From Yuukianura sp. NJ FZ-2021 (taxonomy: Eukaryota), in NCBI GenBank assembly GCA_046563655.1, contig CM102290.1:8370001-8434000 (forward strand): a stretch of 64,000 nt of DNA. The letters are read 5' to 3'. The notes under the pieces were generated by a model that was not told the DNA's origin, did not search any database, and saw only the letters and a list, made by a program, of their open reading frames with translations. Shown in pieces: positions 1 through 64,000 of the stretch (positions are counted from its first letter, which is position 1; every line of letters begins with the position of its first letter). The translations under genes were made by a program, and so were the position numbers.

Positions 1-3000
1 ACCGAGTCCAGCGTCCAGTAAGTCATCGTCGTCTTCGTCCTCGTCATTGGAGAAGAGGGAGTCTGGAAGAAGAGAAGATGACAGAAATCAAGAAAATGGA
101 ACGGAGAGGCGGCTTTATTCAAATTTAATCGGATTTGGACTGTGGAAGTTTGGAGCTGCGGAGGAAGGCTTCAGCGGGATTAGAGTCGTTTGGTGCTTCA
201 GCCGAAGTGAGCCGAGGACTTTGTTGGCTAATCCGCTCTTTTCAAAACAGACGCTGGAACATGTGGACGCTTCGTCTGGACCAAAATCCCTTCCAGCCGA
301 ACAGCAATTCATTTGTCCCTTGCAACAAACTGGGATTGGAAATGGATGTTACGACGACCGAAGTCTCAGGGGAGGTCACATACCCAGGGGAAAACACTCT
401 CAAAAAGTCATTTCATTATGCACGCAAAAGAGAAAAAAATACACAAAGGGTACCGGAGAAAGTGCTGAAATGAGGAAAGTTACCGTAAAGCTCCGAGCTG
501 GTACTATTTGTACCCTATTGTAAAAATTATAAAAATACTGATACCGACGAAAGTGAAAACGTGGCAAGTTGTACCATTACTGTTTCAGAAAATGGATAAA
601 AGTTACTGCAAAACAATTAAAACTTTTAGTGGAAAATTTGAAAGAATCTTTTGGTAAAGAGGATAAAAAAAATCGGGTAAATCTGGATTTTTTAAATTAA
701 TTTTTGTTATATGGGTGAAAGTTTTACACACGGATTCTCATTGTTTTAAAACTATTCTCCGAAGTAGAAACTTTTAAAACAAAAGTTTGCAAATCATTTT
801 TAGTCGAACTTTGGGGTACGTTTTACTACAACAAAGTTTTTTTTGAAAAGTTCAATTTTGAAAACACTTTCGACCAACTTCCAACTTTTTTTTTGTTTGA
901 AGTTTATCTCACACACCACAAACTGCTGAAGTGGCTGTTAACAGTAAAATGCGGGAAGCAATAAGGATTTTAACGTCCTATTCTTAATGAGCCTCTTTTT
1001 CACACGTTTTCACCTCAAGTTTTTAAGTAGTCCAAGTTTAACAAGAAGACATGGCGAGGTTTTTAAGACATTCGAATTTTTCAAATTTGGAAAATTTTGA
1101 AACAAATTTTCAAAAAAAAAAACTAACCTTGTTTGGCTTGGATGTAGTCATCTTTGCAGATGAACTTGGTGTCGTCCAGGACGTAGAGTTCTTCACCCGT
1201 ATCCAGTTGTCTTCGACAAATTGTACAAGTGAAACAGTTGAGGTGAAATACTTTGTTACGGGCCTTCCGTACCATATCATGCGGCGAAATTCCTTGAGCA
1301 CAACCTGCACATTTTGTTCCAAAACGCCTAAAAAACAAAATTTTCATGAAATTTTATATTAGTCAGAAAGTACTACCAAAAAACAGAGCCTACAATGGAA
1401 CAATTTGATGAAAAAATCGAGAGAGAAATTGAGGAACAAGTTTTTGCTTCCCAAACTTTATCTTTGGCTTTCTCCTTTGAAACACTCGATACCACGACAA
1501 GAGTGTTTCAAATTCTTGAAAAATTTGGATTTGAACAATCAAAATTTTAAAACTCCAAAGAGATTCATTTTCCTTCAGTCTTCGGTCTCTCTGTGACTTT
1601 GAACCCAGAAAAGAGATTTAAACTTAAATTGGAAAGTTTTGGACGAAGAAGTTAAGAATTAGTTTGAAGATTTTAATCCTCCAAGATTTTAAATTTTCCC
1701 GCCGCTATAATTCGGTGATTCTTAGGGTTCAGAGTAAGATTGAAACTTAATCCAACTTAGGCTAAGTTAGCCTAACGTAATCCTAACCAACCTAACTTTT
1801 AGTCTAACCTAATCCTAACCAAAAATCTAAGTCTGTGAACCACTTAAACTTGAGTGGTGGCGGGACTTTTGGTTCTTAGGGTGACACCCACTTCCTCTGT
1901 CTGTCACCTCGACACAACCTCTTGGCACGCCCTTTACGCCCTTTCTAAACTACAAACTTTCTTTTTCATAACCTAATCCCCCGTCTTAAAAGTTAACCTA
2001 ACTATAGCCTATCGAACCTAACGCCTAACGCCAATAACAAAGCACATTCAACGAACGGAGAAAGTTTCCTGATATTTCTATTGCGAAACCCGAATTGGTT
2101 TCTGTTTACCAAACGCCAAAAAAAAACTGAAAAACGTATTACATCAAAAGTTTATTCTAGCTCATGTAAGAAATGTATCAAAAAAACTTTCACCCTACCT
2201 TAATGTTAGGTCGACAGCCCTAACTAAATGTACAACAATTCAATTTTTGTCTAGAATGTCGAAATCTGAACCTTAAATGGAGTTGGAATTTTGAAAGTCT
2301 GTCTGAAGTTCTGCATTTTACTACTTCTGTTTGAAATTTCGAAATTTCTTTTCTCAAAGTTCACAATTTCAATGTAAAATTCTGGAAAGTCTGCCCGAAA
2401 TTTTGGATTTGCTTTATCTTCATGGCTCCTGATTCGGAATTGTGCAAGTTATTCATGAAATTCTACAGTTTGCTGTCTGAAATTCTGAAAATCTGTTCTC
2501 AAATTTTGGAACTTCTGTCTGACACTTCTGTCTGAAATTTTGAATTTCCTTTCTCTTATTCCCACATGATTCTGAATTTAGCAACTATTGAATCAAAATT
2601 CTATAATTTTCTCCTTGAAAGTCTGAAAATTCTTTCGGAAATGGTGCTACCGAAGTGGAGCGTAAGAAGAGCAAGTTTTTCCGTGGAAAACATAGGCTTC
2701 AGGTTGTTAACGTAGTGTAGTGTTAGTGAAGGAAGCCAATTTGTCAAGAGCTGAAGATGAAGTCACGTTCTTGATGGGAAGGATGGAATCCGGTGTTGAA
2801 ATTATAGGCTTCTGGTCAAGAGGTTCCCATCCAAAGTTAGGCCTCTCCTGCCCACCACCAGGAATTACACCCGACTAATTACACAACACAACCACCAATT
2901 TCAAATAACCGCCCATTTCAACAATTAACTTAATCCAACAGTAATCACGACCAGAGAGGGTAGTTACTCCCACCAAAACACTCCAAGGGAACCCATTCAT

Positions 3001-5399
3001 CTCGAGGGTCAAGGGTCACGACTTCAATTCCTCCACCTCGCTTGTCATCCTCAACATACTCCAAATCTTACGTATTTTGAGTCCAAGCCAAACCTAAAAT
3101 CCTCCAAAGTGGTCCAAAGTGACCAAAAACCGCAAAACTAATCTAACTCAAATTACACTTTTTGGTAAAAACGAAAAAAGAGAAGTTTTAGTACTATACT
3201 TTTTGTATGAAAAAAAAAAGAAAAAACAGGAAAAAAGTTACTCGAATTACGCTTTTATAAAAATTATGTCTACGTGTTTTTTTTTTTTGGGGTTGAAGTA
3301 AGGCCTTAGTTGAGCTCTGCAACCTTCAATTTAATTCCAAAATTACACGGCTGGTTGACTAAATTTTTTTTTATAGTAAATATCAATTTTCCAAAAAAGA
3401 AAAAAAGTAATTTCCAAAGAAGACCTCAACGGAAATGAAGTTCAGACTTTTTAGTATAATTATAAAACGGTATACGGTTACGTAGAATGTCATTAAAATC
3501 GGGTACCACAATTTCTCGAGCAAAAATATCTCCGAATGTATCTCAAAAAATATCTTTTCAAAATGTATCTCGAGTTCCCTAAGTTCGGTTAGATTAGTTT
3601 TAACTATGCTTAAAGTATCGCTTTTAAGTTAGTAAAATAGATTTATTTGAAAGGAATGTCGTAGGAATGTCGAAGTACTAATGCAAAATAGATAAGAATT
3701 TGATCTCTTTTTGGTGAAAGAACGCCAAAAGTGGATGGAATGATTTTTGAGGTGGGAATTTTAAAGTTGAGAATGACGCTTGTTTCTAGGAAAAGCTAAA
3801 CTGGACGTATTTTGGAAATCCGCGTGTTTTTTGAATCAACTTGAAGTGAGCACTGGTGAAGAAACGTGATGGCACTTATTATGTAGTACTGTGGAAGTTA
3901 AGTGTGCACTTGGGGCTCTTCTACTCCTCAGTTTAAGTGGTGTTAAGTATCTAATGACTAATTAAGCGATGCGTAAGCTTACGTTACAAATTTTCTATTG
4001 ACGAACTAACTAGGTTAGGCATGCTGACAAAAGTAGAGCAATTGAGATATGATGAATTTCTCTGTCACTAATGTTTAAATTTTTCATAAACAAACCAACT
4101 ACATCATTTAAAAAATGGAGAAGCCGGGTTAAAAAAAAGATTCGTTATTTTAGACAAGATCATTTGAAAAGATGTTACAAATTTCGGGAGTTACATTTCG
4201 ATTTCATGTTCCAGGCGGGACTTACATGATTTTAGGCGTGTAAACGCTCTAAAAAAGACCAAAGTAGCGGTAATGGAATGTTGTAAAACATTAATTAGTT
4301 TTACTGAACAATAGTAAAAAAAAAATTGAAAAGTTGTTGTTTCTTTTTGTTGAAATTTTTAATGAGTATTGCTGCACGCATGTTACTTGGAATGTACGCG
4401 GTACATAATGTACCGTACCATTGGAATTTCTGGACAACTGTAACTCGGGACCTTCAACTTTTGCCTACTTTTACAACCCAACAATTAACTTAAAAAAAGT
4501 CCAAGATTCGATCAACATTCAACAGTGGTGGTTGTGAGGGTAGGTGCATTGTATGTCCAGTTAGTGAGGTAATTGATGATGATAATCATAATTAGGTAAT
4601 TGAGACAAAAACATTAAGTTCTGGAATGGATGAGTTACAAACTTTTTACTGCCAGACACTAACTACCCTTATCTTTTCTAACAGATTCCATATGCACTCG
4701 TCTTCTCAAGGTAAAACAGTCATCACTCCATCAATCGTTGGGCCCTTGGACCTGGAGTTAACTGGAACATGAATGGACCTTGGACATGTCAAGAAAAGTG
4801 ACAGCAGATAGGTGACACACATGAACTAGTACCAGCCAACCAACGGGATAAGATCACGATAGTCTTGGACAGAGCTAGAGATAATATCCAGATCACAAAC
4901 AACTCGTCCAGAAGAACCAATACATCAGGTAAACAGATGACCTTACTGCTTTCTACGTTCTATAATATCAATATCAACTTGAGTCCATGTCACACGACCA
5001 GTAATCAATAGAAATGTCCTTCATCAACTAGATTCAACTCATCAAGTTTAACGTGGAAAAAGATGAGGTTGCACCTTACAAGGTTCCTTCCATGGTCATC
5101 ATATGTCATGTCATGTACAGAAAGTAATCAACTATTCAAGAATTGTTACAGTGTTAAGGTATGTGATTCAAGTGAACAAAAGATTAACCCGTTTTTTAGA
5201 ACAAAGGAATATGATTTATGACTTACCTAAAGAAATCGTTTTTACAGAACAGTTTATTTTCCCTAGTGAAGCACTTGTCTGTGAGGATCGTTCTGCAGTC
5301 AAAACATCGGACACAACCCGAATGCCAACATCTATCCAAAACTTTCACGAGAAACCGGTCCAGAATGGCCTTCTCACAAGCCGCGCACGTTATGATCAT
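1..5399 (-). CDS. Lim1: LIM-homeobox protein Lim1/Lhx1-5, 5' part (continues beyond window start)
   Basis: Exon 5399-5227 encodes [35 protein letters not shown]...KNDFF (LIM1). Exon 1327-1128 encodes [34 protein letters not shown]...CKDDY (LIM2). Exon starting at 62 encodes the acidic linker [18 protein letters not shown] junctions are in frame and the sequence closely matches Lhx1/5 LIM domains; the homeodomain lies outside the window. Confidence 0.93.
1755..2030. repeat. Degenerate (CCTAA/AACCT)n telomere-like low-complexity tract in Lim1 intron
   Basis: Clusters such as cctaacgtaatcctaaccaacctaac, ctaacctaatcctaacc and cctaacgcctaacg. Confidence 0.45.
2260..2640. repeat. Degenerate minisatellite (TCTGAAATT / TCTGTCTGAAA units)
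   Basis: Repeated tctgtctgaaatt(c/t)tg-like words through the region. Confidence 0.5.
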
Positions 5400-6426
5400 T
5401 GTCTTGTCCTGTCAGTCTTCCAGAAGAGATCCAACGTACTGCGAATACGATCACGAACGGGTATCAACTAAGATGCAGTAAGGCCCTTACTGGAAGGGGT
5501 CACGTCACTTGTCACTTCCTTTGTCACCTTTGATGATTGTAACCCTCCATTTCCGAGGACTAAAAGACTTTATCTTCTGAATTCACAGGTCAAGCAGTAC
5601 GAAGTAACTGTTCAAGATGCACCGAACTTCCTAAAACGCTCACCACACCGAGATCACCCAACAATCGGTCGTCACCTCCGTCCACTTCAACTCGTAAACT
5701 CAAACTGACTAAGCAACGGAGAGGTATCAACAAATTTTTGGCCAAAGACAAGCCAACGGAAAGGAAACTCCTTCAGCTCTCTAGTTGGCCGCATGCGTTG
5801 GCTCCGCCTGATTCTTCTTGGAAGGGGGCGATCCGAATGGTGGACTAAGGCTCCACCCATACCCAGACGAGAGTCACGACACGAACATAACCATGTCCAT
5901 CCTCAACATGCTCACTGCCTGTCACAACTCTTGACCTCAGACCCACTTTTGACACTTGCCTAATCAGGGCAAGTGTACCTTATCCGTTATTCATCATCTT
6001 CACCACCACAACCAGATTTGTCCTGGACGAGGAATAACGGAAACCAGCGTACAGGTCTGGAGACGATGACATTAAGGTGTACGTCTCCATCAAGTGACGC
6101 TTCCTACCTAGTGAAAGTTCCAGATACTTGGAACTGCCAGAACTTATTTCTTAATGGTTATGAGTAACAACGATGGAGAAAGTAACAAAAGCTTTCTCGA
6201 AACTGAAATGTCGAAACCAAACACTTTTGGGGCATCGTCATTCTTACCTGATTATCAATTACAATTTCTAATTACTAACACTTAATTACTGGACAACGCA
6301 ATTCACCTCGTCATGGAACTGTTTGAAGACCTTGGCTGTTTCCATTGCTTTGAACCACGAGAAAGAATTGCATTCATGGAAAGCAAATTCAAATTCTGAA
6401 AAGTTTTTCACAATATCTTTTCTAGC

Positions 6427-6545
6427 ATTTCCAAGATTCGAGAATTTCCAAGATTCAAGAATTTCCAAAATTCATGATACAAGAGTTTGTAAAAGGTTCA
6501 AGAATTTCCAGATTCAAGATTCGACAATTTCCAAAACTCAAAATT
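6427..6545. repeat. ~17-bp tandem minisatellite AATTTCCAAGATTCAAG
   Basis: atttccaagattcgag aatttccaagattcaag aatttccaaaattcatg ... aatttccagattcaag. Confidence 0.7.
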
Positions 6546-7414
6546 TTTGGAAAATACTGTAGAATCTCCCCAATATTGTAAAGTTTTGGAATTGAATTCT
6601 GGGTGAAGACGGTTGAAATTAGTAAAAGCAACCCCAAAAACAAGTTTTTCCCTGCGTAGTGGAAATTGGTTTCCTTTGAGGGTTGTTAACAAAAGTGACT
6701 TTAGCCTTTGACTTGGACGACCTTTGACCTTTGACCGGGAGTTTGAAAATGAAGTTATACTTTTGTAAATGTTGGGTTCAATCTCACTTTAAGAATCTAA
6801 ATAATGTTTTCCGTTAATTAATTTCTTTGTCTACTCTCTCTAGTTCTGTGTACTTGTTCGGAAGTGGATTGTTGTAGGGTTTCATGAAAGGTAGAAATTA
6901 AATGGGCGTTTCGTTCTTCCTCTTCGTTTCTATTTCCCAGGTTCCATTATCACAGCGGGCGGGAGGGAACTTTTGAAATGTTCAAAATCCTTTGGAACGC
7001 ATCCAGCAGCACAAACTTACGAGAAGATCGAGACTCGAAGGAAAAAAAAAGTTTCAAAGAAGTGGAATGACAGGGATCCAGCAGAAGGAGATCAGAATCC
7101 AATTAGCTCCAAAGTTTCACATACCTTCGCATCCCAGGTGAGTCTTAAATGCATGACTCATGACTCTTTAACTCATGACTCAAGATTCAAAAAAGTTTCG
7201 ACTTAAACAAAGCTTGTGTTACTAAGTATTTATTTTTGATAATATTTGAGCAGTATATATATTTCTTGTAAATTAGAGCAAAATTTTTGTATTCCTGGCA
7301 AACTTCTTTTTTTCAAATAATTTTTCTGTTTTGCCCTGTTTTCAGTGTGACATGAAGAAATTGAGGTTGATTGTTGATTTGGTTTGTTTGATTGTTGATT
7401 CTTGTGTTGCTGTT

Positions 7415-8145
7415 TCAGTATGTCATCTCGAGGATACGACGTGGCTGGATCATGGGGAAGCTCTGCGACAACGGAATGCGAATGTGACGCGGTGGGGCAT
7501 CTCCGGCCGGTCCAACTTCTGGTGTAGTCAAAGAGATGCTGATGTCTGCCAAGTCACTCTGAGCATTCTCCACCAAGTCGTTACAGAGAAGAGCAAATTG
7601 GCAGCAGGAGCGCATGACCAGAACAATGACGGAGAAGATGGTGCTCAGAAACGTTTGTTCAAACAGGAAGTGTCCATAGTCGAAGGCGGTGGAGAGTTTC
7701 TTGGGAGCAGAGTATTGGCGATCAGCATAGTGATATGCCAAGAGGACAGTGTTTGCCATGAGGAACGCCAGGACCAGAGTGATGCGACTCTACAAAAACA
7801 GAAAAGAAAAATCATGACCTTTGACCTTGAAGAACTCATATACTTTGGTTACCAAGTGCATGCTCAACGGAAACGGATCGTCAAAGACGTTGTCATCGTA
7901 ACGTTTCGTACGCAGGAGCAGAACTGCCATAATCGGAATGAGATATTCATGCGGGATACCCATGAAGTGGCACATCAGAGAGACAATGAAGTTGATGAGG
8001 CCGATTTCCAGAACGATACGACATTCGTGAGTCTACAATAGAAAAATTCAGTTTATTTTTGAAAATTTTGAAAAAAATTGGTATTTTTCTGGCATGGAAT
8101 GTTTACACAGATTCGCCAGAAGGTGGGTTGATCAAATTCGTCCAT
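7415..8145 (-). CDS. Uncharacterised multi-pass membrane protein (~197 aa, 3 exons)
   Basis: Exons 8145-8107 (MDEFDQPTFWRIC), 8032-7853 (THECRIVLEIGLINFIVSLMCHFMG...SMHL) and 7789-7415 (SRITLVLAFLMANTVLLAY...LEMTY*). All junctions are phase-0 GT-AG. Several hydrophobic segments; no family recognised. Confidence 0.75.
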
Positions 8146-8920
8146 TTTCTCAAAAGGATTTGAAAAAGTCAATGAAGAGACTGAATGACAATCGGAGTCG
8201 ATCGGAAGTCTTCGGAAGGAGAGAAGTGAGTGAACGGAGCGACTGAAAGTACGACCGACCGCGACGGAGTTCAAAATTGAAATGGCGTTCAAAATTGAAA
8301 ATGAAGCGCGAAAAAAAAATCTGGGTTTCGTAATTTGTTTACTAGAACAAAACTTCTTACCTAAGGAGCAAACGCCATGGCAACGCTATTTGTGGGATTC
8401 AACTTCCAATTTTGCAACTTTTTATTTCCTCAATTTTTTTTAAAGTTTCGTTTTTTAGCATGTTTTAACCTTCTTATAACAAAGATGCAAATCTTTCTTC
8501 CAGCAAAGTTTAGCTTTACAAGAAAGCAAAACGTGAGTCGCTAAATGCTTATGGAAATGTCGAAATACATATTAGTAGCTGATTTGCAATTTTTTTTGCA
8601 TACTTTGTCCGTTGACTTTTCAGGAAACTCGAGGAGATTGTTCCAAGTTTTTTCAAGTGCAAGAATCTTTGACTGCACAGTGCGTGTGAAGGCCTACAGA
8701 GATCTAGACTTCAGCAGAAGTGAATCTCGCAGTTTAAAATTTCGATGTCACTGGAAAACCGGAAAGTTCAAACGTTTCCGCTATTCAAACAACACACTTT
8801 TGGATACTGTGCAACTGGTAATCTTTCTTTCATCAAACAATCTAAAATATTGCACATAATCATAGAAGAATGTTCAACGTAAGCCTAGTTTACTGAACGA
8901 TTTGCAGGGCACCAAGAGTA

Positions 8921-9778
8921 ATGGCCGGTCCAAGGTCAAAAGATGAGCAAAACAAGAAGATTGCTGAATGTTTCAAAAAGTTTAGAGCCAAACGGAGACG
9001 ACTTTTCGAGGAACGCAGGCCGTTTGCGTGTGCAAAATGCTCCAAAACGTTCAGATTCGCACAACATCTGAAATCACATGTCGGGACACATGCCTCCTTC
9101 AAGTGCAATGTATGTCCAGAAGAATTTAGCAAAACGTTGGACCTGACAATTCACAAGCGAAGTCACTCCGAGCGGGCATGTGACACCATGTCAGACCAGC
9201 ATCTCAGTACACCCACGCAAATATCGGTCAGTAAGTTCATATGCACGGTGTGTAAATACACTGCAAGGTCTCCATCACGTCTGGATGATCATCTCCTGAA
9301 ACACAAGAAGGAAAAACGTTTTGAATGTGACGACTGCTCCAAGCGATTTACAAGGAAGTACGACCTCAACAAACATGTCAAAATCCACCAACCTGAGAGT
9401 CGATTCCAATGTACTTTGTGCGACTTTGTATCACACAGAATGGAACATCTTGAGCGTCATAGGAGAATCTTGCATAGTAAGGAGCAAGGCGAATGTGACA
9501 TGGAGATAGAACAGGACGAAGTGTTGTGTGAACACTGCGGCGAGACATTCAACCAATCCGAATTGCTGGCCAGTCACGTGGAGAAGCAACACAACAAACA
9601 AATTGATAGATTCAGTTGCCGCGACTGTCCAAAATTGTTCAAGCGCATGACAAACACCGTTAAAAACCATCAGCGTTTTCATCTTATGCAGATTTTATGT
9701 GAATTTTGTGGTAAAGCATTTCGAGACACTTATCACTTGAAGCGCCATGCCATCGTTCACGTCGCTGCGGAAATTTAG
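8921..9778 (+). CDS. C2H2 zinc-finger protein, 8 fingers, intronless CDS
   Basis: 285-aa ORF with eight CxxC...HxxxH(H) units (e.g. FECDDCSKRFTRKYDLNKHVKIH) and a basic N-terminal KKFRAKRRR stretch. Confidence 0.88.
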   Translation: MAGPRSKDEQNKKIAECFKKFRAKRRRLFEERRPFACAKCSKTFRFAQHLKSHVGTHASFKCNVCPEEFSKTLDLTIHKRSHSERACDTMSDQHLSTPTQISVSKFICTVCKYTARSPSRLDDHLLKHKKEKRFECDDCSKRFTRKYDLNKHVKIHQPESRFQCTLCDFVSHRMEHLERHRRILHSKEQGECDMEIEQDEVLCEHCGETFNQSELLASHVEKQHNKQIDRFSCRDCPKLFKRMTNTVKNHQRFHLMQILCEFCGKAFRDTYHLKRHAIVHVAAEI

Positions 9779-10431
9779 ATCTTGTGGGTGAGAATTTTTC
9801 GTAATTAATTAAGATGCTAATTAATAATTTTGCTTTAGATTTTTAGAACCCGGGTAGGTTCCAGGAATTCTAAGCTCTAAAAAGTTCTAGTTTTAATAAC
9901 CTTCGGTTTAAAAACAACTCGACTATTTGTTTTTTTTAGTTTATTACTGTTTCGATTAGAAATTTTTTAGAACTAATTTTTTAGAATTAAGTTGGATTAA
10001 TTAGGTATCTGTTTCTAGTTGTTGCAATTTAGTTCGTTTTCTAAACAATTTTTTGGGACATTTTGAAACAATGAAGATACTGTTGATACTTTTGGTTTTT
10101 GAGAGTTAATTTTTTTTTAAACAACAGCGAACGACTTTTGTATCGAATTCAATAAATTTGTAAAAGCTGTTTGACTAAAAGGTCTTCCGCGAGTTCTGTT
10201 GTTCCGTCAGAAGGGTTTCATTACATAAGATATGGATTTCCAAAGTTTTTTTTTTCGGCTTTAAGAGAGAAAGAAAATTAAACCTTAACGTTTTCGTGGA
10301 TTTCGGTGACTATTAGATTCTTGATGCACGACATCATTTCGCACAATTTGGTGCAAAAATATTTCCTTTGAAATTTTGGTAAAATGTGAAAAATGGGAAT
10401 TTGAAGACGTGATGATCGATTTTGTGCTTTT

Positions 10432-11040
10432 CAAAACTTTGAAAATTCCTATCTCGGGAACGAAAGGCGATACACAGGTAAACTTTTCGCTCCTGAATTC
10501 ATAGAAATATGTAGTATTTTTAAAAATTTTAAAAAGGTACCCTCAGATTTTGACCAAATTTCACAAAAAACCATGGACTATAGTCCATGGTTTTTTTCAA
10601 AATTTCACGAAAAACTTGATGTTCCAGTTTGGAGTTTTCAATATTACTAAAAATTCTTCATATTTTTTGAAAGTTTTTCGTGAAGAGATTAGATCTCTAT
10701 CGCTTTCCGTTCACGAGATATAAAATTTTAAAATTTCATTTTAATTTTCAAAAACTTGGAAAATTCATATCTCGGGAACGGAAGGTGATTGAGAGGTAAA
10801 CTCTTCGCCGCTGAATTCACAAAAATATATAGTATTTTTAAAAATTTTAAAAAGGTACCCTCAGATTTTGACCAAATTTCACAAAAAACCATGGACTATA
10901 GTCCATGGTTTTTTTTCAAAATTTCACGAAAAACTTGATGTTCGATTTTGGAGTTTTCAAAATTTCTAAAAATTCTTCATATGTTTTGAAAGTTTTTCGC
11001 GAGAGATTAAGTCTCTATCGCCTTTCTTTCCCGAGATACC
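10432..11040. repeat. Two tandem ~318-bp units, each internally inverted with a central 32-bp perfect palindrome
   Basis: AAAAAACCATGGACTATAGTCCATGGTTTTTT at 10565-10596 and 10883-10914. Unit ends TATCTCGGGAACGAAAGGCGATA and TATCGCTTTCCGTTCACGAGATA are imperfect inverted repeats. Confidence 0.9.
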
Positions 11041-11896
11041 TTCAGATGTTGAGAAAATTCAGACAGAGACAGAGACCAAATTTCGAAAATTATGAAAAAT
11101 TTGCTAAACTTATAAAAAGTGCAAAATCAAACACCAAGTCTGTCTCAAATTCTGAAAATGTGAGAACATTACCATTTCTTCAAGAATCAGTCGAAATATT
11201 GGTGTTGGAGTTTGGACTTTTTTACATCTGAGGTTTTTTTTTCTAAAATTTGTCTCGAAAAGATTGCCTCCTACAGCATTCCATTCCAGAAGAACGCAGT
11301 TTTTAAAAATTGGATGAAAAAAGTTTGAATGGTCGAAAAAGTTGAGGGATTAGTCTATTCAAAAGTTCTCGCTTTTCAAGTTTTCAATTCCGTGCAAACA
11401 AACGCATCCAGGTTAGGTTAGGAATTTTTTCAAAATTTTGGCAAACTTTGAAAAAAAAAGCAAAAGTACTGTCAGGCTCCATGCTCCTCGCGTTTCTTAT
11501 GAAAAATGTTTCAAAGCTTTGAAAAACTTGAGAGATAAAATCTGTTCAATTAGTCGTGTTTCAGGATGTCAAATTTTGAAATTTGAAGCAAAGGGGGCCC
11601 TTTGGTAACCTGAGAAAGCGAAAGGAGCCCTTGAAGGGCCCGTCCTTTCTCCGCCTCCTCAAAAGGTGATAAACACCAAAGTGACAAACGAGGACAATAT
11701 TTTAAAATTTTGAAAATGTTCAAACAAGAGCATCTCATCTTCAAACTACTCAATTCACCAAAGGAAAAAGGACTCGGGCGGAACCCCGCGGAATTTTAAA
11801 CTCCCTCGTCGTTTCCCTTTAATGAGGCGAGAATTTTTAAGGAAAAGTGCTGATTTCCAATTAGTCTTTTCATGAATCTTTTCCAGCCTCTCCATA

Positions 11897-12245
11897 CACT
11901 CATCTTCGAGTTCCGGAACTGAATGGACGGAAATCTATGGACAGGTATGCTGATGGACGGCAATAGACGAACCCTAGTAGGCGGTAAAGGACGAAAACAA
12001 TGGACGGAAGTGGGCGAAATCTAGTGAGCTGAACTGCACGAAATTTACTAGACGGAAATGGACGAAAGCTAGTGGATAAAAATGGACGGAAGAGTAGTGG
12101 ACGGAAATAGGCAAAAAAAAGTAGTGGACGAGGAGCTAAAGTTGATGGAAACTTAAGCCCGACCAAACCTTTAGTAGTTGGAGTTTTTCCGTCTACGAAC
12201 GAAAATCCGTCCTCTATTTTCCGTCCATGACCTTCCAGACCAGTG
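11897..12245. mobile_element. Putative non-autonomous DNA element with CACT...AGTG ends and subterminal GGACGGAA repeats
   Basis: About 8 direct (T)GGACG(G/A)A copies on the left, inverted TTCCGTC(C) copies near the right end, and weakly complementary termini; no TSD confirmed. Confidence 0.5.
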
Positions 12246-13224
12246 TCTAGTCATAGAGAATTAGGTAGCGATGCGCTTCATTTGCCGCTTGACTCCTGTT
12301 TCAAATGTTACCAAATTCGTGTCATACCACATGGGATCTACAGATCGTCTTCTCGTCTGCTAGTGCTAATTGGTCTTTTACCACCAAATACTAACCTCAA
12401 GTACAAACGTTCAAACTATAAATAGAATTTCAAACATTCCTCCCGCGCCTCAAAACTTAATTTAAAACAGCATTTGTTCAAACAAAACTTTTTTTTTTGA
12501 AAATACGTTTTTCTTAATTAGAAAAGTTCCACATCCGCTTTTCAAAAATTCCTTTTTTATTTCCGTTTTACCCTGACTGCAATACCGCGCACACGTTATG
12601 GCAATTTTTAACAACTTTCTCTCTGTAACTCTCAGTAAGTAGACAACCTCACAAGTTCTTTCTTTGATCAACACACCCTTAGGTCAACATTGAGTGCTGA
12701 CCTAGTTGGTTGATGATCAAACGTTTGCTTATCTAATTATCTTATGTTACCACTTAAAATAAGTTTCGGTTCCTTGTGAACCTTTGACTCAAAGATTTGT
12801 AACAGAAAAAGTACAAAATGGGAATTTGACCTTGACCTTTTAGCTCTAACAATAAATTTGTTATAAATTACTGGTAATTTTAGCTGACTTCAAAAACTAG
12901 AGTTATTAGACACTTTGTGTTTTTCAAAATCTTGATTCAAGACTTTGTATTTGAAAATGATGCATCCTAGACGAATTTTTTCAGACTAATAACTCTGTTC
13001 TCTATGGTTGTTTTTTAAACAACTTTTTGAACAAGAAAAAGGCTCCAGGAGGCACATTGGAGGTGTAATGGTGGGTGACACAAGTTTCTAAAATGCTCAA
13101 CTCACTCTATGACTCTGGGCTTGAAACTTGTATAACTCTTGATTCTTCAAAAACTGAATTAATTAAATATTTCTTAGAAAAATATAAAAACAAAAACAAA
13201 AACTGAATCCAGGAAGACTAACTC

Positions 13225-16200
13225 TCAGGCAAGTTCCATTGGAACTTGATCCATGTTCATTTTTTCTGATACTCCACTAGACGTTTCTCCACCACCGATT
13301 CCATCAAGGACGCTTGGGAACACTGCTTCTGCACTGGAAGTCGCTGTGGTGGCGGCGGTTTGAACAATTTCTAACTTCGAAGGAGATTTCAATTCTTTCC
13401 AAGTGTGTTGTTGTAAAATCCATGTCAAAATGGTATCACGAGTCACAACAACTGGAATAGAAAGTAAAAGAAATACGTGAGATCATATATGAAACTAGTA
13501 GACTTATATATTAGCTTAGTTGTGTTAGTCTCCATAGGTTATATTAGCTTGCTTCACCTAATCGGACATTAGCCAAGTACAAAACTTACTAATTTTATCC
13601 ACACTTTCCTTGTCTTTCCAACAAGTGAGCAGATATTCGTCATCTTCACAGGTAACAATCACATAAGACTCCAAATTTTTCATGGCTGACTCGTACACTT
13701 TGTGCATAAATTTTTCAACGACGATTTTCCCCCCAGCAGCTTCGATCATTTCCCGAACGTCTTTTCCCAGAGAAGGCGTTAGGTAAAAGACAAGTCCCTG
13801 TTCAAAAAAAAGTATAAAACAAGTTTTTCAAGAAAAATTCAGCAGAAAAATTTTCCAAAAGCTTCGAAAAATTTAGGGTTTAGACTTACAACAAAAAGTC
13901 GATGTCTGTTGGGCATCTTGAGGATAGCACCGTAGTCGATAAGATTCTCTCCACACGTTCCCGAAGTAACCAGGTAGTCGTCAACGGGTAAAAATTTCTT
14001 CTGAGCCCACGAGTACCTCAACCAGTCAATTCCAACAATTGTATCCTTGATACATAGAAAAGTGATGAGCGTCTTGGTCACAACTCCTTCCATGGCTATC
14101 AGATGAGTGGCCACATGTCGATCGCTCGTCACACGTCCACCCAGTTCTTCAATTTTGGATTTCATCTAAAAAAATCAAAAATTTTGAAAAAATAAGTTGA
14201 ATATTGCTTAAAAAGTTTCGCTGTATGAGCTTACCACTTCCTTCATACTCTCTGAGAATCCAGACAACATCACAGCAACACCGGCAGGAGACGAAGCAAT
14301 GACTGGTTTCTGTTCGAAAAGTTCCGGAACGCCATCGGACGATGGCGGAGGTGTTTCCGGTGGTGGCCTTGGAGACGGTGAAGGAAAAATTTCTTCCACG
14401 TTCATTCTGAGTCTCTTTGGAGCCGGAAGATAGTCGGGTGGGGGTGACGGTAACACTGAATAAGACGGTTTGCTCAAAAACTTTTGGATTGCCTCGTTCC
14501 CTACCCGTAACGGAGTCTTCCAAGGAGCTACAATAAAATCATTCACAAATTACAACTCCACTTTCATAAGTTATGCTTAAGTTAAGCTAATCACCCTAAA
14601 TCAACTTCGTATTCCTTACCCATAAGTGGAGCAACTAAAGCTACATCAAACGAAAACGGTGCACCCATATTGAATTGTTGGTACTTTGGACTGTGGATCA
14701 TTGGAATCACGCCAGTATGACCAAACAACAGTTCGTTCAGAAACTGGATGTTGACCACCGGCTTTCTCCATTCTCTCGCTTTTAGAAACTTCTCTCCCTC
14801 TGGTCTAAAAATTAAAAAAAAAACAGTTTTTTTAAAAGTTACCTTCAAGTATCTTTAATTCTCAAAGAAATTTCTTACGACTTAGCAATGAGTCCAATAT
14901 TAGCACGCGTAAACACAGGAGTGACCACGAGACCAAGCAGAGTACACATCACTTGAACTCGCTCCTTTTCCTCCGAACTGAATCCTGATGTGGACACTAG
15001 TTCGCCATAATAAGGTCGCTCGCCCCTGCCAAGTTTTAAAGAATTTTTAGAAAAATGCTTTTAAGAAATGTTTTGAATTTAAACTCTAAAACTTACTCAG
15101 TAAAAGGAAGTGGAAGATGAACAGCCTGTGATGGGCTTGCTAAGCACCGACGAGCAATTGTATCATTGAGCCAAAACAGAGTCACGAGTCTCTTTCGATC
15201 TCGAACACATTGTTGAAACTCTGGAAATTTTTGTGTCTCCGCAAGCACATGCGTCACTCTGCCGGAATATGTTGGCTCAATCTCCCCACCATATTTGAGT
15301 ACCGCCTTATACCAACTTCGAATTCGCATTTCTTGAGCTGCCCAAAACACACATCCCAGCAAAAATCCACCTTCCGGTACTAAAATTAAAAAATCATCAC
15401 TTTCACAAAAAAATAACTTGTGTTTTTCATTAAAAAGATGTCTTACATTTTAAGCTCGGGTCATGTCCAAAGAATCGAGCCGATGGAGTGGAATAGGACG
15501 GGCTTGGAGACTGCGGAGATACCATTGGAACCATAACGTTGTTCGCCGTCACTGACGACGGCCCTTTGTCGCTATTGGTCAAATTGGACAGCGTCCGTCG
15601 CTGCAGCGTGTGTGGTGGTGGTTGCTTGCCACTCAATCCTGCTGGAACTCTGTTTTGTACTGTCATGTTCAACGTTGAGTTTGGTGGAGGCGGTGGTGGT
15701 GGAGCGAGAGGTGAAGGTGACCGAGACGGAACTGTCGTTCCACCTGTCAATCCACAAGACACTGAATAGGACACTGGAAACAGTTTTCAAAATTAAGACA
15801 AAAACGAAAGAAAAAAGTCAACAAATTAGAAATCACACTCAAAAACACACTAGTTAACCAAAACCAACAGTTTAACGTAAGTTAATCATAATCTTACTTG
15901 TGTTACCTTGACCTTGAGGTGCCTCCGGAGTAGTTGACCCCATTAATCGATTACTAAGTAAATTGGCTAGAGCAGTCTTCGTCTTTTGATTCATAACCTG
16001 TGGAGACTGTAAAACAAAAAAACAGATTTTATTCTTTTGAAAATTTCAAACTTTTCGAATGTGAAACGTCGTTAATTGTTGAGATCTAACGTATGTATCA
16101 CCGGCGTTCTTGAAATAGTATACTAAAGAAAATCTTCTAGAAAATTTCTTCTTTTGTCCCAAAAATGTCGTTGACTTCCATAAAGAAAAACTAATCCCAA

Positions 16201-19089
16201 AAATTCGATACAAAAGAAATTACGTGTAACCAACGAAAATGTTTTACAACTTTGAATTAATCTCTTTTATCTTGTAAAAAGTTTTTGTTCGAAAAGAAAT
16301 TACTCAAATGTCAAGCTTCGTTGTTAAAATTTTGGTCGAAATTTTGAAACTTCATTTTTTGAAAAAGATGATTTAGAGTAAACCAAAAAAAGTGACTTAC
16401 GTAAGGCATGTTCGCCTGCGTCGTGTAGATTATCTGTGATGGATTTTGATTTCGAAGTGCCGTTGTCCACTGCTGCTGTGGATCTGACGGTGGACGGTTT
16501 TGTCTCGACGTCATCGCAGCTCCCGTTGGTGACACGAGTCTCTGCGCCTGTGGACTATTCGTCAACGAATTGAAAGAGCTCGGTGACGAAGACGTACTCG
16601 TCGGTGACCACTGGAAATGATCTCGTTGACCTTGTGCTTGAGGAGACGACTGTTGTGGATCCAGCACCAACGTCCCTTGTTGTCCCACTGGCGACTGCCG
16701 AACGTTTTGTTGTCGTTGCGGACTCTGAGTTGGTGTAGAAGGCATGGACAGCGGCGGAGTAGGAGTAGAATTATGTCCATAAAACTGTTGCTGTGTCTGC
16801 GCTCCAGTCATTTGTTGTTGCTGTTCCTGCATCTGCTGCTGCATTGGCAAAATACTGTTCTGCAGAAACGCTTGAACTTTTTGATTTGGAGTTTGTGGTA
16901 GCTGAGGCGTTAGAATTCGTTGGAGAGCATCATCGGGCGGACTAAAAGACTGCGTAGTATTTTGATGTTGTTGTGGATGCTCCGTCCGGATTGTAGCTCC
17001 TGACTGATGTTGCGTCACCAATATTTGGCGATGTTGTTGCATAGGAGTTCCTCCAATACTAGTAGTGGCACGTGTGAAAAAGATTGTTTGTTGTGGTGAT
17101 GATTGTCCAGGATTTGACTCTGGTCCGGTAGGAGTTTGTTGAGGAAAAAGCAAAGCTTGTTGTTGTCGCTGATGTGTTTGAGCTTCCATGAGGGCCACAT
17201 CTTTTCCAAAATCTTCGGCCAGAAGAGGCTGTCGTGGAAGTGGAGCAGTACATACTGGCGGTGGACCAGGAAATCTCGGGCGTAAGTCGTGATTTTGAAA
17301 TGGAGGTTGTTGTGACGGCGCCATTTGAATTTGGCGCGGCTGAGCAGATGAAGAAGGCATTTCTTGTCCTGCAGGAGTCGTAGGAGCGTTCATATGTTGT
17401 TGTTGTTGCTGTTGCACTTGTGGATTATTCATTTGCATTTGCTGTTGTTTGAGCATCATTTCCTTACGCAATCTCTCTTCCCGATTCTTCTGAGCCAGTT
17501 TCTGGACTAGGAGCATTCTTTGGGCATGATCCATGTGAGCCCACTGTAACTTAATTTGTGGATCATTTTGAATCATTTGAATTATTTCTAGCTGCTCTAT
17601 ACTTGCCGCTGGTCGTTGTTGTTGTTGCGGCGGCTCCTTCGGTGGGCCTTCTTCATGTTGTGATTGTGAAGGAAGCTGTTGTTGTTGTTGAGTTTGATTC
17701 AGTCTTGACTCACCACTTGAGTTGACTCTTGATTCACCATTTCCAGCAGTATTGCCAACATTGACATTGGAGTCACTACTTGTAGTAGCTCTAGAATCAG
17801 TGCCAACTGTAGACAGTTTGGAAGTGTCTCCACCTGAAGGACGTCTGATGACCAACAACGTCTGACTCTGCGACGACGATGTGTTTGTAGTTTGAGTAAA
17901 GGATATCGAAGGACACGGAGCTGGAGTTGGAGTCAACAAGGGTTCTTCTGTCGCTGGACTAGCCGCTGGAGGTGTTTTGACTTTCAGTTGTTCCTGATTT
18001 GATGGTGTCATGGATGGCGGGGGTACTGCATTTCCTTTGTCCATTCCATTTACATGAGCAATTTGAATAGGTTTGGATTGTTGCGGAAGAGATTGTTGCT
18101 TTGAATTACTATTTCGTTTGGGTTTGAGTGCCTTCTGTAACCAGGCTGGCATTTGCGGCTCCGCTTTTGTCCTTGGAGGTTTGACTCGTGATTTCGGAGG
18201 CTTATCACCTATTGTTGGTACTTGTACTGGTGGTGGTGGGGGTACTTGACTAAGGCCGGCAAGTGGCAGCGGAGGTGTTTCTTGTTTCGGCGGAGGTGGA
18301 CAGATGAGACGTGGATCATATGGTTTTTCGCTAAGCCGGCTCCCTTTCGTTACGCTGTCAGTTAGCCAGTCAACACAGACGACAGGAAGATTCATTTGCT
18401 TAGCTACGTTGTATTTTCGCGTCGTGGTGTCGTTACAAAGAAGATGAGTACATGATTTGGTAAGGTGTTTAACAAAAGTCCCATTGTGGAAGGTGACAAT
18501 GGACCAGGCAGTGATGAGATCCTTCTCACGAAGTCCTGATGCAGCAAATGTCAGTCCTGCGAAAAGTTCCTTTCCTTCGGCCAAAAACCAATTCGCTCTA
18601 CAACAAATCACATGGAGTTAACTTTTGACATGTATTTTGTGCATTAGTAAATTGCATTGTAGCCTCGTATTCTTACAATATGTGACAATTTACATTTAGT
18701 AAAACTTACGGAAGTGCTTTGCCATTATGAGCTGAGTATAGGATCCAGCGCGGTGATACAACTGGAATATCAAAAATATCCCTTGCTTCATCCATGTTAT
18801 CCGGATCGGCACCCTCACCAGCAATGAAATGTGTAATCCCTATCACGGGATAAGACTTCTGTTGACCACCGCCAGCCTCCAGCATTTCGATAAGCTGAAA
18901 ATCAGTGTAAGACAAGACCATTTAGTATTCAGAACTTAACGTAAAAAATACATTGATAATCAAAATATCTACACTTGATTTAACTCGACTCACCTTCGGA
19001 TGAACCTTGCCAGAGATAAAATATCCAACACCTTGGAACGTATTTTCTTTTAGTGTTACCTTGTCCATCAGAGAAAATATGGGATCCAT
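13225..19089 (-). CDS. PAXIP1: PAX-interacting protein 1 (PTIP): BRCT domains plus Gln/Pro-rich middle
   Basis: Start MDPIFS at 19089. N-terminal BRCT pair (ITHFIA...PVVSPRW; FAGLTFAASG...CTHLLC...VCVDWL), long Q-rich exon 18599-16402, TKTALANLLSNRL exon, middle BRCTs (VTHVLAETQ...VTLFWLND; EGEKFLKAREWRKPVVNIQFL) and C-terminal BRCT pair; stop at 13225. Confidence 0.9.
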
Positions 19090-19793
19090 CACGATCTGTA
19101 CAAGTTTGTAAATACATGAAAAACAAAACATGAAAACATGATCAATGCATAATTTAATGAATTGGTACTTCAACTTTGCTAATATACCGGTTACATTACC
19201 TTTTCCTATCTTGCCGTATCCGACAATGGCAACCGGGGGAATAAATTACACTAACAAATCTTACTCAAACTAAATTGTTACATCCTTTATCAAATTTTAA
19301 ACAACTGTTCAAACCACGGTATTAAAAATCATTGTCCTTAACATAAAAACCGTTCCTTGTCACTCCCACCGTCGAACCGGTTTCGACCAGGTCAGAGGTC
19401 ACCGTCACAATCCCCAGTTGTCAAATTTCAATGCTCACTTCAGTTTTTTCGCTTCCAGTGCTTCTCTGTTCCGCCTTGTATTCAAATTGTTTCTAAAATT
19501 TTGAAAAAAAACTGAAATTTACAAAATGAAATGAAACACACGCATGCCCACACCCGTTGTGGAGTACCGCTGAGGGGCATTTGGTACGGAATATACGGAG
19601 ATACGGACTGATACATATATGACACACAATTTCACTTAATGATTTCTAAACAAAATACAGTGCTAATTAATTCGTAATTGCTTAGTTGTTAATTAGTTAA
19701 TTGTAATTTACCAACTTCGGTCCTTAGATTTACAGGTGGAGGGGGAGTGAGGAAAGGAGAAACAATTTGACAGAATTTGAGGGAAAAATTCTC

Positions 19794-19803
19794 TTTCCCG
19801 CGC
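19794..19803. promoter_or_regulatory. E2F-like site upstream of PAXIP1
   Basis: TTTCCCGCGC matches the TTTSSCGC consensus, ~700 bp 5' of the PTIP start. Confidence 0.35.
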
Positions 19804-20584
19804 TTCTGTCTTTGTCAATTTCTTGAGTCAGAAAAACTGTAATGCATTATCATTGTTGATTGTTGTTCGTTCCCTATTACTGTTAATTAATACAAATAAT
19901 TATTGTATTTAGTTATTTTATTCATTAAGTACAAAGTTCTACCTGGCATAAGAACTTTATGCAAATGTATTGGATGCAAAACGTTGCCAAAAGTGTTGGA
20001 CGTTGGAGTAAAACGGAATTGCATCCATTGTAACCACACACTGAAAGTGCATAATATTTGTAACCACACGCCGTGAAACTTCTAAGTCCGGGCGTTTATT
20101 TAAATTAGGTAAATACGCAAGAGGTTACATCAGTGTAACCACTTCGTGGTTACACTGACATTCAATTTATCTTTACCTTAAGCTGGCCGTCGATTTGACA
20201 ATTTAGTTACCGTAAATTACTTACAGAAAAAAACATAATTTTCTCAGTGTCAGTGTCAGTAATCTAATCACTAATTGGGTGATACGTCACGTCAGGCGTA
20301 CATTCAAAATCGGATTTTATTTCACTTTCTTCGTATTCATAAATCAATGATAGACTTTCTCAATTTCCGTTAACTTTTTACTTTTTCAATGATTATGTTT
20401 GGTTAAAGCTTCCAGTTTCAGTTTCCGTTTGTAAGAGGTACGTTTGTGGTCTAATAAGTGACTTCGAATACACAACACTTTTTAATGTTTCTTTTAAGAA
20501 CTGCTCTCTTGCACCATCGCAGCGTCAGTATCAGCATCAGCGTCGTGGCACTAAGCCTAGGCTTAGTTTTTGGCCTTTTCAGAT

Positions 20585-21303
20585 TTATTTGTCCTCAATC
20601 AGCGTCTGGAGTTCCAGAACCAAATTCCTGGCAATTTGAAGAATCACTTTGGCATCATGTCGTTCGGCCATTTCTGGAAGAGGACAAAGACCTTATTACA
20701 AATTGTGGAAATCGCGGATTCATGAATCGTAATTAGTTTAATTGCGTTACCATTGAAGAATTTGATTATGTCTGTAAAGTCCATGGAGTTGGAGAGAATG
20801 ATGTCTCTGTAGTAGTTGAGAAGAGCAAGGGCGAGGAAGAGGACAAAGTCCATGGAAGCCACTTGTCGAGCTGCCCATATTGTCTCCCATACCAAAAATA
20901 CGTCTTGGTATGAAAACTCTGCAAAACCATAACAGGTACTTACGAATTAACTTAATTGAAAAAGTAATTAATCTTTGCCGTTCAGTTGTAGTCCGTACCT
21001 CTTTTGAAGTCAAGAAGGAACCAGCGGTAGCAAAAGTAGAAGTGAGTATAGTCTCCGTTTTGGCGAATGAGTGAGAAGAGGTCATGATCCAGAACCTGGA
21101 GAAGAGAGCGCATGTTGGCAAAGTGGGTGTCCATGGCTCCTCCTCCAATCGGAAAATTCGCCGACATTCTCTCCATCAATAGCTTGAAACACTGGTAGGC
21201 TTCGGCTTCATCGTCCAGAATGACCAAGAGAGGAGCAGCCAGGTCACACATTCCTTGGACATAACCAATTTCGAGGTGCTCCCAGACATACCTACAAGTA
21301 TTC

Positions 21304-21368
<65 letters not shown>

Positions 21369-24300
21369 TTGATCAACACTTACGTGCACATGACATTCCG
21401 AAGTTTCTCCAGATTGCTTTCGACGAAGTACCAGTAGTTTCTGTCACATCGCTTGACATCCTTGTCTATTCGATGGACGTTGAGTCCAAACGTTTCCAGA
21501 AGTTCTTCCGGGTAAGATCCCGCTCCAGGCGGTGGTGTTGGTGATGACGCTGGTGACCTGTCACCAGTCTCCTCTCCTTCCGTACTTTCTCGTTCTTCCT
21601 TCTCACTCAATACTTCGGCAGCACAACCGTTCCGTACAACAGTTTCCGAGAACGATACCACTCCAGGTGGATTACGCTTCGGTGATGCAAAAACGTGTAC
21701 CGCGTTTTCTTCAAAAACCTATAAAAAAAAAACAACTCAAATCAAATCACAATCGAATTCAAAATTTTAAAAACTTTTTGTTTTGAATTTTTTGTTACAT
21801 CATTGCTGCCATAAGTTGAAAGGCCTTTGACCGACGGTGGGAGCGGTTCGTTTTCACAACCACCAGCACTTCCTTCTGAAGAAAGCTTGGCCAGATTGGC
21901 CGCCATTGCTTCTCTGTCACGTCGTCGCACAACGGCCTCGACTCCAAGCCACTCTGCGATTCGATCTTCATAGTCTCTCCGCAGGCGGTCCATGTCAACT
22001 TCTCCCGCACTTCCACGCAACATCATTGGCCAAACTTTTCTTCTCAGATTGTGAGCCATTCCTCCAAAATAAACCATTTTGTACACTTCTGCCATGTCTA
22101 CATTTCCCTTCTGCTCTAATTCGGCCCATTTCTGCTCTGTCAGTCCTTCACGAACATCTAAAAATGTAACATAAAAATCAAACTTTGGAGATTTTTTTTT
22201 GAATTTTTATAAAATTAATCTTCAAATACTACTGAAATCGTGTGTTGCATTTGGGTTACCGCTGTGCTCATCTGCCTTGACAATAGATTCACGAACGAGA
22301 CCCACGAGATGAGTCCTGACTGTCCTCAGATGTCGACAGTGTGACAACCATCCATAAAAGGCTCTTGAAATGATTTGCCGCTTCATGCGCTCACAGACGA
22401 CACTGATTGGTTCTCTGAAAGAGGAGGGAGGAGTTCCATATTGGACCGTGTCAATTGACAAAGAACGGGGACAATCAATTCCATTTCCGTACCCATCGAC
22501 ACTCGTGCCATTCTGTTCTATGCTCCTGGATGACGAGGTTGACGACGTTGTTGAAATGGAGTGCAAAGGAGTTGACCTTGGTGTGGCTGGTACTGATTCT
22601 TCCTTCGGAAGCGCAGCAGGAGTTTTCCCCAAAGGATTATCCAACATATCTTCCACTGTAACAAAAAGAAAGTTACAATCTTTCCCATAAATTCTTGTTC
22701 AATATTTTTGTGCTTACTTTGTTCGTAAGTGGTAGAGATATTGTAGAGAATTCTGAAAACAAAGTCTGCCTGAGTCTGCTCACTGTCACCACCGTTTAGT
22801 ACTGCTTCGTTTCCATTTGTCTCATGATCTCCATTTCGGTAAATTCTGCTTCCTCGACGTCGAAGTTTTGGAAACATTTTTCCTGCTAATATCAGCGAAC
22901 GTTATAAAGCATCTCCAAAAAAGTATTATTTTTAGAAAAAATTGTCAATTTTTGACACACGAACCTGCTAACTCTTCCTCCTCACCTTTTCCAGTTTGTG
23001 ACCAGAGTGGTGGGTCAAGTTGTCCATGCGGATTAAGCCCATTTTCAAGGCACGAGAGAAAGGCCAACAAGTGACCACCGCGTGGAAAGTGAACTGGCGG
23101 CCGTTGAACACCGTCCTGACCCACCAATACTATCCAGTCGCTTTCAGCGTCTTGATGACAATGTAAGTAGACGATTTCTCTCAACGTTACGTTCATTGCA
23201 TGCTCCCAGTAGATACTAAAACACAAAGTAAAACGTCAATACACTCAAGGAGTTCAAAAAATCAGTAGTCTGTGTCCTACTCCAGAAAACCAATCAGAAC
23301 AAAGTGCTCGAAGCTCGATGTGTCAGGAACTTCTAACCTTTTCTCGGCCGTGAGCGGCTCAGGAACTCCACTCATCAGCTGATTTGGAGTCCATTTGAGA
23401 GTCAGTGTGTCTCCACATTGATGGAGACTTAGGTATCCCGCCAGGGGCTGTTTGGCTTCCTTCTATACCAAAATGGAAACGAAATGGATCAGACGGCACA
23501 TATTAAAACTTTCGAAGCGTTTTTCAATTTGCGAGTTTGCACAGCTACTAAACTTACGAGAATCATGAGGACATTGTTCTTTCCATACAAAAGAGTGGAT
23601 TTGTTATTCTGATGAAGACTCTCGACATAGTCTTTTGAAAGTTGACTATCATCCAAAGTGCTAGACACAGTGCTCCTCTTGTACTAAACAATCACACGTA
23701 AAGTAAATATCATTAGGGAATTATTCTTAAAAAATTCAAGAAACCTCACCGGGTAATGGATAGAAACTTAGACTCAACAGGGTACATCCAAAAAACATAC
23801 AAAAAATATTTTTTAATCCCACTTTAAACCCAATTTAAAAATTTATATCCCAGCCTCGATTTGCACGTTATGATTTCTAGATTTGGATGATTGGGTTTCT
23901 ACGTTTCTGTCCGTTTCCCAACTGGGAGTATGTCAAAGGTCACTGACGTGTAGAGGAGGTCTTCGTTGGAACGGTGGTGATGGGGGAACAGGTGAATAGG
24001 CAGAAGAGATCCTGTGACGCTGAACAAGTTCGTCTGCCGGGGGATCCGTCCAGAGATGCTCTCCCGTTCGAAGTCTTGAGAAATCCAGAGCACACGGTCC
24101 AACTGAAACCAAACAAAAATCATTAATTCCATTAATCGTACGTAAACAAGTAAGTAACTGGGCATTCCAGTTTTAGTGATTCAATCTTCAATACAAAAAC
24201 CAACCATTTCTAAGTCCGCTTTCCCGAATTCTTGTTACTAGCTCAAATACCAGTAGCGATTTTACTTATTTTGCAATTACTCGTCCAATACTTTTACAAA

Positions 24301-27300
24301 CTAATTACTTAAGCGTTAATTAACTTCTGACTTGTTTCTCAGTAGTAAAGAAAATAAAAACAAATTCACGGTTAGGTTTTGTTTACTTTTCACTTTTCAA
24401 AAGCATTCCCGCCTTCTCTCTACTTATTGAAATTTTGCTGTCTTTGGCGTCCTTTTTCTCGTTGACCAGCTATAACTATGAAATTGTTTGGTTTACCGAA
24501 AAGGTCAACTCTTAAACCCAAAGGTCAACAGTCACTATGACCAAAATCCTACAAAAATACGTTGCTTCATCGTCTTACAAGCTGACCACGTCAAGAAAAC
24601 GTTTTGCCGAAAATACATTGGGCACCCCAATGCATTTTCTCGTTGAACTTTACACCCAAATTCCCAAATCGAAATCAAAACAATTTCTGGAAAATATAAT
24701 AATAATGAAAATAGAATACCCATGATACTCTCAAACTGTTGTAACCCAGAATCCAAATTCACGTTTTGAACATTTGAATTTGAATTACAAATTTCATACT
24801 TACCAAGAAGTGAGCTGAGGATGGATCCGTAGTCTGGGTCACCCACAAGTGCATACTTTTCGTAGTACTTACTGGAAAACACAAAGCAAATAAATTACGT
24901 TAGACAAAAGACAAAACCCGTCTCTCAAGACACGACCGTGGACGCAACGAACGTGACATTTGACACGACTTGGGGGAGACGGATTTTCCAGCACAAATGA
25001 CAACTGACCTCTGCCTCTCTAGTCTACTGCGGACGATCGTCATTGGTCAATTGACTGAGAACATGCCTGCTGGTTAGTCGCTGTGTGTCGTGTGTCACTG
25101 GGCACTTATATCCTCAGTGTCAAATTACTTTCATTAGTTCCTTCCTCCATTCCTTTTGAAAAAGGAGAGAAAGTGATTTTTGTGCCATGTCGAGCACGAA
25201 ATTTCACTTTTCCTTCCATTTCCAATTCCTAAGTCAACAACTAACATATCCCTTTATTCCTCTTCCCCCATCTCCCTCCACTTCCAAGGTCGTTCTAGAA
25301 AAACAACACTTATTGTAAGATCACAGACTTTGAAACCCCCTTTGAAATTCCGTTCCATGTCAACGCTGAAACAAGAAACTGTCTACTCGAATTCAATTTC
25401 AAAGTTCAAAATGCAACCAAAGACGATGCTGACGCAGAGGTGTCTGTAACTTGACATTTTTTTTCTTGAGATTTTTGAATTTTTGAAACTTACCTGCTGG
25501 TTTGCACAATGTGATCAATGATACGAGCAAGCTGTTTTTCAACCAGAGCGATTCGAATCCAGAGGAATTTGGCGGTCGTGGAATTTCGTTTTTGCAGCGG
25601 CGGTTTGATGCCGGTGCTCAGCGGTAACTTTCCGGCACTTTCACTTCCAGAAGATGATCGCCTGAGGGGAACGTCAAAAACTTAAGTTCAAAATTCTCAA
25701 AGAACAGGTTTACTTCAACTTTTTATGCAAAGTTTTTCTAAAAAAAAAAACTTACTTGTTGGGATCACACGTCTCTGTTTCGATAACGAGCTGAACGATG
25801 GTGGCTGCCGGTTGAAACGTTTTGGCCACTTTGTGGAGTAGTGCTGTCGTGGAACTGCTTTTGAATAGCCCGAGAGCTCGACGTTTGAGACCATGCGACA
25901 CACAGAGCTCAACGGCCGCTAAAACCAAAAAATCAAAATTCCATTTAAAAAAAACTCAGAAAAAAGTTCGAACTTTCACTCGAGCCAAAAAACCTTTTAA
26001 TTTGAGCAGCTTTAGCTCAGATTGTCAAAAAAAGAGTTAATTAGTGAAAGTGGTTGAAAGCCTGCTGGATTCCCCGGGGGTACTAGTCACACAAAATCTC
26101 ATTTTCGTGTGTAACCAGATTACATTTGAGTTTCAAATTGGATCTCACATTCCCTCATCCATCAAAATGTTCAAGCAATGGCGCCCTTCCTCGCACATTC
26201 AAGCTAACAATTAATTAATTCTCTACGGTTTTACGACTCGTAAATTGAGGTTTTTACTACGGGCACCGTAAAACCTCAACTATACTGTCTTTTTTTCCAG
26301 TGTCATCACTCGCAAAAGCGAAAGTACTGGAGAAATTGTTATACCAATGAACCCACAACTCAACTTTTAGTCCAACCTTCATTTAGGTTATTATGTCAAC
26401 TACAATTGGTTCAGCTCATTTGGTTCAACAGGGAATTTGTCCAAATCTAGTCTGGGCTACCGAGCTCTGATTCAAGTAAAGATTACTATGTAGAGTAAAT
26501 TAGGATATCAGAACATAAAGACATTAGGACAACTGTGGACAAATTCATCTTCACGTGAACCAATCGTTCAACTGCAATCGGATCAAAATTGGATTGGATC
26601 AACAAGAATTAGGTCAACTAGAATTGGATTAAAAATTACTTCAACTGCGAGGTTGACTCTATATATTTTTTGTCGTTTAACCCGTATATGGCCGTGTCTG
26701 ACCTGGGTACCACTCCTGGAATTAAAATCGCTGTTAACTGGAGACCATTTAGCGCAGTCTTACGGAAAATTAGGTATTCCACAAGCAAGGGTTCAAAATC
26801 GATAAGTCTTTATAGTTAGGCACCAGAGGGTGCCATGTTCGTTCAAAAAATTAACGCAACGTTTGGAAACGAAGAAAATCGCATAAAATGCGAATCTCTT
26901 GATCCGGCCAGCCTCGAATGTTACTTTGGTACCATACGATAAAAATAGAAAATGGGAGGGGCAGGAGTACTTGTTGCCAATACATCACATCGATAAGCTA
27001 ACCGTCATAAGTAATTTGGCAGCAGGTATTGTACCAGGGTACCACTTGGCCCTTAAGGGGTCAGCTATATAGGAATGGTACAGAACCTGCAACGGGTACT
27101 TCACAGTTCACACTATAAACGGCCATATACAGGTTAATAATGTTTTCCAGAAAAAAGCCAAGAAAAAGTTTAATTTAATATCAAAAACTAAAACAAAATT
27201 TTGAAATACAAAACCCGAAAAGAATGGCTTGGAAAAATTTAGTTGATCAGAATTTCAAAATTCGGCAGTTTTGGTCCAACTGCAGTTGAATAAGTTGAAC

Positions 27301-30300
27301 TGAATGCGCAACTCAAGATCAATGTGGACAGCCTAGAATTAGAAAGTGTGGGCCCATGTCCAGCAGTATAATTGTGAAACCGCATTGTGCAATTACTGGA
27401 GGCTTAGAATTATTTAACATCAAAATACAGAACAATTAGCACACCCTGTACCTGACAGTTTCATAATTACATTTAGTGCTAATCTTTACAAACTTGTTTT
27501 TGTCATCAACCACTTTCACTCTGTTTCCGCTTTTGCCATAACATGCCGTCATCTTTTCCTTTTCATTTTCAGTCCAAAAAGTTTTTTTTTTTTAAATTTC
27601 ATCTGTATTTTGAAAATTCTGCTCATGCGCGACCCGCACTTTGTGTAGAAAGTGGAATGACGCGACCCTTCACCTTTTCAAACAAGAAAGAACAAAACGT
27701 CAATTGAGAAATTCCATACTCCTAAAAAACTAACCTATAACGTAGTCTAACCTAACCATAAGGTGAATTGATGGCATAGTGTTTATTGGTATTTAAGATC
27801 AAACGGTTGGTGGAGAAGAATGTTGGGGTTTATTGCTTTCTCGTATTATTGAGAGAAAGTTTTCCAAAAAAATGAAAAACAAGGATGGAATATAATCATA
27901 TAAGGGTATTCGGTTTCCAAAAGGAATCCGGAGTCCAATCAAAATTTTGAAAAGTTCATGTGAACTCTCAGATCGTGCTTGGTTGACCTTTGACCTTTTA
28001 ATCCCGAGAAGCAATCAATCTGAGTCTAAACACTAAGCCCAAACACATTTTCCAATTAGGGAAAACACACTTTAGTCCAGGAAGTGAAAGTAGGTGAAAG
28101 CACTGCCTCGTGGGAATACACAGACACCTCCACCATCTGTTGCTCTTTACATACGCTAGATAATTACTTTTTTTGTTTCGTTTTTTTTTCCATTTTTTTT
28201 TTTTCAATTTTGTATTTTTTTATTTCAATTCTGAAAACTTTTGCACAAGGCCGATCTACCGAAAAACTTCAATTTTATCGCCGACTTTCTAGGCTTTCAA
28301 TTTTTGTTTGCTGTTGGGCTTCTGAAATACATTATGCTTGTTTTCTAAGTTTTTTTTTCTTTGAATTTCGAAAACTTCTTTATGTTCAATATGTTCCAAA
28401 ATTGAACTTATATTTGCCGAGTTTCTGACTTTACTGCTTATCGCCAATACGTCACGCTATGTGTGTTTGTATTTTGTAGTTTTATAAATTTTGTTAGTTT
28501 TTAAGGTGCTATTTTTTTTTAAAAACTATTCCTTTGAAATTCGGAAAACATTTGTGCATACACCGTTCTAATAGTTATACCGTATTTTCCCAAATAATAC
28601 ACCCGGTGTACTAATTTTGTTTTAGACTTCTGGGGGTGGTGTACTATTAGGGACCTGGTGTACTATTAGGGACGGTGTATTAAATTCTTTTTCCAAAAAG
28701 CATTTTATTTTTTACTAACCTCTCATTGAAATTACGCAAGAAATATTCGAATTTTGCTTGCAAAAATTTTAAAGAAGCCTCTAAATGTTGTGTATTGTGT
28801 AGAATTACTTGTGTAGGAACAAGATAGAAAGAACATTAATGTTTTTTCTGTTGTATTTAGTTGGTGGATATCCACTTTTTGAGCATTTCGTCCAGGATAT
28901 ATCCACTGGATAAATGGATAAATCCGGATGAAATCCAGTTTCAGATGGACGAAGTTGAGTTTCGTCCGGAAGAAACCAAGAAAATCCGGATATATCCACC
29001 ACTTTCGAGGGAAGTGGAAGAAGTATTTTATCCATCCACCAACACTAATTTAATGAATAGGTAGCTTTTCCAGTAGGCATATACTCAGAGTTGCAGGAAA
29101 TCCACTTTTTCTATATTTCGTCAAAGGGTGCGCATATCAAGAGACGGTTTAAAATGCAAATAAATTATTTTATAATAGTTAACTTAAATTTATTTAAACT
29201 CCGCTGAATTTTTAATTTGTTGCATTCACCGTCCACTACAACCCCATTTATTCTACTGGATATCCGGATGGATTAAGCCACTGGATGTTTAAGCATACAG
29301 CAACACTGGGCATACTCCTTGGGTGTATTACCAAAGACCAAATACCCGGTGTACTATTGGAGACCCGGTGTACTATTTGGGACGGTGTACTAATTAATTT
29401 TTGGGGCCCCGACCCCGGTGTACTATTAGGGACCCGGTGTACTATTAAAGTACGGTGTACTATTAGGGAAAATACGGTAAGTTTCATTTACCGAGTAACT
29501 AACTTCATTGCTTATCGGCTTAACGATAGTTTTGGTTTCATTGTACGGAGTGTTTGGAAAGTTAAGTTCAATTGACTTTGAATTTGAATTTGTTGTAGTG
29601 ATTCGTAGCCAATTTTGGGAACAGGGTATAGTTAAAGCTTAAACAGGAAGAATAGATAAGTAAATAAAAATAAAAGCGTAGGTCAAGTTAATTTTTTAAA
29701 CTTACCGCAAAGGGAAGTGATACTTCCGCTGTCTTCGTGTACAAACTTTTTCGTCACGGCCTCTTCCATGATTTGTTTTACCTAAAAATAATCAGAAGTA
29801 AAACTAAATTTGCACTTCATAAAGGAAAATTAATGTTAAAAGTTAACCAAACTTATAGTTAATTAAGGAAATTTTGAATGAAAGTTAAAGTTGTAATCAG
29901 AAGTGAACCAGGAACGAGGAAACAAGGCAGCTGATGCTCTCATTTCTCAGAATTTTTTTAAAAGGCTAAAAGCATGAAATTTGCCCTTTTTTGACATAAA
30001 CATTAATAAGTCGTTGTTTTTAAAACAGCAAGGAAAAAAACAATTAGTTCTTCGATTGCATATTTCTGGAAAGCAAAAAGAGGAGAAAGCTTCTCTAGGA
30101 AAACAAAAGGCGGCAAAAACTAATTTGAATTTGGCGTCGCCTTTCTCCATATTTTCCCCAAATTACTTTCTGTTGTCTTTGTTCCTTACCTCTTTCTTTA
30201 CTCCTCTGATAAGTTTCTCCTTGTATGCCTTGTCTGCAATAATTAAAAACCAAATTTACACTTGGGAAACATGCATTTTTTTTGAAAATGTCAAACTGAA

Positions 30301-32993
30301 AAAAGTTCAAGAAACTGAGTTTGCCAAAATGTCGACTTCAGTTTGTAAAATTTATAGTCTACTTTAACTTCATTTTGGAAGAAGGAAATGTGCAAGGTGA
30401 CTCAAAATGCTTCCTTGATGATGAGAGTCCTTAACTCAATCAGCCAAGTCAAATATAAAAGTCCTCTGAGGAGCCCTTAAGTGAACGCAGAGAGATAAAA
30501 AGTGACGTCAAGCTTTCAAGTTTCCCCAAAAACTTTCTCTTTTAACTCAAAATTTACCGCGTGGTCCACAATTCCTAACCTCTCCAGCCAAATGTCTCTT
30601 TGAGCGTCGTCTTCCGCCGAATCGAAAAGCCTTTTAACCCAATTTCGGAAAATACGTTTTACCAAGTTTCCTTGACAACCGAATTGTATTTCCTACAACA
30701 AGATGATACAAGATGAACCGGTTTCATTTTTGATAATTTTTTGCAAAGAATTGAAAAACCCGAGTTATTGGACAACCTGTTGTAGAATAAACAATTTGTT
30801 TGTTTACGAACCTAGCGTTTTATCAACAACCAAAACGTTCAGAACATAGTGTACATTAAGTGTTCTGTACAAGATAAGGTTGTTAGGTTTAGAAATGAAA
30901 CCGAAAGTTGAACAACGTTAGACACACGGCTGCTTTCTCCTTGCTTTCACTCCGCTTTGACCTTGAAAAAGTAAAAGGAAAAGGCGGAAAAGAAAATTGA
31001 ATTAGGCGTCAATCTTCCTTCAATCAATTCTAACATTCACCTGTCCAGAAACCCACAGTTCCCGGGAACAAATAACCTAGTCATAATAATCATCAAAGGC
31101 CATAACCTAACATCAAACTAACCTAATCAAAATCACACAACATAATTCAACACAAAGTAACCTCATCAGAAATGACCAGTGGTTACAACATCTTAAGTTT
31201 CACACCAACCTAATCATAATTAACACAACGTCAAATGCTTTAACACAGAACTAACCTGATCATGATATAACACCAAACGCTCAACCTAACCACAAAGTTC
31301 CAACACGTTCCAACTTAACATCTCACTAACTTAAACAAAATCATAACCATGGTTCAACCTACTATTTCGCTAAAACAGCTCATCATCTAATCTACCGTTC
31401 AACATAACTTTCACCAACCTACTCAGAATCTTCCAATATGTTTCGACAACCTAACATTTCACTAGCCTAACCAAAATTACATAATCTCCAGTATGCAGTA
31501 TGCAAATTTCATTAACCTAATCAAAATATAATGTACAAAGGCTCTTAACCTAACACTAACCTAATCGTCTCAACATTTGATGCGCTTACAGACGCAGTAA
31601 CAGAGCTGAAAATATTTACGGAAGTTTAGCAATCTGGATTAAGGAAGTGACAGGTATGTGGCAATAGTGCAGAAACGTTAAAAACACAAAAGGTGCGACG
31701 CCGACGTCACACAGAAAATTTTGCCCAAATTTTGAACCCAGAAAATATCTATTTTGCAGCATTTCGAATTTTGAAAAGCAAAAATATGAAAAAAGTTACC
31801 TGGTGACTCGACCCCCATGTTGTTGACCCCAGCAGATGACTCTGGAAGAGAAGAATGCCGAGTGTGAGACGAGGCGTAGACTGCGTATGCGTACTTGTAC
31901 ATTATGTTTCCGGGTCAAAGGTCAGTTAATTGATTAATTGACTAATCAAAAGTTAGCTAACAATTTACCAAACTATTCAAGGTCAAGAACAAAAGCTTTT
32001 CTGAAAAGTTTTCGTCCAATAAGAAACGAATTTAAACAATTTTCTACTTTTTCCTAAACAACAAATTTGTTGTTCCTAGCGACAGATTGGTACTATCGAG
32101 ACGACCATTGACATTTTTTCAAAATTTTGAAATTTCCGGATTCTCTACTTTTCAAAATTTGAAAAAACGTTAAGACCAAGAGCACAACTTCAGTTACGTC
32201 TTGTTCGTTGGAGTGTCTAGGAGCAAGTGAAAGTTGGTGAGAAGAAAGTAGGGTTTCTTACAGGTAGTTGTGTGGAGGGAGACTGCAGGGAGCTCATGTA
32301 ACCTTGAGCTGACCCCCTTTCTCCTAGCGATAGGCTTTCTAGTCTTCCAGCGATAGGCTTTGTAGCACTGGAGCAATAAACCAAATCGCTTCAAAAACAC
32401 TCAGAAGCAGCCCATGATTTACAAGACACTTAATCAAACAAACAGACTTCAACACGAAGGCTTAAAGCGATTTGCAACCCCCGGGGGATAAAATGTTATG
32501 ACCCACATTGCCTAAAACTTATAAGCGTTCCGATCACGTTTCCGTACGAAACGTTTCATGTACCGTTTCGTCAATGGCATTTTGCTGCAAACGGTTTTCC
32601 TTAGAAATACTGTTTCAGTACTGTTTCTATTTCGTTTTGACACAAAAAAAAATTCCACTTCGTTTTTGAAAGAAACGCGTTCCCCTATGCAACGTTTCAA
32701 TTACCGTTCCGGGAAAATTCGTTTTGGGTTAAAAACGTTTTGATTTCGTTTCGGTATTTCAAAATTTTCCGTTTGGCGTAAACCGTTTCACTTTCGATTT
32801 TTGTGTCAAATCCACTCACGTGCTTTCTTGAAATGTGCTTGGAATTTAGAAGTAATTACATAAAAAGTGCAATTACTTGAAGGTAATTACATGAAATTTG
32901 TAACTAATTGACTAATCGTAAGTACTGGAACTGGAAAGAAGACGAAGATGTTGCCGCGTTACCTCTTCTGTAGCGACTGAGGAGGTTCATCAT
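20585..32993 (-). CDS. SGSM: Small G protein signalling modulator (RUN + Rab-GAP TBC domain)
   Basis: RUN start [24 protein letters not shown] (29781-29706); [60 protein letters not shown] motifs [12 protein letters not shown] and [21 protein letters not shown]; last exon [16 protein letters not shown]...IEDK* ending at 20585. The 5' exons (32993-32963, ~31852-31800, ~30630-30580) are tentative. Confidence 0.9.
21303..21365. repeat. (CAT/ATG)21 microsatellite filling an SGSM intron
   Basis: 21 triplets with one CAC interruption, between the donor (~21384) and acceptor (~21292). Confidence 0.95.
26681..27133. mobile_element. piggyBac-type MITE in SGSM intron
   Basis: TTAA|CCCGTATATGGCCGT ... 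ACGGCCATATACAGG|TTAA: 15-bp TIR with one mismatch, TTAA TSD, internal GGGTACCACT repeated; no ORF. Confidence 0.85.
28580..29477. mobile_element. Tc1/mariner-pogo-type MITE (TA TSD) in SGSM intron
   Basis: TA|CCGTATTTTCCCAAATAATACACC ... GGTGTACTATTAGGGAAAATACGG|TA, with subterminal GGTGTACTA(T/A)T repeats at both ends. Confidence 0.85.
28858..29047. mobile_element. Small inverted-repeat element nested inside the TA-MITE
   Basis: Left TAGTTGGTGGATAT versus right ATCCACCAACACTA; internal GGATATATCCAC/ATCCGGAT palindromic words; TSD not evident. Confidence 0.5.
31080..31570. repeat. Degenerate AACCTAA(C/T) A/C-rich repeat array
   Basis: Many spaced aacctaa words with strong G depletion on the + strand. 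Confidence 0.55.
32520..32790. repeat. CGTTT/CGTTC-rich degenerate repeat, probably an old MITE remnant
   Basis: More than 12 (C)CGTTT(C)-like words in 270 bp. Confidence 0.45.
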
Positions 32994-33786
32994 GATTCCA
33001 GCCCTTGTTGGACTCGTCGTTAGCAGTGGTCCAGAACTGCCGGACGATGGACACCGCAGCAGGAGGTGGTGGTTGAAGTGGACCACCGTTGTCTCGTAAC
33101 CATGTCACTTCCTAATCCGTAGCTGTACTTACACTACAACCACTTAACACGTTCTCTAACCCAATTCAACCAAACACATTGCACTTAACTGTTATTGGTT
33201 ACCACTTTCACACATTTACATTCAGTTTCACTTTAGGAAACCAAGAGTGAACCATTAAGGTTTAGAATCTTTTGTCCCGCTGACAGTTACTTGTGCCAAC
33301 TTGGACTCGCCTGGGCTCCCTTCCAGAACATCCAGAATCCTCCAAAACCGCAAAAAGCAGGAGGAGTCTCTGCTGCCTTCCAGAATCGATCCGACCAGCT
33401 ATTCTTTTTTTCATTCTCCCTTGGTTCAATTGGAACAAGAACCGAAGTTAGAGTGGAAAAAAGCTTCCAGGACAGCAGGACACACTCGTCACATACTTTA
33501 GAGTTTTGGCTGCAATAAGGATGATGACAGGAGGTTGGGTTAGGCCATTAATATTAACTACCCTGGAACATGTAGGATCCACTATACGACCCATGCCAGA
33601 AAGTTTAGTTTGTGTATCCTTGAGTCCTAAAACCACAATCCATATTTTATTAATTAAGAATCCATGGAGTATAAAGAGGTCATTATCATCTCTCGACTGG
33701 AAAGTGACAGACTCTGGATAGTGATGGTAATGGCTGTACTTAATCAGGCTCTGGATCGTGATGGTGATGGTGATGGCTGTACTTAA

Positions 33787-36700
33787 TCAGAGTCTCTTCT
33801 TAATCAGCTTCTCCAATTTTTTAATCCGAGAGCTCTCCGCACTTGTCCCTTGAGATAACCCATCGGTTCCAGAAGATCCTGGAGACAAGGCTCCTCTCAG
33901 CCCTCCGCCACCAGCCTTCGTCTTGAATTCTTCCAGAACTGGGCCCTGCTCAGGCCGCTTGAGTCCTTTCATCTCTAGGATTTTCGTAAATTCAGTCACG
34001 TCTGCATCTGGTACTAATTTACAGCAGTGGTCCACAAATGCCCCAACATCCTCAACAGGCGTCATTACGACTTTCAAAATCATCTCAATTCGCCCCATCT
34101 CAGTCACGATTAGTTTGCTGTATCTGAAAACACATAAATTTACATCATTCAATTTCCTCCCCTTTTTGTTGTCGAAATGTTTTTGTTTGCTTCACTTGTC
34201 TGGCGGTTTCCTTTTGACTGTCAAACTAATTGAAGGAAGGTCAAGAAGAGCCGTCTTGAGACTCTGCGTATCCAAAAGCAGTTGCTCAGCTCCAGTTTTG
34301 CTAACGTTTTTGCACTTGTGCAACATCGACAGGAATTTGGTCATAAAGAGTCTGCAAAATTCCAAACATGAAATTACATTCCAACCACGGTCGGATCATT
34401 CTCAAGAATTGGTCAACTCCCACACAAACTCATTAAATTCAGAACATCTCAATTAATCCTGTAGAATTCCTATGCTAAAGCAGACCTCTCCACCCAATTA
34501 GTCTCAAGACATAAAAGAATTCAAGTCATCTTGATCTATTGAACAAAGGCGAAGTACTATTCATAGCAACCTAACCTGAAAAAAAAACATCGGAGTTTTT
34601 CTACTGAATAAGCGATGAGCGAAAAAACGAACGTTTTTGCAGAAATCTCGCATCACCCCAACGCCATTCGAAATTCTTTGTAGAACAAAAGAAAGCAAAT
34701 AACTAAAAAAAAAGTTCGAAGTTTGAAATGAATTATTAAAAAGTAGAAAGCGTTCATAATTGCTTTTTTAGTTTCTTTTTTAAATGTTATTTCATAAATT
34801 AATTTGAAACATTTTAAACTTTGTTCACACAATCTTGAATGTAGTTGGGGCGATGTGACATCTCTGCAAAAACGTTCGTTTTTTTTTCGCTGATCGCTCA
34901 GTAGAAAAATTCCACTGTTTTTTTTTTAGGTTAGTTTGCTGCGAACAGTATTTGAATAGTTTCACTCACTTGGCAAACTGTTGACAGAAGAGCACAAAAT
35001 ACTTGCGAGAAGTTCCTAGAAAATCACGTAGTGTTGGAACAGTGGCTTTCCATTGAGATGTGATTGTGGAAATGTAACTACTTTGATCGCCAACAGCTTC
35101 AAGTACTTGCCAATTGGTCTAGAAAAATTTCCAAATCTTCAAGAATTTTCAACCTTTTATTTAAATCTATCTTTTCGATTATGAATTCCTGCCGTTACCT
35201 TATGCATGGAAGTCAGGACGGGTTCACAAGCTGAAAACAGGTCCTGGACAAAGAGGCCTACACACATCTCAATCACGTCCATAAACAAGCGTTTCTCCGT
35301 CTCCATATTGAGTTTTGGCGCCAAAGCTTTCAGCTTTTCACGTAATTTTTCCTCAAGTTGTTGAATAGTTTCCACACAATACTCACCAGTAGTGAGAATA
35401 CTACGACAAAAGAAAACAAAGGTCACCTCAAAGGTCAAAGATTCAGTTCAAACTTGGGAAATCTTGAAAAGTGTCCCATACCAAGAAATTTTGTAAAGTT
35501 CTTGTCTGGTAAATCGAACTGCTTCGCCTTCCTTGAGCAACGACTGGAAGTTTTGAATGAGGCCAGAAGTACTGAGCTCACGAAGTTCACGACTCAGTAC
35601 GGAAACGGAAGCCATCGGAGCAGAGGTCATGGTCACCCTAAAAATTAAACAACGTACACGTAAAAGCGTCAATGTTACGCAAAAACGTAAATTGTGAAAC
35701 GCACTTTGGTAAATTTGCCTGCAGGATCCGGGTAGCGTATTCTCTTAGACGTTTACTAAAGACATCGGCCAGGTTGAGCAGTGGTTCACCGCAACTCAGC
35801 TGTGTGCATTGTACCAAACATTTTTTATAAAACACGAATCTAAGAAAATTGAAAAATTATGTTCGTACGCTTTAGAGTTAAAAGAAATTGGATTATTTAA
35901 AAACTTACAAGTCAGCACAATTTGATAGCACGATGCCACTGGGTTCTGGTCCCTGCGGTGTAGGGAATCCACCAGTACGTAATTCTCCTACGAACTTTTC
36001 AATCAATTCGCCTAGGTTTCTAAAAAAGTGTTAAATTTTCTTTTACATTTTCCAAATTCCATTTTCAACAATTTGTGAACTTACTTGTCTTGACTGTCGA
36101 TGTAAATGTATAGAAAGGGGTCAAATGCTTGTGTAATTATTCGATCAAACTTGTTAACGATTATCCGTTTCTCAATAGTTGGAACGGAGACTCGTTTCTT
36201 TTCCAGAAACGGATTCGTGTCATCTCCATTGCCACTTAGAAACGGATTTCTGGAATCCTCTTCTAAAATATTTCCTCCAAATCTTAGAAAAAGTAAATTT
36301 TCAAATCCACATGTTTTCTGAATTGCCGTAAGCAGCAGCTTGACGTCAATTTCCCTCCGTCTCTTGCCCATGACACGTGACAAGTCCTCCCTCGTCTGAT
36401 GGCAAAATTGAAGAGCTATCCTCTGTGATACTTCCCAATGCAGTGGAAATACTGGACCGTAACGTTCTTCAAATTGTATCAAATGCTTCTTCAACCAAGC
36501 GAACCTTTTGTCAATCTAAAAAAGAAGTTCAGCTATAAAATGATTAACTTGACACGTGAAATTAGCATGAAGTTTGACAAACCTTGTCCAACCACGCAGA
36601 ATCTTCATTTTCTTCATAGAGGAGAGTGTACTCTTGAAGTTGCGTTTGAACAAACCACTGTAAAAGTTCGTGTTTGATATGCAAGTCCAGCACATCCAGC

Positions 36701-37483
36701 ACCAAGCAAGCCTCGCTCATTTGCGTAACGTTTATAGAACCGTTTGGCGAAAATGATTCACGAAACTCCAACGAAATCTGATCTCCAAGTTCCTTCTTGA
36801 TTTCTGAAACCTGAATAAACAATTGTATTAGAAATCTAATTAGAAATTGTTGTAAGTTGTAAGACCAGAGATGTATCCAGCATAATGACTCCGCACCTTA
36901 TACGAAAGTTCCGACACTTGTGGAATGCTATTGTAGTGGTCAAAGTGTTCGACGACGTTGGCCACTCCTTGAAGTAAATTTGCTGTATCACCGTACTGAC
37001 GTTTCCTTACAAGCATACTGTAACAAACAAGAATCGAAAGTCAGCATCAGCTTATTTTCAATTGCATTAATCGATGAATTTTTCACCAACTTACTTTAAT
37101 GTTTCCACTCCAGCGACTAGCATATTCAAATGATTCAGGGTTTTGATGGCTTCTGTGAGATTCTTCTTGGCAGTATCCAACTGTCGAATGTCTCTCGTCA
37201 TGTCTCTAACTGCCAATTCACTTTGTTCAGCCCTTCCTCGCATATCCAGAACTTTGGCCACGAGAGCCTCAATTGAGGCTTGAGCTCTCGCCAGTACTGT
37301 AACACCATCTTGATCCGGTCGTCCTGTTTGATCACGCACAAATTCCCGAATTCCTCGGTCAATCGTAAAAATTTCATTTTCTAGCGAGCTAATTACATCA
37401 CTCAAACCGGCTAGTGACTGTTCCGTTGGAAAGGCGTTGTTGATGTATGCTACGACGTCAAAGTCTTCACCCTCGGCGGCCAT
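33787..37483 (-). CDS. VPS53: Vacuolar protein sorting 53 (GARP/EARP subunit)
   Basis: [18 protein letters not shown]...[84 protein letters not shown]-terminus [15 protein letters not shown]. Confidence 0.95.
34555..34950. mobile_element. TA-flanked MITE with ~110-bp imperfect TIRs in VPS53 intron
   Basis: TACTATTCATAGCAACCTAACCT...GCGAAAAAACGAACGTTTTTGCAGA...CCCCAAC mirrored by GTTGGGG...TCTGCAAAAACGTTCGTTTTTTTTCGC...AGGTTAGTTTGCTGCGAACAGTA. Confidence 0.85.
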
Positions 37484-38660
37484 TGTTACTACAATCTACT
37501 TTAACATTGAATTAAACTAATTTCTACCTTAAACTAATTAACTTGAGATAAATCTACCAATTTTTTTAAGGTAATTCAATATTTCCAAATGAAAATGACA
37601 TTTTCAAAAAACAGCAGATGAAGTAAATAAAAAATGTAAACAGGTGGAGGAGCCCCAGGAGGTAGCAAAACTCGGAACGGAAAATGCACTTGACTAAATG
37701 AGATTTGCAATACACTTTTATTTCATCCTTCTCGTACTTGCCTCTGATAATTAGATTATTACGATGTTATACTTTTGATCTATCTCAATAATTGTTAAAT
37801 CCTTAATTTTTAATTACTAAAACTTTAATTTTAACACTACTCATGCATTAAATTATTGTTACTTTGTATTGTTTTGCAATTTTTGTATTTCGTAATTTGG
37901 CACAATGTTATTCCACAAAATTTAATTTTGGTTTTGGCGGGCAATAAATCCAACGCTGTTGAGACACTACCAAAAATTATTAAATTCCTTAAAATGTATG
38001 ACATTAAAAATTTTAAAAACTACGTTAGGTAAACGTTACATTAACAAACTTAAAGGTAACATTTACCTAACGTTAAGTTAAAGTGGCAAGTATAGTAATA
38101 GCGGAACACAACTCTGTTTGAACAGTGTTCATGCGTTTTAAAATTTCCTCCATTTTCCCTAAACTTCGCTATTTTCCTAGCTGCTCTCTTCCTAATCTGC
38201 TTGCATCTGGGAAACAACACAAGATCCAAGCCGGTATTAAGATACATTCTGGACTAGCCTCCATATGTAAGTTCCTCCTCCTGTTCAATTGTTTGGCATT
38301 TGGCACGCTATTTTAGTCGTATCCGACCCGATGGTATCCCTCTGCTGAAGATACACAACCACTCTCGCTCTACGGTTTCTAACTAAAACTCTGCAGCACG
38401 GTAAGGGGTATAACATTTTCACAACCTCTTCTGCATTCTGGCTCTCGGGATCTCCTTTCTAACGGTACGACGGTAAGGATATAACACTTTTCCCCCAGTA
38501 AAACGGCGTGTGTGGGCTCTTGTGCTATAACTTTTTGGTTCGGGTGTACTAGGTAAAGCTTTCTGTAAGCATGAATTCAGTTGAATCAGGAGTTGAGTTT
38601 GGGAGAGACCGCATCGTTGTTCGTGGTCGTGGACGTGGTTGTGGAATCAAAAAGCGAGAC

Positions 38661-40062
38661 ATGATGGCAGGAAGGTAAGGAATTGTCACTCTACTAAATT
38701 GCAGCGAAAATAATTGGTGTGACAAAACTCCCTTACTGTTTAACAGTGTCTTCCTGACGTCCTTTAGGTACAACGACGGAGGTCCAAACAAAGGTTTTGG
38801 TGACCATGGGTCGAAGCAGCAAGCTCCCTTCACTGCATACGTTGGAAACTTACCGAAACACATCAGCCAGGGGGATATTGACCGGCTTTTTGCAACGCTA
38901 ACGAAGGCAAGTTTACTAAATTTTTGCAAAGGCTGGTTGCCAGTAACCACTTGGTAGGGCTTGAGTAGGCAAATCTTCAGTGGAGCGAACTCACCGTAAT
39001 TGCCTGGTGCGTTTCAACCAAGCAAGCTCGAACCGGCTTTGGTTTATCCTGGAAGAGTAGTGCGCAGTTATAACAGTTACAATTAGTGTACAGTGTACAG
39101 TAGTAAGGGATAAGTTATATACGAAGATGAGGCAGGATACTTCTGTAACGTGCAGAACTGGCAGACAACAACTTGATAATACTCGTGAAGCTGGAGAAAT
39201 TACTAAATTCATTTGTTTTTGTTTCCCTTATAGCCGAAATCCATCCGTCTGGTTTACGATAGGGAGACCGAAAGATTCAAGGGATTTTGTTATGTCGAAT
39301 TCGAAGATGCTGATACGCTGCATCGGGCGCTCAGTCTCAATGGTTCTATAATCGATGGAAATCAAATCAAGGTAAGGTCAAATCACTTCAAAAGTTATTT
39401 TGAGTGTTAACGCATTTGTGTTTAAAGATATTTTTGTTTCGTTTTTCAGATTGACATAGCCGATGGACGAAGGGGAGGCGACCGTGGTGGAGGCAGAGGA
39501 GGTCGCGGTGGGGGGATGTACCGCGGTGGCGGTGGTGGGTTTCCTCCAATGGGGGGTTACGGAGGTGGTGGCGGCTACGGTGATCAGCATCCTCCTTTTC
39601 CCGACGAATCCTACATGAAACCAAGAAGAGGCGGCTATGGAGGTGGAGGTCGCGGTGGTGGCCGCGGAGGTTACTCTAATTTCAGTTCAGATCGCCCACC
39701 CCGTGGGGGCGGAGAGTCAAGGTCCTTTGACGGACGGCACCGAAGAGATTCGGACAGGTCTATAGGCGAGCAACAGTTTAGAGAGCCTACCGCAGGTAAC
39801 GATTCAAATCACATCAAGACCCAAATGCTGGAACTGTTGAAATTGTCTAAAATGTGCTTCTTGTTTGGAATTTGTAGAAGAACTGGCTGGTAGAAAGCGG
39901 TTGAACCTACTGCCGAGAACAGTTTCCGAACCAGTGAATGCTCTTGCAAGTAGTAGCCAGGCATCCCATATCTTTGGTGGTGCGAGACCTCGGGAGGAGG
40001 TATTACGTACAAAAGAAGATGACAAGTCTACTACAAGTGAAGAGAACATGGGTGGAGCCTAA
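38661..40062 (+). CDS. eIF4H: Translation initiation factor eIF4H (RRM + RGG region)
   Basis: Exons 38661-38674, 38768-38906, 39234-39371, 39450-39795 and 39878-40062. Motifs: PFTAYVGNLP (RNP2), RLVYDRETERFKGFCYVEF (RNP1), RGG-rich segment, RKRLNLLPRTV, SHIFGGARPREE. Confidence 0.93.
38926..39200 (+). ncRNA. Candidate structured intronic RNA (snoRNA-like or regulatory) in eIF4H intron 2
   Basis: Nested complementary segments AAGGCTGGTT/AACCGGCTTT, CTTGGT/ACCAAG, AGGCAA/TTGCCT and GAG-CGAA-CTC; further stems TTATCC/GGATAA and TTCTGTA/TGCAGAA; AGAGTA fits an H box (ANANNA). Folded by eye only. Confidence 0.4.
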
Positions 40063-41097
40063 GGGTCGGTGGAGGTGGGTCTAGTGGCTACAGGGGATGC
40101 TGGATCTTGACTAAGTAGCAAGTATTCTGTTGATCCAGCAGCCACCACTAACCAACTCATCCCCTTCCTGCTCGCTCCACCTTCCCCGTCTCTTTTTGTG
40201 TTGTTTGGACTGGAATTCATTGTGTGTTGAATGACCTTCGAAAGTGTGTACGTTTAATTTAAGTGATTTCTTCAACTATTTCACAAAAACTTTTATTCAT
40301 GACTTATACCTTGAGGAGTATATAACGTTATATACGGAATACCTTACACCGAAAAGGCTCTACAGTTAATTAATTACACATGGTAGTCTTAGTTAGGCCA
40401 CATTGACATTGCAATTTATTAAAAAAAATATATTGAGACATGATGAATTCGATGCCCAAACCCCTTCCTTAGTAGTTAGTCCTTATTCAGTTGTAACTAA
40501 TTACTAAATTAACCTTCTGGCGAGTACAGTTTAAGTACTCAGATTTACGTAAGTATTTGATTTATAGTAAAAGACTTCAAGCCTTTTATTACCGTGAACA
40601 ATGCCTTATAAAAGTTTAACATTGGATTTATTAACCTTCACTTATTTAACTTTCACTAATTGGCCAATTGTTAGTTTTCGGCGTGAATCTGCGTAGCGGA
40701 TGTACGAATTTCATGTTGAACGCAGTTTTCGCTGAGGCGCGAAAAACAAACCCGCCATGTGTGTAAAAAGTAAGATGAAAAAATTCTGCCCGGTGTTTGT
40801 CATTTGTTTTGGATTTTTACGGAGTGCGTGGTCGTGCTGTTAGCTGTAAGAATTCCTTTCCTAGGTTGGTCAATTAGTGAAGTGAAGTAATTGTTTGTTT
40901 GTAATTGCTAATTGTGATGATGTTTACCGATTAATCGGTACGTTTCGATAATTAGTTGGTTTGATTCTTTGATTTCAACAGGACACAGGAACACGAAGGC
41001 GCCTTTTGAGTTACATCGTGTCTGGTGATCGGTCAGAGTACGTATCTAAGGAACGGGTTTGCCCACCAGACACTCTTTTCGCCAGTTACGGTTAATC

Positions 41098-44000
41098 ATG
41101 AAACCGAAGGGGTAAGATCATGAAAGTAATTAAATTTTTATTAGTCGAAGCCTAGTCAGTGTCATGCAGTAATTGAATTAGTTGCTTTTGTTAAGTTGAA
41201 TTTGTGAAGTAAACGACAATCTGTTGCGCTGATTGGCTAAATGATGTTTACGTTATGTTAGGAAACAACCTCAACATCCCAGAAACCGTGGTGGTGGTCC
41301 TCTAGCCAAAGGTGGTCGTGGAAACACTGCCTTCCCGAATCCAGAGCAGAAAGCCTTCAATACGTTTCTGGATGGTCTTCCTCCAGTCCTCAGCCAATGG
41401 GGACTTGAAAAAGTGTTTTCAGGAGCGAAGAGGGTAACTAAATACATTCCACAAAACATTAAATGCTTAACTTTAGTAGTTGGAAACTGATTCAAAATAT
41501 TACAAATTACAGAATGAGAAAGAGACGATGGACATTGTGGACCGGCTTCTTCGTTGTCTTCAGTCTCAGAAAGCATCAACTCAGCGTGTCCGAGATTCCT
41601 TTGTGACGTTGGTAATTCTACTTCAGACAAACACTCATGTCAAGACAGACAAAGTACTGGACCTCATCAATCAAATATTTGTTACCGATGGAGACAACAC
41701 TCGTGGGGTAAGTAAATTACGTTTTTGGTACCAAATAGCCTAGTATCGTATATTTTAAGTGTCTGTTATTGTTTAGGAACGGAGAGCTGTTTACGCCGGA
41801 AAGATCTTGGGGCTGGGTGCGGTTATTCGAAGTTATCGGAAATTGGATCCCAAGACACTGAATCGTGTAATTGCCGAATTGGCTTCACTTGCTGAAAAGC
41901 GAACTTCACTCCTTACCCTGTCAACTCCATTTCTCTGCTCAATCATTTCCGAAGATTATTACAAACAAGAAAAGCAACGCAAAAAAATCGACTTCAGTCC
42001 AATTCAAAACCTTCTGCAACTTACAGCCAAACCACAACTTGCTGCCGTTTTCAGACTGAGTTTAGCCGTCGCTGACAACCAAGTACAGCTCGACCCACCA
42101 CCACTTCTAGCCTCAATTGATTCCATTGTCGACACGGTTGTTGGGGTTGTTCGGCATGACGACAAGAACTGTCTTCGGTTCCTCTTTCGATACCTCAACA
42201 GTCAGAAGAAGACCAAACAATTTTGGAAGACGTTTTCCTCTAAATTGGGTGCTTATCACTTCGACCTTCTGCAAACATCCATTTCCGTTGCACTCAAAAA
42301 CGACTGTCCACTGAAGAACATTTTGAGAAAAAGTGTCATCCAGCCACTCCTATCGCTTTTTAAAACTGGAGACGAAGACATGACCAAGAAAGTTGTGGCT
42401 ATTTTTCGTCAACTGTTGGATTGGGAAAAAGAGGGAATTCTGTCCAGCAAACAGCGATTGGCAGCGATTCAACTGTTATTTGGCGAGTTGGAATTGAGCA
42501 GTGAGTATCGTCATCTCCATTCCATCTTTCGTCGCTTCTTGACTTTTCTAACTGGAGAAGAAATTGAGGCACTCGTGAGCTTATGTCAAGGTCAAAGCCG
42601 GTTGGAGTCACGTGGAGCCAATTCAACAATCAGTTTGTTAGCAATCATTGCACCGAATCGAAAGACTCCGCTGGAGACGAAGTTAACGATTGCACAGGAA
42701 CTGTTCCAGAATGGATTCTGTTCAGCTCCAGAGGAGAATCAACTTCCAGATAACGTTGGTCCAGAAATTTTGGTCATGCGTCAACGTCTGAGTCGCACTG
42801 CATTTGTTTCTGTACTGAAACATACTTATGACGCTGAATTTATTCAAAAAATGTTTTCTTTTGTGCGAAAAGTTGCAACTGGCAAGAAGGATGGACTCAC
42901 TCTTGCAAAACCTGCTTCTGAGCAGGTAAACCCTGATACAATTTTTCGAAAATCGATTTTGAAAGTTTTCGATAATCGAGTTTCAAATGTTGTTTAAAAA
43001 AAAGTTTTGCTTTTTTCAGGATTTGGCCAACTTCAAAGTGATTTACAAATTGGTGAAGAAAATGGAAGATACAGACTTGCGAAATTGTTTACAGATTTAC
43101 GGAATTTACAGCGTCGCGGACTCTCCATTTGCTACTGCTGGACTTGATGTATGTTTTTTGATTAATTGAAAAACACGATTAATGTTATTGTTATATGACG
43201 ATTCTTTTTTGTTTTTTTATGATAGATGCTAATTCCTTTGTGTGAAAAATCGATTACCCTTGAGCGACGAGATAGAGCTGTGGATATTATCACTTTTATT
43301 TTGGCTGCCATCGAAGCCGAACTTGTTATTTTTGACTACGAAGCAATTTTTGGAAAGCTCTTGATTGAGAGGAACATCCACGCAGATGCTGTTCAACTTC
43401 TGGTCAAGATCATTGACGTTGATATGGCCGACGCTTTGGATGATGACGATGATGAGTCGAGCGATGGCGGGGACGAGGACATGGAATCGCTGAAAACTTC
43501 AGAATCCAAAGGAGAGTTAAAGATGAACGGAAATGCCTTTACTCCCTCGTCACCGGCAGATGAAGGACCAGATTCAGTAAGTTCGGAATTAAATGGAATT
43601 ATTAAGTATATCAATGGATTAGTTATGATTAACTTAAGTTAATTGACTTCTTCCAGGACGAGGAGTCATTGGACATGGACGCAGTTGACGAAAGTGAGTT
43701 GAACAAAATGGATGCCGCACTGGCCAACGTTTTCTCGACGAAGAAACGGGTCAAGGCCGAAAAGCGTCTGGAAGAAGCTCTGACGCTTCGAGTTCTAAAT
43801 CTCCTTGGAATGCTTCTACGTCGCTATCCGAGTCCAGACGACGGAGCCATTCCGCTGCTCATCCTCATTCCAGCCCTTACACTTCTGCGTAAGTCTGGAA
43901 AGGCCAAAAGAGTTGACATTCATGCTCGAGTGACGGATGTCGTGAAGAGACTCAATGGAATTCGTCATATTGGAAATGCTGCCACCTTTGAGCCGAGTTT

Positions 44001-44214
44001 GATTCACCATTCGAAGGAAGACATTGAGGGGATGCTGGAGAAGAAGTTGCCGAGGAACGTGCGTCAACTGATCAACGGAAGCTTGGAGATGCTTCGACGC
44101 TGTTTTCAGCAACAAATGGACGTCAAGGAGGTCAGGAAGAGGAAGAAAACACCTATTGAGGGCGGGGAGGCCAAAAGGACGAGGAAGCGCACACTGAGCA
44201 ACTCAAGTAAGTAA
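41098..44214 (+). CDS. MYBBP1A: MYBBP1A / Pol5 (DNA polymerase phi family) nucleolar protein, divergent
   Basis: Spliced ORF from MKPKG (41098). Similarities: IVDRLLRCLQSQKASTQRVR and AGKILGLGAVIRS near the N-terminus, an acidic tract followed by DESELNKMDAALANVF and LRVLNLL...LILIPAL, and a basic C-terminal NLS/NoLS-like tail. Confidence 0.7.
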
Positions 44215-44798
44215 GTTTTTTGGAAAAAAAAAGACTAGATTAACTAAAGCTTAAGCTGAATTTTTTTTTCAAAAAAGTTGACTAAGGTGAAGTTTTTTTC
44301 AAAAATTTTTCAATGAACTATTACTTGTATGACAAATATATTGCGAATTAAAAGTATTTTCAATACATTCAAAAACTTTGGTTGCAGCACACTACGGGTG
44401 CATTTGTTGTAACCATTGAAGTGTAACCGCCGCGCAGTTACTGGGTTTGTTCCGAAAACTTAAAAAATGTAACTGTGTCATTCCAACTACGTCTTGTACA
44501 TGCTAGATGATTACAAATGTGCTGGAGGTGGTTACATTGTCTGTTACGACGGGTATAACTTCGGTTTGCCTCAATCGAAAACTTTTTTTGAATTTTTTGA
44601 AAAATTTGTAGTTTTTTTTTAGAAACCGTCGTTTTTATTAAATATAAACATCAAGTAACAGTTTAGGGGGTGTGAGACAAGCTTTCAGTGCGCTTGGAGA
44701 ATACGAAAAGGTAACTAACACTTAATCCATGTTTAACTCTAATTACCTGAATTCATTAACTTACTCAAGTTCTTAATTAACTTTGTCTTAATTATGAA

Positions 44799-47700
44799 CT
44801 ACTTTACGTCCACTGCATTTACTTTAATGTTAACTGAAAGCGTTGTAGTGCTCGCAGAGGAAGAGGCTACAACAGCAGCAGCCGCCGTTCGTCGTGTCAC
44901 GCGTGTCGTAACTTTTTCCGTCTCCATCGGCATTGGTTCTTCTGCGTCAGCGTCACTTCCTCCCCCTTCGTCGCTTCCAGCCGTCGTGTCAATTTTGGAG
45001 GCTGCCACTGACGTAGTTGGAACAGACGATGTAGTGCTGCTGGAAGTGGAAGGTTTAGCATTTGTGGCAGCAGCAGCAGCAGCCACTGCGGCGGCAGTTC
45101 GTCTCGTCAGTCTCAAGGCCTTTGGTGGTGGTTCGTCATCTTCCTCAATCTCCGGCTCCTCCAATCGCGTCTGTTCTGCGTCCATCGGACGGGCGTCAAT
45201 GGATACATTTCCATCTTCGTCCAGAACCGTTGCGTCTCTCTTTCCTTTGCGATTTAATTTCTTCGTACTCTCGGATACGACAGAGATCGTCATTCCAGCT
45301 TTCTTTGGAGCAGCGTACTGCATGTCTGGAGGGAGGTAGGACCGTGGATTTGAGAAGTTGGGGTCCGCTGGTCGCTTGAAGTACATTGGTGGAATTCTGG
45401 GTTCGGCGGGATGGTCCTTCATTTCAAAACTTGTTGATCGCTGGAGAATGAGACCAAGAGCGATGTCACAGAGAGCGTACATTTTGCAGTTGACGGAATC
45501 GTTTTCCGGTTCCAGTGCATCCACATGATTCTTCATTCCTTCAATCAAGCATTTGTAAAAACCAAAGGAATAATTTTCATTTTTGACAATGAGCGGCTCC
45601 ATGATGAACCACAGACAGTCCTTCATCTTGGCTAATTCTTCGTGGTTGAAGTAGGACGTATAGCTAAAAGACACAAGGTTAGCGTTAGTAACATTTCAAG
45701 TTTTCAAAATTTTGATTTCATTGTTAAATTGTCTTCTGAAAATCAAAATCTTACGCAGGATTATGTGTCAGAACTGGAACAGAGAAGACGAGCATGTAGT
45801 CCGGCATGATATGCGGCAGCTGTTCGGTAGCTCTGTCGGATGCTGTCAGCATCAGCCCTTTGATGTACTCTCGTCGTTTGGACACATCCGTCAACATGTA
45901 CGACTTGATGGTCATCTTCTGCTTGCGATCTGGCTCGAGTCCAGCCAAAGCATAAAATCCCATAAAGTCCAATGGAAGACACTTATGTGGAATTCCTCTC
46001 GAAAGGCCACGGTGTACCTTGGAAGCAAATTTCCCGCGAACTTCCAAAACGTCATCACTCATCAGTTTAGACAAGCTGCAAAATTGTGACGACGTGAACT
46101 GGTCCCCTACGCCCTTCTGCTCACAAATCTTGAGCATAGCACATCCAGCAGCCAGACGCAACCAACTCATCTCAGCAGCACTAAAGTCCACTTTGGCATT
46201 GATAAATCCTCCTCCAGTTTCAACAAATGCTGTCAGCATTTTGAATGTTTTGGCTGCAGATTTATGATCCGTTCGAAGTCCAAGGAGCCATCGGACAGTT
46301 GCCTTCATTCCAGCTATCATTGCTCTTGTGATTTCTGGAAGTTCTTCCATATCACACCAAGGATCAGGATTTTTGTACTGATCTTCCTCTTCTCTCCTTG
46401 GATTGACGAGCAGTTCTTTGACAATCTTTTGAGACACGATTCCTTTCATTTCATTTTTGAATTCTTCTGGCATGAGGAGTGCAATGTGTCCCAGGCCAAC
46501 AATTGCCGTTCGATACCCAGCATTCTTTGGATCCAGATTCGTTTTGAGTGACTCCACTACTTGCGTAAACGTTTGAAGACGAGCACTCGGGTTGAGATTA
46601 GTAAAAATACAGCGGATAGCTTCTTTTGCACGTTTCGGGGTTCCGGACACTAACGAATTCTGACAGTGCGGTACCAGTGTGCCCATTAGCGCCTGTTGAT
46701 ACTGACCTGAAAATTAGATTAGTCTTGAGTAAAATATACAACAATCAACGTTTAAGATTAATTTAAACAAAGGTCAAAGATGAGATGAGTTTTGTACCAA
46801 TTGGTTTAGCTTTTCCAATGCAAGTCAGTGCAGATAGGATGGCTGGCTGAAGGGAAGGAGACACCAGAGTGAGGAGACGGATGAGTAACGTCAATGTCTG
46901 CTCTTCTGCGAAGTGATTTGGAAATACAAATGCCAACACCTACAAATTTCACAAATCATAAATAAAAATATGTTATATACACAAAATAATATATGTAATA
47001 AAATAAAAAGTAAAAAAAATAAATAAAACAAAATATTGAGAATATGCTACACCTACATTGATAAGTCGTAGGCCTCTTTCAATAGCAACGTCCTTGGGCA
47101 TGCCAAGACTCTTCAGAACGTCAGGATTCTCAAGGCGCACAGAATGCAGGATACTTAGCAGTTTCTACAAGGAAAAAAAAAGAAACAAATGACATTTAAA
47201 TATTAATATATTATATGAATATAATGTACAAAAGTTCGCTTACAATCAAGGCATCTTTGTCTATGAGAACAGAAGAGATCCGTTGGAGGAGGATTTTGAT
47301 TGTATTGTAATACAAATTGGTCATAACCGGAGCACCCAATTTCTTCAAAACCATGTTCTGAAAATTCCGTACAAACAACAAAATCAAACATTTATCAATA
47401 ACTAAATGAAATTTCATAAATTATGAATTATAATATTATTTTAAAATCTTTTTAAACAATTTTTTTTAAGTCAAAGATTCTCACCACACAATCTGCACAG
47501 CTTTTACAATCCGTTGAAGGGCTCACAATCATCTCCATCTTGGACATTAGGTTTGTGTCCACCTTCAAATCCGACGCAAACTTGCACAAGAATTCCGACG
47601 CTTTGACAGGATCTGGTAGAAACTTTGTGAGAGTTGAGATTCTAGAGCTCAGTTGCCTCTCGGTTTCTGGTAGTGCCGTGTCGAAGTTCTTTATACAGGC

Positions 47701-50024
47701 CAAAAAGTCAGCAACATGTCTTCGAACACTAACGAATAAAAAAAAAAATTCGAAGTTTTTGAAAATTCTGTCAAACTTTTGAAATTCTAACTATACTGTT
47801 CAAAAGTTCAACACGTACAGCAGAAGTGTCTTCTGGATTTCGACAAATGCTTTGGTGGCGTTCTCATCAATGGAGCCAAACAGGTAGAGGAGTTTGAGCA
47901 TTCGCTCTTCCGAAGGCAACTGGAACGGAACGAGACAACCGTTCAGAAGACGCTCAACAACGATTCTAAAACATAAATGACTGTTATAACTTATTGAAAT
48001 CACAACTAATTAAAAAACTAATTAACTAAAACGTACCTATCGTCCATTGAACTCATGTAGTAAGCGTGAAGGATTTTATCTTTGATCCATGTCACTGCGT
48101 CTCTGGTTGCCGTTGGAATATAATCTGACGTCAGAGTGAGATGCGTCTTGTAAATCAGGGCCAATCCTTGCAGAGCTTCTCGTCTAATTTTGAGCTGAAA
48201 GGCATGAAATATACTAATTTAAAATATGCAACGTCTAACTAAAGTTAAAAGTTACCTTCTTGTCCATGATTCGCTCTTTGACGTAATTCAACAAGTCTTC
48301 ACTTTCAGATACAACTGAAAAGTCTAACTTGGCCGTTGCTACAATGGCTTTCACAACTTCAAACCGAACATTCTCCTCTCCATCGTGTTGCCGTGTCTAG
48401 TCAAGGTTTAATTACAATTACATTTAAAGTAATTCCTACTCATAATTGTAATTACACCGTAATTACAGCCTAATTACATCGGAGTAAAGGTCAATGCGGC
48501 AAGGTAATTAATTACCCGAAGAGTCTCCACAATGTCGCTTCGCAGCTCAGGATGATTGAGAAGGAAATGCATAGAATACTGGACACATTTAATTCGAATG
48601 GGGATGCTGATGTCATTGAATCTGGAAGAAAAAGGAAGTTGTTATAAAATATAACATAAAAAGTTTTAGTTGTTTAATTTAATTAGTCTTGTTTTCAATT
48701 ATTTCAATCCGTTAGTTACCTTCCCAAGAAAGCTTGCCAAAGTTGCGGATGATTACTGGCTAACTTAGACTCCTTTTCAGAGAACATACGAGCGAGGAGA
48801 GACACGCATCCAAGACGTTCAGATTCGTCAACACTTTTTAGTTTGTACTCAAGTTGTGGAATGACTGAGAGGAGAATTGACGGACAAATGTTGTTCAACT
48901 CATAGATCAAATCATACACCTGAAAGTTATAAATTATATTATATTAATTAATTAACTTTGATTAAAATTAACTTTAACATTATTAACTTAACCTAAAGTA
49001 CTTACCTTCATTTTAATTCGATACTCATTCTCGTCCTTTCCACAGACCAAAACCTGGTTGAAAAACTAAACCAAAACAAAACGTAAAAAAAAATTCCAAA
49101 CAATTTTTTTTGGAGATTTTCTTTTTTCAAAATTGAAAACTCACGTTTTGAATGTACGGTTCCAGCGTTTCGGAACATTTGACGATGAGTTCTTTGGCAA
49201 GGTGATACGCATTCTTCTTAGTCGTCTTTACCGGTTCAACGATGTTGGTCAAGAGGATGTCCAAGAGCTCACTTGAAACTGTGTCACACTCGGTAATGAG
49301 GGGACACAGAACGTCTAGCATGAATGACTTTACTTTCCCCGAATGTTCATCGCTAAAAATTTAACAAAAAGGAAGTTAGGAATCAACGTTTCGAAAATCA
49401 AAAACAAAATTTTTCAAAGATTATTGTTACTTGACAATTTGGAAGACTAGGCCAAATAGTACACAGAATATTTCCTGTGCATCGTCCAATTCAAAACACA
49501 TGTTGAAGGATTTGACATAAGCCAAATTCTCTAGCAGGTAGAAGTAGCGCTTGAAGGCAGGGTCTTTGGGATCCTTGAGTCCCTCGAGTTGCCCAATTAA
49601 AAATTTAAAAATTGTCTAAAATTGAAAACGTTTTTAGATTAGTTCAATCGAGGAGCGAGAACAGAAAGTAAACGTTGTGATTGAAACTTACTTTTACTTG
49701 CTCCTGATCTTTGTATGGGGCTTCTGGGGCATAGATTCGTAAGATGTCAGCGACACAACAGGCAATGAGAAGTCGGACATCTTTGGAAGGATGATTTAGA
49801 AATCCGTCTTCAGCCAAATGTAAGCAGAGTGGAACGTACTCTTCATAAGCATTCTCCTCTTGACCCATACTCTGAAATGTGGAGGCCAGAACTTTGAGAC
49901 GACGAATTAGTTCATCCACATGCATTTCATCGCTGACTTCTTTGCAACTCTGAGGATACAAAATGGCTTCTGACAGAGACGACGTGGCTTGACGTCCACC
50001 GGGCTTCTTTCCTTGTCTAGACAT
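44799..50024 (-). CDS. PDS5: Sister chromatid cohesion protein PDS5
   Basis: ILYPQSCKEVS...HPSKDVRLLIACCVADILRIYAPEAPY; FKRYFYLLENLAYVKSFN; LLSVIPQLEYKLKS; WIKDKILHAYY; WLRLAAGCAMLKIC; LPHIMPDYMLVFSVPVLTH; CLWFIMEPLI; low-complexity C-terminal tail; stop at 44799. Confidence 0.96.
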
Positions 50025-51387
50025 GTTTCCAGAACGTTTTTGTCCAGTCTGCTGCCAACCTCTTGTCAGTAAACTGTTTAGCTGCGGACAGAGTAAGTAA
50101 ACAATACTTAAAACTCGGTAGTTCCTCTTCCTCCTCTCCCTCCCAATGAAACAGTCAAGAATCAATCACAAGCTTCCCAATTAATCAAATGATTTACCCA
50201 CTACAACACAACCGTATTCAGCTCAGTGCTCGGCTGTAGCTTAATACAGCCTACACTAACGGTATTTTGTTACGTACCTGTCAGTTACCAGCTGATTAAG
50301 CCTTGCAAATTCTTGCTAAAATCGCAATATTGCCGTCCAATCAAAGTTGGCTGCTTGTTAAAACCTGTGTTATTTCCGAACCAATTACTTTATACTAATC
50401 AGATTTAATTGATTAGCGATTGAAGACTTCGCAAATCAAAAACAAATTGAATGTTTTTATGATGCCAAAGACAGTGGATCCTCTCAGGAAGAAAAAGAGA
50501 CAATCTCTGGTTATATTCTATGTGGCGGCGTCTGTCCGTTATTAAGCGAGGCATCGACCGACGCCCAGTCTCGACCTAGATGGAGCATGGGAAATGGCTC
50601 GCATTTTGCAAGCACAATACCGTAAAGATTGAAATAGATAGCTCTTGTTTGCAAGCCCAAAAAAGACTCAACACAGCAAAGCGATGGAAAACCATTACTA
50701 GTAGTTGGTGGTAGCTCTTCCAGTTTTGTATTAATTCATTTTCTTTCTAGTTAACCACAATTTAGTTAACTTACTATCATACATTTAACACCTCTCAACA
50801 TGTTTTGTCTCTAAACTGCACCAAAAAAACGGCAGTTTCGTAGCGTTTAATTCTTGTAGTTTTAGCAGTTTTACGGTACTATTTGAGTGGGCGGAAGGAA
50901 GAGCGCGAATTTCATTTTTACAAAAACCATAAAAAAAAACAAATAAATCAAAACATCAATCAATCAAAATAGTAACAACGAAAAACATAAGGACAAATTG
51001 AATTGATTGCTAATTAATTAATTAGTCAGTTACAATTATAATTCGGTACACAGGAGTTTGCTAGTAAACGATGAAGCAAAATGTACCATTTCGTATACTC
51101 CAGTCCAGGCGGGGTTATTCATATCCACCCAGTTTGCATAATTAACCCTCCCAGAAAAATTGTAAGTTTACTATTTCGTTTGCTTTAATTCATATCATTA
51201 ATTGATTCATTATTTGTTGTAATTAATGGAAGGTAGGGATAGGATTATTGTAATTATAATTTATAATTTGCGTTATCGGTATTCTGCTTAATTTAATAAT
51301 TTGTTCGGTTTATATTTCCCCTGCAGTTGCATAAGTTTGACTTGGACAGAATCCGAAGATTTTTAATATTTGCCTTTGTATTTTTAG

Positions 51388-52100
51388 TTGGAGAGAAGGA
51401 AGAAGGAATGCTTGTTTGCATGGGAAGAAACTGGACATCGCGGGGCTTAAGAAGTCAAGTGAAAAGCAAAGTAAACTCGGCATGAATATTAAGTAAGAAA
51501 GTGACTCGGAGAATGACAAAGTGAGTTCAATTTGTTTAAAATCCTTCACTCTCTATTTACTATTCTGCAGGGGAGACTGGAGAGACAACTGGGCAATGTT
51601 GACTCAAGATCTAATACCAACAGAACAATCCTAAAAGCTCAGGGAAGGTGAACCCTGGAGAACTTGGAAGTATTTATGACTGCTGTCCTGCTGGCAGTGG
51701 CAATTCCGAAGGAAGATGAAGAAGAAGTTGATAAAAAGCAGTTGAACATGGATTGTCTCACATTCTCAAGACGAAGAAGGATCTTCGATGGGATGAGATT
51801 CCAGAAGAGCTTTTCTTGAGTGCTCTCTCCTTGCCTGAGATGCGGTGCCTTAAGGCAAGGGGATACCTTGGTACCCCTTCTTGTCATGTTTTTTTATGAA
51901 CGTTCATTCAAGTCCGATCCAACCTGCCTCTAATTATAGGGACTTCAGTAAATCTCGTCTCGAAGGACTCTCCTATCCTATCACATCTTCAACTCCCAGT
52001 AAGAGGATCATCCATTCCTGTTCCAAGGACAACGAGCCAAAGGATCATCTACTTCTACTCAGGAAAAAAAAAGTACTCCTGACGCTTCGTTCTGGACTGC
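51388..52100 (+). pseudogene. Possible decayed spliced gene (unidentified)
   Basis: Exon-like blocks bounded by canonical sites (tttttag|TTGG ~51388, AAA|gtgagt ~51520, ctgcag|GGG ~51571, ttatag|GG ~51940). Protein-like stretches (LDIAGLKKSSEKQSKLGMNIK*ESDSENDK; AVEHGLSHILKTKKDLRWDEIPEELFLSALSLPEMRCL) are interrupted by stops and frame changes. Confidence 0.3.
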
Positions 52101-52144
52101 CCAAACCACACCTTGCACGCGTCAGTTCGTCACAGAATTGGAAC

Positions 52145-53222
52145 ATGGAAGGAGCACGGGTAAGTGCTGGACAAGCATCACCGAATCTCTGTACACTAAA
52201 AGTCTTTTCTCCAATTTCCAAAGTTTTAGAACTTTTTGATTTGTTGTGTCTGATTTTGATTTAGATTTTCATACTACTTATTGTCCTTGGGACTTGTCTT
52301 GGGGCTGAAGAGGCACAACAACGTCCGAGCAGGTCCGCTAGGACTATTGCTCGATTCTTTGGCATTGAACAACCGAGTGCACAACCGCAACCCCAAACTG
52401 CTGCTCAACAGCAACAACAACAACAACAACATGCTGCTCAAGTACAGGCTGCTCAAAGTGTTCGAAAACCGGCTCCACTGATCTACTCTGTCAAGTACTA
52501 CGACCGTACTGGCGAAGGAGAAAAGGCTGATGTCGTTTCGGATCATGCTGTACAAGACGGGTAATTTTTTTCTCGTTTTTCATAGAGAAGCAGTTGATGT
52601 ACGTTTTAAAAAAAATTCCAGACGTGTCCAAGGAGTTCCAGCTCGCGTTTTCTTGAACTTGTACACGGGACAACAGACTCCGGTTTACTATGACAACAAA
52701 GGTCAACTGCTCGTCCCTTGTCCGGTTTACGACCATCTTTATGTTGCTGGAGTGGATCAGAGTTTAGTTCGAAAGCCACCGACGCCATCCAAAGTGGTTC
52801 AAACAGCTGCCGTCGTTCCGGTACCTCCGCCAGTTTCGGTACCGCAAATTCAAGCTGTTCCAGAAATTGTGTACTACGCCTCTCCAAGCTACGTAGGACA
52901 ACACAATCCTGTCTTCAAGCCAAATCCGGGACATGGACTAACTGGTAAGGTTTGCTACATTTCCGGTGCTCTTTGACCTTGAGTGTAACTTGACCTTTGA
53001 CCTCTTGTTTCAGTTGTGGGAGCACCGTTTGACTATCCGCACACTCACTACTTTCCAGGACTCTACCCCTACGGTTCTCCAGGGACGTTCAACCCCTATG
53101 TGTTCATTAAGCCGACCCCTCCAGGTCACCACGGTCCACCAACTCCGACGGTCCAAGTTCAGCAACCGGTGGCTGTGACACAAGTTGTAGCAGAGAAAAA
53201 GGAGGGAGACAAATTAGACTAA
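52145..53222 (+). CDS. Secreted Pro/Val/Gln/Tyr-rich protein (280 aa; cuticle/extracellular-matrix-like)
   Basis: Exons 52145-52159, 52265-52560, 52622-52944 and 53014-53222 join in frame (843 nt). Signal peptide MEGARIFILLIVLGTCLG, RPSRSAR furin-like site, polyQ, Inr-like TCAGTT at ~52122, AATAAA at ~53342. Confidence 0.8.
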
Positions 53223-53752
53223 AAAAGAGAAGAAAAGATACAACAGAAGATGCTTCTTCATAAAATCTTGACCTTGACCTCTGCTCCTTCGATTCTGCTA
53301 CTTCTCATGTTCATTTTTACTTATTAATCCTCAAGGTATACAATAAATACTAATCTTGGTGGTGTTGGGATTTGCAATCAAATCAACGTTTTCTTTTTGA
53401 ATATGAAGATGGTCATTGACCTCTGTGACCTTTTAAAAAGCAACAAATTAGGCTGGGTGTTGGACTTACAAAAAAAGAGGCCACGACTTTTAAAAAAATC
53501 GTGTTCTGAGGCCGCGTGTGTCAGAACTGAGGATTTCCAAATATTAAATGTCAATTCTTGAAAGTTAACGTAGTAGTTCATTAATTACTTAATAAAACTA
53601 TCTAAATAGAATATATTTTTTGATTCATTATTTTTATTACAAATAAACGTAGGTTTGAGCAACACCTATCAAAATCTCACGGAGGTCAGTGAACCGTGAA
53701 CCCTGTTTTGAGTGTGTAGCGTGGGGGCGTGGCCAGTTGAGCGGCGGTTCTC

Positions 53753-53763
53753 TTTTCCCGCGC
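53753..53763. promoter_or_regulatory. E2F-like site in a GC-rich patch (with GGGGCGTGG GC box) upstream of Su(var)3-9
   Basis: TTTTCCCGCGC, with GGGGCGTGGC about 30 bp upstream. Confidence 0.35.
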
Positions 53764-54018
53764 TTTTCAAAAAAATATCAACACAGAGAAACTTCTGCTC
53801 TATGCTCAAAGTTAAAAAAAAAGCAGCATAAAAAGTTACTTATCTCTTTTTTTTAGTTTTATATTTTATTTTTTAACTTATTTTATTATTTTATTTTTTA
53901 GACGTTTTTACTTTAACGAAATCACAGACTTAATTTTTTTTTAGTTATATTTGTGCTGTGTTCTGTTAGCACGTTAATTGCCTAATCAGGAGACCTAGGA
54001 TTAGGATCGTCTGACATC

Positions 54019-54712
54019 GGGTGGATTGGGGCAAGTTCCAAGCAGTGAAAATTTTCTAAGTTTTTTGGTCAAAATTTTCGAAAAATTTTTTTTTCGTTAT
54101 TTTCACGTTTTATGATGTTTCAAACGTTTTTAGAACGTTTGGAGCAAAAAAAAATTTTTGACCCCAAGGGTCCCCCCTTCCCATTTTTTTCAAAATTTTG
54201 AGTCGAAAATTTTCTAAGTCCCGAAGGTCAAGTGGGCACCTCTGACAACCTAAAAAATGACCCCTACGAAAGTTGTTCATAATCATGAGAGGAATATTTT
54301 TTGTCCTATGGACTATGCCCCTACGGTCACTCGTTGAGGTCAGAGGTCAACCCAAAGAAAAATTGTGGGAAATGTTTGAGCTGACCTCTGACCTCAACGA
54401 GTGACCGTAGGGGCATAGTCCATAGGACAAAAAATATTCCTCTCATGATTCTGAACAACTTTCATAGGGGTCATTTTTTAGGTTGTCAGAGGTGCCCACT
54501 TGACCTTCGGGACTTAGAAAATTTTCGACTCAAAATTTTGAAAAAAATGGGAAGGGGGGACCCTTGGGGTCAAAAATTTTTTTTTGCTCCAAACGTCCCA
54601 AAAACGTTTGAAACATCATAAAACGTGAAAATAAAGAAAAAAAAATTTTTCGAAAATTTTGACCAAAAAACTTAGAAAATTTTCAGTGCTTGGAACTTGC
54701 CCCAATCCACCC
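54019..54712. mobile_element. Foldback / Mutator-type non-autonomous element, almost entirely palindromic, 9-bp TSD
   Basis: TCTGACATC at 54010-54018 and 54713-54721 flanks GGGTGGATTGGGGCAAGTTCC ... GGAACTTGCCCCAATCCACCC. Arms of ~330 bp have only a few mismatches around a ~30-bp spacer. Confidence 0.93.
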
Positions 54713-55199
54713 TCTGACATCGTGTCAGTAGCTCCGATAGTTTTTACAGTAAGTAAAGGTTGACCTTGACTTGATTGACTTCTGACTTCGACTTACAATG
54801 GCTAACTGAGAGATAGTGAATGACTTAGATCTGTTCTTAGTTGTAATTTGTCGTGGCCATGGCCACTAGGAAGGTTTAGGTTATCGATGTCATACTGCAG
54901 GTTTGCGATCCCGCCTCCTTCCTCCACATCATAACAATAAACATTAGTAAATTCCAAACGGTCAAAGGCAATATGTGACGGCGACGCCTCGGCTGGCGGC
55001 TGGCATCCATCCTAAACATATTTAGCTTGACTAACCAAATTCTACTTTAGCTTGAACTTTGGCCTTGTCAATTCGGCTAGTACCGTTCGTGATAATCATT
55101 GGCTACTTAATTTTATGTTCATTTGTTTTGTTAATGTTGAATTAACCAATTTTGTATCTTTCCAGGGAATGTTTTAAACCCGTGACGATTCCTGCAGGA

Positions 55200-57519
55200 A
55201 TGAGTTGTTCCAGCTCTATCAGCCTATCCTTACGACCTCATCGTCCTCACGAACTGTCGCCAGTTGACAAGTAAGTTTTTACAGTCTGAAATTGGTTGAA
55301 CATGGACAATTTTGATTTGCTGAAAATTTGTTGTTGCATACGCAGGTCAACTATTGAAAGGTCTGTTCGGTTAGGCGAAAAGGTGCTACGGAAAATGGCA
55401 CAGACTGCGGCTATTACAATTGTTCCTACTATTTCGACTGATGACGGTGGCTCCACTATACCTATGAAATCGACGCCAATACTCAATTCCACTCCTGGAA
55501 TAACTAATCAAACTAATCAAGAAATTAAAATGAGTGAAGATGACTCTGGGATTTCTGGAGTTGGTCCAGAACGTTCTGGATCTGGATCGGGGTCAGGCTC
55601 GGAAGAAGACGATCAGCAATCATCCAATTCTAAACATTCCGAAGACGTTCCTGCCGATGGTGTTTGGGAGATTGAGCGAATTCTGGATTACGACAAAGGA
55701 ACTGATTTGTACAAAGTGAAGTGGAAGGATTGGCATGAAGGTACACAGCAACAACGTACTTGCTTTTTGTTGTTGATGTTATTCTGAAAACTTATTTTTC
55801 TTTCTAGATTTTAATACTTGGGAACCAGAAAATAACTTATTAAACTGTGAAGCAGAAATGCTGCGATTTTACCTTCAGCGGAAGGAAGAACGAAAGCGAA
55901 ATGAAGCTCAAAATAAGGTCGTCACACTTCGCAATCGGAAAAGACGACGACCAGGGCCAGTTCTCAAAGATGTGCCTCCAGATCCACGTCCACTTCAAAC
56001 GCGTGCTCAAGAATTTTATAAGCTTACTCAGGTGCCAAGTGTGGAAGAAATTGCTGTAAGTTTAGATTCCTTTGATACATTTCACATTCCACATTTATCA
56101 CCTCCTAGTCTCTGGTTTATTTGTATTTTAACTTTGCTTTTGATTTCTGATTTTAGCAATGTGAAATCCTGTGGAAGAGCTTTGCTGCGTCGGCTAAGAA
56201 GAATCCGTGGGTTTGGCCAATGAAACAACTGAATAAAGTTCTGGAAGACGGGCTTGACGGAAAATTGAACAGTGATGAGCAGAAGACTTTGAGGGAGCAG
56301 CTACTCGTTCAGCAGTTTGACACTCGACGTCAAACTGTAACTAAACAACTAAAGGTAAGTTTCTCCCTTCAGCTTTGGTACAACTTTATGTGCAGCAAAC
56401 ATTACAAATTGAGTTACTGACGGTGACGACTAATTTTTGTTGTACTTTTAGGAGTGGGAGAGAGACATCAACTCGACTACTAATGGAATGCCAGTAGTTT
56501 CTGTTGAAAATGAAGTAGATCTGGCTGGTCCACCACCAGGTTTTAAGTATACAAATGACTATGTTCCTGGTCCAGGAATCAAAATTCCGGATGAACCGCC
56601 GCTGGGATGTTCTTGTACAAATTGTATTCAAACCAAAATGGATTGTTGTGCTCACCAATCAAATTCACAGTTTGCTTATTCACAGCACAAAAGGTAAAAC
56701 CCACTAGTAATGGAATGCTGTGATTTGAAAATTTTGAAAAAGTTTTTTTTTTTGAAAATGGGATGTTTTGCAGACTCAGAGTTCCAATTGGAACGCCCAT
56801 TTACGAGTGTAACAAAACTTGCAAGTGTGGATCCGAATGCTCAAATCGAGTCGTTCAAGACGGAAGGACTTGTTTGAGCGACAGACACTACACTATTTAT
56901 CGTACGTCCAACGGTTGTGGATGGGGAGTAAAGACGCGAAGAGTAAGAAGACATTCAACAATGATTATAAAAAGTGTTAGGAATCTCTAAAACACTTATT
57001 TTTTAAAAACTTTTTCTGGGTATTTCAGTTTATCAAGAGAGGAACTTTTGTTAGTTTGTACGTCGGTGAAGTGATTACAACTGATGAATCGGATCGTCGT
57101 GCCAAAGAATACGACGCTGAAGGGTGTACGTACCTGTTTGACTTAGATTTTAATGACGAAGAGGCCTTTCCTTATGCCGTTGACGCTGCCAAGTATGGCA
57201 ACCTTACGCACTTTATAAATCATTCCTGTGATCCAAATTTGGCCGTTTTTGCTGTTTGGGTGGACTGCTTAGACCCCAACCTACCAAAGTTGGCCCTCTT
57301 TTCCATCAAGGACATTTGTCGAGTAAGAAATTAACAATTACTGGCTAATTGAGTTGTAAATTATAATTTTTTGAATTGTTTTAGGGTGAACAACTAACAT
57401 TTGACTACATGAATCGGATTACAAATACACCAGGATCCCCCAGAGCAAGTGATGAGACGAAACAAATGAAACCGTGCCTCTGTGAATCGGAAAACTGTCG
57501 AAAATATTTGTTTACATAA
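55200..57519 (+). CDS. Su(var)3-9: Histone H3K9 methyltransferase Su(var)3-9 / SUV39H
   Basis: Chromodomain WEIERILDY...YKVKWKDWHE|DFNTWEPENNL; pre-SET GCSCTNC...CC and IYECNKTCKC...CSNRVVQ; SET GWGVKT, YVGEVIT, YLFDLD, HFINHSCDPN; post-SET CLCESENCRKYL. The upstream ATG at 55200 splices in frame; alternative start at 55395. Confidence 0.95.
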
Positions 57520-58706
57520 CGTCCTCAGTAATAATTATTACTTTAAATGCATGTTTAATATTATGTGCTAATTCGTTATCTTTATAACCTCACTTGGTAA
57601 TTGACAATTATTTAAATTAACTACGAAGACCGAACACTACCTATGGCCACAAGCATCATCGCAAAGCCGTACAATAATAAAATGTGCTTGCAAATACAGG
57701 GCTTTTTTTTAGAGTTTTCCTCGTAGATTGAAAACTGGATAACTCATACCGTGTTCTGGATTCAGTCATTCAAATATCAATATTTATCAAAACAAAACAC
57801 TTCAAATGTGTGTTCTCTTGTACAACATTTGTTTTTGTTTATATCGCATCGTTAAGTTAGGGATCCCAATGTTGTCCTATACAAATACACGCGTTTAGTA
57901 GGACGCGGGAACCGTTCGTTGGTCTCGTAGGAGTCACACCCACGGCTCACTTAGACACTTGCACGCTATTTACAGAATTAAACTTAACAAAGTTTAAAGA
58001 AAAATTCCCGTACGCTATATGGTAAGAATATACGTAATTTGCCTAACGTTATGGTATAATGTACAAGATGAATTAATTGCGGTTTTGGTAATTAAAACAA
58101 GGTTTTATTATAAAATTATCTTTTTTTGAGAAATCGTAAAATATTAGAATTCACGATTCACGTATACAATTTCCTAACTAAATAGCACATACTAGAACTG
58201 GGTTGTTACTTCGGGTTTGCACGGTTCATAAGTTAGGTTAAGTTAATTGTGGGAAAATATATACATACATTTGAAATTATGACAAACGCTTAAGTTAGTT
58301 ACAGGAAAATTAATAAAATCAAATTATGGAAACACACTATTTAATATTGGCTAAATAATATCGGCATAATGCTGTTCGATTGAAGAAGTTTCAGTAAGCT
58401 AAATAACCTTGGATTTGCGTTTAGCTGATGGGAGCAGTTAAAGCTGACTGATTTTCATTACGCTGTGTGCAGTTGTCTAAGTAAAACAGCTGTGTTGTGG
58501 CTCTCAGTTTGAGTGGGTAAAGAGATAAGGTGGTAACGTTAGCCCGATATGGAATTTGGCACTACCAGTGCCATGTCATGTTCGTGTTGTTGGTGTTTAG
58601 GAAGTGTTACATAGACTATACGGTAATATATCCAACGATTTGAGTGTTTCCGTCCATGAGCGTGAGGTCTACTCGAGTCTGAACCAACAACAAGCTCTTA
58701 GGACAG

Positions 58707-59116
58707 ATGATGACGAGCAAATCCGTCCCCCCTTCGGAAATCGTCTCGGTAGGTATGGTTGCCAGGCTGTATGAAATCATTGGAAGTCCAACCCTCTATT
58801 CCAACGGCTCCACAAGTAGAGGTATACAAAGTAACGGATTAATGAAATTAACTAATTGGAATCCACAGTATTTTGAAGTAAGTTGGTATGAGAGAATCGG
58901 ATCACGTTGGCTTCCTTGATAAAATGGATGTTAATTACTTCTTTGTCTGTTGTTGATTTGCAGGTGAATTGTACAGAGATGGTGTTAAGAATGGGTGGAG
59001 ACTCGGGATATAACTGGAGCTCAAGATGGAGACAAGGAGCCAAGGAAGCCCAAAAAAGAATCAGCAGAAACGCTCCTGTACTGGCAGAGTCGTTGTGCTG
59101 GGCTGAATTGAATTGA
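58707..59116 (+). other. Possible small spliced ORF (107 aa) or non-coding/pseudogenic exons
   Basis: 58707-58877 plus 58964-59116 join in frame across GAA|gtaagt...ttgcag|GTG; no family recognised. Confidence 0.25.
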
Positions 59117-60008
59117 GTCAGTCGTTCCTTACCAACGGTGGAGCCTATACAGCTAGAAACTACGCTCCTACCTCTCCTAGAAAAAGGAACTTTTGGTCGT
59201 TTCAATTACTAGTTGATAAAGTGGGCGGGCGAGTGACCACCGAAGACCAGTATGCCGCTGTCGGTCGTCAAAGACGCACTGATATCATGGTCACTCCCGA
59301 GTCGTCGTCAGTGATCCCCGTGTGTCTGTTCAGAATGTTCAGCTTGAATATGTCCTTTAGTAAGTTGTTAAAACCCTAATCGTCATGATCATTGAACCTA
59401 AACATTGGAAATACTCCGATTGTTCCAAGTGACTAACTTATTCTTCCGTGTCTTCTCGTATTTCCAGTGTTGTCTCAACTTTTCCCGTGTTTACACCTAA
59501 TCGTAAAGTGGTTAACATCAAGTTAATTGGAACTAGTTGACCAGTCACAAACAGCAGTTACCTCAAGACTCTTATAGCCAGTGAACAAAAAAAGGAAACG
59601 TAAGCAAAGCAACCAGTGTCATTCCGTTACCAAATCAGTTCTTCTTCACCTTGTGTTGGTTGTGGTAATTGATCAAAAACGTTACGTCGTAATATTTAAA
59701 CCCGTTACCAAAATTATCCCAATTTAGTACAAAATTTTGAATTTTTTTTTGAAGAAACCAATCCCAAACGGTTCGTGTTCGTGTTGTCAAAGAATTGTTC
59801 ACTCGTGGTGGCACTTGTGTCGGGGGGAGTTAGTAGATTTGTCAATTCTATGCACAAGTTGTTAAAAATTTGTCACAAAACCTTTAAATCATAACAATTA
59901 AGTTGTAAAAAAGTAATTAATTAAGATGATTCGTCATCATCGCCCTCAGCCGTTAACCCCGGGGTGGTGTGGACAGCAGGACATGGGGTCTTGAACGTTC
60001 TGCCTTCA

Positions 60009-63000
60009 ATGGACGGTGAGACAATCCACACATCAGCCCCTCTGACCTCTGACCTTTGCTCACTAACATTTTTTGTTTTGCTTTTTTTTTAAAGTGACAC
60101 AGAAAGAACAAAACAGTTTCATTTCCTTCTTCAAATTCATAAAGTTTTCAAAGCTTTATCTAAAATTGTTAATGTAAAACATGTCATATCAGTCGCGTAA
60201 ATGTAAAAGTCCATCATCAGCGTTTTTTTTTATTGTAAGTGTAGAAACGCTTCCAGATTTTTGAACGCCTCGAATTTTGTCTGCGCAGCGCTTATTTTTG
60301 GTAATCAATCGCTTCTAGAAGCTTGGAATATACAAACGTAACAATACGTCAATGTCAATTTAGTTATAACGTTGGTGGAAATGAAATATTCGGTCAGTAA
60401 GCGATTAGTAATCGAAGAGGCTTAAAGTTTGGTTTTGAACGCTTAAGCGATTTTTTGTTTACTCAGCGCTTAAACTGAAAACAATGCAGCCATTTACACT
60501 GGACTTGGACACTTAACGGTTTGTTTAAAAAAATCATTGCTCAACACTTTTGTGAAGTTCATTCTTAACACTACCCAAATTTACTTAACATTGAAGTTAT
60601 TGTTCTGAACAATGATTTTTATGTCCAAAGACGATAAATTTAATAGTACACTTTATTTGATTTTTATAGTACTTCCGTATTTATACAATAGGAAATGAAA
60701 CTTTATAACAAAAGTTAAACTCTGTGTCTAAAAATTATTTTAGACGTTAATTTTTTTTCTTCTTTACTTTGGTTCAGATTGGCTTGTTGCGTGGTTGTCT
60801 CTGTTCTTTCTTTTTTCGTTTTGTTCTAAAGTAGAGACTCCGAAATTTTGAAAATTTTGTTGAAATTTCATAATTTGTAAAAAATCTAAAAATGTCAACA
60901 ATGTTTTGTTTCTTTATAAACTTTTTAGAAGTTCAAAGCTGGTGGGAAGTGCCTTGCATTGCTCATTTTTGTTCACTCTTTCGTACATCATTTGACCTTC
61001 CAGATTTTGACATTGAGGTAAGTAAAAACAACATAATAATTTTTAAATTTTTGTGTTTCAGTTGGTTTTTGAACAGCAAGTTCCATTTCAATTGGGATTG
61101 TGCTGTCTATGACGCTTGAAAATGTGATTAGTAATCATTAGATTGTGATTACTAATCATTATTCGAAAGCACATCTTCATAACTCTGCTCTTCAAAATCA
61201 GGTTTAGTTGAGTTTCATCAATGGAACATGAAATATGGTGCATTTTGTTCCGAAATTTTTAAAGTTTCGTTTTTTGAAGTTTTTTTGAAAACATTTACAA
61301 GAGTAGTCCAACTTTTTTTAAGGAACAGAAACAGCGACAATGGTTCTTCCTTAATCTGTTATCGTGCGTAGCATGTCAGATTGTTAAAGTAAACACAAAA
61401 CAATTGATAGCATACAACAGACCAGCCAGAGGACAAGTTTTGGACGCTGAAAGTAATTGCTGACTTCATCTCTTTTCAAAAAAAATTTATGGGTAGCAGA
61501 ATAATGTTAACGTTAACGTAGTTAAGTTTATGGCTCTTCTGGAAGATTTGAGTTGAAAATGGGCAACTGATTTTTATTTGTGCGACGAAGTTAAACAAAA
61601 TTGGGCGAAAGAAGATAATTTTTGTGCAAATTTGCAATTTTTCCTGGTTTCTGGAATCTGGGTTAGGGACCGCATTGCGTATCTTGTGTTTGTGTCATGA
61701 GAGACAGAGATCGCGTGAATATCCATAAAGTACTAACCTTACTAAAATTTGTTTAGAAATTGATAAACAAAAAAATTTTCTGGACGGATGTCCGAATTTA
61801 AACAAAAAAAAATCTAAGTAGTGATTACCGCATGCTGGACACAAAGTCTACCAACTTTTTGTTGTTGCGTTCGCGTCGAGATTGATTTCGGGGTTTCAAG
61901 AATTTTGGTTCGTTTTAAACCGCTTTTGGAATACTACTTGCTCTGGACCTCATTTGATATTTGATTGTTTTAGTTTTATTAATTTATGTATTGCCTGAAT
62001 TTATTTATATATTTGTATTTTTGTTTAGGAATTGGAAGAAGCTCTTCTGACAGACTCAGTGGAAGAAGTAGGAAGTGGACTGCTGCAGGATCTCATTGTT
62101 CGTCTCCTCAAAGGTTCATTTAATGTCCAGCAAGATGAAATCACTACGTCCAACTATGAAATGTTTCTTCGTCGCCTCTTCCGCGCCAAGTGTGAAGTAA
62201 GGCATTAATTGAAAAGTTATTTAATTTAATTGATGAGTTAGCTAACCTAAAATATAAGTCAAACATGATAAGATAAATTATTTGTTGTAGGTTGACGTAA
62301 CAAGAAAGAATCCATTTGATAGCGACGTCGCCTTCTTCTCGCTTCCGCTTCGAACAAAAGTTGAAATTTTGAATGACCTTTGTGACTATCGACTCGATGC
62401 GGATGATATTACAGAGCTTTTGAAAGTACGTTTTCAATAATTAAATTCTCAGAAGTTTAAAAATTTGTTGAAACAGGCTATTTTTTTTGGTTTAATAGTC
62501 TATTGAAGCAGAATCTTTACGTGTGGAACCCCTCGGGCAAGACTCTGGTGGGAGCACTTACTGGTACTTTTATGGTACTCGACTTTATCGCGAAGACTAT
62601 CATACAATTCACAAAGTAAGTAATGAAAGACACTGAATTTTTTAAAGTTAAATTTTTTGATAACATATCGAGTTCATTCAAAAACAGTTTTTTGAGTTAA
62701 TGCGGTTGTTCTTTATTGGGAAACGTTTTTAGAGTCCCCCAAAGAAACGCGGACGGAAAGTTGAAGAGCGAACAGTCTCCAAGTGGCAAGTCGTTTGCTT
62801 CACTGAAGAGGACTGGCATCTCCTTACCTCCAAATTTCAAAACTGTAAACACAAAGACGAACGCAACTTGTACACAACTCTACGGGAAGACTTTTTACCC
62901 GAACTTTCTCGGTTGTTTGCCGAAAAGGAGCGCGTTATGCGCAAAAGAATGATGGACAAACAACTTCGACGATCTCGAAAGGAATCTCCGCCTCCAACGG

Positions 63001-64000
63001 CTCACACACTTTCTTCAGAAGATGACGAGGCCCTTAGAAAGCAGCGAATAGAACAGGAAGAAGCTGATAGAAAGTTGGCAGAGGAAATTCAGCGACTTGA
63101 GCGAACTACTGGACGGGACTTGAGAGAACGTCGTGGTGGGAATCGGTCGCTGTCGTCTCCTCTGTCTGTCAGTTCGCCCAAACCAGTGTCACAACAAAAG
63201 CGAAGGAAAGAAGACGGATCAGGTGGAAGTGGACGGATGACGAACAATTCCATGTCGGCTCTCCTTGGACGGAAAGGACGAGATGATGATGATGAGGACG
63301 ACGACGATGCGGATGACGTGGACAGTGATGGTAGCGATGTTAAAGTCCAGCAAAAGAAGGTGCCTAAGAAGGTTGTCAAGGAGAAGAAAGGTCAAGTGAC
63401 TTCTAAAACTGGCAGTTCAAAAACGAAAGTCAAGAGTTCCATAGTGTAAGTTCATTTTTTGAATTATGAATTTGGAACAAAAAATAATAATAAAAATGGA
63501 TGATTTTTTTTTTGCAGATTTTCGGCGACGGAAGAAGACATTCAAATTGGAATGCACAAAGTCATTGAGTATGTCAAAGGTCATCGAGATGCTTGGCCAT
63601 TTATTGGTCCAGTTGATGAAGACTACGCACCCAATTACTACAAAGTAATCAAACAACCAATGGATCTACAAACAATTGAAGACAAATTGGATAATCACGA
63701 ATATGTAACACTGGATCAGTTCAGAAGTGATTTCCAACTTGTTGTTCTCAACTGTCACAAGTACAATGGAGATTCGTCAGGTAAAAGAAAACCGTCAAAA
63801 ACAATTCTTTACGCATTATGATCAAAGTTTCAAAGTCAAAGTTTTGGTATGCGCCGTTTTGGAAATGACTTTGAATATTGAATTTTAGTTTTATGATTTT
63901 TTTTTCTTCTTGTGTTTTCCAGAGTATACAGAAATGGTGGATAATTTAGAGAAAGCTTTCCACAAGTCAATCACGCGATTCATACTACCTGATGAATCTG
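60009..64000 (+). CDS. CECR2: CECR2/dikar bromodomain chromatin-remodelling subunit, 5' part
   Basis: Tentative start exon ATG GAC G at 60009-60015, then [84 protein letters not shown]; bromodomain [27 protein letters not shown]...NCHKYNG. Continues past the window end. Confidence 0.9.

Follow-up and report, generated by a model that had tools for sequence, protein, structure and literature searches.

Introduction

GC-AG is the main class of non-canonical splice sites, and RNase P RNA is intronic in insects and crustaceans. According to the available sections of PMC2490688, GC donors account for less than 1% of donors, the rest of such a site lies closer to the consensus, and GT and GC donors have often been switched between species during evolution. 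In human and mouse protein-coding genes, GC-AG makes up about 0.8% of junctions, and introns of this class are on the whole shorter than GT-AG introns (PMC7242645, available in part). For the human EIF4H gene, the accessible part of PMC4006729 describes a pre-miRNA-like hairpin in exon 5 that is bound by Drosha, with miR-590 lying downstream.

Here we analyzed the second intron of an eIF4H-type gene from Yuukianura sp. NJ FZ-2021. All positions refer to the window, which is the whole stretch of DNA analyzed (64 kb; contig CM102290.1). A previous reading, made from the letters of this DNA without database searches (the sequence-only reading), had described the intron as a GC-AG intron filled with predicted RNA structure. 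It had proposed that the intron contains either an ncRNA missing from annotation or a splicing/NMD element for autoregulation, coupled to a weak donor.

Compared with the systems above, the closest likeness is to U2-type GC-AG introns. Every sequence-level feature of that class is found in intron 2 (GC at +1/+2 in an otherwise consensus donor, a TACTAAA resembling a branch point, a pyrimidine tract and a terminal AG), and no substantive difference from the class was seen, with splicing here predicted from the sequence. The homologous intron of a relative (L003, see below) is GT-AG, which fits the switching between GT and GC described in the available text of PMC2490688. Unlike the human and mouse trend reported in the available part of PMC7242645, intron 2 is the longest intron of its gene. 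The human EIF4H system belongs to the same gene family, and in it RNA structure affects splicing and a small RNA is hosted; however, the human elements are located around exon 5, after the RRM, whereas intron 2 splits the RRM. Furthermore, the human hairpins are about 60 nt long and are cleaved by the Microprocessor, whereas no hairpin above shuffled sequences and no miRNA family match was found in intron 2 (human data from the accessible part of PMC4006729). With intron-hosted snoRNAs and intronic RNase P RNA, intron 2 shares the setting, an intron of a translation-factor gene, and nothing else: it has neither C/D boxes nor a hairpin-H-hairpin-ACA arrangement, it matches no snoRNA, scaRNA, RNase P or MRP family of Rfam at E <= 10, and neither excess structure nor conservation was seen in it.

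Results

Gene Model and Genomic Neighbourhood

The eIF4H-type gene is located on the + strand at 38661-40064. In the spliced gene model, five coding exons (Table 1), separated by introns of 93, 327, 78 and 82 nt, give a product of 273 residues without internal stop. Exon 3 matched Pfam RRM_1 (E 1.6e-11) and showed 78-82% identity to three eIF4H proteins in the protein search, the nearest named relative being Folsomia candida eIF4H isoform X2 (78% identity over exon 3). Exon 2, aligned to the proteins of three relatives (P0001-P0003), showed 42-51% identity, with VGNLP and QGDID..LF invariant. The last exon had a weak resemblance to the eIF-4B family, below the Pfam cut-off. Judged by these similarities, the gene is an eIF4H orthologue with five coding exons.

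Thirty codons upstream of the modelled start there is another ATG, at 38571, in the same frame, which is open (MNSVESGVEFGRDRIVVRGRGRGCGIKKRD...). A possible acceptor (tttctgtaag/c) directly precedes this ATG, and two GTAAGG donors are found upstream of it, near 38402 and 38474. The gene may thus contain a 5'-UTR intron and encode a longer N-terminus than modelled; in the alignment, the start at 38661 fits the N-termini of the relatives better than that at 38571. The upstream neighbour, Vps53 (36081-37495, - strand), is divergent from eIF4H, and PDS5 (44799-50033, - strand) is located downstream, with its closest named counterpart in Orchesella dallaii (71% identity). These similarities point to a springtail or close kin as the source and to a collembolan-type eIF4H, and the collections searched contained no near relative. 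An AT-rich, near-perfect inverted repeat was also detected at 38022-38073, about 500 nt upstream of the eIF4H start. It consists of 21-nt arms with 90% complementarity and a 10-nt loop, and, on each strand, Rfam miRNA families matched it weakly and without significance (E 0.59-8.7, with scores far short of the gathering thresholds).

TABLE 1. Features of the eIF4H gene and of its second intron. Positions are those of the window; a slash marks the exon-intron boundary.
Feature	Position	Strand	Description	Basis
Coding exon 1	38661-38674	+		gene model
Coding exon 2	38768..38906	+	first half of RRM; 3' end ...GDIDRLFATLTK	
Intron 2	38907..39233	+	327 nt, phase 0, GC-AG, GC 0.416	
Coding exon 3	39234..39371	+	second half of RRM; begins PKSIRLVYDRETERFKGFCYVEF	
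Coding exon 4	39450-39795	+		gene model
Coding exon 5	39878-40064	+		gene model
GC donor AAG/GCAAGT (intron from 38907)	38904..38912	+	8/9 consensus positions, sole mismatch C at +2; donor of the sequence-only reading	in-frame enumeration
GC donor TTT/GCAACG	38892		protein 5 residues shorter	in-frame enumeration
GT donor CCA/GTAACC	38943..38948	+	protein 12 residues longer (ASLLNFCKGWLP into RRM)	in-frame enumeration
Cryptic GTAAGG	39103..39108	+	past in-frame stop; exon-2 frame closes at about 38955-38957	
Pyrimidine-rich tract and acceptor CATTTGTTTTTGTTTCCCTTATAG	39210..39233	+		sequence, gene model
GC-rich island	38926..39041	+	116 nt, 52.6% GC; 'nested hairpin' of the sequence-only reading	
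Direct repeat TTACTAAATT (10 nt), 5' copy	38913..38922	+	6 nt after donor	
Direct repeat TTACTAAATT (10 nt), 3' copy	39200..39209	+	24 nt before acceptor, at branch-point distance	

Splice Sites of Intron 2

At its 3' end, intron 2 runs into exon 3 as TTCCCTTATAG/CCG (also written TTTCCCTTATAG/CCG), and its terminal AG follows a pyrimidine tract (TTTGTTTTTGTTTCCCTTATAG), as in the GC-AG class. Donor sites were scored against the consensus (A/C)AG/GT(A/G)AGT, as printed in the available part of PMC2490688. All GT-AG, GC-AG and AT-AC pairs around intron 2 that keep exon 3 in frame and free of stops were enumerated. Besides two AT-AC pairs that delete the conserved core, three donors were obtained, namely 38907, 38892 and 38943. 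The GT at 38911, four bases downstream of the GC, breaks the frame and is missing from this list. The sequence-only reading had stated that the RRM stays in frame only with the donor at 38907 and that the nearby GT gives a frameshift; the frameshift at 38911 was recovered, but 38907 is not the only choice that keeps the frame, since 38943 and 38892 keep it as well. By hand count, CCA/GTAACC at 38943 agrees with the donor consensus at 5 of 9 positions. The ORF at 38679..38957, which is the frame of exon 2, ends inside intron 2.

The residues at the junction are LFATLTK/PKSIRLV here, compared with LFGEIKTRSIRLV (also given as ...GDIDKLFGEIKTRSIRLVYDRETERF...) and LFSGLKTRSIRLV in the relatives. 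Spliced at 38907, the junction is one residue longer than in all three relatives' proteins, while use of the GT at 38943 would lengthen it by 13 residues and use of the GC at 38892 would shorten it by four. None of the three proteins compared has an insert at the exon 2/3 junction. The GC at 38907 was chosen because the relatives' proteins fit it best among the frame-keeping donors. The best reading of intron 2 is that of a U2-type GC-AG intron whose donor is AAG/GCAAGT, and 38906^39234 is presumably the junction spliced in vivo. The donor at 38907 put forward by the sequence-only reading is therefore supported by frame, by homology and by the homologous intron that a relative carries at this position.

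The same reading had called this donor weak. This description applies to the C at +2 but not to the other eight positions, at which the site follows the U1-complementary consensus, and such a compensated site is usual for GC donors (PMC2490688, available in part). Within 39200..39209, the branch-point-like TACTAAA is located 24-33 nt before the acceptor. The comparison of intron sizes agreed with what had been claimed from the sequence, as intron 2 is 3.5-4.2 times as long as introns 1, 3 and 4 (3-4 times had been stated) and is less AT-rich than these (their GC contents are 0.387, 0.282 and 0.354, respectively).

Homologous Introns in Relatives

Metagenome contigs were scanned with the exon-3 alignment, and 11 loci were obtained, four of which showed 69-72% identity over exon 3. 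The loci L005-L011 (40-63% identity) were taken as other RRM proteins and left out. In L001 and L002, exon 2 runs straight into exon 3 without a change of frame, so these loci are transcript-like or intronless. The genomic contig L003 contains an intron that matches intron 2 in position and in phase (phase 0; GDLK/TRSIRLV); it is a GT-AG intron of 158 nt with the donor AAG/GTATGA and a GC content of 0.28. The next intron of L003 is also at a matching position (IK/VDIAEG; 163 nt by hand count). L004 shares the acceptor position of intron 2 (ttttag/SRSIRLV), and its intron is at least 506 nt long, as exon 2 was not detected before the contig ends. In L004, the RRM exon lies between two long introns (1-506 and 645-2000), and the 1356 nt that follow this exon showed no other exon.

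Going by these alignments, the position and phase of intron 2 are old, and relatives share them. L003, the sole relative in which the donor is visible, has GT there, so the GC is not conserved. To judge from these contigs, intron size in eIF4H varies widely between springtail-like lineages. The length of the homologous introns ranges from 158 to >506 nt, and therefore a length of 3.5-4 times that of the neighbouring introns is no sign of function.

When the L003 and L004 introns and the complete contigs were searched by blastn (word size 7) with intron 2 as query, the top alignment covered 33 nt at 76% (E 0.6, the search space being tiny), and there is no alignable similarity between intron 2 and the two homologous introns. 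By its size and composition, the L003 intron (158 nt, 28% GC) cannot accommodate a counterpart of a GC-rich element of 116-250 nt. Because L003 and L004 are distant (69-72% identity over the RRM exon), this non-conservation argues only against an old, conserved element, and a young lineage-specific RNA would escape the comparison.

Predicted RNA Structure

On the + strand, the whole of intron 2 folded at -76.4 kcal/mol, compared with -82.0 +/- 5.1 for dinucleotide shuffles (z +1.10), and 89 of 100 shuffles folded at least as well; the - strand gave z +0.72. The segment 38926-39041 had been described in the sequence-only reading as a nested hairpin of about 115 nt. A branched fold is indeed predicted for it, with a closing stem of 10 bp that includes two G-U pairs, but its energy is within chance (-38.2 kcal/mol against -33.6 +/- 3.5 for shuffles, z -1.33; 21 of 200 shuffles as good). 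When the segment was moved by five bases, z was -0.44. Four further segments of intron 2 gave z between -0.75 and +0.21, and the six sub-segments overall ranged from -1.33 to +0.21.

Sliding windows of 80 nt were also analyzed (45 across 38600-39559, 12 of them wholly inside intron 2). The lowest z of the 12 intron windows was -1.26 on the + strand and -0.79 on the - strand, while flanking exon/intron windows reached -2.04 and -2.29. According to these folding models, intron 2 has no more structure than its composition gives, and the description of an intron filled with predicted RNA structure was not borne out for the whole intron or for its windows, which are no better than the flanks.

Searches for RNA Families and snoRNAs

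Fast-evolving snoRNAs are poorly covered by Rfam. The Rfam search of 38000-40500 (2.5 kb) gave no match in intron 2 at E <= 10 and four weak matches elsewhere. The search of 38890-39250 alone with the laxest filters yielded 0 matches, and 0 matches were also obtained at the gathering score for the whole window. Nuclear RNase P and MRP RNAs (P4 helix, CR-I to CR-V core) were rejected, as neither matched intron 2 at E <= 10. This result, together with the lack of C/D boxes on the + strand, agrees with the sequence-only reading, in which canonical RNase P, MRP and C/D boxes were not visible. ARAGORN identified no tRNA in 38000-40500, and a tRNA or SINE origin was rejected on this basis.

Box C/D snoRNAs carry a C box (RUGAUGA) and a D box (CUGA), joined by a terminal stem. 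The + strand of intron 2 contains no RTGATGA, TGATG or CTGA, and the - strand contains one CTGA and no C box; a box C/D snoRNA was rejected because the required boxes are missing on the + strand. H/ACA snoRNAs consist of a hairpin, an H box (ANANNA), a second hairpin and an ACA three nt from the 3' end. The H-box-like AGAGTA (at 39054), the ACA triplets and the GTAAGG pointed out by the sequence-only reading are all present. On the + strand of intron 2, ANANNA occurs nine times and ACA six times, as expected for such short patterns, and these motifs are too short to mean anything alone. A crude home-made search for hairpin-ANANNA-hairpin-ACA with closed hairpins of 45-95 nt (hairpins >95 nt, such as that of the sequence-only reading, are outside its range) found no such arrangement in intron 2, and 120 of 120 shuffles were at least as good. 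A box H/ACA snoRNA was rejected on this result within that hairpin range and on the lack of an Rfam H/ACA or scaRNA match.

Y RNAs are Pol III transcripts of about 100 nt, with a terminal stem between the 5' GGCUGGUC and the 3' end, a bulged C and an oligo-U terminator. The segment 38926-39041 begins with GGCTGGTT and has a terminal stem. It matched no Y RNA in Rfam at E <= 10 and is followed by TTT runs without any T4 terminator, so this candidate was rejected. Telomerase RNA, a further candidate, was set aside as no CCTAA-type template is visible in the sequence. A structured functional RNA in general was rejected on the z values (-1.33 to +1.10) and on the lack of conservation relative to the two homologous introns. 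Stop-to-stop ORFs in intron 2 do not exceed 45 aa, save those entering from exons or antisense.

GC-Rich Island and Short Repeats

The GC content of the island ranks in the top 4.9% of 116-nt windows across the 64-kb window, and exceeds that of the other three eIF4H introns (28-39%) and of four PDS5 introns (15-26%). The PDS5 introns that could be placed are 86, 98, 91 and 91 nt long (GC 0.15-0.26); this baseline is rough, as 4 of 7 HSP pairs were placed, the last two with imperfect residue counts, and two more were skipped for query gaps. The interior of intron 2 is atypical as intron sequence for the 64-kb window.

Near its two ends, intron 2 contains the copies of the direct repeat TTACTAAATT (Table 1). 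An exact 10-mer repeat of any kind was found in 270 of 5000 shuffles, and one placed as terminally as this in 7 of 5000 (the test was post hoc). The repeat may be the trace of an insertion, or chance. Together, the GC content of the island and the repeat give a hint of an old insertion, which could make up most of the interior of intron 2. Without the repeat-bounded part, intron 2 would be about 40 nt long, which is shorter than all eight measured introns (78-98 nt), and for this reason the insertion reading is not pressed. No second copy of intron 2 was found in the 64-kb window (best match 15 nt). An origin as a MITE was rejected, as the closing stem matches at only 8 of 10 positions as DNA inverted repeats and no terminal inverted repeat lies inside the TTACTAAATT copies. 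In addition, a tandem duplication (GTACAGT GTACAGT) is present within intron 2 at 39085-39101. An inverted repeat of 21 nt with 76% complementarity connects intron 1 (38729-38749) and intron 2 (39090-39110) across exon 2, and it is probably due to chance.

Discussion

Our analyses suggest that intron 2 of this eIF4H gene is, in all likelihood, an ordinary U2-type GC-AG intron, without an embedded RNA gene or a conserved structured element. U1 snRNA would recognise AAG/GCAAGU by pairing at all consensus positions except +2, so that the C would be compensated. Judging from its position and from its likeness to the TACTAAC-type consensus, the TACTAAA some 28 nt ahead of the TATAG acceptor probably serves as the branch point. 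The position of the intron is old, and the GC of its donor could have arisen by a lineage-specific T-to-C change. The extra length of intron 2 may represent neutral, labile sequence, which may include an old insertion, and the interior as a whole is presumably neutral. The sequence-only proposal of an intronic ncRNA or of an autoregulatory splicing/NMD element is unsupported by these results, though not disproved, as intron 2 shows no excess folding, no Rfam match and no conservation. The checks run here out of those suggested along with that proposal went against it: no Rfam family matched intron 2 at E <= 10, its folding energy was no better than that of shuffled controls, and nothing was shared with the two homologous introns.

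The GC at 38907 might instead be a regulated, sub-optimal 5' splice site that competes with the GT at 38943, the GT at 38911 or the GTAAGG at 39103, which we consider unlikely. It is just as doubtful that such competition, by way of a 12-residue insert in the RRM (38943) or of a premature stop and NMD, results in alternative or autoregulatory splicing of eIF4H. Alternative GT donors do exist in the sequence, and the available sections of PMC2490688 and PMC7242645 report an enrichment of GC donors among genes with alternative splicing, and also that the GC donor of let-2 intron 10 in C. elegans is needed for regulated splicing. The family is also known as alternatively spliced, human eIF4H having a structure-dependent alternative exon (PMC4006729, available in part), but that exon is in a different part of the gene. 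Moreover, no relative's protein contains an insert at the junction, the site at 38943 agrees poorly with the consensus, L003 has a plain GT at this donor, so that the GC is not conserved, and no conserved intronic element accompanies it. Another possibility is that the C at 38908 reflects a polymorphism or an error in the assembly and that the real donor is AAG/GTAAGT, making intron 2 a plain GT-AG intron. The site is one base away from a perfect GT consensus, the homologous donor of L003 is GT, and sequencing errors and polymorphism can mislead GC calls that are made from a single genome (PMC2490688, available in part). On the other hand, there is no N in the 64-kb window, the frames of the gene are intact and there is no sign of poor sequence, and a donor that follows the consensus everywhere save +2 is what real GC donors look like according to the same sections, so we regard this explanation as very improbable.

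We also think it highly unlikely that intron 2 hosts a lineage-specific small RNA, located in the island at 38926-39041 or extending to about 39170, and no less so that this would be an RNA processed from the intron, whether atypical H/ACA-like or of another kind, whose youth or divergence hides it from Rfam and from comparison with distant relatives. Translation-factor genes often host snoRNAs, and the island is unusually GC-rich for an otherwise AT-rich class of introns, its ends can pair over 10 bp, and ACA triplets are found at 39165 and 39168, 63-66 nt before the acceptor. In human, the intron downstream of EIF4H exon 5 carries miR-590, as described in the accessible part of PMC4006729. 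Against this, folding did not exceed that of shuffles at any scale or on either strand, Rfam gave 0 matches at E <= 10, and neither C/D boxes nor an H/ACA architecture with hairpins of 45-95 nt was found. The L003 intron is short and AT-rich, with nothing shared between intron 2 and either L003 or L004, and no T run of four or more follows the island to end a Pol III transcript. A bolder idea is that the island bracketed by TTACTAAATT is a young insertion turned into a small RNA, or a splicing-control element tuning eIF4H through alternative 5' sites, and we hold this to be very improbable.

With intron 2 read as an ordinary GC-AG intron, a long and GC-richer intron in which hairpins can be drawn does not argue for an RNA gene unless the fold is conserved or is more stable than those of shuffled controls. 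An intronic RNA in eIF4H, if true, would be a new pairing of host gene and ncRNA in an early-branching hexapod lineage, for which our tests give no support. Beyond annotation, the importance of the finding is small: the GC donor should be used in the eIF4H gene model, as gene finders restricted to GT donors would mis-model the gene, either with a frameshift at 38911 or with 12 additional residues at 38943.
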